A stretch of 64,000 bases of DNA from Takakia lepidozioides. Taxonomy: Eukaryota; Plantae; Bryophyta. Each line of letters opens with the position of its first letter. Position 1 is the first letter of the stretch. Location of the stretch: the NCBI GenBank assembly GCA_030704615.1, contig CM060732.1:68572001-68636000 (forward strand). The letters run 5' to 3'. The position numbers were made by a program, and so were the translations under genes. Positions 1-64,000 of the stretch are shown in pieces. The notes under the pieces were generated by a model, which saw nothing but the letters and a program-made list of their open reading frames with translations, was not told the origin of the DNA and ran no database searches.

Positions 1-3000
1 CCGTTCTTGGATTGAACACGAAGGGTGTAAGGAGTTTGTCTCAAATTTGCTTACAGCTTTTCCTGATGTGGGCCTGGTAAGCTTGAGGTTGGTTTCATAC
101 TGGTCGTTTGCATGCATCTTATTGTGGGAACACTTAAAGACTCGTCAATAGTTCTGAAAGAAGCCTACACAAAGGAAAAAGATAGGAGATTTCTGATCTC
201 CACAAAACCACAAAGTTTATGGGACAGAGTAATGCATAACCAACAAAACATTACAACTAATTTTTGCAGGAATGTGCAGGGCCTGAAGGTCAGCGGCTAA
301 GCATTTCTGTTTCTCAAACCTAAATGGGTCTGCCACCTAAGAGATAACAGTATGCCCTTGAATCTCATATACATGAGATAAAGAAATAATCTTGTGTCTC
401 ACTGCTTGCATGGTGCAGGTCCTATTCTTACACGTTGTAATATTCTGTCTGCCTGTCTTTTATTCCCCCTGGTAACTAACACATAAATTGAAGGACGTGC
501 TATTCGGAATGTTCCTATTTGGTGCAATATGAACCTGGACCTAAGTTTTGGAAGGAATGACACCTTCTCGACCTCCTGTTCCATGTGGTCTGGGTGATAT
601 AGGATGGTCCCATGGGCTCAGAGGACGCCACTGGAGCAAGGCCAGCAGATTTACTGGGGTAAGCACACTGGAAACCTCATAGAGCACATCATGGACTTCC
701 AAAGGCAATTCAATTGTTTGCTTTTCTGTTCATGTCAACAACTTCTGATTGCTAGCTTGCATTTGCGGATTACATTATTGGAATGCCAAGGCTTTTGTCC
801 GGGATTCTGCTTGGATTTGGTGCTTCTTCCTTGACTCTGCTGTTCAAGGTTAGCTGCAACCTGTGTCTAGCATTACATGATTTGTCATCCTGCTCATTCA
901 ATCTCTATTTCTGCACTGGTGCACCACTGCCATGTTGAACCTTTAGGTCATGCACTGGTTATATTGGGCCACTCTGGCTTTGCTGCAAAGGAGTGTCCAT
1001 GCTTTGATTTTCTTCAACTTAGTGTGTTCTTTAAGGCATAAATTGAACAGTGGCCCATTTACTCACTTTGTTAGCGTATTTTCTCAGGACATAGAGTTGT
1101 GGTCCAGTCATACGTGTCTTTTTGGAATATTTCTGATTCCTCACTTCCGTGGAAATTTTGTTGCCAAACATCAAGCAAACAGGGTGTTCAGTGGTTCCTG
1201 AAGATTGCACCAACTATTATCACTTTTCCTTTAGTATGCCCCCACAAGGTTCTGCTATTCTTGATACTACTGGCTTGTGGATCTGCAGGGTTTGCGGAGA
1301 GGCTCAACAGGGCCAGGCTGTCAAAAGTGAAGCCCATTGCGAGGTGAAAACAACTCTTGCAAAAGTAAAGGACAATATCTAATAGGAAGAGCTGGTTGGT
1401 CTTGCATATATCTCTTCATATGACTGTGTACATGGGTAAGGAATGAGCATGGAGGTGGAGATGCTGGAGATGAATAGCAAAAATGTACCCTAATGTGGGC
1501 TCACTTTGTCTGTGGCTTAATTGAGTTTTCAGGCAGCCATCAAGAGCCGATATCCTCGGGAGGAAGTACGACAGAAAGTGCGGACAGAATTTTTGCAGTC
1601 CCTTAACCAGCTGTTGGGGGCAGCATCCACCAAGGACAACCCACGCCATCTCCTGAGGTATGATGTGTGTTTCTGCTTACATTTGAGTCTAACAAGCCAA
1701 ATTCAATGTGCAGTAGAAAGTACCTTGGTTCTGTGATGCCTTTGATGCTACCAGTCTGTATGTCAGCCACATTCCTCACTCTGTCATCCCTCAACGTTAT
1801 AAAGCACCATTTCATTTCATTTCTGTCATTTCAAATCATTACAGCCGTCAAGAAGTGACGAGGGGTTCAATCTTGTGACATCATTGAATTTCTCAGCTGA
1901 GACCATGGGCATTACATTTCATTTCATCTATTCTCTTATTGTCTCAATAAACGCTTTGGTATTTTTCGTGGACATCGTGAATGTACAAAATGGAGCTGGC
2001 CTGCGAACTTGAAAGGATATACATCCTAAAGACTCAACAGAAGCTTACATAATATTGATGAAAAACTGTTATTGTAAGAAAGGTAGCAATATCTCGAACA
2101 TCAGTTGTGTGTTTGCCTGGCAGGCTGCTGATGCAAGGGGCAGGGTTTGAGGAGGTGAGGGTGGTGGGCTCCAGCATGCTTGAGGGCTGGCTCAATAACA
2201 CTGTGCACTTGCGCACTGCCAAGACCCTTCTTGACCGGATTCTTCAGCACACACGTGGCACCAGTGAAAATGACTTCAACACCGTTGCTAATCTGCTTGC
2301 CCTTCGGGTCTCCTCATTACAAGCTCCTGGCCAGGTTTCTGATGCCCTGAATCCAAGCCCTCTTCATACGGTTTTGTAATCTAGCTGACTAGAATCTTCT
2401 ATATTAATTGTATGGATTTGAGACAGGCCCTTGGTCGTTGTCATGTTGCTTGCTTTGTGGCCTTTATATCTGGGGATTGTTTTCCTCTCGTATCCGTCCC
2501 TTTCCATCCCCTCATAGGCTTGTTGGCTGTTTCTTCCAGCAGATCAAGACAATACACAACAACATATATGCAGACATGATCACCCAGCTAGTGCGACGTA
2601 GGCCGGAGTATGCCACCCTTGCCTTGAAGGTATGACATGGCCTCTTCCTTTTGTCTCTCTCTACCTTGTAGTTTCATTACTGCCTCTTACGCAGTGAAGT
2701 TGGCTCTTGAGCAGTGTCTGGAATACCAAACCTTCCGGATCTCATTGTGTGGTCTAATCCACCATCGTATGAATCACTGACCTGCCTTTTGATATTTAAG
2801 GTCAGGCACTGATTTCAGCCTATCCTTGCTGGAAAACCAGTTTTCAGGTGTTCTAAGTGGCAATCAGATGCACACTAGATGGCGCTTCTAACAAACAGAT
2901 CTGCCTCCTGACTTTCACATCTTAGGAAGCAACAGTAAAAGTAGGAAGTGCACTGCAAGTGAGCAGCTTTCTCATATCTGCAAAACAACTCCATATTCAG

Positions 3001-6000
3001 ACAAGAACTCAAAAATTTCATAGAAGAAAGAGTGGCCCTCACCTGCACCCATTGCAAAAAAACACCACCAGCATATGATGTGGGTTAGTGAGGAGGTGCA
3101 AGGTGCAGGCCCTCTTGCATGCTATAGCTTTCAGAAATGAACCAAAAAGTATCCCGTCCAGTAGCATAGCATAAACCCCACTTGGATTCTAATCGGAGTT
3201 TGTCTTTATCAAGCTTCCTCTGGTGTAACTGCCCTTTTCCCTCCCCTGATGAAAAAAGGGTGTGAAAGGGGCCTTATAACTTCCAAAAGAAACCCAAATA
3301 AATAAATAACAAGATAGGATACTTCCTAACATCCATTTAGAAGAAGATATTTATGAAGTCCACTGGTGGCTTGACTGGAATTCCACGTGCAATTTGCAAG
3401 TCATACTCCGAAGCAGATCAAAGCAAGAGTAAATTCCTGTTGAGATTCCTGATTACTTCAGCCCTAGGCTAGGGCCTGGTAGTGAGTAGTTCATTTCATT
3501 TCTGCACTTGATACTATACTATGGAAGGAATTAGTGTTCACAACTAACGAAAGCATTGCACATTCTTTCTGATCAAATGATCAATTCCTGCACTGAAGCT
3601 TTCTGGTGTTGGTCTGGCAGACGTTCGTTACAGCAGAATTAACAAGCAAGAACCCTCACAACATAAAGAGCATTATCACTGTCTTCAAAGCTATGCCGCA
3701 ATCGCCTCCTCCGGAACACGAGCTCGCCCTCATTCTCCAGGTTTGTGGCCTCATCAGAGCAGACAGCTTGGAGGTTGTTTGATGTATAAATGGGCAGATT
3801 TGGTGTCATGGTTTCACATGCACTCCTTGCATAGTGTATATAACTTTGATTTTGCAGGACTGTCTTACTTTGCTTTTATGGGTGCAATTCTCTGACACAA
3901 GGTGTGGGTGATATTCTTCAATAGTCAAAGTTCAGAGCTTGTTTGTTGATGCATGTTCAGGAAGTGAAAATGTGGAGTCCTATCAAAGAGCCTTTTTTGG
4001 GGTGCATGGTCAGGATATGACAATGCTCTTAACAATAGTCTCTGCTCAAGGGTTGAGTGGAACTCTGTAATGTGTTTCTCCAAGGACCAGAGCTCATTTC
4101 GAAGACTAGGAAATATTGTTTGCTTCTTTTTGCCACTCGTTTTCCTCGCTGGCTCTAACCAAATGCCTTGCTTGCAGGAGCTGGCAGCGAGTGATGAGTC
4201 TCGGTTTCATTTGCGGGACTTTGTGCGACGGTCTGTAGCTTTTCCTATCTTGCTTCTTCATCTCACCATCCTCTAATGCTTTCTGCCTCTCCCTTTTCCT
4301 TTTTCTTTTGGTGGGCCTGTCTCTACCTGTTCTCTTTTGCCATCTTTGTCATTGGCAATCTTGAAATCAACACTATCTCGATGGTAATCAGCTGTGTGCA
4401 ACAGCTATTGACTTACAGGCTGAGTTCAAAGTCCTGCTCAATCTCATTACTGCCTTCCGTTCTCCCTGCTGGACTTGGCCATGGTACAGTGGTGAATGAG
4501 TGAGACATCTGTTTCTTTTCTTAATCTCAAGCAAAAGATTGAGTTGGATTCGGTTGTTGAAACAGGATGATGAAGCAAGTGGGAACAGAGTTTGCTGTCC
4601 ACACACTATGCCAAGGGCTGATGCAACAGTGGCCAGCGATGGCAGAGCAGGATGAACCTTTGAAGGAGGCCTGGCTCAAACAGGTCAGATCCTCATCCTT
4701 TATTGAGAAACTTCAAGAACAAGGTAGAGCTTAATTGGTGTGCCATATAATCTGTCGCTATACACCCCCTGTTTCTAGTAAGCTGGTCTGTTACTATGAC
4801 ACCCCTGGTTCACCCTGCAACTGAGGTCCACCCTATAGTGGTCTTCACTTATTTCATCATGATTGAATGGATGACTTTCCTTCTGCCCTAGGCCAAATAG
4901 ATAACCCATTGGTTAGGGCATAATACCACTTCACAGGTGGTTGTGGGTTCAAAATCACATGAGGCTGTTGGATGTCACAACGGTGCCCACCTTCCCATTC
5001 GAAGGCAGTAGCCCTTCGGGGTCACGTGAGACCATAAATTACACTTACTTCGGCAAGAGTCCACATTTCCGTTTTCCAGGTGTAGCCATACTCCTTTCAG
5101 CGGTAGACCATGCACCTGGTCTGGATGTAGCAGAAAGCAAGGGAGCACGGGGTTTTGTGGGAAGGGGGAGTGCTCATGCTGCGAGTCCAGCATCCCTCCA
5201 GGATTCTCCACCTCAACTGTCAATCTGTGTACAAAACAGAAAACATTAGTTTCTCGAGCCCAAATGGTATGGCATTCCATTTCCAGGGCAGCCTGTGCAG
5301 CTTGGCTGTACTCAGTATGCATGCGTACATGCCTCGAATGGAACTTCATCCAAGCGTCACATCAGGTGTCGAAGGCGTATCCGGGAAGCAAGCGCGGAAT
5401 CCCTGTGGAACATCCGGTTCAAAACCGACGGCGGAGGACATTTAATGCGCAACTGCGCCATTAAATGTCGTAGGTATGGAGGTCGGCCACAGGCGCCGAC
5501 TGGCCCACCCTCCCCCCGAGACTTCATCAATCGCCCGCTGGATGGAAAAAACGGCGCCGAATTTCCATCCAGCGGATGAAGTAGGAGCCTAGTACACAAA
5601 ATTAGCCTAAGAGCTACACTTTCATGCCTTTGGTGGTCCCGGTAATGTCCTAACATCCAGTTTTTCCCATGGGTACCAGCAGCAGTGTGAGTGGTTGAAT
5701 CTCAGATAGCTGCTAGCTTCAGCCATGCTGGCCACACGATTTTCCTCTGACAACAGCCAATGTGGAGATCCTCTTTATTGTGTTGACCTCCTTCACTTGT
5801 CAGGCCCATCATTCCAACAGATAATGTACCAAGGTTTCCACCTGGCCTTATTTATGAACCTGACATGTGCCAGAGTGCCCTACTTAAGAGCATGATGCAC
5901 CATTCATTTAAAGAATGTAAACTCATCATTTGGTGTGGGTGTTTATATGTTCAGCTGGTGGATCTTACATGTCAGCTGCTGCTCCAATCTGCCGCCCCTT

Positions 6001-8091
6001 TTGTTGCTGATGAGAGTTTTTTCACTACAATTGTGTCATCTTCGCACCCTGGCAGTACAACAGGGGGAACTGCAGTGGCTGTCACTGCATTAGAGAGATC
6101 AGCTTCTGATCCTCCATTCAAAGAGAAACTCTTACAACTTGAAAACTTCAGCCTTGAGATTGCTGCCTTTCAGGTGAGGGTTGATGCAGCGCAGTTGTAC
6201 GCAGGTCTTCAATTATAATGTGGCTTGCATTTATGGTGACGCTTACTGGGAATTGCTGGTTCTGTCAGATGGGGGCCATGGCATGGTGCACGGATGTTCT
6301 GGCTCTGTATCTGCCATCCATGGATGAATCTGAGTTCACTCGCACAGTTCGTCAGTTGCTCTTCCTGGAAGAACCTGAGGTTCTCCCCTCTGCCCTCCTA
6401 TTATAAGCACCCACAGTTATGCTGAGCTGCATAGGGCTCTCTGTCTCCTTGCACTATTTCAGGTTTGAGTTGTTCTGTGGTCTCTTTTGTTCCACTGTGT
6501 CCATGGTTTAGTTAGATCCCTCATCTGCTTGTGTTTTTTCAATTTTCTTTTTCAGGTTCTCTTTTGCTCAGTCTTTGTGACATCTTTCAAGCTTGGCTCC
6601 TCCTTTCAAGATTATTTTCTTCTCCTCATTCCGTTTTCTGCTTTTGTAGAGGAATATTTGATTGCTAGAACTGTTTCTTTACTACAGTTGTGTTTGTTTC
6701 TTTGTTCATCTATTTGTTGTTAAGTACGTTGGTTCTGCTCTGTGCATAAACCTAGACCCACCGTCGGGAGCTGACAAGTCGGTGGGGAAGTGATGGTGGC
6801 TTTTCACTACCATAAATGTTGTTCTCCGTCTTGATCCATGGATTGGTGGGAGACAGTCACCAAGTCTATACCGCTATTCTCAGTTTACAGGTTCAAGATG
6901 AATCTGTATTCTCTTTTTTCTTGTCTCTGCTGTTGTTTCTGCTTTTCTCTTTTGAAATCCTTCTAAGATCAGATCTTCTCAGTACTTTTTTGGCCAGTAT
7001 GGGGATATCTCGATACTTATAAGGCTAGTCATATTCTTCTTGCAAGAGGCAAACAACGTCTTCTAAAATTTTTTCCTTCTCCCATCTAATCTCTTGTCAC
7101 ATTCTTCTTGCAAGAGGTTCTATGCAAGAGGTTGCCTTGGATATGGTCCAATCTGCCATTTTGTCACGTTACCTTCCGATGTCAGTTTGGAATTTTTACT
7201 TTGCACAGACAATGATACGCTTGTGTCACATGGGCCCTCTGGGACGTCATAGATTTCTTTCCTATTCTTCCCCCATCCTACTATCATGGAGCCTATAATG
7301 TGATTGGAGTTATTTGGCTGCTGCGCCCAGGTATATTTTACAAGTGGAGAAGGTGCAGGGGAGACGGAATTGAGTTATCTCCGACTTGTGGGGGCATGTA
7401 CACGAGCTCCACAGGACACAGTGGCACGCTTGATACTCATGGGAATCTCTGTAAGTACCGTTAAATACTTTTTCAAATGTAGCTTGGTGGTTTTTCATCT
7501 CAATGTTGCACCCTTCGTAATGTACCCAATCTGTATTGCTGCGTAGGAGGTTTGAAAAGAAGTGTCATGGCACAAGCGCAACGTATATTGGAACACTTTC
7601 AGAGGTTGACGGACTTCATCGATTGCTGATGCTGTCAGTGGCATGCAGGATTATCCGATGAGCCAAGAGGTTGCATTGAGTATTATTGAGGCCCTAGTTC
7701 AGCGAGCAGCTGCTCTTCAAAAGCACATGCCGGCAACTCTTATTGCCGAGAGTGTGCAGGTCATTGTCCTTCTCAGCTACCTCAATGCCGAAGGACAAAC
7801 ACATGTTGCCAGCAAATTGATAGAAGTGCTTATACCTGATGAATGCTGTTGCAAACCACATGCATTTCAGGATGGAAAATCTGTTGTGACCCCAGTGAAC
7901 CAATTCAAAATGTTTCATTCCTGATATTCATCGGATGGGAGAGGGGCTAACATTGTTGGTTGCCTGGGTTTCAGCTTCCAGCAGCCATTTTCAAGCTCAC
8001 CTCTGTGAACTTACCAGGTGTCAGCCGCCAACCTGTGGTAACAAACTCTCTGTGGTTCTACTGCGTTGACCTCCTGCAGACATAACAAATT

Positions 8092-8122
<31 letters not shown>

Positions 8123-11100
8123 CCATTACGGTTTTGGATTTGGTTTCTACTTGTCTCATAGGCCCTAAGGCCCACTTATTTGAAAAGCATCAAATATGCA
8201 ATTTGGCTCTGGTCGCATTCTCTGTTCTGAAGGTAATTCAAAAGCCAACTTAGGGAGTTGGCAGCATCTACTTGGAAAAAAACATGAACTGTTTGGTGCA
8301 ATATAAGAGCCAGGGATCAGAGAGGGCCAACAGCTATAAGTGTACAACTGTATACTAGTATACAAGTGAATGTGCGGGACAGTTCTAGTGCCTCAGTCAA
8401 AGACAGGTCTTATAGGGAGATCAAAAGTGGCCTTAGGATTATATTACAAGACTGAGTTGAACAAATTGTACTCATAAGACGTTGTTTGCCGTAGCCTTGT
8501 GGCCATTTACCCCATGCCCAGTTTGAGCGGGAACAAAAGGAACAGAACCTACCTCTGTCAGGGGCTGACGTTGGTAGTAAGACTTACCTTCATATAAAGA
8601 ATTAATCCGGGTTTTCCAGATATCCTCTAGAAATCCCTTCACACAAGCATCAATCTGCTGTGTGTGATTTGCCCAAAAACTAGGCCTCAGGAGGGCCTGG
8701 GCTTTTGGCTCAGCCTCGAGACTTTCAAAGTTGGTAAACAGGGGTACAGGCACAATTCCCTTGATAGAGTTGAAGAGAGCGTCTCTTTGGTGAGAGAACC
8801 CCGGACAGTGTATCAGAAAATGAATACTGTCTTCAGATTGCCCACACAACGGGCAATTGCACTCTCCCTTTCCTCTCTGCTTCTGTTTGCTGTTCAAAGG
8901 TAGGCTTCCTGCCCTGAGTTTAAATTTCAGTCTAGTGCCGAGAGTGGGTAGACCCTTGAGGTCATCCGAGATGTCCTCCCCCATGTCACTGACTGGAAAC
9001 AAGTTCAGGGAAGTTTTCTGCCTAACTTCATTTTCATCAGACAATCTCATGGCAACAGACATGGCTTTGGACACTACAGCCTCTAAGTCAGATTTATCCA
9101 GCAGGGTCAAGACTTGCGGATCCAGGTCCAGGTCCTTGAGAATCTCTTCTACTCTCGTCTGCCAGGACTTAGCCTGTTTGACAGGGCGGTCCTGTTTCCA
9201 AGATATAGAGTCGATTAACTTAGGATATCTGGTGTTGGGCATATGTTGTAGCTGACCCCACCATCTGACCTTGAATTCATCTCGTCGGGAGCTTAAGGAC
9301 GGAATGCCAAACTCACCCCGAACAGCCACATTGGCTGTTTTGGAGCATGCTGACATACACTCCTTAAGCACCCCCACTTGAATGGATTCTAGAGACTTAG
9401 CCTGGTTGGAGTTATCAACCCATATAGCAGATCCGTACTCCAAGGCAGGTCTAATAACGCGACAAAGCATGGTTTTCTTAACCTCAGAGTTGACCCCTCT
9501 GCAGTGGAAAAATTTAGTGAGCCCCAGAGCTTTGCCCTTGCCAGTTTGAACAACTTTCCGGATATGTGCATCCCAATTACAATTGGAGGAAAACTCAACG
9601 CCCAGGTAAGTGTAGGAAGGGAGGACCGGGATCTCTTGGCTACCCCACTGCCACTTAAGATCACTTCCTCCCTCTCCTCTGTCGTTGAATGCTACCACTG
9701 CACATTTGCTGACATTAGCCTCTAGCCCCCAAAGATCAAAGTATCTCTTCGCGCAATCAATCAACTCCTGGAGATTGGTTGGAGTCTCCCCTATGCCTGC
9801 GAAGTCATCCGCAAACATAAGGGCTGGTATGGTGGTATCACCCACCCTTAACCCAAATCCCTCACTTTCCACATCCTCGAGGAGTTGATTGATGAAAACA
9901 TTGAAGAGCAGAGGGGAGAGAGTACATCCTTGAGCTACACCTTGGTCTATGTCAAAGAAGTTGGACTTCTGTCCGTTAACAGTGACACAGCTTTTGGTGT
10001 GAGCATACAAGTTGTGGACAACTCTCAGAGGCGGAACCATAGGCCATCTCTCCACACTGTGTCATAAGCCTTTTTGACATCCAGGACAAAAACATAGGTG
10101 GGTTTCCCTTCTTTTTTCCTTCCCTGAATAATCTGGCTTAGAGTGAAGATATGATCCACACAGCCCCTGTTTCGCCGAAAGCCAGCTTGGCCTTCGTGGA
10201 AACAACCTCTAGACTCCAGATCAACCTCGAGACGAGTACTTATAACTCTGCAGAATGTCTTGCCAACAGCATTGAGGAGCGTGATGCCACGGTAGTTCCC
10301 CGGTTCTTCTCTGTCACCCTTGTTGTATGGATTGACAATGACCCCCTGTCGCCAGTGAAAGGGGATCATTTCAGTCTTCCAGATAAGGTTAAAGAGGAGA
10401 ACTAGGGCCTCTATCATGGGATCGCCACCGTGCTTGATAAGCTCGTTGACAATACCATCAGGTCCACCAGCTTTATATCCATTTAAATGTTCAATTGCTT
10501 CCACAATCTCAGAAGAACTAATGGGAGCGTTATAAGCCATTGAAATATACTCCAGTTCATCAGGGCTGTTTTGAATCATAGGAACAGTTTTTCCAACTGT
10601 GTCCCTCCATTCAGCAGAAGACCCCTCACTGTTAGACCTAGAAGTTCTACCAAGGATACTGTAGTGATTTTCAAAGGTTTTGACAATGTCAACCGATGAA
10701 GTCACCACTGCACCTTTAGTAGTCTTCAGCGCTTGTACTTGCTGACCGTTTTTAGGCTTGTACAAACGTTGAAGGGCCAACCAGAATTTCTTGTCATTAC
10801 CACCATGGTGGTTTGAGTTTATTTCACTGTATAACTTATCCCAGTATAATTTCTTCTGAGACCTAACAAGCTGATTGATATCTTTACGGAGCTGGTAGTA
10901 CCTCGCCCACAATTCTCTGTTGGTTTTCAAATTGCAGCACTCTTTATAGAGGGCTCGTCTCTCAGCTATCTTGAGTTTGATCTCATTGGTCCACCAATTA
11001 ACAGCTCTACCGCAGACAATTAGTTTCCTCCCAATGATCTTGTCAGCCACGGAGGAAACGAAACTCTCCCAAGAGTCCACTGCTCTTTCGACTTCATTTC

Positions 11101-14100
11101 TTGCGTTTTCAGAGCGAGACTGAAGTTCTTGGAGCGATTGGACAAAGTGAGGGAGAGCCTCTTGCAAGGCCTGGACGTACTCAGCCTTGACCTCCTCATT
11201 ATGGAATTTTTCTATGCGCCACTTCCGAATCGAACGTTTCACAGATCTCTTGGTGTTGGGAAAACACCTTTTGATCTCAGTCCAAACCAGGAAGTGGTCA
11301 GAGGTACCAATATCAGTTCTGTCGATCAACACATTGGCACACTGGGGAAACAAATTTTTGTCCATTATGATATAGTCCACAATGGAACGTTCCCCAGTTT
11401 GGGATTTCTCACGAGTCCACTGCACTTGGTCACCTCTTGTCCTGTTATTCAAGGTCAAAAGCTGAAGCTCTTCCAGACAGTTAATTAACCGTCTGCCATT
11501 AGAATTCAGCTCGTCCTCACCAATAGGCCCAATGATATCGTCCTGATGGAGCCCTTTGCCTACCCGGGCATTGAAGTCACCCAATAGCACCACCTGACCT
11601 TTGGCAAGGAACGAAGCACAGTCCAGCTTTACATCTTCGAAGGCCTTGTCTGCGTCAGCACTAAGGGTCCCCTCTGTGGGCATGTAAACACAACCAACAA
11701 AGAGGTCCTTTGTACTCATGCCGCCCTTCAAATTCAGTTTTAGCCAGATACTATGCTCGTACCTCAAACCCTTGTTGATAATTTCACAATTGTCAAACAA
11801 GAAATCACGGACAAAGAATCCGACCCCTTTTTGACCGCGTTTGGCAGAGGCTGCCTTGAGAGTACACATCTTACCTGCCCATTTATAACCAATGACATCT
11901 CCAACCAGTTTATCTGACGTTTCCCATGTTTCTTGCCCAGCACAGATATGAATATCATTAGTCCGAAGAACTTGTCCCACTTCAAGTTGTTTCCTTTGGT
12001 TGGTCAACCCTGAGAAGTTGAAAGTGGCCAGCCGCAAGCCAGCCCTTTGCGTGTGAATTGTTTGTCGTCTAGGTAGCTTGTGATTGCTCCTGGACGGCCA
12101 ACCGTTCTGCAAAGGGGGGACAGTTACCCATGTGTAGATTTTGCTCGTCTTGTGTAAACTTTGAGAATTGGTAAACCATTCAGGGTACCAAATCTTTCAG
12201 TTACACGACGCACAGGCTCCGCACACATAGGGGCAGATTGTCCGTCAGACTGCTTGGGGACAATTACCCTGTGTATAGATTTTGCTCATCTTGTGTAGAC
12301 TTTGAGGATTGGTAAACCATTTAGAGTACCAAATCCTTCAGTTACACGACGTTCAGGCTCTGCACACTTAGGGACAGATTGTCCATCTGACGGCTTGGGG
12401 ACAATTACCCCGTGTATAGAATTTGTTCGTCTTGTGTAAACCTTGAGGATTGGTAAACCATTCAGAGTACCAAATCCTTCAGATTCAGGACGTTCAGGTT
12501 GTGTACACTTAGGGGCATCTTGTCTTTCTGGCTGTTTGGATTCAACCTCATTCAGAGCATCAAACCGATTAGAAACTCTCAAGTTGAAGTCCTTGGTTGT
12601 CTTCCTAGAGCGCCCCATTGAATCACCAATGTCTAAGACCGCTCTCCAGCCAGTCAAGGGGCGAACTTCTTTGAGATTGAATTGATGTGGGACTCTATTA
12701 GAAGCACTTTTGGTCATTGCAACCTTCAACGTACCCCTGTTATCAAGTCTCGAGATGGAACCATTAGCCATGAAATCCAAGCCTAAGCTAGAGCATGTAG
12801 TTTTAAAGGACACGTCGTCCATCCTGGGATTCACCCCAAAAACTACACATGAAGCCCTAGATTTGGCATAAGTAACCAATTCCCAGGAATCACCCTGGGG
12901 AGTGTTGATGTTGATAGGAGCTAAAATTTTGATTGATCTCGCAGGCTATAAGTTTAAGCACAGGAACCAACCTGAGCCCAAGTGCCGAGTATGCTATACA
13001 GAGCATACAACTGCCCAATTTGGGCGGAGGGGCTGCCCCCAAGCGGTAGGGGTCCGCTTGTTACCATTCAGAGATCACACTCCAGGGAGTTGCAGGGAAT
13101 GGCCCGTGTAGGCATATTCTAAAGAGGGAAAGGCCCCAAGCTTTCCAACTAAATCCAATGCACTACCTTACCTGGAGCAAAGCGCTTCAGGTCGAAACAA
13201 ACAAGGACACGAGGTCACAAGGCCGGCAATTAGTCACAGAGACATTAATGTACTCCCGTATCAAGTCCACCCAATGGCAATAGGCTTCCTAGAGGACAGG
13301 GAGATACTGAGTTGAACAAAGATAAACCAAAGGGGTTTGGTCAAGCAACACTGACTCAAGGAAATTAATACAGTCTATGTTGTTGTTTAAACTGTTTCCC
13401 GAGCTGATGAGTCTACATTGAAACAGGAGTACCCTCGCTGAGGCATGACAACTGTTTATTTGTGGGTGGTGTAGTGGAAAGACATGTACTGGCGGGCATG
13501 TCTTGTGGTGCTTGTTGTGGCAGTTTTCAACCCTGCCACAATTGGTCGGTTTGTATGGGAGAGTCTACCCTCTGTCCGATACCTCATGGAGGCTCTCATG
13601 ACCGGCGGTCATAACTTTCTGTCCACCAGGTAAAGGTCTTTAGATTGCTGAGCCATTTTGTGCTTTGTTTCAGTGCAATAAATTTCACTTTGAGAATGAT
13701 GTCGTACTGGCTCCTGCCTGTGGGATGGCAGTTGGGATGTGGCTACAAATTCGGAAGTCAAGAAGATGGAGGCAGATGCAGAACAATTAGACAACAAGGC
13801 AGAGGAAGAAATCTCTGCCTTTATTGCTGGGAAAAGAAAAACAGATTCTATGGGGTCTGACATGGACACTGGCTTGTCCTCTCCTCTGTCCCGCTTGGGG
13901 GTTGAGTGGAAGGGTAATGTGATGTTTCTAAATCAGGCTGGACCTGTAAGGCAACCTCCTGAGTCAGTCTATGACCAGTTGCATCAGTTTGATGTGTGTT
14001 ACCACCTTGGCCATCTGCTCCGAATATGCCGAGATCCCGATTTCTTTGGTGGGGTTACTCGCTCGCAGGTAGCTTTCCATTTCCCCTCATCGTTCTTTTT

Positions 14101-17100
14101 GTGATCCCTCCTTTGAAGAAGGGGCTTATTACTCAATATATTTGAGCCAAACATGGCAGGCATAAATTGCACGATGAGGTATGTGGAATAATTCTGCGAG
14201 TCAGCTAAGGTTATAGAAAGAGGGAAGGTATGTGGATCGATGTACTGTCAGATCTGATGTTTCTTGTTCTGCTTAATGTATTTATGTGACAGAGATGTAC
14301 TTATTGGTCATTCATATTAACTGTACATACTTCAAGGCATGGTCCCAACAGGATACCAACCCTTTTAGAGCAGGTTGTAGGGTCGCAACCCACTAGGGTA
14401 CTGTTTATGCTAGTGCTTATGCACAGCCAATGGATGCCGAGTGGCATGGATTGAGTGTTTGATGTACGGGGTGCTGTAGACAACCAGTTAGAAGACAATT
14501 GATTCCAACACAGCTACTCTAAACATTCTGGCTACAAAAGTGACAAATTGTGAAGAAAACGACCTGAGGAAGATAGACAGAAAGAGTAGGAGTGAGAGAG
14601 GACCATGGGGGAATATGTACAGTTTACCACATGTGTGGACATGGTTTTCCTTAAGTGCTGTTTTTTGATGTCGTGTGTGTTTGATCAGACTGGAGGGTGT
14701 CTTCTGACTTATGATTATTATATGGTCGTGCAGACGCTGCAACAAGCCTGGCCATGGTTACGTAACATTTTAGCCACAGAACCTGAGGTGGTTGCATGTC
14801 TTCCTTCAGCTTGGCAGGTATGTTTCCTCTTTCTTCATTGTTTTTTGTTCTCTTGAGGTGGAATGGAACAAGAGTATGAAGATTATGAAGATTGTCTTGT
14901 TAACGGGTCTGTATACTGCATAGTTCACGGCAGCACTTGCAAAGTGCAAAGTATTGCAGTTCCTCACACTTTCCATTAGTGACTTTGTTCCCCTCATTTG
15001 ATGGGTTGGATAGACCACAGACTGGTTATTTAGGTCTGAACTCAGACTGATATCTCGATGGGTGCCATGTTTGACAGTGTGAGCTGCTCTACAAGCATGA
15101 GGGCCGTCATCCTGCAATCCGAAGGCTGCCAGTGGACCTCTCAAAGCTTCGAGAAAACCTACACCAGGTTTTTACACTTGATTCTGATGTATGAAACTAG
15201 TTCAAAGAGTAGTCTGGAAATTGCACATGCAACCTGTGGAGATGGGTGCTATGTGTGGTTATGCTATCTGGAGGGTTGCTAGCAATGGCCTGAGATCTGG
15301 TAAAATTTGTTGCAGAATTCATGGTAGGCATGGTCTTGCCATCGATTGAAAGGATCTAAAGCTATGGCGTCCAACATAATTGGCCATAGGTGAATACCCT
15401 AAGCCACCAGACTTTTGGGTGCAAAAGCTGGAGTAGTTCCTCAAAAGGTGCTTATTTGTCATTAAAAGTCAGTGCCCGGCACTGCTAGTATGGATCACAA
15501 AGAGAGGAGCCCAGGCAGACTTGGTGCCAATCTGGGGCTATGGTTAGGTGGGATCATTCCCCACTTATGTAGATGTACTGTTTATGATACATAGTGTGAT
15601 GTTTATCAGTCAAAGTAGATGCTTCTGTATTTTGACATGCAAAAAAGGGGCTTCAGTAATGTATATCAGGTGATCCAAAGCCCTCAATTTGTACGGGTGG
15701 GTCCAGGTGATAATCCAAAAGGTGCCCAGCAAAGACGGTGAAATTGAAGCCATTGTGGAGTTCCTTGCCCACAAGCTTGCCGCAAAGAACAGCACTGTTC
15801 GATTGCAGGCCCGCCGATGCTTGGCTGGCCTTTTCCGTCTGTCACTCCAGACTTCAGAGACCCAAGCATCTATCCCCTCATCGCCAAGTGAGCCAAAACG
15901 ACCAGATGCTGGAGCTGGGGGAGTGAATAGTAGCAACCAACCCCAGCCTTGGGGCCTTACAGGCAGAGGGGCCCCTATGACTGATGCTGGGGTCCCTCTT
16001 CCTCCCAAGAAGGTAAATGGGACTACATTGAATCCCTCCGATGTGTCACCAAGGGATTCTCCTGGGGTGATCCATGCTGCATCAAATGTGGATGGCCCAC
16101 CTGAGAGAGCTCCATCCACAAGCCAAGGTCCGGATATGGAGGATGATACCACTTGGCTGGGTTTGGTGGAGATGGTGCCCACAGCCAGGAGACTGGTTAC
16201 TGCCTTTTTGCCTGCGGTCCGCTTGGCATTACAGCAAGAAACTTCAATTAGAGTGGTGAGTGAATGGACAACTCATCACATTGTATGAAACAGAAGAACC
16301 AGACAGAGATGTACTGATTATGTTGTGGGAGGGAGTCTTTAACATCCTCAGGGGGGACCTGACAGCCTGTGGGGAAGTAGAACAACAAGAAACCACCTCA
16401 TAAAATATCAAACCATGCCTAAAGACAAAGTGTCTTATGAGGTTGCTAGGCAAAGCCAAACACTGGGAGTAGTATCTACCTTGGATGTCATTGTATGCAG
16501 GATAAGAGCAAAAGAAATGGAGAGAATGCGTTCATTGAGTGTCGCTGTGACCATTGACTATGACTACCTTGGTGGTGGAGTCCTACTGGGAAACGGAGCC
16601 CCAAATGGTCATAGTATACAGTGTACATTGCATGTCAGCATCAGTAGAGATTTTTATGTCACATCAGGGACATGATGTTGTGCTGACAGGAAGGTGTTTG
16701 AAATCAGGTGGTGGCCTACTTAAGTTTCTTGAAAACCCATTGTCCAGCTCCGCCATCCTGGGGCTCCTTGGCATGCAGTCTTGCAGTGTTTGTGATACAG
16801 AGAAAGATGCTCACCACCAGCCTCCTCTCAGGGCCACAACCGACTTCACTTGATGTTTCCACAGTAAAACCCAACGCTTATGCTTCCACAGTTGATTTGA
16901 TTTTGGACTCTCTCTGCAATGCCTTGGAAACTGGCACAGCAGCTGACCAGACCTGGGAAGAGCTGACCTCCTTTCGAACACCTATGGTTACTTTTGTTTC
17001 ACCGCACTACCGTGCAAATGAACGAAATTTACGGCGGGTGAATCTGCACAAAGTGGTAGTAGATGCTGCCCTTGAAGTACTTTCTCTGATTGCCTGTGAG

Positions 17101-20100
17101 GAAGTCTATGATGACAGAGAAAAGATGGGGTTTTTCCGATTACTGGAACTATTTTTTCCAAATGCAGACTGTTCAGTGTCATGGCTTGAGGGAAGGAACG
17201 GAGAGAAGTTACCGTTGATGTCGGAGACCCAGGCCATTGTATTCGCACGCAGTAAAGTGGCACGATTGGTTACGGCAGGTGATTCTCTTTAAACCTCCAA
17301 TCCCAATGTAGGGGCATGTTGTTCGACCACATTGAAGAGCAGAATTTGTTTGCTACTCAAGCCACATGGTAGTTGTTTTTGGCACGGTTCTGTTCCCTCA
17401 GCTACATTGGTATAGTTCACTAGGGGCTAGCTCCAGAGCTTGTTGAGATCAAGGAGAGCTCCAGGATAATCAGCCATCAATGCCTGAAGAGCAGCTTCTG
17501 CAATAAGACATGTGTGAACATTATCAGTGACTTTAGATGCTCTCTGCAGGCCTGGCAGCACTGTCACTGGAAGCAAAGCTGGATCTCTGTGAGAATTTGG
17601 GCCTCTCCACAGGGGCTGCAGCAGCTCTATTGCAGGACCTTGATATGGTTCCATTAACCAGGTTCACACTCTTTTATGTGTAGGCCCAGCAGTCATTGTT
17701 TCCTGCACCCATGTCTGTGATTAAAATAGTCAATTCAAAGTGAGGGTTTATTATTGCAAGAGTAACCTTCCTTCTTTAGTAGCTGTGTTTTAAGTTTTGG
17801 ATGAGTACTGAGGGTAGACAAATAGTGCGTGATCTCCGACAACTTCTTTGATTAATATACATTTACCAAAAATGTTAATGTGTGGACGACTCACTGAAGT
17901 GCGGCCTTTGGTCTCTTTGTAAAAAACTTGGATCAATTTCAATTGTTTTGGACTGTGTTGGGGCAGGCTAGAACCAATGCTGGGGGTGAGAGGGGTCTTG
18001 GGGCAGCGAGCCAAGAAGCTTCAAAGCTGTGTGCATATGCTTATGCAGCCTAGCAGCCATTGTGGCTCCCATTTCTTAAGGTATGCTTTGGCTTGTGTTG
18101 GAGAGTCGCTGTGCTGCATCCTTTTTCTGAGTGGTCTCTTCTTTCTTACTCATCTCTCTCAGATAAAAAGGCCAAACATGTTTCAGCGTAGTTAGGATGT
18201 AGGGGTGGATACCGAGGCTAGTGAAGAGCTATAATCGTGTCAGTGACTCACACCCCTTTCACATTTACTGCATACAGAATGCTGGAGCTCTCTGCTCCAA
18301 GCAATGTGCCAATTGTGTCTAGATTTCCTCCGTTTTCCCAATCATCCAGTTCAAGAGATTCTGGAGGCAACATGGAGATGTGTGCTGCCAAATTTCCTTC
18401 ACGAACAGACCCTAAGTTGGCTAAGGAGTTGGCACTTCAAATATTACAGTGGCTGAGGCCAGGGAGAATGAAAAAAGTAATTGATGGCAGCAAGCATTCG
18501 AGAGATGACGAGTCGGGAATGACTGCAACGTACGTGGAATTACACCAAAGGATACACAGGGTCTTGCTAGGCAGTGTTGAGGCCATGGTCATTGGATGTG
18601 TGAGCACACTTGTTGAACTTGTGGAAAAGGAAAGCGATAGGACTTGTCAAGGCATGGACTCAATTTCTCATGTTCTTCCTATTCTGTACATTCTACACCA
18701 TTTTAGACCTGGTCAGCTCCCAGATTCTAGTCTCTCCAGTGGTATGGAAAGTAGCTCTTCTGGTGAGCCTCCCATCTTAACCTTCCACTCCAGCAAAGGG
18801 GCAGCCACATTTCAGCAGGACCTGCATACACTAGTCCTTTGGGTTCAAGACCAATTCAATAACAGCATGAGAATTGCCCAATCAGCACATACTTTGGAAG
18901 CTCAAGGGCTCGTGTCAGCAGTCTCATTAGTTTTGAAGAGCATGTCACGACATGTAGGCGGGCTTGGTGCAGCCAAATCAAAAGGGGAAGGTAGTCAACT
19001 TTCGCACCTCTGGACTCACAAACTTGGCAAGCCTTCCACAGGTTGCGGGAGTGAAGGACAGCCTAGTTATAGAGTAGGGATTCCCCTGAAGACCTTGGCA
19101 GCAGCACCCTTGTACAGGGTTGAAGCGCTTCTACGATCTGCACTGTGCCAGAGATTGCAGCCCATGTGGGAAGAAAAGAATACTCATGTGGATTCTGGTG
19201 CTGAAGACCGACTCCTCAGGCAGACAAAGGGGGAATCGCCTATAAGTCTGCTGATAACAGAGATGATAGACTTACTGTGGGTATGGAGACGCAACCACAA
19301 AGATGATCAACATCAAAGACGTGCAGTGGCTGCTCCTGGGGGTGCATCTCAGTCTGTAAGTTTTGCTCAGCAAGTGGAGTGGGCTGGGCGGTGTGCCCTT
19401 GTGACAGAATTTCTGGGGTTCCTAGACTCAGAATTCTCGTTTGCACCACACTTTGCTTCTCTGTTTGAGGATTCTAGGCTAGGGAAGGGGAGAAGCAAAA
19501 CAACACCTTCTGTCCCAAATCTTGCGCTTGGAGTGATTATCCATAGGAGCTCTTGGAGCTCCATTTCAAAAACTTTTGGAGCATTGTTAAGTACTTCTCT
19601 TGAGGGAGAGGTAGGGAGCAGGGCTTACATGGAGCAGGAAAGTGAAACTGGGAACTTGGCCCAAACAAATCCAAGGACTCCCCAGATTCTTGCAGAGGCA
19701 GGCACTCTGTTAGAGTTTATGTCAGTTTGTATGCGGCACCCACGGACTCTTTTGGCTTGTCGGTTGTATGATGAGCTGGATGCTTACGTAAGTTCCCCCC
19801 CACATTCTTTTGTAGCTTACCTCTTCCACACCTTCACCTTTGACTTTGCCCACACATTGCAGTTGGGAATCATGATTTCCTCGTCGGTTGAACATGCTTT
19901 CATGATATTGGCTCAGGCTGAAGTTGCGGTGTTCTTCTGAAGTAGGTGAAATCCTACTACTTCTACACTATAGCTCAAGGGAGTTGCCAAGGTGATATTG
20001 TGTTTACTTCCGTAATTTGGTATTTAATAATTTGCTTTCCTGGTTCGTGAAGGTTGATTGCGTCTCACAAATGAAAAATAGTGCAAGCTTTGGTCTCAAC

Positions 20101-23100
20101 TCCCAAGTTCAAATTTGCTCTGAGTCTGACTAATTAAGGGAAACAATTGATGGGAAAGAGCTTGGACAGCATCATCAAAGGTTTTCCTGCATAATGATGA
20201 AGATAAGAAGCTGATATACTTGATACTCATCTTTCCTTGCCTCAGGATCTGAGGACACAGACGATGTTTTCATCACTAGGACCTACATCAGCGCGTGCAT
20301 TGTCCTGCATGGCGGTTGCACATTTGGTGACCGAGCTAGGAATCTATAGTACTGAGGTTGACATGGATGACATGCATCTGGCTGGACCTTCAAGAGGCGA
20401 GTTGGCTGTCCATCATTCATCATCATCTTCGTCTCAGGCTCTCAAAGTGCTCATGGTAGCTGCATGTCAAGAAGTTCACATCATGAGCACCATCGTGGAG
20501 CAGCTGTAAGGGGTCTTCCTGTCTTTCTACCTAGACTTTCTTAATAACAGTTGTCACCTCTCTGGCAGATTAGTTGACCAGCCTAAAAAACTTAATGAAT
20601 TCTATGCTGTTCTTAGAAGCTACCTTATTTACTCTGTAATGGATCTTCCTTTTCACATAATCAAATTGCAGGCATGTTTGGGAGCAAGGAAGAAATGGAG
20701 AGGTTTTTTTCATTCCAGACACCACAAAGGACAAGGTTGTAAGCGCAGTTGCTAATGTAGCCTGTGAGCTTCTATGGGGCCTCTACTTGGCATGCCCAGT
20801 ATCAGTGGGGGCAATCGTACATGCCAGCACAGGCCAAGAGTCCCCACCTTGGGGCATGAACTTGGCCACGGAGGAGCTCACTGGCATCAAGAGCATATCT
20901 GGCCAGGTAATACTTTCTTGCTTTTTCTTGGCTGCACAGATATAATACAGGGTTCTAGTTCAACCTAGGGAAATTGCAATGTGGAAGGCCGTCCTTGGAT
21001 AAGCCTTCAGATCTTACTGTTGGACCCATGAGTTAAGAGGTTCTCATGAGCAGTCCTGAACACATTCCTGTTTTTGGTTGTTCCATTTTGGAGGGCAACA
21101 GACATGTGCTCTTGATGGTGTGTTGCATCGGGCCTTGAGGTCCATCTGCAACGGCAGTGAGAAGGAGGCTAAATCAGCTTACGGTAAACCTGTCCCTTTC
21201 CATCATGTAGGCAAGTTGAGAGAATGTGACCAATCAATTTGACAGGCATAGAAAATGGAGATTTTACTTTCACACTATTGAACGAATCCACAGTATTGGA
21301 GATATGTTTTGACATGAATCATTGCACTCGGGAGTAATGCAGGCTTCTGCCATGACTTGGCCAGGCAGCATCCAACCTTGGTGATCCCACATCTGCCGAC
21401 TCTCACTGTCTTGCTCAAGGTACCCTGCCATAGCTTCATTTAATGGTGTCAAAGTGCTGTTCATCAAGAGCTTTAGCTGCCCAAACCTCATGTCTTTTGA
21501 CTTCGTAGAGTTGTGTTTCCGTGATAATAGGAATTACTGCCTCTGGTGAAGCAAGGGGAGGCTCAAGTTCGTACCACAGTTGCACGTGCCTATTCCCTGG
21601 GCATCGGCCTTCTGGATGCCCTTCGGCCACATCTTTTGAGCAATCATGAATCGAAAACCCAGTGCAAACAGAGGGCTGGTCCTACTGCAAGGCTTTCTGA
21701 GGCACAAGAGAAGAATGCACTCGAGTCCGTACTGGGGTTCTACTTCAAGTTCCTACAGTGTCTGGAAGTTCAGGACCGGCCCCACTTTGCAAAAGTAGTT
21801 GCGAGGTTGGCCGACTTTCTGTGCCATTGTGTGGCTGCAGGGGGCCCCTGCCGGGATTATGTGGCTGCTCAGCGGACACCCCTCCTTCAGACAACAGCAC
21901 AGACCTTCGGTAAGATCAAGAAGCTGGGTTTCCTGCTCGGCCTTCTAGACAAGCCGAACATGAGCCTTACTGCTCCATCCACAAGTACAAAACTTCTCCG
22001 AGGTTTGCAAGACGGCAGGCCTTTGATGGTGGGGAGTTCTTTGGGTCCCCCCTCACTGCCTTTAGAGGATGTTTTGAAGGTTCGGAGCCAGCTTTTGCAG
22101 TGCATTGGCTGGCGTGGCCCTGGCATACAAAAAGATTCCAGATCAGGGTTGTACAGCAGGGGGTTCAAGTCGCACCAGTTTATGCACTACACCCTTGTAC
22201 GGACCAGTATTGCCTCTTTTCTTCTTAACCAACAAAGGGTAGAGTGGTTTGGAATGTTTAACAGGTGTACACACTAGACCTGATTGCAAGTTTGACCAAA
22301 TGCTTCTGTTGCGTTATTTTCTTTAGGTAATAATTGCATGGGCAGAGTCACTTTGTAGTATGTAAGTCCTTGGAATCAGATCTGTTATTCAAGGATGAAG
22401 ATGAGCGTGTGCTGTCTTGAGCTGTGTATTTGACATATGTCATGTACTAATCTGCTGCATCACCTCGTGGGATCATCAATGCAGGGTCCAGAGGTGGAGG
22501 AAGTGAACTTGGTGGCCACATTAGCTGATCTGGAGCGAGCATCGTCACGCATGCCTGCTATTCTGACAGTCCTGGAGGACTCTCTCCTGGAGCTCACCCA
22601 TGTTCGCGATTCAAGTGTTCGTGACCGTGCCTACGCCCTACTTGAGCGCTTGCTTCTACACTGCCCCAGGTACGGAGTGGATGGGGTGCTCACTAACAGA
22701 CATCATTGCACCCTGCAGACTTTACTTGGAATACCTTGAGAAAGAGGGACAAAGGAAGTGGTGACACTGTTCCCTGTGAACTGACTGCAACACACCCTTG
22801 AGGGCTTAGTTCAATTGAAGTTTAACCCTCTTGGAGTTGGCAGTTGGCTCTCTACCCAGTGAGAGTAAGAAGTTCAGCCAAAAATTTCCGTAGTGCTGTT
22901 GCATAGGGGAGGACACCAGGTCAAGACCAGAATAAAAGAAAGAAATAGAAAGAGATCCTTAGGTCTGGGTGGTTGGGCCCACACTAATGAATGAATGTGG
23001 AATGCAAAAATATCAGCAGGTAATTCTACAGTCTTGGAAACTGTTATAGTCGGAGCGTCGGCTCCGACTATAACAGTTGAGACTTGGGGCCATGAGGGGC

Positions 23101-24561
23101 CCAATGGGACAGATTGGGGGGTTGGTTGGGGTGGCTCTTGTGTCCTGACGTGCAGTTCTGGGCTTGATTGTGCTGGGATCCCAGTGAGGGCAGTGCAGCC
23201 AACATAGTGCAAGGTTTACTTCAACAGCTCTCCTCTTCTGACATGTCTGTAGCAAAGACAGCTGCCCGACAGGCCTCCCGCTTCTTTTACTATTGCTCAG
23301 GTAAAGCATCAAAGCTTTGGTATGCTGGTACAGAAGAAATGAAATGAAATGAAATGGTGCTTTATAACGTCGGCGGAAAGCTCGTAGAGCTTATGGGACA
23401 AAATGGAAGAAAACATGAGAGAGGAACAAATCCAGAAACCACAGAAAGAAAGAAGAAAGAAAGAAAGAAAATTTGAAATGTCCTTGGAAAGCTTAAAGAG
23501 CATAGAAAATGGGGCCCTCAACAAAGCAGCCTAAACACTAATCAAGATCACGAGATTCCTTAAGTTGGAGAGCCTCATATAGATATGCAGCCAAACATTT
23601 CTAATCCTCTTGTCTCTTCGCCCTGTGGACTACTCCCTCTCAGTTGAGAGGTGGACGCCTTCTAACAGACGGACCCATCTTCCCCCAGTTACCCACACCA
23701 TTATGTGACCAGTTTATGCAGGGACCCCTCTTCTATAGGTGGGTGGGAGATAATGGGCGATGCTCAACTTACACCTATATATATGTTAACCTATCGCCAG
23801 TTGCAACGGGACCTTGAGCCCTAACCACTTGGCCATAAGTTGGATTTTAGAGCTGGTACAGATTGTACGGTGATTTCCCTCTAGTTTATTTCTGGGTTCA
23901 TAGAGTAAAAATGTCTCTCAAATTTGCCATCCAGAAAGTTTGCACATCCATCTGCTCAACTCAGCTAAGATTTCTTGAAGGCTATGTGCATGACTTCTTA
24001 TTAAGCTGCAACAATATATCTTCGTCTCAAAGACAGTCACCAGGATATGTTGCTACCTTACTGATAGAAAAGGGACTTGTATGGTCCTTGTGGGAAATAT
24101 TTTTGAATTCTAAGTGGCTTGTGGTCAGTAAGTAATTTGTAGTCCATTTAGATCAGGAAACGTGGCTCAGCAGCTAACACTGTTCCAGTAATATAGCAAA
24201 TTTGAATGCACTTGTGCATTAACCAGAGGTAATATTCCAGGATAGGGTGGGAATGGCTTCATTGCAGAGAGATTTGCAGGGTGGATTCAGATCATCAATC
24301 AAGATAATCTGTTTCAACTCAGAACAGCCAGATTCAGTCTCAGCGCATTTAGTTGGATGTTCAAGGCCTGAGCATCTGTGTCATCACAGCCCCTCATGTT
24401 AAGGTGTTTCTAATATACCTAAACTGTGGTGCTTTTGGGGAGGCACAGAATTTCAAGAGAGTTTGCTGGTGGAGATGCTGCAGATGGGTCGCTTTGCTTC
24501 AGATGATTTACAACAACTGTTGCAAGGTCTCTTCACTGTGGCCGGTGGATTGTCAATGTAA
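1..24561 (+). CDS. INTS1: Integrator complex subunit 1 (multi-exon; 5' end outside window)
   Basis: Phase-consistent GT-AG exons read by hand (approx.): <1-76, 603-658, 1289-1343, 1533-1657, 2124-2334, 2543-2629, 3621-3740, 4178-4230, 4566-4683, 5955-6173, 6269-6379, 7331-7450, 7649-7759, 7975-8037, 13475-13629, 13732-14068, 14734-14817, 15707-16255, 16708-17278, 17550-17661, 17967-18080, 18278-19787, 20246-20505, 20672-20906, 21102-21184, 21343-21420, 21531-~22196, 22485-22669, 23185-23300; tentative 24044-24078 and 24484-24561 (TAA). Peptides follow metazoan INTS1 colinearly: RSWIEHEGCKEFVSNLLTAF, GFEEVRVVGSSMLEGWLNN, RQLLFLEEPE, IIEALVQRAAALQ, YWRACLVVLVVAVFNPATIG, LGHLLRICRDPDF, LARQHPTLVIPHLP, LADLERASSRMPAIL. 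The last two exons and any extra exon near 15.1 kb are uncertain. Confidence 0.88.
1788..1821 (+). mobile_element. Extremely 5'-truncated retroposon 3' end with (CATTT)n tail
   Basis: ACGTTATAAAGCACCATTTCATTTCATTT matches the 3' end of the element at 23335-23851 (opposite strand). Flanked by TCTGTCAT at 1780-1787 and 1822-1829 (TSD). Confidence 0.6.
4895..5593 (+). mobile_element. CpG-rich intronic insert: tRNA-like head plus hairpin cluster ending in CTAG|T (Helitron-like end or structured SINE)
   Basis: A/B-box-like TAACCCATTGGTTAGGG...GGTTCAAAATC near 4900-4955. Stems at 5437-5469, 5482-5500 and 5521-5582. CTAG at 5589-5592. Boundaries uncertain, and the two parts may be separate inserts. 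Confidence 0.35.
8472..12112 (-). pseudogene. LINE ORF2 (APE-RT-Zn), split by a frameshifting deletion near 10025-10030
   Basis: ORFs 10025-12112 and 8472-10055. The junction reads GLWFRL* then RVVHNL, so the usual ~9-residue linker is missing. Confidence 0.88.
12125..12520 (-). repeat. ~141-bp (47-aa) coding tandem repeat, ~2.8 copies, upstream of the LINE endonuclease
   Basis: Repeated unit ...GTAAACCATT(C/T)AG(A/G)GTACCAAATC...; peptide PKCAEPERRVTEGFGTLNGLPILKVYTRRxxSxHGV. Confidence 0.9.
23335..23851 (-). mobile_element. tRNA-headed SINE (~515 bp) with (ATTTC)n tail in an INTS1 intron
   Basis: 11-bp TSD GCTGGTACAGA at 23324-23334 and 23852-23862. Pol III A-box TGGCCAAGTGG near the 5' end on the minus strand (B-box degenerate). 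Tail ...ATAAAGCACCATTTCATTTCATTTC. Confidence 0.7.
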
Positions 24562-26686
24562 ACAAGAATAAGTGAATTCGGTTGTTAGTTAATTTGGGTA
24601 ACTAATCAGAAGTGTGATACCACTAGTGCTTCACAATGGCCCAGACTGACAACAGGAAGGGTGAGCAAAAGGAGATGACAGTAGTGCCACAGTTTGCTGA
24701 AGTTATATGACTGTCAACTGTGTGTTTAGTTTAACTACCTTGGAGACGATGGCCACAAGGCTACAGATAGCAATGTCAATGAGTGAATACGGTTGTTCAA
24801 GTGAAGTTTACATGTGACCACAAGGGGCAGGGGAAGTGAGAAGATGCAGGGGCACTGTAGTCTCCTGACAATAAAAGAAACGGCTTTCTAATGGCATGGT
24901 TGACCTTGTATAAGGGAGTGGATTTTTTTAGTGTAAACAGGTATGTACATATATACACTCTTTATATGTGCTTTTAATAGTTAATATAGGATTCACTCTA
25001 CCTTTCTCACCAAGGTTTTTGCCCAAGCTTTTGCTTCCACATGTGTGACTTCCTATCACATGGATAGAAAGTAAGATGCGTGGATGGGCAATCATGTGCC
25101 TGTGTCACCACTACTGTTGCAAGTTGCCACATCCAGGTGGAAAAGGTAAGACTCAAAAACGAGGGTTAGTTGGCTGCCCAAGGAACTCCTTGCTCTGGCA
25201 TGCTTTCATCAGTGTAGTTACAGACCAGTTGGACACCACCATTGTGGAGCATGCTGATCAGGCCCCTGTTCTCCTCCCGTGGTGCACAATTCCTTTGCGC
25301 ACACACACGGTGAATTCAAATCATCTTGTTCTTGCAATTGTACAGCTGGTGGAGGATTAGGAAGCGGAATGGCAGTGGCCAGCATTGTCCCAGTCCTCAG
25401 TGGCACCAGCTCTATCATGCTCATGATCCCAGTGCCAGTTCCATTCCTGCACCTTGTCTATTGGATTGGGTGCCACCACTATGATCTTAGCTTGTGTCTG
25501 AAGTGAGATTTATTATTAGTACAAGGCTATGGCAAACAATGGCTTATGAGTACATTCTGAAGTGAGATTTTCTTGTCCGTTGCCAAGTCATCTAATCATT
25601 ATATGCATGGGGTATCTCACAGAAATTACCTCCTAGATGAAACCCAGTTCAGAAATTTACACGTCTTGACAAGATGAGCTCCAATCGCAGAGACTCTTCC
25701 TACTCAGGTCAAATGGGTGCTTGTTGGGAGTCCTCAACATGGAGGTACAACGCTAATCAGGTATGAATCGAGGAGCACAACTCTAATACTGCGGATTGTA
25801 GCCAACATAAATCATAGTACTAGCCCGGGGACGTACTCTATTGTGTTGGAGGAAACAAAGCACCTCCTGTGGCAACTCATATGTTTTATATCTTCTCACT
25901 AGTCTGGCTTGAATCCTGAAACAGCCAGGGATTCCAAAGCCATGCATCTCTTGTTCTACTGCCTGATCCCCCACCATCTCTTCCAATCGATGCTATTTCT
26001 TGGAAGCAAGACCTTCTTTTTCCTTTTTTTTCATGGACTATTCTCTTTCAATTAAGTAACAAGGCCAGTAATTTATCTCCTCAATCCTGCCTCACACAAC
26101 CCCACCACCTTAACCCTAAAGTTAGCACCTCCCAGATCTTACCCCCACATTCACGTGTACTACCATTCACTTTTCCGGTTACCTAATTGGTCCTCCATAG
26201 CAATAGTAAGCATTGAATAAATCAGGTAACATCCATGCAAAGCCTTGCCATATTATCGGTTGTGACTTGTGACGCAAGTCCTGGGTTGCGGTTTTGCAGC
26301 CTTCCTGTTCCTTGCCCCTAAAACAGTATGTCCATTGTCTCTTTCTCTGTGTGTTGAGTAGTAGGCTCTGTAAATTCACTGTCAAACAAACTTTCTTGTT
26401 ATGTTCTTTCCACTTGTTCTTTTCCTGCACTCTTTGAGACTCAAGTCTCCTCACATGTCTTCGATTATCAGGATCAGAAATTTCAACGAGAGCAAATAGG
26501 ATAGGAGGAAATACAAGTCATTGTCTGATGGCTGGTGGCTGGTAGACCTACTCACGCATGCATGAAACTATTCATTTTCATTTATAGATATGGATGCAAT
26601 ATTCCCATTATACCTGTCTGGATCTAAATTGCAAGTAAAGGTGCTAAGCATCAAAACCCTTGGCATAGTCCTTAGGAAGGCAAGGT

Positions 26687-26860
26687 GTCGTGCACCTAAG
26701 CATCGTGCCACAACAAGCATGTGAGACCAAATGAAGTCCCAACACACAAAATATAAATATAAATATCCAAAATGTCCTAGTTAACTAGAAGTAGGTAATT
26801 CTAGATAACCATGACTAAAACCATGACAGCTGTCGTGCACCTAAGCATCGTGCCACGACA
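26687..26860. repeat. 30-bp direct repeat TGTCGTGCACCTAAGCATCGTGCCAC(A/G)ACA, probable LTR-terminus relic
   Basis: Copies at 26687-26716 and 26831-26860. The second copy has self-inverted TGTCGTG...CACGACA ends. Confidence 0.6.
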
Positions 26861-27175
26861 TACATCGTTGTCCACCACACAATCGAAGCACACAATCCTA
26901 GAAAGATATACCACAATCGCGCCCGTAGCTGGTGGTTAGGTCCCTCTAACTCCAGATAGCTACAAGATGTAATAGCCACAGCCGTACTAAGTCCTCTATC
27001 ACTGTCCCTATTGCACTCAAACCCTATAGACCAAGAGGCCGGGTACAAGAGTAGCCCCATCGTTAGTCGCCGTCTTGCAATCTGTGAATTTGAGCCAAGA
27101 CCTCGTGTGTTCAAGGTCTCCTAGTAGCTGGGCCTTGCGTTTCTTGTTAGCCTTCCATGGTTGTATCCACTCCCA

Positions 27176-29964
27176 CTATCCAATGCAATGTGGACATAAC
27201 CAATCCTCATCCGGAACCATCTCAAGAGGTGGAGTCAAACATGCCATATGCCAACCTCTAGAGCATCGATCACACACCAGCATGGTGGCTGCCCCTCTAG
27301 CAGACCCACACAATATGCACCTCAAACCTGCAGGTACTGCCAGGTTTGGGTCAACATTTCCATCAACATTTGGAAGGTGACATGGCGCGCAATTACGCAC
27401 ATGGTCCTTCCAAATCATGCCATCCCGACCCTCCAAGATCAGGACTCCTGAGGGCAACACCTCTCGAACCCTCAAAATAGTACGTCCTGCAGTCACATCC
27501 AAGGTCGTAGGAGCAGTCTGCTGCAGATAAACATAGTCACCAGGGTTGAATCTCCGAACCCCAGGACGATAGCCCCCACCACGTATGGTAGCATACCTCA
27601 ACGTATCACAATGTTGTGCAATGGCAAGGTTCTCGAAAGCCATGGGCATGACTTTCTTGAACAACTCTGCACGCTGCTCACATGCACGTGCCCACACGTC
27701 CGGATCGTCAAGGTTAAGAACTGTAACAGCTTCTCTGCGAATGGATGTAGGCAAATCCGGCTCTCGGCCAAAGAGAAGAAAGTATGGTGAGAAGGAGGCA
27801 AGTGATGCTTGCTTGCTGAACCTGTAGCCCATGGCTAACCAGGGTAACTGAAGGTCTCAATCTCCTAGGTGTCCCTTCTGCAAGCCATACTTGCGCAAAC
27901 CCCTCTTTACTGTCTGAACAACTCTCTCTGTCAAGCCATCGGCCTCAGGATAATCCCGCACCCTGTCACACACCATGCACCTAGCCACAAATTGTTGCAC
28001 CTCTGTGTGCATACCACGCCACCAATACTGCCCCTGCAGTAGACTATGAGTGCGTCGCACCCCAAAATGCCCCAACTCCTCATGGGCATGCCGCACTAAC
28101 CGTGCCCGCTGTGTTGGGTGAGGCACAATCCTCACTCGACCATCCTCCCACACTCGGAGCAGGTATGTCCCCTCCCACTTGAACCTCTTGGCTCGTTGTA
28201 GGATCCGATCTCTCTTCTTGGCAGTCACAGTGGCTGCAGTGTCTCCAGTGCAGAGGTAGTCCAACACAACTGAATCCTCATGTATATCTTTGGCGCCACC
28301 TTGCTCATTGCTGGCCTCAGGGTCCTCAGACACTTGATCTACAGTCATCCCTGTTGCAGGTCCAACCTGGCCTTCCGCTGCCAAGATACACAGAAATGCA
28401 GATGCATGCCATCCGGGCACCATCTCCTCGTCCGTCTCACCATGCCACCGAGCTCCAGTGTCATCCTGCTGGCTCATATATGGATTGCGATTGACCAAAC
28501 CCGGTCGATGCACCACCTGAAAGTCATACTCTTGAAGGATGAGTGCCCACCGTGCAAGCTTCCCCGTAAGCTTGTCTAACTCCATCAACCACTTGAGTGG
28601 TTGGTGATCCGTGACAAGGGTGAAGAGATTGCCGTATAGATAGCACCTGAAGTGTGCCACGACCCACACTGCAGCTAAGCATTCTCTCTCATATGAGCTA
28701 TACTTAGACTCTGCAACGTTGTTCGAGCGGCTAGCATAAGCCACTACGAACTCTCTTCCCTCATCATCCACCTGTGTGAGCACCGCTCCAAGCCCCAGCA
28801 TGCTCCAATCTGTATGCAACTGAAAAGGACGCCCCCTGATAGGTAGTCTCAAGATGGGCGCCGAGGTCAACCTCGCCTTGAGTTCTTGAAAAGCTTGTTC
28901 TTGCTCATCTTCCCACTGCCACTCCTGGTCCACCTTGGTCAGCTTGGTTAGAGCCTTTGCAATGGCACTAAATCCCTTAACAAACCGTCTATAATAGTTT
29001 GCTAACCCATGAAAGCTCGAACTCGGCTCACATCCGTGGGGCGTGGAACCTGTGCAATGGACTCTACCTTAGTCTGCTGTACCCCCAATCCTCCAGGATA
29101 TATCATGTGACCCAGATACTCAATCTGGTTGTGGAAAAACTTGCACTTTCCCGGATGTAACTTCAATCCGTGCGCCCTCAAGCGCTCAAATACCCCCTGA
29201 AGGTGTCTCTCAAGCTCTTCCACCGTAGCACTAAAGATGATGATGTCATCTATATAGCACCGAGCAAACTCCACCCCTGCTAGAATCATGTCCATGACTC
29301 TCTGAAACTCTGCTGGAGCGTTCTTAAGCCCAAATGGTAAGAATCGCCACTGGTATAGGCAATCCTTCCCGTGCTCATTGATCCCCCAGAATGCCGTCTT
29401 TTGCTTATCCGCCTCCTTGATCGGCAACTGGTGATATCCGGATCGTAAATCCAACGTGCTAAAGATCTTGGCATGCCCAATGGCATCAAAGATCTTCTCT
29501 GATTCTCGGTGATGAGTCGCGGTGAGTCTTGGCCCACCCACCACGGCCCCATTGGACCGTGATGAGTCCCAAAATTCCCCACGACTCCCACCACAAGGTC
29601 TCCACCCCATGGTGAGTCATATGCCACCCCCACTAAGACCCACTAAGCTACCACCACTCCTCGTGGACCCACCCCCACCGCAATCCGGTGTGCAGGGCTC
29701 CACCTAGTGCGCGCCTCCGCCTCCTTGAGTGCCTTGGGCACTCAAAGGTACTTCAGCCCCCGTTCCTATTGTTGCCACTGCCCCCACCACAGGGGCAACC
29801 CCTCTTGTGTCCCGACCCCCTACCCTCAAGGCAAAGGGGCGCGACACAGGAGGTGTGGAGTGGGGGAAGAGATTTGACAGGTAGTCTGCCGGAGCCTCCC
29901 TGAAGCCAGCGGGCCCCACCACCTCACAAGCTTGCCTTAAACTCGTCGGATAAGCATAGTCCAT
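27176..29964 (-). mobile_element. Degenerate Ty3/Gypsy internal region (RT-RNaseH-integrase) with a C-terminal PHD finger
   Basis: RT: [21 protein letters not shown]. RNase H: HTDWS, YASRS, TDHQPL. Integrase: HHCC and YPEADGLTER. PHD: CILC..CDRC..WHMAC..WLCPHC. Frameshift at ~29002, stop at 27857, integrase core deleted at ~27955. Probable ORF start at 29964, beyond the LTR fragment. Confidence 0.88.
29500..29846 (-). mobile_element. 5' part of a chromovirus-family LTR inserted in the PHD-Gypsy
   Basis: Reverse complement of the first ~350 bp of the LTRs at 43266 and 55927 (starts TGTCGCGCCCC). Fused directly to RT codons at ~29500. Confidence 0.88.
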
Positions 29965-30539
29965 TAATCACACTAACTAACTACTTTATTGCAATTATAA
30001 ACGACGGCTTGTTTGAATCTAGGCCCACTCGCTGCAGTTTCCTAAGAGTATGCATTTGCCAAAATTACTTAATGCATCCAAGTAATAGAAGTGCCCGGGG
30101 AGTTGAATGCGCTGACACCCTGTCAACGCCCTCAGTCGCTCGCCCCACCGCGGTAAACTGCATAACTACATGAACTGCCCCCACATGACTGAATGTCCCA
30201 CCATGCCCCCCATGAATACCATGCATGCTCATGCCCATGCATACTTTGAATCCTACTGAAAGCCATACATGACATGCCTGCAAAGACATGCTTAGGGTTT
30301 ACGGAAATTTGAATTTCAAATTCCCCCCAAAAAAACGGCGGACGTTCCCGCCGGCTGTATTTGCATTGATGTCTTGAATTGGAAGCTTCCCTCCTGCGGT
30401 TTAGCATTGCATAGCTTTTCAGACGTGTTTGCCATATGGTTATATGGTAACGGAGACCTCTAGTATAGCCAAGGGTGCATTGAAGCTTGACAGAAATCCA
30501 GGCATATACGAGAGATACTACAGAAGAGAGTTTTGGTTA

Positions 30540-32855
30540 TTGCCTCATTAAAGATATGAAAGACATGGGACATGAGTGATGAAAGAGAAGCTAGACTCCA
30601 GAGATATCCAGCAAAAAGATAAAGTTATTTGAAAGCTAATTATCCATATCTTTGGGAGAGAGGAATAGACATAGGGGAATCATCTGGACCTCTCACACCA
30701 TTAAGATCAGAGAGTACATCACCTATACCGGAAGAACTAGAGTTGGATGCCACTCCTTCTTATTCTTTACAAGAAAGATTAAGGGAATTGGTACATGGAG
30801 AAGATCGGCCACGAGGATAAAGATCTGAGGTACATCCCTATATTAAAGATTTGACAGAAATCTTTGATCAGAGTTGGCATGGGACACCAAGAGCAGGAAC
30901 TCCAGTTTCTGAAGCACAAGATAAAGAGGGAGAGGAAGATGTGGCAGAACCAACGGAGAGTTCAGACTCTCCCACACCACTCCAGTTGAGTTACATGAGT
31001 GAGGAAGAAGAAATCCAAGAAAAGAATTTGGAAGATGAAAACAGAGAGAAGAAATTAGAAGAAGAGGAGTATGAGGAAGTAGACCCAACAGTTGAGGTTG
31101 AGACTACAACCAGGACATCCCAACCTGTTGGACCTGGATCAAATGGAGCACTTGGATCACAGGCCAACAAAGGTGTCGGCTCAGGGGGATCAGACGGGCA
31201 GCTTGGATCTGGCTCTGGGGGGACAGGGAGTGTGAGAAGTAGTGCAACTGGAACTGGGAATACTGAGAATACAGTGGGGCCAGTAGTAGGGAGTGCTCAG
31301 GGGTCAGCACCTGGTGGGAGTTCCACCACTACAACAACAGGTCCACAAGGACCAACACCAACAGGAGGACCAGCACTTGTGAGAGGGCAGGGTGTAGGGC
31401 CACAAATGGCGGTACCTCCAACACGGGCAAAGCCACATTTTCCAATATATGTAGGAAAAGGGGATCCTGATGTACACATCAGCCAATTTGAGCACATGTG
31501 TATTGTGAACAATGAGAATGGCGATGATGCCAAGATGAGACTGTTTCCTTGTTCACTTATCAAGAAAGCAAGTGAGATCCTGATAATCATTTCCTAACGT
31601 GGAATGGCCTTAGTACGGCATTCCAAAGCAGGTTCCGGACAAGCAAAACTGAGGATAAAGTGTATGGGAGTTTACAACAGTTAAGGCAAAAGAAGCATGA
31701 AATTGTTGAAGAGTACATGGAAAAGATGGAGTTAATGATGAAAAAGTTGGTTGTTGTACCAGCACCAGGGTTACAGAAGACCTAGTTTGTGAGTGGACTA
31801 AAGACCAGAGTTACAAAAGAAAATGGATATGCTACCCCATAATACAGTGGAGGAGGCATTTGAAACAGCCAACAGAATTGAGCAATTGGGAATGCTCAGA
31901 AGAGAGAAAAGGGATGATGAGGACTCTGAGGATGAGTCAGATGAGGAAGAAGAGCAAGAGCTCAAGAGGAAGAGTAAGAAGAAAGAAAAGTTGAAGAGGG
32001 ATAACTATGAGAAAAGATCGGAGGAAATCTTGAAGAAGTATGCCACAAAGGCTGCAACACATTGGAGGAGGGTGTTTGGTGTGCAAAATGCCAGAATGAG
32101 GGCCATACCACAGCTGAATGCCACATGAAAGAGAAACACTGTACTATGGATAACCATTCTACTGAGAATTGTTATTACAACAGAAGGACAGCTGCAAGAG
32201 AACCTAGGCAAGTGAGGGTGCATCAAGTGCAACCCCAGCCAAGAAGAAACAATGATCAGGACCATTATGGTAGGCCTGGTGGTTATAACAATGGTATGGC
32301 AGGGAGAGGTAATCCAAGAGGGAATTACCAAGGCAATCCAGAGGCAACTATCAGGGTAATCCAAGGGGGAATTACCAACCAGGGAATCAGGATTATAGGA
32401 ATAATCCCAAAGTAGACCAAGGGCGAGGACCCAATGGTGAAGAACTGTGTTACTATTGTAATCAGGCAGGACATCGCAAGGCAGCCTGTTCATTCTGGAT
32501 CAGACACCAGAATGAGATGAGAGCTCATGTGAATGAGGGCCCAGTGGTGGCAGCTCAGTGGTTAGGCCATGTTTTGTACCAGAAGTAAGTACAATGATAG
32601 TGACCAGAAGCAAAGCTAAACTAATACCTCCACTAGATGAGGAAAATGATGAAAATAAAGATGCCAATGATGTGCCTGAAGATGATGAGGCTTGGAAAGA
32701 TGAGAAGAAACTGCACAAAGAAGTGGCTGATACCATAAGGGAAATGGAGAAGAGTGCTGATATCCCTATGGCAGATTCCTCTGATTCTAAAAGAGAAGAT
32801 GAAGGGAGTGAAGAGGAAGTGAGGAAAGAAGCTGCACAAGTGCAGAGTAATGCTA
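30540..32855 (+). mobile_element. Degenerate Ty3/Gypsy (non-chromovirus-like) gag
   Basis: FPIYVGKGDPDVHISQFE..KMRLFPCSL retrotransposon gag motif; Zn knuckles CAKCQNEGHTTAEC and CYYCNQAGHRKAAC; several stops and frameshifts. Confidence 0.75.
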
Positions 32856-33630
32856 GGATTTTCATTTCTCCCTCTCTTTCCTCATAGAAATGTGGTGGGT
32901 AACTACTTGTTACACCCTCAATTGGTGTTGCTGTTACTTTACCATAGCAAATACCCTTCAAGCAACTCAGGCCTCCCAGTTGCATTTCTACAACCTGCAC
33001 CCACTCTGGGTGTGCAGCAAACAGGGTAGCTTCCTGCTCCTCATCCAATCCTCCCCTCCAGTCATACTCTCTGACTCCTCGAGGTCTTATGGTAGCAGGT
33101 GGTCTACTAGATTTCTTAGTGGTGATTTGTATCTTGTGCCTCCCATCATGCACAGTAAGTAACTGAGAATTCCAGTCATGGAATACCCTGGCCTGTTTCA
33201 ACCATGGTCGACCCAGCAATAAGGAGTAAGCTTCCATGACATCATCCATTTTCAACACAGTCACTGTGATCTTAAATATCATCTTTTGAATGTGTATTTT
33301 AACTCCTCTTATCAAACCTAATGGCTGCACACTCATTTGATCTGCCATTGTGACTGTGAATGGGGCTGGTTTCATGTTACTTAAACCAAGCTTCTGCCTT
33401 AATTGGTCTGTCATGATATTCACTCCCGAGCCTCCATCTATCAGTACATCAGTCAAGTTTGTGCTTCCAATTCTCAAATGGATTACTGGCATAGAATCAT
33501 CAAAGTCCATGACTATTTCTCGCCCTTCCAGCTTCACATTATAACTGGTCACCTTGCTGTTCATGCCTGGGTTCTCTGTCACATGGGCAATCTGATTGAT
33601 TGCTTGATACAACCTGTGCCTACAATGAGG
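32855..33630 (-). mobile_element. Retrotransposon aspartic protease segment, inverted relative to the adjacent gag
   Basis: VLIDGGSGVNIM active site and YSLLLGRPWL motif in ORF 32500-33612 (-). Confidence 0.8.
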
Positions 33631-33654
33631 TGCCGCTCTTGCTCAATTCTAACA

Positions 33655-34089
33655 GTCTTGACCCTACTGGATAAATCTGACTTAGAGGCTGTAGTGTCCA
33701 AAGCCATGTCTGTTGCCATAAAATTGTATGATGAAAATGAAGTTAGGCAGAAAACTTCCCTGAACTTGTTTCCAGTTTGTGACATGGCGGAAGACATCTT
33801 GGATGACCTCAAGGGTCTACCCACTCTAGGCACTAGACTGAAATTTAAACTCAGGGTAGGAAGCCTACCTTTGAACAACAAATAGCAGCAGAGAGGAAAG
33901 AGAGAGTGCAATTGCCCATTGTGTGGGCAATCTGAAGACAATATTCATGAATTTTATGATACACTGTCCGGGGTTCTCTCACCAAAGGGACGCTCTCTTC
34001 AAATCTATCAAGGGAATTGTACCTGTATCTCTGTTTACCAACTTTGAAAGTCTCGAGGCTGAGCCAGAAGCCCAGGCCCTTCTGAGGTC
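33655..34089 (+). mobile_element. Internal fragment of the same LINE family as 8090-13440
   Basis: High nucleotide similarity to the reverse complement of ~8683-9113 (LTLLDKSDLEAVVSKAMSVA...LKFKLR..CPLCG..EAEPEAQALLR). Confidence 0.92.
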
Positions 34090-34179
34090 TTCCGTCAATC
34101 CATAACCAACCAAATATTCTGGATGCCAAGTTTTAGAATGTCATGGAGAGAATGCAGTTTGAGAGTGGACTCTGAACAA

Positions 34180-34275
34180 AATGACAGCCTTGGTGACAGC
34201 CTCGTTGCAGACATGCGTGCCCACAAACCCAGTTCCTCCCAATACTACCAACGACCAATCCTCTGATTTGGACTC
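34180..34275 (-). pseudogene. Fragment of an NAD(P)-binding Rossmann (epimerase/dehydratase-like) gene
   Basis: LVVLGGTGFVGTHVCNEAV is a GxxGxxG dinucleotide-binding motif; no downstream domain present. Confidence 0.55.
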
Positions 34276-35204
34276 TCTGACACAATGGCAGACTGCATGG
34301 GATGTGTGCCATGGCTTGCCCCGCTTCCTCCTCCCAAACCACACTACTCCCAAACCACACTACTGTACGCAAGACACACAACACTAAAACACTGGATGGA
34401 CCCAATATCCGAAACAGTGAGAAATGCAAAACCCGCAAGAATGAGAGCCCACATATGCAACACCCACGGGCACACACAAATGGACTTTCTAGCACAGCAA
34501 TGAGGCATTTTCCCTTCCTAGCCTAGAAGGAACCGGAGATCACAAATTGAGCGAAGTCTCTTGGACCACCCATGCACACTCTTTCTCACTTTGCTATGTG
34601 GCATCGCCCCCTCGAGTCAGAGTGGAATTTCATTCACTGGTAGATGAATTGTCTCTCCCTGTTTTCTCGTGTTATGACAGAGAGAATTCCTCAACCGGCA
34701 AAAACAGATGACTAAGGACACCCTCGGTCACGGATGGAGGCGACCGGACCACTTTCATGACTTCAGGATCAACGTGTGATGGTAGACTGGAGTGGTTGGA
34801 TATCTCGAATAGAACAGTGGTATGTGACAAGTCAATAATAGGCATTCATTAATCGCTGGATAAGGAATACACAAACCATAAATGTACAATCTTTTGGCAT
34901 ATAAATCCACATACAATCTTTTGGCCCCTAGGTATAAATACGCGTATGAATGTAATGCACCACTGCATGCACAGTCTTGGGCTCTGATTTCTACAGGACT
35001 AAAAATTCTCTACAAGGTTTTAGTAGTCATCTACTCTTGATGCCTACTGATTTTTTGCAGGGAGCCAAAACACGAAAACTGGCAGAAGCAGCAGCAGCGT
35101 GTACTTGTGCTCAGGCACCTGCTTTCCAGATCAAGTGGAGGACGAAGCTCTGAAAGAAAGTAAGCTTGTAATGGTCTTGGTGCGTGATCTGAGATAGTAG
35201 TGGA

Positions 35205-37185
35205 TCAGACTGAGCGCTGGAAGGGGAGCGGCCGGCGCAGGGTGGCAATGGACTTGAGAGGGGTGAGCATGGGCGTCAATCCGCCGCTGGAGAAGCGCAT
35301 GTCGATGTCCTCGCAGCGCTGGCCTCGGGCGGGAGCCCAGTGGAAGCTGTGCACGAGATTGCCCACAGCGATGCACAGCAGGGAAGTGCTCAGGTTTGCA
35401 CCGGGGCAGGATCTGCGGCCGACTCCGAAGGGGAATATGCGCATTTGTGGGTCCGAGAGCAGCGCCAGGTTGGAGGTCTCCCACCGCTCGGGCCTGAACA
35501 CCAGAGGGTCGGGCCAGATTTTGGAGTTGATGCCCAGCTCGATGTTGCTCACCATCACTTGGGTGCCTGCGGGTATATCGTAGCCCATCACTTTGGTTTG
35601 TGATATGCTCGTGCGTGGCACTCCGAATGGACCGGCAGGGTGCAGGCGGAAGATCTCCTTGATAACGCACTTAAGGTAGTGCAGATTAGGCACGTCTGAA
35701 TCTTTTACGATGTGGTCGATGCCAACCACGCTGTCGAGCTCTTTCTGTAGTTTTTGCTGCACTTGAGGATGGCGCACTATCTCTGCTATTGCCCACTCAG
35801 TGTGATTCACGGGCACATCCAATCCGGACCACATCGAATCCTGCATAAAATTACACGAGAGGCTTGCGCAGTAAGAAAAGCACGGGTGCTCATCCTGCCA
35901 CACCTTCAAGGATCGAAACATGCTGGCCAGTCTGTTGCAAGCATACTGCCTTTCCAAGGATTGACCAAGACGTACACTGTAGAAGAAATTCAAAATGGGT
36001 CAAACGGTTCTATTTCCAATGCTTACAAGAATCAGCGCCTTGATGGTGATGTCCTCCAAAAGTTCCTCACCGTTCTCGCTAGGAAGATCTAGCAGCACAT
36101 CCACGAAGTCATGAGTGCGAGTCTTGGACTCAGAAACCGTGTCACCATGTGTCCGCTGTTTCTTGGCTGCGCGGTGCTCGTCAACAATGGCTTGCAGTTT
36201 CACGTCCAATGCCACATGTAGCTGTGGAGGCAGCAACGTTCAGGTCCAATTTATTATTCTTAGTTGTCCGGTTGAGCAGATCAGATTGGAAATCGACATC
36301 CAACACAAACTCTCACAATTTTGAAGACTCGGAAGGCTCTTGCCACACAAGAGACCGACAGACTTGATCAAATTTCAAGGTCATGGACTCGGCATGGATG
36401 GGGAGGTTTTTCAATGGCCAGTGTACATACCCACTTCACCTTCTTTTTGTAACCTTGTAAGTCCAAGGGTGCAAGCCAAGGAACGAAGTCGCCAATGTTC
36501 ATGACTCCAAATAGTTCAAACGATTCCATGAGCAGGCGCATCACGTCTTGGGTGTCGTCTTGATCGGCCGAATGAGTGCCGAAGTATTTCTTGCCCAAGA
36601 TCATGTCAGTCAAGATGTTCATGCTGAAGTTCTCAATCTTGTGTCTGACGTCCACTTCGGTCCCTTTCTTGCTCGTCTGCGATACAGCCTTCAACATTTC
36701 ACATGCTTCCTCCTCCCTTCTGGGTGCAAAGGATTCTACCCGCTTGCTAGAGAGCAGCTCCATTACATCTTACGCATGGCTCGCCAGTGCTCACCAGGAG
36801 GTGCCATGATGAAGTCGTGCACGCCGTATGTCAAGTACTGGCCACAGATGGTCAATGGACGCGAACTGAAGACATTATCCTGCTCCTTCATGATTTCATT
36901 CAGGATCTCGGGGTCGCAGGTGATGAGTGCCGGCAGAGAGCCGAGCCTGAGGAACACGATGGGGCCATACTTTTTGGTCAATTCCGCCACCGTGAGATGT
37001 GGCTTGGCCCCCAGACTGAGGATGTTGCCCACAATGGGCCATGGCCTTGGTCCCGGAGGATAATTGAGCTTGGGTTGGTGAGCATGTCGGATGATCGCGA
37101 CCAGCACAACTGCAGCTACTGCTACCGACACCTGCATCCATCCGAAGCTCGGAAGCCTCACAGACTGCAAGAGCGAGGAATCCAT
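35205..37185 (-). pseudogene. Cytochrome P450, CYP71 clan (CYP703-like scaffold), 3 exons, frameshifted
   Basis: Exons 37185-36431, 36221-36027 and 35840-35205 (GT-AG). N-terminal anchor, PPGPRPWPIVGN, ExxR (EIFR), PERW, heme FGVGRRSCPG. Frameshift/stop at ~36763 (MRKM* then MELLSS). Confidence 0.88.
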
Positions 37186-37681
37186 GCCCCCAGACCTGTA
37201 CGGTCCTTCATCGCGCTAAAATACGGTTTCTCAAAACTGGCTCACCTATGGGAATTTTTGGTTTTCGCTTCAGTGGTGGTGTCCTCTCCACGTTGTCTGC
37301 TCATTCGAAACAATTAAAGTAAACAAGGAGAACAATTTCATCCTATCTTCTTTTCATCTACAATTATGACACTTCACTTCTTAAGATAGAATGAATGGGT
37401 GGCTGGACAGTTGGTGTATGTGAAAAAAACAGTTGAATATAGACTGTTAATGATTACATAGGATACCTTGTCTGACAGAACACTTGAGGATAGATGAGGA
37501 TAGATGTCCTGGTGCAAAGTGGAATGAAACTACTCATCCAGATTGTCGTGCATCGGCGGAGACGCTCTTGTAGGGGAAATTCTATCAAGTTGTTTTTTGC
37601 AATCCACAGACGTAAGGTTGCTTGCTCGAGTGCTGGCACACTTTGTTGAACACTGCTACCGTACTTTTCTCTGCTTTTTGA

Positions 37682-40600
37682 ATGGCTCTCAAAGATGAGT
37701 TGGTAAGATTTTACTGTGCTTACAAATCGCTCCCCCTAACCAAAGTGATAGACACCAACGGGATGGCAACCGTGGGAGAGGATGTCCTTTGTAGAAGCTT
37801 GGATTTGCAAGTTGGTACTGTGCATGTGGAGAAAGAAGTGCACGACTCTGCCGGTAGGGTCGATAGTATGATGATTCTGGGGCCATATGTGTGCGATGAC
37901 CGTATTAGACAATGGAGAGTTCCAGTAGGCACTTACTGCGTGCATGGAGATCAACGACGTTCGTCTACAGGTTCAACACTCACACCAGGAACTGCCGCTT
38001 CAGTGGCTCCGGCCTTCATACCAGCTACAATTAAAAAAGATGACACCAACACTTCGACGCCTTTTGTGGATCTCTCGGAAAGCTCCGGTGACGACGACAT
38101 CTCTGAGATTCCACCTCCACCACACCTATCTTCTGTCGAAGAACCAGATGTCCAGGAGATATGCAGTGTGGTTCCAAAGTTACAGTCTATGAAAGGCTTG
38201 CCAAACTGCAGAAGTGACGTGCGTGGAATTGCATGGGGGACAATAAAGATTGTAAGAGCAAAATACCTTCCTGCAGGATTTGATGGGGATGTGGTTTTTG
38301 AGCTGCCACCTCCGACGTACTTTGGGGGTTTGGGAGGACTCATGCAAGGGATGGACAAGAAGCACGACGGACACCCTTGGTGTCAAACTAAGACAACCAA
38401 CATACATAACCCTCATGGCTTGTCTTTCCTTAGATCAGTCTGCGTTGGGCACCTCTGTTGTGGAAATGAAGCCTGCAACTGCTTGTCATTGAGAGGCTCC
38501 CCAAACGAGACGGAGTGGGAGGGTTGCGCTGATAACCCATTCGAGGTGGGGTGCCCACCTCCTAAAAACACGACGTTACTCTGCAAATATTGCAAAACGG
38601 CCCCAACATGCATTGGCACATGCAAGGCACGCATGTACTATGTGCTCTTTTGTTTTCGCGGCCTTACCCAAGCTTGTGTTCATCTCGGCAATCATACCCA
38701 CCCCGTATCGAAAGGGGATTGTCGAGAAAGTCTTGAAACAATTAGGGGACTTCTACGGCATGAGGTGGAGAATGCTCCTTATGCACTGCCATCTGCAAGC
38801 AAGAGCTTCTTGCAAAAACACATTCTAGGGGGACGGAAGAGAACATTGAGAAACTGGACAGCAAAAAACTGGACGTCGTTATGGACTATTTATCGACCCT
38901 TAGTTCACCCAATGTACGCAACCAGATCAACACACTCAGAATGGGAACATGGAGCACAGGTTACGTGGATAACGACCCCTGACCAGGAAAAACATTGTCT
39001 TGAATGAAGTCGTACATGCTTCTCCACTTCATTTCACCTTCTCAGCACTTGTGTTCTCAGCTATACGAGAGGTACTCTCTGGGGTGGAGCCTTTGGCCAA
39101 AAGAGACTTGAGAGCATTCATCTTCTGAGGACGCACTAGAGACAGCAATGCCTGTGACTGGGCCAATGCCGTAAACTCGCTGTCCAGCTTCTCCTTCAGG
39201 TCTTGATCCTCTTCCTTCTCTTTCGACTTTTGTGCCTGCATTTGAGCTTGGTTGACCACTTAGTATCATTAAAATCCTCTCGAACATCTGGAAGGTGGTG
39301 AGAGATTTGGTTCATGCAAGCGCAAACTGGACACCCCTCCGGGATCGGACGGTGATTCGCATCGACATGGTAGGGATAACTTTTCGGTGCCACGTGTGCC
39401 CGTGCCACCGACTTTCGTGCAATCAAAATCCTTTGTGGGTGAATCTTCCTCGACAGAGTTCACGGAGTCGACAACTACAACTACACGTGAAAAAGGGGCG
39501 AACCTGCTGCCCATCCAGGAGTCTGATTGTGCAGACGCGCAGTGGCACATAGAACGAACTCTGCAAGGCTCGAAGGTGAAATGTTCCGCTATCAGGGCAA
39601 CGTCCTTTGTGAAGTGCACATCTATGATTTGTAGAGCCCATGCAGGGACTCCAGCCCCAACTTTCACAGGGTTATTCAAGCATTATAGTGCGCGGGAGGC
39701 CAGGCCTCACAAGTTTTGGTTTTGTCCTGATGACATAAAACGTTGCGTGATGGGAACTATCCGTGATTTGGTGATAAGCAAACCTCAAATCCCAAAAGTT
39801 TGGCCAGTTAAGATGGGAACTGCACTGTCTACATAGGAAATTGACATGATGGAGGATGCAGGATTTCGACTCCCAAGAGGACCAACTGTCATAACAGTTA
39901 ATTCTTCGCATGATTTTCCTTCCCCATTTCCTGCGCGCTCTCCACTTGGCAACGATTGGCCAACGAAAAGAAATGGAAAGGTGGTCCGGCGGGTTGAGGC
40001 AAGTGTAGAGCACGAGTACAAGATTGAATCAGCGAAAACCCTTCAGTGTCGGGTCACCCACGTTGTCGATGTTCCCCCACCAGGCTACGGACGGGTGTAT
40101 AGTATGGTGACGATGGGATCTGTTATTCACAACACGGCGTACGAGGTAACAGTTTCCAATTTCCCAGATTGCACTTGCCCAGACTTCAAAAACACAATCT
40201 CCAGATCTCTGGGAAAGAGAGGCAAATTTGTGCCATGCAAACATTTGTACTACATGTACATTCAGATGATGTTTTGTGATCCAAAAATAGACACCTACAT
40301 TCACCAATGTACGATGGGGCTTGCTGATGTTATGACACTACTTGAGCGAGATAGTACTGCACGAGTTTGAGATGCTATCAGGCATGACCTTGCAAAGCCT
40401 GGGCTGTTTTTCTGTGACGTCCGGTGGCAGATGACAAAGTCGCCTTTATATGGAAAAAGCTTCAGGCTGTTTCATGCCAGCACTTTCTTCACTCAGAAGC
40501 CATCCCCTACCCCACGTCATGATCAAAATAGATGGCAATGCTTTGTACACTTTCTACACTTTGTGCACTTTCCAATTTCAACCGTGCTTTCTGAATATAC

Positions 40601-41090
40601 CCCAGTCTTACATGGACCTTCACTACTGCCATTGTTTATACGTCTTGTATACTGTTTCGAATAAAAAGTACGTGAGGGAAATTCATACAACTCAAAGCAG
40701 TAGAGGATGGCCTGCTTCATTCAACATCCTTCAAAGTTCTTTCCCCCCAAATGTTGTTGCTCTCATCCATTGCACATTCATCCGTATTTGGACGTCCCTC
40801 ATTCATCCAACATTCATCCTACATTCATCCATTCGACAGACCCATTCATCTGTACGGATTTCCTCTCGCACTACTCTCAAATTTCCATTCGTGTCTTGCG
40901 TATGTTACCCCCGTAAACCGTAAACGTCGTCCCCATAGCAATAGGTTTTGTTTTTCCCACGGCTACAGGATCCGCTTTCATTCTATGCTCACGCTTAAGA
41001 AATGTGCTCACACTTAGGAAATGTGCTCACACTTAACGAAGTCCGCTCACGCTTAGTCCGCTAAGCATGAGCGCGCTCACGCGCTAGCTT
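37682..41090 (+). mobile_element. Degenerate DNA transposon-like element encoding a GCM-like Zn domain and a SWIM finger
   Basis: ORF 37682-39007: HPWCQTKTTN..RSVCVGHLCC..C..CKYC..C...C..HLGNHTHP. ORF 39846-40370: CTCPDF...CKHLYY (SWIM). Subterminal GCTCAC(A/G)CTTA repeats and a hairpin at 40985-41090. No left terminus found. Confidence 0.6.
39029..39262 (-). pseudogene. NOP14: Captured fragment of nucleolar protein 14
   Basis: AQKSKEKEEDQDLKEKLDSEFTALAQSQALLSLVRPQKMNALKSLL resembles the plant NOP14 segment (AQKAKDKEENEQL.E.LDK.F.SL.QS.ALLSL..P.KMNALK.L). Lies antisense inside the transposon. Confidence 0.72.
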
Positions 41091-41215
41091 CCCTCGTTTG
41101 AAGCGACGCAGTCCGTAGATCATGTGGCACGGCTGGCAGCACAGTGTGTGGCAGAGCGAGGACAGGACCGGCCATCAATACAACAAGTGCTGCAGGGGCT
41201 CGTACAATCAGGGCA
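41091..41215 (+). pseudogene. Fragment of a receptor-like (RLK/Pelle) kinase, subdomain XI
   Basis: Hand translation: PSFEATQSVDHVARLAAQCVAERGQDRPSIQQVLQGL (LA..C......RPS...V motif). Confidence 0.6.
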
Positions 41216-41567
41216 GGGCATAAATTCTAGAAAGCACTTCATGTGACCTCCTCCATCTCTGATGGTGTACCAATGTTATGTCCGCTTTTTGATGGTATTT
41301 ACTCCATTGGAGAATGATGAAACTTTCCCAAGGACTTCAGAACAATCCATGAAGAATTGTAAGTAACATCAGGTCGTCCGCTGGTCGTCCCACCATTGTC
41401 CCACCATCTCCCCATCCCGGAGATGGTTAGGTCGCCCCACCATGGGCCATCGGTCGCCCGTCGCCGTCAGTTGCCCTGCGAATGTTCGGCGGTCCACCGT
41501 CGCCTGAATTGATCGGCAGACATCAGAGACCTGGAACCTCCACATAAGATTCTTATGACGAGAATTC

Positions 41568-42755
41568 CACTACTACGTTTAGGGCGAGGGGGGGGGGGGT
41601 TTAGCGATGCCCAGTGACCTCCAACCGCCGCGATTAGCGACGGAAATACTCTACGGCGCCCGGGGCGCGCTGGGGGCATTTTGTGGCGTCGAGAAGTTGC
41701 AGAGACGTCGGTCCCGGAACGTATCTATATTAGCATCGTCGGGGAATCGCAAACCCACCGGGACCCCCCGGCCGCGGCGCCGGCGCAACTTGCGACGTCC
41801 GCACATCCCAATAATAATTTTTTTTTTTTTAAAAATTCCTAGGAAAATTTGAATTTGAAATTGAAATTTGAATTTCAAAAACTAGTTGACCATTGACTCC
41901 AGTTTTGTCCAATGGCAATTCATACATTGTCCTACATATATTAGGCAATGCATACTTGAACCTATGACCTCCACATTATAACATTTCTAAGACACTATGC
42001 ATTAACCAACAAATCTACAATACATCTATGTATTACAAAAACAGTCCAAATATATATATATATATATATCAAGAGTTAGCTCCTAGTGACTACATTATCT
42101 CAATCCTATCATTGTGTTCCAGATTATGCGTACTCTTCAGGAGCTCTCACAGCTGGAACTTGCATCGAGACTTGTCCCCAGAGTTCTTCAAGAACAAATA
42201 ATCTATCAATGGTCTAAGTTTTGCATAGCTGCATTGCAACTTATTGTTAGACAGTGGTTGTAGTCTCAGGATGCCAAACCCATTATGCTCTACAATCTAC
42301 TCCCAGAATCAATTTTTTGCGACGCCCCCAGGACGCCAGAGGATCGCAGCCCCAGCGACGTTTTTGCGACGGCCGGACGCTACTGCGACGGCGGGGAATC
42401 GTCAAAAAAAAATTATAAATATTAAAATTATTAAAATTTATTATTTAAATAATAATAATAATAATAAAACGGGCAGCGACGTTGCGACGCCTCGTTGCGA
42501 TTCCCCGGCGTCGCAGTAAATGGTTGCGACGCCAGGGCGTCGTAACCTCCCCCAGCGCGTTGGCGGGGGAATGAGGTCAGGTCCCTTTCCGGCGACGGCA
42601 TGACATCGCAAGATGCCACAACCTCGTTTGAGCGCCGGCGTTGCGACGCCCTGACGTCGCAAGTCCTGGGCCAGGCGCCTACGCGACGCTGCAGTCGAAG
42701 GGGGGTCGGCGCGCCCGGGGTCCCGACATCGCTAACCCCCCTAAATGTAGTAGTG
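41568..42755. mobile_element. Non-autonomous CACTA (CMC-EnSpm) element
   Basis: TIRs CACTACTAC(G/A)TTTAGGG...CCCTAAATGTAGTAGTG. 3-bp flanks TTC/CTC. Many GCGACG/CGTCGC subterminal repeats. AT-rich core with (TA)n. Confidence 0.88.
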
Positions 42756-43265
42756 CTCCCACATGGTCCTCTCCGAGTTCGTCCCACATAATGACCTCAT
42801 CGGAAATGCAAACTTGGACCCATCTTTTGTATTTCATGGCACTCCCATTATCTCCAAGAAGCAAGCATTGGAAGTTTTTTCAACTGTTTTATCCCAGACC
42901 GAATCAGGTATCCTCCAACTTTTCTCTGTCCTCCGAAACCTCCTTCGCTTCAAGGTCCATATTACCGGGCTCATTGTCCTGTTGTCCCTTGGGGGGAAAA
43001 CAAATATTCATGTTGAACTCATCTCCGCTGTATCTTTTCAAATGAACGTTACGAACATCCCAAACAACGGATGCCCCAGTGCTTTTTCCCCAATTCTCAA
43101 CATCCATATGGGGGTAAGGGAGAGGATTTGATCCATGTGCACCATCCCAAGAGATAATAATAACATATATCATTATATAGAGAGTATGCCGGTGAGACAC
43201 ATCAATATCTGAAGCGAGACATTTGTTTGTTTGTTTGTTTGTTGGCTCTGTCCTGCAAGGGATAG

Positions 43266-43986
43266 TGTCGCGGCCCTTCGCCAGGGTAGGAGGTTCGGGA
43301 CACAAAAGGGGTTGCCCCTGTGGTGGGGGCAGTGGTAACAATAGATACGGGGGCTGAAGCACCCTTGAGTGGCCAAGGCACTCAAGGAGGCGGAGGCGCT
43401 CACTAGGTGGAACCCCGCACACTGGGTTGCGGTGGGGGTGGTTCCACGAGGGGTGATGGTAGCTTAGTGGGACTTAGTGGGGGTGGCATAAGACTCACCA
43501 TGGGGCGGAGACCTTGTGGTGGGAGTCGTGGGGAGTCTTGGAACTCATCACGGTCCAATGGGGCCGTGGTGGGTGGGCCAAGACTCACCGCGACTCACCA
43601 CCGGGAATCGAGGGTCTTCGTGGTGGTTCGCCATAAAAGGACGGTGTTGTTTGTGAAACCCCCGTGGACAGTCATAAAAATATATAGGAAGTAGTAACCC
43701 CGAGAACGGTGCAAGCCCGTTGGTGACCAAAAACTAATGAGTGAGCGAGCGAGCTGGAAAGCGATCAAGGAGTGGGGAGCTATTCCGGACTGTCATCTAC
43801 CAAAGGGAAATTTCACTAGGCCCAAATTGGTGGAGGGTCTTTTGGAGGAGCAAAGGGGGACCGTTATGTCCCGGTGAGCAGCCGAAGGTCCGAGTTGGCC
43901 CGGCGGCCAGTTTGGGAGTTAGGCGCGCGCATCAAAGCGAGTAACTATGACTTGAATGGGAGCTTACCGAAGTGAGGTGCGCGACA
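43266..43986 (+). mobile_element. Solo LTR of the chromovirus family
   Basis: TGTCGCGG...GCGCGACA, ~721 bp, homologous to 55927-56652. Flanks GATAG/AATAG (TSD with one mismatch). No PBS follows. Confidence 0.92.
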
Positions 43987-44285
43987 AATAGAGGCATTGT
44001 GGAGACTTCTTGCCTAGGCGGAGAACGGCGAACTAGGCTTATCCATTAAGCCTAGAGACAGATAGAGAGAGCCTAGTCATTAGAGGGGTGATGGGACCCA
44101 CAAGAGGTAGATGCATTGTGGAGATATCTTTAGGGAGAGAACTCGGCTTATCCATTAAGCCTAGAGAGAGAGAGCCCCTAGTCTTTAGAGGGTTGATGGG
44201 ACCCATAGAATAGAGGCATAGTGGATACATCTTTAGGGAGAGAACTAGGCTTATCCTTTAAGCCTAGTCTATGGAGGGTTCATGG
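43987..44285. repeat. ~100-120-bp tandem repeat (3 copies), each with a CTAGGCTTA-TCCAT-TAAGCCTAG hairpin
   Basis: Units begin TAGA(G/T)GCA(T/A)GTGGA at ~43989, ~44108 and ~44211. Confidence 0.8.
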
Positions 44286-47200
44286 GAATGATTCATGAAG
44301 CCCTAGAAAAAGTATAAAACAACAACCACAAAATCACCAAAGGACAGAGCCTCTTGTGGCAGAGCCGCTTGTTTTGTTTTGTTTTGCTTTGTAGTGTAGC
44401 GTTGAGATGCCCCAAACCGCATGGCCCCAAACCGCGGGCCCAGCCCTGGTGCTTGGTAACCTTGAAAGCCCTTGATGAGGAGAGGTGCATCCGCTTGGTC
44501 TCATGATTGTTGGACGTACAGTGTGGGATGTCGAATTTCAAGTACTTTTGGTCGTTGGAAATTCGCGAAATATAACAAAGTGGGCTTTCCTAGGACAATG
44601 ATTGGAGCCTTGACAAGAGATATATCAATAATGATTCACTATATTGTTACTCAATAAATTCATAGAAACACAAATTGGGCCTTGACATGGGAGAGTCGCC
44701 CTTGGATACATAAGATATTGCACTTGGGCTTAAGATGACACTGGACATTTCGGCCTCTAGGGTAGAACACCCTAAGACCAACCAAATAAGGAGAAATTAC
44801 ACTCTACAGATCAGACAATTAGATGAAATTCATCCATTCTTCATCCATTGGAAAGCTTATGAGGTAGGCTACCACATGAAAAAACAAAAAAAAAACTTAG
44901 TTTTGGCCCAGAATTAATACATGTACGAAAACTTCAAGTATAAGGGGTCCAAATGAGGTGCGAGAAGTCAAATAGGCACTTGGCCTTTCCATGGCCATTG
45001 CCATTGATCTCTATTAACATTATTAATGATATCTATGACCATTGTCAACCCATTGGTTTAATGCGATAGTAAAAGCCTATTAGTTTCATAAAGCGAGTCA
45101 ATCACCATAGTTACGGTATCTTATGACCAATCATCCTTCCTGCATCGATTTGTGAACATGACCGATCTAATGCCTTGGAGTTTGACGGATTTATGCCTGT
45201 GGGTGGTTGCGCATAGGTGGTTACGATTTCGGATATAGAATTTCCTCTATCTTGCTACGGCCATCTCCTCGTGGTTTTTGGCTTATGCGCAGGGTTCGAA
45301 TCATGGAGGAGAGGCTCTGTGTGGGAAGGCCATCGCTCAGAGACAGAGAAGGTGAAGATCCTCGCCGTGATACGTTTCTTTTCTGCTCATGTTTATGTTG
45401 CATTTGCTCGTTATCCCCGCTTGGTTCTTCCCCATTTTCTTCTTCGGGCATGATGTGCAGGTTTGAGAAGACTTCTAGAGAGCTTGAAAGTTATTAGGAA
45501 CTCGTGCAACGCGATGCAATGTAGTGTCGACTTTCTGCCACAGGTATTTTACTACGAACCGTGTTTCATCCTTTTTTTTTTTCTCTTTTTGTCTTACACT
45601 GACTTACCTCTTTCATGCTTGTTATCTGTTTCTCTGTGGAAATGCAACATAACTAAAGACCTTGAAAAAATGAAAGCTATTTGAGGGCCTACTGCCCCAT
45701 ATCATCGCGGAGTGATCTTTTTCATTTTACTTGTAGAGACTTTGTTTTCAGATCTAGTTGATTGTCATGGCTTCCATGGCCAGTCCAGACCAATGCCTAA
45801 AAAATTACCATATCAAACTAGTGACTTGTAGAAGTCATCCAAAAGCCAGATTCACCCTAACATATACTTCAGCTTAAGCATTAGAAAGCTGAGATAGTGA
45901 TAATGTCAATAAGTTGTCACATCAACCTAATAGGCTCTGACCATAAGCCAAGAAACTGAAAACCACAAAATTGTTCTCATAGACGTTAGGGCATGCTCAT
46001 TCCTTCCTCTCTTGGCAGGACAAAACGTTTAGTGCTTGATATTGAGTATGATAAAAATAGAGAGATCTACTACAGGTTATAAATATTTGATAGCTATTAG
46101 TTGAAGTAAAAACCAGCAATGATAAGTCCTCAAATGTTTCACTAAGCAAAGCAAAACACTGTGTCTAATCTGATATGCTATAGAATGAACTCCATTTGAA
46201 ATGAACAAACATGTAATATAACTAGCTACTATCATAATAGACAATGCATTACATCTGAAACATGTCTATGCAATGTCACGACAGTAGCCTGCCATTGTGC
46301 TTGGTCTCTGATGACAAAGTTGGGGCATTGGCAAATTCGTGATGGCTGTAAGTGCAGGTTGCATTGGCTGACCTGAATTTCCATTGACTCCCTTGTCTCC
46401 TCTCCTTCTTTCCAACACTCTCCTTCTTGCTGCTCTTTGAGTAGGACTTGACATTCCAAGGTTTACACCATGATAGATGTTTGGATTAGCAATCACCCCC
46501 ATGGATGGAACTTATCAGTCTTATTCCTGGACCTCATTTGAATTACCGGCAATAAGTCAAAGAAGGGAGGTCCAAGCGAGCAGAAAATTGGGTCAGTGCT
46601 ATGAGTGTGCCCGGTTAGCATTTGGAAGTACATAGCTCAATATTTGCTTTCTTAAGAAAAGAATTGCCATGCCTGTTTTGCCTGCCATGGTAAGTACATC
46701 GGCATCCAGCGCATCCATCATGGGGAGGTGATGAATGTACTTCTGCAGCTGTTCAGGCAATTCTTGTCAGCCATGGATTGTGTGGATGTGGACAATCTGT
46801 TACTGGTTCTTAACCCAGTGAGTCCATAGTTGGGCTGAGAAATGCAGCTCAATGCAGATGTTGTGAGGAGCTCTGACATCTAATGGGGGCTTTGTTGTGC
46901 GTAGGCTGGAGGCACTTACTAGCTCTTGGCTTCTTCACATTAATAGGAGCTCTGGTGATCACATTATTGGGTGCTATCACTGTATTCGTGATAAAAAGAG
47001 CGATTCAGGTGATCACGTGTAATTGTTCTTATCCTCTTATCGTGCTCGACAGTAGCAGTTCTGGTGATCATCATATTAATGCCCAGTGTGTTTACTTGAG
47101 AAAGGTATGTGGTGAGGACTGATCTTTGTCGGATCCTCTTTATTTGTGATTATTCATGTGAGGTGGTGACACCCAAGTAATAAAATTCATTTGGTCTATC

Positions 47201-47883
47201 CTTTTATAACATGATGGGGTGTTCTTCCAAATGAGTCCTCTTGAGTGCTTTGGGGAAACAGAAAGTAGCATCTTCTACTCACAACAAATGGATGTTTCCT
47301 GCAATTGTATGAAGAAAACATGAAGGCCGACAGCTGAAGTGAAGGCATTTTCAGGTAGTAGACATTCTGTCACTAGGGAGAAGTATAGGATTTTGTGCAT
47401 GGCTTGACTCACCCGCTGAGCATTAATCTTTGTTGCCCATTTTCATCACTTGCCAATGTTTGTCGCATATTTGTTAAGTCAAATGGAAAGATTGGGTAGA
47501 TTTTATGTGTTGAACTCACGAGTACTATTCCAGAGGATCCATTGGACCTGAATACAAAGAGAGCAGGAACTAACCTATTTAACTACATGACCATGGCCCA
47601 AAGTCAACAACCATGAAGGCAAAGTAATCTAACTATGGGATAGAAACAGAACAGTTTCGGTGCAAGTTTCGGTGCATGCAGTCGGTGCCATAAAGCTCCG
47701 ATACTTAAGGGAGGACTGATCTATCTGTATACTCTAGAATTAGCAAAGCCTATCTTTAACATAAAGCTAACAACCTCCCTCAGTCCTCAAACCACCACAA
47801 TAGCTCTTCTACCTGTTGACAATGTCGCAAACTAATTGGCTAAGGGAAGCTCCGGTTAGAAAATTTCAAAGCAGTTGATGCCC

Positions 47884-50800
47884 TCACTCTTGAATGGTGC
47901 ACAAGCTGTGAACTCTAAGATCTTTCCTGAACTTCTCAAATTTGATTTTGCCGAGTGGTTTGGTGAGTATGTCTGCAATTTGGTCTTTCGTTGGAACATG
48001 GATGAGGTCAATTTCACCACTCTCAACTTTCTCTCTAATATAGTGGTGGTGTACCTCAATGTGCTTTGTCCTGGCATGAAAAACTGGGTTCTTTGCAATC
48101 TTTACACTGCTTTGATTATCACAAAAGAGAGCAGTAGGTCCAACCTCCAAAATGCCCAATTCTTCAGCTAGTCTCCTCAGCCAAGTAATCTCCTTGGCTC
48201 CCTCTGTCAAAGCACGATATTCCGCCTCGGTTGATGATAAATCAATAGTTGGTTGCTTCTTCGACATCCAGGTTATTGCACTCTCCCCTAATCGAGCCAC
48301 GTAACCTGATGTGGAGTGCCTCGAATCACTGTCTCCTACCCAATCTGCATCAGTGAATGCATTTAGAATGCTTTCATCTCCCTTGCGAAAGAATAGTCCG
48401 TAGTCCAGTGTTCCTCTTACATACTTCATCACTTGCTTAACTGCATCGAGATGGGCTTGTTGTGAAGCCGACAGGAACTTGCTGACTATGGAGACAGAAA
48501 ACATCAAGTCTGGTCTTGTATTTGTTAGGTACACGAGCTTCCCTACCATCCTACGATACACAGCTGGTTCGGTAGCAGGTGATCCCATATCCAATGACAA
48601 TTTCAGTCCTTCAATCATGGGCACGGTGGCAGGATTAGCATCCCAAAGACCGAATTCCTCAATCATCTTCTTCGCATATGTCCTCTGTGTCATCAGTATT
48701 CCTCTTTCTAGATGCAATAACTCAGCCGCCAAGTACAAACTAGCAAGTCCCAGATCTGACATTTCAAATGCTTCTTTCAATTGATCTCTCAACCATTGAA
48801 TCTTCTTGTGGTGATTGCCAGTGAGAAGTAAGTCATCCACATAAAGAACTAGAATGATGATCATACCATCTATTCTGAAGTAGTACAAGTTATGATCTGC
48901 ACCGCTTCTCTGCATACCTTGTGATTTCAGATAGGCATCAATTTTGGCGTACCACGCTCTAGGGGCTTGCTTCAAGCCAGAGCTTTGAGAAGTCTACATA
49001 CCAATGAATAATCCCCGTTGAATGTTCCCTCCGGTTGTTCCATGTATACTTCGTCATCAAGGTCTCCATTGAGAAATGTCGTCTTCACATCAAGATGGTA
49101 GATGGGCCATGTGTTGTATGCGGCTAGAGCAACTATGGTCCGAATTGTTCCCCACTTGACTACTGGCGCGAAGGTCTCATCAAAGTCGATTCCCTCCCTT
49201 TGCTCAAATCCATGAGCAACCAGCCGAGCTTTGAGTTTTTCTGGGGTGCCATCAGCCTTGTGTTTCACTTTGAAAATCCATTTCGCAGTGATTGGCCTCT
49301 TTCCAAGAGGAAGTGGGACTAGTTCCCAAGTCTGATTCTTGGCAATGGAGTCTAGCTCCTATTTCATTGCATCCCTCCAGCCAGAAATTTTTAGCCTCGG
49401 TGAAGGTTGAAGGTTTATAAGGAACCTCGAGTGTGTTTACCTCATAGTCCTGTAGATGTGCGGGGCGTCGTCGTTGTCAGACTGGACAAATGGGGGAGAC
49501 AGGTCTGTACAGTGCAACTCTGGGAGATCCAAGTTCGGGCCCTGGTTTCTCAAGTGGTGGTTGTGCGGGGACAGAATCTGGTTCTGGAGTGACTTGAGAT
49601 TGGAGTGTAACCTCATTTGAGCCCTCTTGATCAGCATGAATCGGAAGATCAACATGTAGATCTAGGGATTTCGGTGATGAGGGTGTTGAGTTAACACCAA
49701 TGGCCAGGGGAGACTCTTCCAAGTTGTCTGTCGGTGGAGTAGCATAAATAGTTGGTGGATCTATACTTACGGGCTGTTCTATGAATCGGACATCTCTGCT
49801 GATGAAAATCTTCCTTGAGAGAGGATTATACAGCCTGTATCCTTTTGTAGTGGTGTCATATCCAACAAAAATGCATTCCTTAGACTTAGAGTCTAATTTG
49901 CTGCGTAACTTATGTTTCTCTATGTGAACATAAGAGATGCTCCCAAAGACTCTCAAATGGTTCAAGTCTGGTTTGATACCTGAGAAAAATTCGTAAGGAG
50001 TTGACCCTGAGTTCGCTTTTGATGGAGATCTGTTCAGCAGATACGCCCCTGTGTTCACCGCTTCAGTCCACAGATACTTGGGTAGAGTTTTTTCCAGTAA
50101 AAGACTTCTTGCATGTTCAAGAAGCGTTCTTTTTTTTCGTTCGGCGACACTATTTTGTTGTGGTGTATGGGGCTGAGGTAAGTTGGCGTTGGATGCCGGT
50201 TGCTTGCAGAAATGCCGTGAACTCTCCCGATAAGAATTCTCCACCCCTGTCTGTGCGAAGCTTGACAATAGATATGTCAGTGGCATTTTCTATCATAGCT
50301 TTAAACACTTTGAAGTGTTTCAAGGCCTCACTCTTAGCCTTTAGGAAATACACCCAAGTAAACCTACTATGGTCGTCTGTGATGGTCATGAAATACCTTG
50401 ATCCTGAGAGTGATGGCACTGGGAGTGGACCACATAGGTCCATATGCACCAATTCGAGGATTTTCTTTGCCCTGTTTTGAGATGACCGAGGAAATCTTTC
50501 CCGGTGCTGCTTCCCCATGAGACATGCACCACACACCTCTTTCAGTAACGGCAGTTTCAGTATTCCTTCCGCTTTGTTGTGATTTGACAGATAATGGAGT
50601 CCGTGAAAGTTCAGATGCCCAAGCCGTCTATGCCACAATCTAGCAGAAGTATCATCTTCTACAGAGAGAACTTCAGTACTGTCTACGACATGAGATTCTA
50701 GTGATCGTGAAGAGTGTGATTCTACTTTATACAAACTATTCTCTGGGTCCCTATTACCACTGAGTCTAATCGTGTGTGGAGATTTTGAGTCTACAAAAAT

Positions 50801-51600
50801 ACATTTTCTAGAACTAAAAATTCCTAAGTGACCTGAATCTGTCAAGGCACCTACAGAAATCAGATTTTTGTTAACTCCAGGCACGTAGAGAACATCAGTT
50901 ATCTTTTTTATTGCTCCATTTGAAAGCTGCAGGTTGGCATGGCCTTTGTCTGCCACATTGTGATGTTGTCCCCCAACTGATCTCACGGTGTTTGTATGAG
51001 CTGGTATTACTACGTTCTGTAGCAGGGACTTGTTCCCAGAGATATGTCTACTAGCTCCTGAGTCTACGTACCAATCAGACTCTTTCCCTACGTCCATGGA
51101 AGTTAATGCGACTTCTAGCATATGAGCTAAGTCGGCAATATCATCATCCTCAGGGTCAGAGCCGTCTTGATCACTTTGATCATCTTCAACCATGTTGGCT
51201 TGCTGTGTGGAGCGAATCTTGAGGACTTCCTCATATGGCACAGCGCAGTTTCGAGCCCAGTGGCCGGGCTTGCCGCATCTGTTGCAACAAGATGTGGATT
51301 TATTGATGTGAAAGTTTCCGTGACTAGCCCCTCCTTCCTTTTGATGAAATTTCTTGAACTTCACCCAAAGTGCCTCATCCTCGTCACTGGTCTTCTTGCT
51401 CTTGAGCTCTCGTCGGGATTCTTCATACAACAGCATCCCAGAAAGTTCTTCGAAATCCGTTCTTCTTTGTAAGCAATCACGATTGATTGAGTGTAGTGCT
51501 CGTATGAATCTAGAAGGGCATTCACCATCTCTGAAAGAACATCATTCTCTATGGTCTCTCCAAAACAAGCAAGTTGATTCACCATGCGTCTGCTTCCAAC
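47884..51600 (-). pseudogene. Copia gag-pol (Zn knuckle, protease, integrase, RT, RNase H) with several frameshifts
   Basis: CNRCGKPGHWARNC, WYVDSGASRH, LWHRRLGH, HMDLCGP, RTDRGGEF, LKARLVA, YVDD, TDADW, ADILTK. Frameshifts near 51440, 50160, 49400-49500 and 48972. The gag N-terminus is missing. Confidence 0.92.
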
Positions 51601-51603
51601 AGA

Positions 51604-52590
51604 CATTCACATTTTGCCTCGATTGTTCCACCATTGACTGAGGTCAGAAACGTATTCACTCCAGAGCTTCTCCTCGAGTCTCTGTTATCTATTTTTCGAT
51701 ACTTTCCTGTCGACCACATTGGCAGTAACATGTCAAAATCACTCCCCACCATAGATCCACCAACGAGCTAACTTGCAGAATTCAACATAAAAATTTAGGG
51801 ATGACTCTGATAGCAGGGGAAAACAGGGTGAAATATGTTGAAGAAGGTACATTCAATAGCAGCACCTTGTTCTATGAATTGTGTTGTTGCCGCTGCTGTT
51901 TCCAGTTGACCATCTACCCACTTGTAGCCGTTGTGCTATTGAAAGAGATCATAGGTCTCCAAAGCCTCCATACCATGTCCCTGCTCTGCATACCCTGCAA
52001 GCATCGCGTTCCATGACTCCACATCTCATTCAGCCATAGTGTTGAAAACTCCCTTCACATCCTTAATGCATCCACATTTGGCATACATGTCCACCAGGGC
52101 AGTGTTTAGAATGAGATCTGGTACATTTCCAGCTTTGACGATGTCACCATGGACCTCTTTTCCCTTTTCCAAAGCTCCCAGGCATGCACACACATTGCAA
52201 ACACAAACAAACGTGATGTGGTTGGGCTTCACCCCTTTGCGCATCATTTGCTCATAGGTCTCCAAAGCATTCCTACCACACCCATGCTTGGTAAATCCTG
52301 CCAACATTATATTCCACGTGGTCAAAGATCGTTGAGGCATTCTGTTCAAAACTTGGTGAGCATGCATGATGCTCATGCACTTAACATACATGTTTGACAT
52401 GGGTGCTGAGTAGAAAAACATTTGGCGTGAATCCACTTTGGATAATGTGACAGTGCAGCTGCTTCCATGCTATCCACGCCTCTGTACAAATCATGCATAC
52501 ATCCTTGCCGTGCTGCTAGCAGACGACAAATAACAGCCTAGATTTGTTCTAGGAAACACCCAACTCACCTTATCACCTTATCACACTAGT
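51604..52590 (-). pseudogene. Scrambled second copy of the PDF-PPR gene (intron relic, PPR motifs, PDF halves)
   Basis: PPR motifs at 51960-52436. KWVDGQLETAAA and RLEEKLWSEYVSDLSQWWNNRGK|GTGAAT at 51604-51957. 52455-52590 is homologous to intron 54815-54993. Confidence 0.7.
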
Positions 52591-55500
52591 TCCACAAACG
52601 TGATGTGGTTGGGCTTCACCCCTTCGCACATCATTTGCTCATAGGTCTCCAAAGCCTCCATCCCGCGCCCTTGCTGTGCATATCCTGCAATCATCGCACT
52701 CCACGATACCACATCTTGTTCAGCCATGGTGTCGAACACTCTTGTTGCATCCTCAATGCACCCACATTTTGCATACATGCCCACCAGGGTATTGTTCAAA
52801 ATGACATTTGGTACAATTCCAGCCGTGACGATGTCGCCATGGACCTCTTTGCAAGCCCTTTTCCAGAGCTGCCAGGGTTGTGTTCAGAATGACATTTGGT
52901 ACAATTCCAGCTTTGATGATGTCACAATGCAGCTCTTTGCCCTTTCCCAGGGCTCACAGGCTTGCACAAGCATTGCAAGTGCACACAAACGTGATGTGGT
53001 CGGGTTTCACCCCTTCGCACATCATTTGCTCATACGTCTCCAAAGCCTCCATCACGCGCCCCCGCTGTGCATTCCCTGCGAGCAACGCACTCCACGACAC
53101 CACATTTTACTCAGCCATATTGTTGAACACTCCCTTTGCATCCTCGATGCTCCCACATTTGGCATACATGTCCACTAGCTTTGAATCTCTATTTTTCCTA
53201 TGACGCCAATTAATGTCTCGATCTTCCACTTCAGCAGGTGAAGCCCAGTGATTGGGGGAATCACCAGTTGACTAGAGGTCTAGATGCCCAACATGCTTGT
53301 TCACCCTGCCTCTTGTAAAGTAATCCAAGGTGCCCCCATTCGACGTCAAATGTAGAGAAAATGGCAGCCCCTTGTTCCTCAGAGCATCTGCATATTGTGC
53401 CCAACAAGACCCCCCACAATTTGTGCCCTTCAACCATTAAGTCAAAGAAAATATTGGCCATTGCTCATTTAACACAAATGTGTTTGTTATCAAAGACTAA
53501 AGCACATCGAGCCTTCCAGATGTGCCACAACCCCAGACCTCGAAGCGCATGCCAAACTTGACAAGACTGCCAGGGAACATCAACAGAGATATTAAGTAAC
53601 ATAATAAGAGGATCCCTGCAATCATAAATCCGCCAGTTCATGTACAAGGTATGAACTTTGGACCAAATTGAGGCCGCAAAGGGACAAGTCAAGAAGCAGT
53701 GCTGAAAGGTTTCAATTTTCCCCAAAGAACAAGACCTGCACACATTGTTAGACCGGGCTGAGAAAAGGATAAAGGAAGAATCTTGTTGCATAGCTCAGGA
53801 TCACATCTGGTACGATTCTAGCTCTGACGATGTCGCCATGCACCTCTTTGCCCTTTTCCAGGGCTGCCAGGCTTGCACACGCACTGCAAACGCACACAAA
53901 TGTGATGTGGTCGGGCTTCATCTCTTCACACATCATTTGCTCATATGTATCCAAAGCCTCCATCCCGCGCCCCTGCTGTGCATACCTTGCGAGCATCGCA
54001 CTCCACGACACCACATTTCGTTCAGCCATATTGTTGAACACTCCCTTTGCATCCTCGATGCTCCCACATTTGGCATACATGTCCACCAGGGCAGTGTTCA
54101 GGATCACATCTGGTCCTCATCTGGTACGACTCCAGCTCTGACGATGTCACCATGCACCTCTTTGCCCTTTTCCAGGGCTGCTAGGCTTGCACACGCACTG
54201 CAAACACACACAAACGTGATGTGGTCGGGCTTCACCCCTTCCCCCATCATTTGCTCATAGGTCTCCAAAGCATTCCTACCACACCCATGCTTGGTAAATC
54301 CTCCCAACATTATATTCCACATGATCAAAGATCGTTGAGGCATTCTATAGAACACTTGGTGAGCATCCATGATGCTCCCGCACTTAACATACATGTTGAC
54401 AAGGGTGTTGAGGAGAATAACATTTGGCGTGAATCCACTTTGGATAATGTGAGTTTGCACCTGCTTTTCAGCTTCCAGGCCTTTCACCTTGATGCACTTA
54501 TGCAAGAGACAAACATACGTATCTGAATATGCTGAAATGCCTCCTTGGTTTAAAGTCTGTAGAGCCTCTGTCAGTCTGCCTGCCTCACAAAGCATCTTCA
54601 CATGCCCATAAGTGCCAGAAGAAGCATTGTGGACTCCCTCTCTTGATCCGCTTCCAGAAGCTGTGGTCACGGTTGAGGTGCCTGGTTTTATCAATTGTGC
54701 CGCTGCAGCTGCTGCCTTCAGTTGACCATCTACCCATGCAGGTTTCTTGTGGCTATTGATCCACAGGGAATCATAGGTAATCTTGTGCTTGAAATCTGGC
54801 CCTCTTGGAAGACTCTGTACCCACTCTCTATCCCTGCTCCTTCAGCTATCCATGCGTCTGCACAAATCATGCATTCATCCTTGTCTTGCTGCTAGCAGCT
54901 GACAATAACAACCTAGACACCCAACTTAGCTTATGACCCTAGTTCCTATGCTGAATTGCGTCTGCTACTCTTTATAATCTAACAGGCATTCACCTTTTTG
55001 CCTCGATTGTCTCACCATTGACTGGGGTCACAAAAGTATCCATTCCACAGCTTCTCCTCATCTCTATTACATACTTTCCTGTTGTCACATTGGCAGTATC
55101 ATGTCAAACTCACTCCTAACTAGATTCACTCAACCACCTAACTTGCAGAATTCAACATGGAAATTTAGGGCCGATTCTGATAAGAGGGAAAAACAGGGTG
55201 AAATGTGTTGAAGGAGGTGCCTTCAATAGAAGTGCCTGACTCTATCAATTGTGCCGTTGCTGCTGCCGCTTCCAGTTGACCATCTACCCATGTAGGTTTA
55301 TTGTAGCTATCCTTCCACAGGGAATCATAGGTAATGTGGAGCTTGAAATCCAGCCCTCTTGGATGAATCTGGACCCACACTCTATCCCTGCTCCTTCAGC
55401 TATCCATGCCTCTGACAGCCTAGAATTCTACTAGCAAACACCCCAACCATACTGGTGTGGAGTTCTTCCCCAAAACACCCCAACCCTACTTATCACAATC

Positions 55501-55896
55501 TGAAATGCATCTCTGTAATCCAACAAACATTCACCTTTTTGTCTCCATTGTCCCACCATTGACTGGGGTCGGAAAGTGTTCACCCCAAAGCTTCTCCTCA
55601 CCTCTATTGTATGTTTTTGGATACTTCCCTACTGCCAGTTTGGCAATAACTTGCCAAAGTCACTCCAAACCACCACAGATCCACCCAACGACCTAACTTA
55701 CAGAATTCAATATGCATCTTGCGGCCGAGTCTGATGAGAGGGCAACACAGGCTGAAATAGGTTGAAGAAGAAGGTGCCCTCACCACATTGTCCTTGACCT
55801 CGTATCCTGACCCATGGAGGATTTGACCGACCATCAACCCAAAATGACCTCTTGTGTGTGCTGCTTGTGTCTATAGTCAGGTAATGTCGGATTGGT
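52590..55896 (-). pseudogene. PLS-class PPR gene with N-terminal tandem OSB-type PDF motifs
   Basis: Exons 55896-55535, 55368-54994 and 54814 onward. PDF motifs NPTLPDYRHK, HPRGLDFKLH and LPRGPDFKHK lead in frame into ORF 54104-54694 and P-L-S triplets (VVSWSAMLA.YAQ.G, PDHITFVCVCSACASLAALEKGKEVH, NTALVDMYAKCGSIEDA). Stops and frameshifts present; no E/DYW domain seen. Confidence 0.82.
53180..53790 (-). mobile_element. 3' fragment of a plant L1-type LINE (zf-RVT) inserted in the PPR array
   Basis: CRSC..ETFQHCFLTCPFAASIW...LWHIWKARCALVF. Interrupts one PPR S-motif; TAGCT occurs at both junctions. Confidence 0.8.
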
Positions 55897-55926
55897 CTAT
55901 GAAATCGAACCACTACAGTGCAGCTG

Positions 55927-58900
55927 TGTCGCGGCCCTTTGCCTTGAGAGCAGGGGGTCGGGACACATGAGGGGCTGCCCCTGTGGTGGGGGTAGCGGCA
56001 GCGATAGGTATGGGGGGCTGAAGCACCCTTGAGTGCCCAAGGCACTCAGGGAAGCGGAGGCGCTCACTAGGTGGAGCCCCGCACACCGGGTTGCGGTGGG
56101 GGTGGCTCCACAAGGGGTGGTGGTAGCTTAGCGGGACTTAGTGGGGGTGGCATAGGACTCACCATGGGAGCGGAGACCTCGTGGTGGGAGTCGTGGGGAG
56201 TCTTGGGACTCATCGCGGTCCATAGGGGCCGTGGTGAGCGGGCCAAGACTCACCGCGACTCATCACCGGGAGTCGAGGGTTTTCGTGGTGGTTCGCCATA
56301 AAATGGCATGGCTGGTTGTGAAACCCCCGCGGACACCTATATAAGTATATATAGGGAGTAGTAACCCCGAGAACGGTGCAAGCCCGTTGGTGACCAAAAA
56401 CTAGTGAGTAAGCGAGCGAGCCGGAAAGCGACCAAAGAGTGGGGAGCTGTTCCGGACTGCCATCTACCAAAGGGAATTCTCCTAGTCCCAAATAGGTGGA
56501 GGGTTTAGTGGGAAGCAAAGGGGGACCGTTATGTCCCGATGAGCAGCCAAAGCTCCAAGTTGGCCCGGGCGGCCAGGTTGGGAGTCAGGCGCGCGCATCA
56601 AAGCGAGTAACTATGACTTGAAGGGGAGCTTACCGAAGTGAGGTGCGCGACACTTGGTATCAGAGCTTAGAGTTCAGTACGTGATCGTCCTTGGGATTGG
56701 CCTCATCATGGGGTCGGGCAAGCCAAAGCGAAAGCGGAACGGCCCAAAAGATGATGATCTTGGTGAGCCTGATGGGGGCGACGTGTCACCGAAGCGGCCG
56801 TTTGAGGAAGCGACGCAGGTTTCTGAAAGCGAGGCTGCTCAAGAGCGGGAGGAATCCGAGGAGTCGGAGCCCAAGGAATCCGTGAGAGCTCCGACCGACC
56901 AACAGATGCCTCCCATGCCGGCAGCCTTTTGGGAAGGGTTGTTGGCGCAGTTTGGCGGGACGTTGAAAGACGTGTTGAAGGCAGCTAATGCCACTTCCAC
57001 TAAGGCAAAGTTTAAGGTGAAGCCTAAGGAACCCGGCACCTTCGAGGGCGTCCGAAATCGGAAGGCACTCAACACCTGGCTCCTGGAGCTAGAGCAGTAC
57101 TTCCGGGCGGCCAAGTTGAGTGACGAGGATCGGGTGGAAGTGGCTCCCACCTATTTGAGGGGCTATGCTCAACAATGGTGGCAGAAACGCCTTCACGACC
57201 AAGGCCCAAGCCCGGAAACCTTGAACTGGAGTGGGTTCAAGGAATTGATGAAGAGACAGTTTGTGCCCCTCAACGCGTCCTGGCTCGCCCAGGACAAGAT
57301 GAGGAATTTGAAGCAAACAGATGACATTCGGGGATATGTCCAGGCTTTCAATGTGCTGTTGCTCGAAGTTGCGGACATGGCAGAACCAGAAATGGTCTTC
57401 AACTTTGTGGCGGGACTAGCCCCATGGGCCAGGCGGAAGTTGGAGGAGAAGCCACCCAAGACTTTGAATGAGGCTATTGAGAGGGCTGAATGTTTCTCAG
57501 ATGTCCCTAGGGGTGAAAGACAAGGCCGTACGGAGCTAAACCACAAGAAGATTCGGCGGGAAGGTGACTCCTTCCGACCGGAAAAGAAGTGGGATAGGCC
57601 ACGCGGCGAAAATGGCACGTGGAAATCGAAGGGAGGGCCTTCACATGTCAAGGCGGCACCCGATGCTTCGAAAGGAAAAGCGGGTGGAGCGGCTTATGGC
57701 GGACAGAAGGCGACCTTTGATGGAGTGTGTTTCAATTGCGGGGAGCCCGGGCACATGGCCAAGAAGTGCACAAAGCCCCGGCAATTGAACATGACTCGAG
57801 CGACCACAGAGCTGTCGGAAGATACCATCAGTCGCTTGGTGGAAGCGGTGGTCGCCAGGACTTGCAAGGTAGGCAAATTTTCTTGTGAGTTGTATCAGGA
57901 AACTGGCGCCTTACGAAAAGGGAGTCAGTTATTGTTCGTGGATGGGATAATATCCGGAACTAATGTGTCGTTGTTGGTGGACACAGGAGCGTCGCACTCC
58001 TTCATGACACCGGCAACGACACAAAAGCTGGGACTCCCGACAAGTGACGTGGGGGCCTCTATTGAGGTGCGTTCTGCCAAAGGAGAACCACATTTGGCGA
58101 CAAGGTTGGCGTTTGATGTTCCTCTTCAACTGGGGAGTTGGGAGGGACGTGAGAACTTCACCATCTGCGAGATCGATGGAGTGGATCTCATTTTGGGGAT
58201 GACCTTTTTGAGCAAATCCGGAGCGGTCATAGATGGCCGCAAGAGAGTAGTCACGCTGCCATGTGGGAATGGTGGCGAGGTTTTACGAGTGTCGGAAACG
58301 CCCAAATCCGTGGGAGGGCGAATAAACCTTCTGTCAGCAAGGGAGTGGGCCGTGGAGGAGGCACACGAGCCCCAGTTTTTGCTTTACATTAGAGAAGTGA
58401 AGGGAGAAGGCGATGGGGAGCCGAGCCCAGATTGGATCAAGGGGATCTTGGAGAAATACCAGGATGTGATGTCGGAGGATTTACCAAGCGGCTTGCCACC
58501 GCGAAGAGGAGTTGACCACAAGATTGAGGTGATACCGGGATCGGAACCGCCTGCCAAGGCACCCTACCGGTTGAGCCACAGAGAGTTGGTCGAGCTGAAG
58601 ACTCAGCTCAAGGATCTAATGTCAAAGGGGTACATCCGGCCGAGTAAGTCACCTTACGGAGCCCCGGTGCTATTCGCAGACAAGAAGGATGGGACGCTGC
58701 GGATGTGTGTCGATTACAGGGCTTTGAATAAGGTGACTATTAAAAACCGGTACCCTTTGCCAAGGATCGACGACCTTTTCGACCGGTTGGCAGGAGCAAA
58801 GTATTTCAGCCGGATCGACTTGCGCTCCGGCTATCATCAAATTCGGGTGGCGGAAGGAGATGAGGAGAAGACCGCGTGCATGACAAGGTATGGTTCATAT

Positions 58901-61900
58901 GAGTTCTTGGTGATGCCTTTTGGGCTCACTAATGCACCGGCGACCTTTAGCACGCTGATGAACAGCCTTTTTCAGGAGTGGTTGGATGATTTTGTGATCG
59001 TGTACATCGACGACATCTTAGTGTACTCGAAAACAAAGGAGGAACACCTGGAGCACCTCAAAAGGGTGTTCCAAAAGTTGCGAGAAGGGAAGCTGTATGC
59101 CAAAGCTTCAAAGTGCAAATTCGGGGTCACGAAAGTGGAGTTCTTGGGGCATGTGATTACACAGGATGGGATCAAAATGGATGACAGAAAGGTGAGGGCG
59201 ATCTTGGACTGGGAGCCTCCGACTTCGGTCCCGGGAGTGCGTTCCTTCCTAGGACTCGCCTCCTATTACCGGAAGTATGTGAGAAATTTTGCCAAGATCG
59301 CGGGGCCGCTGTCAGACCTTCTGTGTAAATCTAAAGTCTGGGCATGGAACACCTTTTGTGGCCAAGTTTTTGCTGAATTGAAGCAGCGGATGGCGGAAGC
59401 TCCAGTCTTGAAAATCCCGGAGTTCGATCGTCCATTTGAGATTCATACAGATGCGTTGGACTTCGCGATTGGGGGTGTACTTATGCAAGATGAACGTCCA
59501 GTGGCTTACGAAAGTAAGAAGCTGAATGAAGTGGAGCGACGGTGGCCGACGCACGAAAAAGAGATGAAGGCGGTGGTGCACTGTCTTGAGCTTTGGTGCC
59601 ACTATGTTGGTTCCAAACCCAGTGAAGGTGTTCACGGACAATGTCACGGTGAAGTATTTTGCCACGCAGCCCAAGTTGTCCCCAAAACAACTTAGGTGGC
59701 AAGATACTTTGGCGGTGTTCGACGTGGATATCCAGTACAAACCGGGACGAGACAACGTGGTGGCCGATGCTTTAAGTAGAAAGCAGCAGCTCTTGTTGGT
59801 GTACAAGGGCGAGACGGCGCTCCAAAGGAAGATCCGGAAGGCTTGCCGGAAGGATGAGCTAGCGAAGTCCGTGATGCAGGACTTGAGGATGGGGGTTAAA
59901 TCGCAGTTCCACTTGCAAAATGGACTGCTCCGGTATAAGCAAAAGCGCCTCTACGTGCCAAAGGGAGGGATCAGAGACATCCTCTTGAGAGAATGCCATG
60001 ATAGCCCACTTGCGGGCCACGGCGGAGCCAAGCGCACTGCGGCACTCTTGAAGAAAGAGTATTTCTGGCCCAAACTGAGGGAGGAGGCAGAGGAGTATGT
60101 CAAGACATGCACCACATGCCAACAAAACCGAAGCGAGTACAAAAAGCAAGCGGGGCTGTTACAACCCTTGCCGATTCCAGAGGGGACTTGGGAAAGCGTC
60201 TCGATGGATTTCATGACTGCTATGCCGCTGTCAAAAGGATTCGATGCAATCAAGGTGGTGGTGGATAGGTTTAGTAAAGTGGGCCATTTCATCCCCACCA
60301 AAGAGACGGCAACGGCGCAGGAGACAAGGCGACTTTACTTCGCCCACGTCTTAAAGCATCATGGAGTCCCGAAGGATATTGTCTCGGACCGCGATCCAAA
60401 GTTTACGAGTAAATTCTGGAGAGCACTTTGGAAGAAGATGGGGACGAGGCTGAAGATGAGCACCGCCTTCCGACCTACGACTGACGGCCAAATAGAAAGA
60501 GTGAATTCCGTAGTGAAGCAGATCTTGCGGAATTACGTGTCGGCAGACCAAACAGACTGGGTGGAACACTTAGACGCGACAGAGTTCTGTTATAATAACA
60601 CAGAACACTCCGCAACGGGAGTTTCCCCTTTCGTATTGGTCTATGGAAAAGCACCTCTGGTGCCGACAAGTTGGGCCGCCCAGGACGTTGAGGAACCGGC
60701 AGTAGCGGCGGTACTGGAAGAACGCGAGCGTTTGTTGAAGCTCGCAAAGTACAACATTGCCAAAACTGGGAAACGGTATGAAAGGCAGGCGAATCGAAAG
60801 CGGAGGGAAGTGAAGTTTGAGGCAGGCACGGAGGTCTGGTTGAACCTCAAGAATTTCCGACTACCTCCGGAAGTGAGTCCGAAGTCCGTACCTCCGTATG
60901 CGGGTCCCTTTCGCATTCGGAAGGTTATGAATGAGGATGTGTATGAATTGGAGCTGCCGGCAAACAGCAAGGTGCACCCAGTATTCCATGTCTCCCTTTT
61001 GAAGCCTTACTTCAAAGATGAAGCACGTCCGAATCGGCATCAAGTGTTGCGTCCGCCACCTATGCTGTTGGATCATGAAAATGAACCTGAGTACGAGGTG
61101 GAGGCAATACTTAAGTCGAGGAGGTTCAAGAACCGAGAAACGGAGTATCTCGTCAAATGGAAGGGCTATCATCATGTGGAGGCATCTTGGGTGCATGCCT
61201 CAGAAATGGGAAACGCATCCGAGGCGGTTGCAGCTTTCGAAGGGCGACCTCAAAGCGGAAGAAGCGTTGATGGGGACATCAACCTTGGAGCGTGGGGGAG
61301 GAAATGCATGCTTAGCCCGGCTTAGGTAGCTTAGGGATCCGATTACAAAAACTTGTATTGTACAAAAAATTTGTTATAAAGGAAATGGGCTCCAAATGTT
61401 GTGCGTCCTATTTTGTTTGGAATGGTGATGCATGTTATGGTTGGCTAGTGTGTAGAATGCATGCTAGCTTATAAAAGTGGGAGAGGTAAATTGGGTTAAT
61501 CGTGTGTTTGCGTAGTGCCGAAATCGGGTGACCCCCATCCAAGGGGCAAGGGAACTTGCGCCTTTCTTAAAAAGAGTGCACTGGGAGGAGCTGGAGGGGC
61601 TCCACCCTTGGCCGGGACTTGGAGGAAGTCGGCCGAACTAGCTAGTGGAGAGTAGAGTCAGGTGTGGGGTTTGGTTCTTTGTCATGGGACGCCATGGTAC
61701 GGAAACAAACTCCTTGATGTGGGACGCCACAACTTGGATGTTCGTTTCTACAAAATGGACAAGTCGATGAGGACATCAACTCCCTGTTGGTAGGGGTGTG
61801 TGTCGCGGCCCTTTGCCTTGAGGGCAGGGGGTCGGGACACATGAGGGGCTGCCCCTGTGGTGGGGGCAATGGCAGCGATAGGTATGGGGGGCTGAAGCAC

Positions 61901-62526
61901 CCTTGAGTGCCCAAGGCACTCAGGGAAGCGGAGGCGCTCAATAGGTGGAGCCCCGCACACCGGGTTGCGGTGGGGGTGGCTCCACAAGGGGGGGTGGTAG
62001 CTTAGCGGGACTTAGTGGGGGTGGCATAGGACTCACCATGGGAGCGGAGACCTCGTGGTGGGAGTCGTGGGGAGTCTTGGGACTCATCGCGGTCCATAGG
62101 GGCCTTGGTGAGCGGGCCAAGACTCACCGCGACTCATCACCGGGAGTCGAGGGTTTTCGTGGTGGTTCGCCATAAAATGGCATGGCTGGTTGTGAAACCC
62201 CCGCGGACACCTACAGAAGTATATATAGGGAGTAGTAACCCCGAGAACGGTGCAAGCCCGTTGGTGACCAAAAACTAGTGAGTAAACGAACGAGCCGGAA
62301 AGCGACCAAAGAGTGGGGAGCTGTTCCGGACTGCCATCTACCAAAGGGAATTCTCCTAGTCCCAAATAGGTGGAGGGTTTAGTGGGAAGCGAAGGGGGAC
62401 CGTTATGTCCCGGTGAGCAGCCGAAGCTCCAAGTTGGCCCGGGCGGCCAGGTTGGGAGTCAGGCGCGCGCATCAAAGCGAGTAACTATGACTTGAAGGGG
62501 AGCTTACCGAAGTGAGGTGCGCGACA
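55927..62526 (+). mobile_element. Near-intact Ty3/Gypsy chromovirus
   Basis: 726-bp LTRs at 55927-56652 and 61801-62526 (~14 differences by eye). TSD AGCTG. PBS TGGTATCAGAGC at 56655-56666. Confidence 0.96.
56708..61325 (+). CDS. Chromovirus gag-pol polyprotein with a C-terminal chromodomain; one +1 frameshift near 59620
   Basis: Gag, [28 protein letters not shown], RNase H, integrase ([15 protein letters not shown]), GPF motif, chromodomain EYEVEAIL...YLVKWKGY. An extra C in AAACCCAGTG joins ORFs 56654-59695 and 59586-61325. Confidence 0.92.
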
Positions 62527-62619
62527 AGCTGAGTAGGTAGAGATTGAAACATGCCTACTAAGACCAAGCTGACTCTCCCAAGAACGGCGAGCTTGCTTCT
62601 CCTCGTCTTGTCTCCTCCT

Positions 62620-62700
62620 CCTCTTCTCCTTCCTGCATCATTTGCTCAACACCTCCATCCCAGGCCCCTGCATATCCTGCTATCATCGCGTTCCATCCCT
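62620..62700 (-). pseudogene. Degenerate PPR motif fragment
   Basis: WNAMIAGYA...EQMMQEG on the minus strand. Confidence 0.55.
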
Positions 62701-62759
62701 CGGCTAAGTGGTGTGGTGCAGGAGACAAAACACCAAGTCCCAGCCCTCCTCTCTGTTCA

Positions 62760-63162
62760 CGATTACCCTAATGGACAACCTTATTAGCAACTTTTTAACC
62801 TTTTTAAACCTAATGGGCAACCTTATTAGCATTATATGTGCCTTCAAAATGACACATGTAGTGATGTAGTCATATAAATAGAGTTGTGAAACCATCTTCA
62901 ATCATGGAGTCATAAGATTCCATGAAACGTTGTCCACGTGTAGTCAAACAAAACACTAGTAATATAAACCATCCCTGTCATCATGGTCAACAATGTTTGA
63001 CCAATGCTCCCTAACTTTCCAGAGTCATGTAGTGATATCCATTACTACAGAGTCATAAAACTATGACTGCAACGCATTTCAACACTCTGTAGTCGTCTGC
63101 CTAGTGCAGTTTTTATGACTCCGCCAAAGCCGTAGTCCTAAAAACGCTCATCTCTTGTAGTG
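62760..63162. mobile_element. Single end of a CACTA element inside the Copia 5' leader
   Basis: Ends ...CATCTCTTGTAGTG (reverse complement CACTACAAGAG) with repeated GTAGTC/GAGTCAT subterminal motifs. No partner TIR in the window. Confidence 0.65.
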
Positions 63163-64000
63163 CAAGACAAACACGTTACAGAAAAGATATTAGTACGGTG
63201 GAGCAAGGCTGCACACCAAGACAAACACACAGAAATCTTCCTAGTGATTTCTAACACTTAGTAAAGTGATTCCCAAGGTCTTCCCCCTAGCTTTGATACC
63301 ATGTTGAACTCACGAGTACTATTCCAGAGGATCCATTGGACCTGAATACAAAGAGAGCAAGAACTAACCTATTTAACTACATGACCATGGCCCAAAGTCA
63401 ACAACCATGAAGGCAAAGTAATCTAACTATGGGATAGAAACAGAACAGTTTCGGTGCAAGTTTTGGTGCATGCAGTCGGTGCCATAAAGCTCCGATACTT
63501 AAGGGAGGACTGATCTATCTGTATACTCTAGAATTAGCAAAGCCTATCTTTAACATAAAGCTAACATTATGTACTGCCATTGTTGAGTACAGGACCCTCT
63601 CTAGTGTTGATGTCATGTTGGCCGAATTTTAATTTGTTATGTGCCAGAGCTAAACCACACATTGCTTGTCCTTCAAGTATTTGAATGGGTTCCAAACTGT
63701 ATGGTGACATAGCGTGTTGTGAGTCTGACATTTTTAGTGGGAAAGGAGGTGCAGTCCAAAATCCTTCGCTCCCAAGACATCAAACTGAAAATGCATGTGA
63801 CGATGATTCCTGGATCAAGGAAGATGAGTACCGAGTGATACTGCAACCAAGACCCCCAATGAATGATCTGGAAGAGGGATAATTCTCTCACGCAAGTGCG
63901 ATGCACCAGCCACCAAGATTATCAACAAAAGTTATTCTTTTGCAACCATGCATTCAATTGCAATCTGCACTTATGTGAGACAGAGCTCTGGGCATAGCTG

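What the first reader, a model, noticed from the sequence alone, without database searches (positions are those of the whole stretch)
54104..55896. Tandem OSB-type PDF ssDNA-binding motifs fused to a PLS-class PPR array
Seen: splicing the minus-strand exons (55896-55535, 55368-54994, 54814 onward) yields three repeats of a ~50-aa motif. (1) TNPTLPDYRHK...SFWVDGRSNPPWV (second half only). (2) EEKLWGEHFsDPSQWWDNGDKK|IHPRGLDFKLHITYDSLWKDSYNKPTWVDGQL. (3) EEKLWNGYFCDPSQW*DNRGKK|SLPRGPDFKHKITYDSLWINSHKKPAWVDGQL. The third runs in frame into HVKMLCEAGRLTEAL and the P-L-S PPR triplets. Established: LW..FF..P..WWDNR..K.NP..PDFKHK.T...LW is the PDF motif of plant organellar ssDNA-binding proteins (Arabidopsis OSB1-4/pTAC9), and PLS PPRs are the sequence-specific factors of organellar RNA editing. 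Inference: this lineage has a family of PDF-PPR chimeras that could tether RNA editing or processing to nucleoid ssDNA or transcription bubbles, or use PDF motifs as an extra nucleic-acid clamp. I know of no functional description of this architecture, though similar unannotated proteins may exist in fern or bryophyte proteomes. This copy is pseudogenised.
Basis: partly seen in the sequence, partly recalled or inferred. Interest (0 to 1): 0.85.

Follow-up and report, generated by a model that had tools for sequence, protein, structure and literature searches.

The report
Dead copy of PDF-motif PPR gene
[quoted passage not shown] The family is real and I found no paper describing it, but this copy is dead.

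Summary
On the minus strand, 55,893-54,719 carries three PDF-like units, each split into an A half and a B half by a GT-AG intron. The last B half runs in one open frame into PLS-type PPR repeats.

A profile built only from OSB-family proteins (no PPR) hits exactly these places at 11.6-34.7 bits. The rest of the 64 kb and the reversed window reach at most 6.3 bits.

Intact PDF-PPR proteins exist in the lycophyte Diphasiastrum complanatum (one with E motif and full DYW deaminase), in several Sphagnum mosses, and on one Logan contig with three PDFs. Their PDFs score 72-86 bits against the OSB-only profile.

The phase-0 intron inside the motif (DNRxxK|xxxxxPDF) sits at the same place in OSB genes of Marchantia, Physcomitrium and Ipomoea. 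It sits there too in PDF-PPR genes of Diphasiastrum and Sphagnum, and in the window. This favours exon transfer from an OSB gene.

This copy is dead: frameshifts, in-frame stops, an 11-nt insertion, a retroelement scrap, no E/DYW end, scrambled partial duplicates and retrotransposon flanks.

Function of the PDF module on PPR proteins is untested. I found no paper on the architecture. The scan has reported the same family on other DNA of this genome (482 notes).

The parts
55806..55893 (-). PDF unit 1: B half only (PDYRHK ... SFWVDGRSNPPWV), frameshifted; cut off upstream by the gypsy LTR at 55925
   Evidence: OSB-only HMM: 11.6 bits (profile 27-40) and 13.1 bits (profile 39-54) in two frames
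55535..55599 (-). PDF unit 2, A half (EEKLWGEHF / DPSQWWDNGDKK) with a 1-nt deletion; the invariant R of DNR is changed to G
   Evidence: HMM 18.3 bits, profile 12-27
55369..55534 (-). Intron inside PDF unit 2, GT..AG, phase 0, at DNGDKK|IHPRGLDF
   Evidence: Read; same position and phase as annotated introns in six genes of five other species
55270..55368 (-). PDF unit 2, B half (IHPRGLDFKLHITYDSLWKDSYNKPTWVDGQLE); P of PDF changed to L; the frame closes at 55165
   Evidence: HMM 20.5 bits, profile 27-56
54994..55062 (-). PDF unit 3, A half (DEEKLWNGYFCDPSQW*DNRGKK) with in-frame TGA at 55014-55012
   Evidence: HMM 15.4 bits, profile 2-18, and 5.4 bits, profile 20-28
54815..54993 (-). Intron inside PDF unit 3, GT..AG, phase 0, at DNRGKK|SLPRGPDF
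   Evidence: position shared with OSB and PDF-PPR genes elsewhere
54104..54814 (-). Exon holding the PDF unit 3 B half, a 40-residue linker and the first PLS PPR repeats in one open frame. It ends at a TGA created by an 11-nt insertion (gaggaccagat) near 54110-54120
   Evidence: Pfam PPR_2 E 1.3e-16, PPR E 2.9e-13; HMM 34.7 bits, profile 27-55; aligns from residue 3 to P0001 and from residue 5 to P0005 across PDF and PPR
53800..54103 (-). PPR repeats continuing in another frame after the 11-nt insertion
   Evidence: ORF 53748-54107
53230..53800 (-). Foreign insert in the PPR array: scrap of a non-LTR retroelement (zf-RVT-like)
   Evidence: Pfam zf-RVT 22.8 bits, E 1.5e-4, under the cut-off; no PPR homology; depth about 80-260 in DNA run X1 against 1e5-1e6 around it
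52590..53205 (-). Further PPR repeats with in-frame stops, frame changes and an internal duplication junction
51949..52542 (-). Second, partial gene copy: a scrap of the unit-3 intron (52469-52542, 86% to 54845-54917), then PPR repeats (51949-52464, 86% to 53941-54466) with stops
51613..51935 (-). PDF scrap joined to the end of the second PPR copy: B tail (YKWVDGQLE, 51935-51900), intron-like stretch, and A half (EEKLWSEYVSDLSQWWNNRGK, 51675-51613). Homology ends about 51595 at the copia fragment
   Evidence: HMM 21.7 bits, profile 4-23
55925..62526 (+). Ty3/gypsy LTR retrotransposon that cuts the locus upstream; 728-nt LTRs 98.1% alike

Best explanation
The locus is a non-functional, rearranged remnant of a nuclear gene of the PDF-PPR family.

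Intact members of the family encode:
- a presumed organellar transit peptide (inferred, not tested);
- one to three N-terminal PDF modules, each coded by two exons split by a phase-0 intron;
- a PLS-class PPR array;
- an E motif, and in some members a DYW cytidine deaminase.

The PDF exons share sequence, invariant residues and intron position with the PDF exons of OSB genes. The module was therefore most likely carried from an OSB gene onto a PPR gene at the DNA level. This probably happened before mosses and lycophytes parted (inference).

Mechanism in intact members (inferred, not shown). The PPR array reads its RNA target and the DYW or E end edits a C downstream. The PDF module sits at the N-terminal, that is 5', side of the bound RNA. 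It adds a sequence-independent grip on single-stranded nucleic acid through its invariant aromatic and basic residues. My split of the odds:
- about 0.4 that it grips RNA upstream of the target;
- about 0.3 that it holds the editor on single-stranded DNA of the nucleoid or transcription bubble;
- about 0.2 that it is a protein-contact module;
- about 0.1 other.

The copy in this window does nothing. It has lost its start, its E/DYW end and its reading frame, and has been cut by retroelements.
For: - Sequence and frames.
- The OSB-only PDF profile hits only these places in 64 kb.
- PPR identity: Pfam and 21,159 PPR hits.
- Intact relatives with the same order of parts in Diphasiastrum, Sphagnum and a Logan contig.
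- The OSB identity of the comparison set: PF00436 plus source names OSB1/OSB2/OSB3.
- Nine invariant and seven nearly invariant columns are shared by OSB and PPR-borne motifs.
- Same phase-0 intron in OSB genes of Marchantia, Physcomitrium and Ipomoea, in PDF-PPR genes of Diphasiastrum (two genes) and Sphagnum, and in the window.
- The PDF plus PPR head of the Sphagnum protein folds confidently (pLDDT 90.9). Its PPR part superposes on a PPR-DYW/RNA crystal structure, 9kfx_A, at rmsd 1.0 over 188 columns.
- Lesions.
- ssDNA binding by the PDF motif of OSB1 is taken from PMC6963530 and PMC4166229.
Against: - No RNA evidence for this genome. The two runs guessed to be RNA are contigs only, and they also hold sequence of the intron inside the motif.
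- No intact copy of this genome was seen by me.
- OSB1 and OSB2 prefer ssDNA over RNA (PMC4166229), which speaks against the RNA-clamp reading and for the DNA-tether reading.
- The PDF-only model has no solved structural relative, so its fold gives no clue to mechanism.
- The motif tree is short and weakly supported.
Confidence: 0.88

Rival explanations
1. Chance juxtaposition after death: unrelated scraps of an OSB gene and of a PPR gene happen to lie side by side.
For: The locus is a mosaic with illegitimate junctions and retroelement insertions.
Against: - The B half and the PPR array share one open frame of 237 codons.
- The same order and spacing is found in intact proteins of Diphasiastrum and Sphagnum, which align to the window from residue 3-5 across both parts.
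- There is no OB-fold anywhere in the window.
Confidence: 0.02
2. The motif only resembles the OSB PDF motif by convergence, or is a general N-terminal feature of PPR proteins.
For: The motif is short (about 50 residues). Pfam has no model for it. Only 7 of the 150 best PPR representatives carry it, so it is not general.
Against: - 72-86 bits against a profile made without any PPR protein.
- A PPR-borne motif used as query finds PF00436 OSB-type proteins at E 4.7e-35.
- The phase-0 intron position is identical in OSB and PDF-PPR genes.
Confidence: 0.02
3. The copy is still in use, for example as a truncated PDF-PPR protein, or rescued by alternative splicing.
For: Family sequence is present in two runs guessed to be RNA, while the neighbouring LTR is nearly absent from them. 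The 237-codon frame of the last exon is open.
Against: - Every A half upstream of that exon has a stop or a frameshift.
- No start or transit-peptide exon is present, because the gypsy LTR begins 30 nt upstream of unit 1.
- There is no E/DYW end.
- The private insert 53194-53809 has zero depth in both RNA-like runs.
Confidence: 0.04
4. The very high copy number and the scrambled head-to-tail scraps arise because pieces of a PDF-PPR gene were captured and spread by a mobile element, not by ordinary gene duplication. This concerns how the copies arose; it is compatible with the main explanation.
For: - 52,496 contig pieces of DNA run X1 lie on 4.6 kb at 95% likeness or more.
- Introns are as deep as exons, and about a thousand times deeper than the private insert.
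- 482 notes of the scan in this genome hold the words PDF, OSB and PPR.
- The junctions are PPR-to-PDF-tail.
Against: - No terminal repeats or other transposon ends were looked for or seen.
- Summed contig depth is not a copy number (tool note).
- PPR repeats within one gene match each other, which inflates depth.
- Large PPR expansions by dispersed duplication are known in mosses, hornworts and lycophytes (PMC13386178).
Confidence: 0.15

Closest known systems
[quoted passage not shown]
   Same: The PDF module is the same: same signature (W..FF..P..WWDNR..K..P..PDFKHK...LW....P.WV), nine invariant columns, and the same phase-0 intron inside the motif. One to three copies per protein occur in both families.
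   Different: OSB proteins have an SSB-like OB-fold (PF00436) in front of C-terminal PDF motifs. Here there is no OB-fold, and the PDF modules lie N-terminal to a PPR array.
PLS-class PPR RNA-editing factors (PPR-E, PPR-DYW)
   Same: - P-L-S repeat triplets.
- The opening helix motif (LCEAGRLTEAL) typical of moss and lycophyte members.
- Intact relatives end in an E motif or a full DYW deaminase.
- The PPR head of the Sphagnum relative superposes on a PPR-DYW/RNA crystal structure.
   Different: Described editing factors have no PDF module. The described fusion partners are MORF, RRM and RanBP2 zinc fingers (PMC13386178), not PDF. Most PPR genes lack introns; these keep OSB-type introns in the front part.
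Diphasiastrum complanatum O6H91_09G020300 (KAJ7542975) and Sphagnum fallax BDL97_10G099700 (KAH8950714), filed as hypothetical proteins
   Same: Same order of parts: PDF, short linker, PLS PPR. In Sphagnum the B half is fused to the PPR exon, as in the window.
   Different: They are intact and end in E or DYW. Identity to the window's exon is only about 40-44%. Diphasiastrum has one more intron between the PDF and the PPR exon.

Membership tests
PDF motif (module of OSB proteins) | About 50 residues with the conserved Pro-Asp-Phe signature and flanking W/WWDNR/LW/P.WV residues | tested here: met
   Units 2 and 3 and the fourth A half carry the signature. Unit 3 keeps all invariant residues except the W turned into TGA.
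PDF motif (module of OSB proteins) | Scores against a profile built from OSB proteins only, above background | tested here: met
   11.6-34.7 bits per half, against at most 6.3 elsewhere and 6.2 in the reversed window. The halves were scored apart; the spliced join was not made.
PDF motif (module of OSB proteins) | Gene structure: phase-0 intron at DNRxxK|xxxxxPDF | tested here: met
   Marchantia, Physcomitrium and Ipomoea OSB genes, and the window (AAG|GT ... AG|).
PDF motif (module of OSB proteins) | Binds single-stranded DNA | not testable with these tools
   Known for AtOSB1 only, from PMC6963530 and PMC4166229.
OSB protein family | SSB-like OB-fold domain (PF00436) N-terminal to the PDF motifs | tested here: not met
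   tblastn with three OSB OB-fold regions gives no hit better than E 0.5 in the window. PDF-PPR proteins have no PF00436. Hence this is not an OSB gene.
PLS-class PPR editing factors | Array of P, L and S pentatricopeptide repeats | tested here: met
   Pfam PPR_2, PPR, PPR_1 and PPR_3; repeat pattern read; top library hits are long PLS proteins.
PLS-class PPR editing factors | C-terminal E motif and/or DYW deaminase | tested here: not met
   Absent from the whole window. Present in intact relatives: P0307 has E plus DYW_deaminase at E 3.4e-33; P0276, P0310, P0287, P0295 and P0086 have an E motif.
PLS-class PPR editing factors | Continuous reading frame from start codon to C-terminal domain | tested here: not met
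   Stops, frameshifts, insert and truncations.
PLS-class PPR editing factors | Organellar targeting and editing activity | not testable with these tools
   No targeting predictor or assay was on hand.

The most novel reading that the evidence does not exclude
PDF-PPR(-DYW) proteins are an old class of editing factors, dating from before mosses and lycophytes parted. An OSB-derived PDF module holds the editor on single-stranded organellar DNA (nucleoid, R-loops or transcription bubbles), so that editing is coupled to transcription or to DNA maintenance. In this genome the family has burst to a very large number of near-identical copies, most of them decaying.
Probability: 0.2. Interest if true: 0.75.

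Novelty: new variant of a known kind. Interest (0 to 1): 0.45.

Why it matters
Editing factors of plant organelles are thought of as a PPR array plus E/DYW end, helped in seed plants by MORF, ORRM and OZ partners. A built-in single-stranded-DNA-binding module in the editing factors of mosses and lycophytes would be a new accessory part.

It gives a testable link between RNA editing and the nucleoid, and a new natural part for designer PPR editors.

The shared intron also gives a clean case of exon transfer between two organelle-maintenance gene families.

The locus itself adds only one more dead copy. Its value is as evidence that the family is large and turning over fast in this genome.

Tried and rejected
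- Protein search with residues 1-40 of the last exon found no candidate, because of word and length limits of the tool. This says nothing on absence.
- Look-ups of P0001, P0169 and P0267 by exact product failed, because only the longest isoform is on record. Longer isoforms or other species were used instead.
- Read laying gave only short contigs (65-400 nt) of a highly repeated family. None of the 15 joints shown matches the two predicted introns, 232 more joints were not shown, and sequence of the intron inside the motif is present in the runs guessed to be RNA. Splicing and expression in this genome therefore stay open.
- The PDF-only model (pLDDT 85.5) has no solved relative: Foldseek E 4 or worse, VIA-align Z at most 3.5. 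No mechanism can be drawn from fold.
- Motif tree: the 15 PPR-borne PDFs fall in a clade of 18 of 83 leaves, with local supports 0.71-0.88, midpoint root, 56 columns. That is too weak to claim a single origin.
- No clean target-site duplication was seen for the gypsy element.
- The weak Pfam hit Transpos_assoc in the last exon (26.9 bits, under the cut-off) lies on PPR helices and is taken as spurious.
- The species of the window and of SRR4210093 was not identified.
Full report
**What is there**

Read on the minus strand, the stretch 55,893-54,719 holds three units of a motif of about 50 residues. Each unit is coded in two halves.

- The A half reads EEKLW..YF.DPSQWWDNRGKK.
- The B half reads ..PRGPDFKHKITYDSLW....KPAWVDGQL.
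- The two halves are separated by a GT..AG intron that falls between two codons: 55534-55369 in unit 2 and 54993-54815 in unit 3.

Unit 1 has only a frameshifted B half. Unit 2 has a 1-nt deletion in its A half, and it has lost two invariant residues (R of DNR, P of PDF). Unit 3 keeps all invariant residues but has TGA in place of a tryptophan codon (55014-55012).

The B half of unit 3 continues in one open frame of 237 codons. It runs through a short linker into HVKMLCEAGRLTEAL and P-L-S pentatricopeptide repeats (Pfam PPR_2 E 1.3e-16).

Otherwise the description is exact.

Each half was handled by reference or scored apart.

**Is it the OSB PDF motif?**

A PPR-borne motif from the library (P0001) used as query found proteins with an SSB-type OB-fold (PF00436) and two PDF motifs at E 4.7e-35. 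The relatives of that protein are named OSB1, OSB2 and OSB3 by their sources.

From 121 such proteins I cut 134 motifs and built a profile that holds no PPR protein. Results on the six-frame translation of the whole window:

- It hits only the places named above, at 34.7, 21.7, 20.5, 18.3, 15.4, 13.1 and 11.6 bits.
- A halves cover profile positions 2-27 and B halves cover positions 27-56.
- The best score elsewhere is 6.3 bits, and in the reversed window 6.2.

What the PDF motif is, and that the motif of AtOSB1 suffices for ssDNA binding, I take from PMC6963530 and PMC4166229.

**Does the family exist?**

An exhaustive HMMER search with the last exon gave 21,159 PPR hits. Among the 150 best representatives, seven carry the motif:

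- four genes of the lycophyte Diphasiastrum complanatum;
- one gene of Sphagnum, also found in four Sphagnum species;
- two Logan contigs.

Their complete motifs score 72-86 bits against the OSB-only profile. KAJ7542975 has one PDF, PLS repeats, an E motif and a complete DYW deaminase (PF14432, E 3.4e-33). The others end in an E motif. P0086 has three PDFs in an uninterrupted ORF of 1371 codons.

An alignment of OSB and PPR-borne motifs has nine invariant and seven nearly invariant columns, mostly aromatic and basic residues.

A structure search in the ESM Atlas with the Sphagnum motif found three Streptophyta PPR/DYW clusters (127, 63 and 57 members) and one SSB-domain cluster.

**Shared gene structure**

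I mapped the exon junctions on genomic loci. The intron inside the motif is phase 0 and lies three residues after DNR and five before PDF in all of these:

- the OSB genes of Marchantia polymorpha, Physcomitrium patens and Ipomoea nil;
- two Diphasiastrum PDF-PPR genes;
- the Sphagnum jensenii PDF-PPR gene;
- the window, at the same spot (AAG|GT ... AG|AGT).

This speaks for descent of the PPR-borne module from OSB exons at the DNA level, and against convergence. A word search of the scan's earlier notes for this point returned nothing.

**State of this copy**

It is dead.

- Beyond the lesions in the PDF units, an 11-nt insertion shifts the frame and closes it at 54104.
- The array goes on in other frames.
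- It is broken at 53800-53230 by a zf-RVT-like retroelement scrap.
- It resumes with in-frame stops and a duplication junction.
- It is followed by a second partial copy (51949-52464, 86% to 53941-54466), which is joined to another PDF tail and A half.
- No E or DYW sequence and no OB-fold is present anywhere in the 64 kb.
- Upstream, a gypsy element with 98.1% identical LTRs starts 30 nt from unit 1. Beyond it lies only a small PPR scrap.
- Downstream, a copia fragment follows.

**Reads**

All runs are kept as contigs, so levels and ends cannot be read.

- In DNA run X1, 52,496 pieces lie on 4.6 kb at 95% likeness or more. Exons and introns are alike in summed depth, about a thousand times that of the private insert.
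- Together with the 482 notes of the scan that hold the words PDF, OSB and PPR in this genome, this points to a very large, young family. The depth is not a copy number.
- Two runs guessed to be RNA hold family sequence but almost none of the neighbouring LTR. This fits transcription of the family.
- Those runs also hold sequence of the intron inside the motif, and none of this copy's private insert.

Expression and splicing in this genome are thus not shown by me. Earlier follow-ups of the scan report spliced RNA contigs for other copies, which I did not check.

**How it may work**

This is inference. PPR arrays bind RNA with their N-terminal repeats on the 5' side, and the DYW end acts just 3' of the bound stretch. 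This is established knowledge, and it fits the 9kfx match.

A PDF module in front of the array would therefore lie upstream of the target. Its conserved aromatic and basic residues fit a sequence-independent grip on single strands.

OSB1 and OSB2 prefer ssDNA to RNA (PMC4166229). A tether to nucleoid ssDNA is therefore a serious alternative to an RNA clamp.

The PDF plus PPR head folds with high confidence (pLDDT 90.9). The PDF alone folds as helix, small sheet, helix (pLDDT 85.5), with no solved relative.

**Novelty**

- Full-text searches found three papers that name the PDF motif with OSB. None links it to PPR proteins.
- A 2026 survey of OSB evolution never mentions PPR.
- A 2026 kingdom-wide survey of editing factors and their domain fusions never mentions OSB or PDF.
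- The proteins are public but filed as hypothetical or plain PPR proteins.

I rate the architecture a new variant of a known kind. This locus is an ordinary dead member, already met many times by the scan on other DNA of this genome.

Noticed in passing
window 55925-62526: Ty3/gypsy LTR retrotransposon. It has 728-nt LTRs (55925-56652 and 61799-62526) that are 98.1% alike, and an open 1013-codon gag-protease-RT-RNase H frame, so it is a young insertion. No clean target-site duplication was seen.
   Followed up: partly
window 49477-51606, minus strand: Ty1/copia fragment (gag knuckle, protease barrel, integrase, SH3-like) without a 5' LTR. It abuts the last PDF scrap at about 51595.
   Followed up: partly
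window 53230-53800: zf-RVT-like scrap of a non-LTR retroelement inside the PPR array. It is the only near-unique part of the locus in the DNA run, and it is absent from the RNA-like runs.
   Followed up: partly
window 62652-62700, minus strand: Small PPR scrap (WNAMIAGYA) just beyond the gypsy element. The chain of gene scraps therefore went on upstream before the insertion.
   Followed up: no
window 51500-56100 (reads): In one DNA run, family sequence (introns included) has a summed contig depth about a thousand times that of the private insert, with 52,496 pieces at 95% likeness or more. This suggests a very large, young, DNA-level amplification of PDF-PPR genes in this genome.
   Followed up: partly
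P0310 residues 44-108 (ESM Atlas): Predicted models of two tailed-phage (Uroviricota) clusters of 187-199 aa align to the PDF module at TM 0.64-0.73 by query. A third phage cluster with Rad52_Rad22 aligns at TM 0.45. This is a weak lead that the PDF module has relatives among phage ssDNA proteins.
   Followed up: no
L002 and L004 against the window: In Diphasiastrum a phase-2 intron separates the last PDF exon from the PPR exon. In Sphagnum and in the window the two are one exon.
   Followed up: yes
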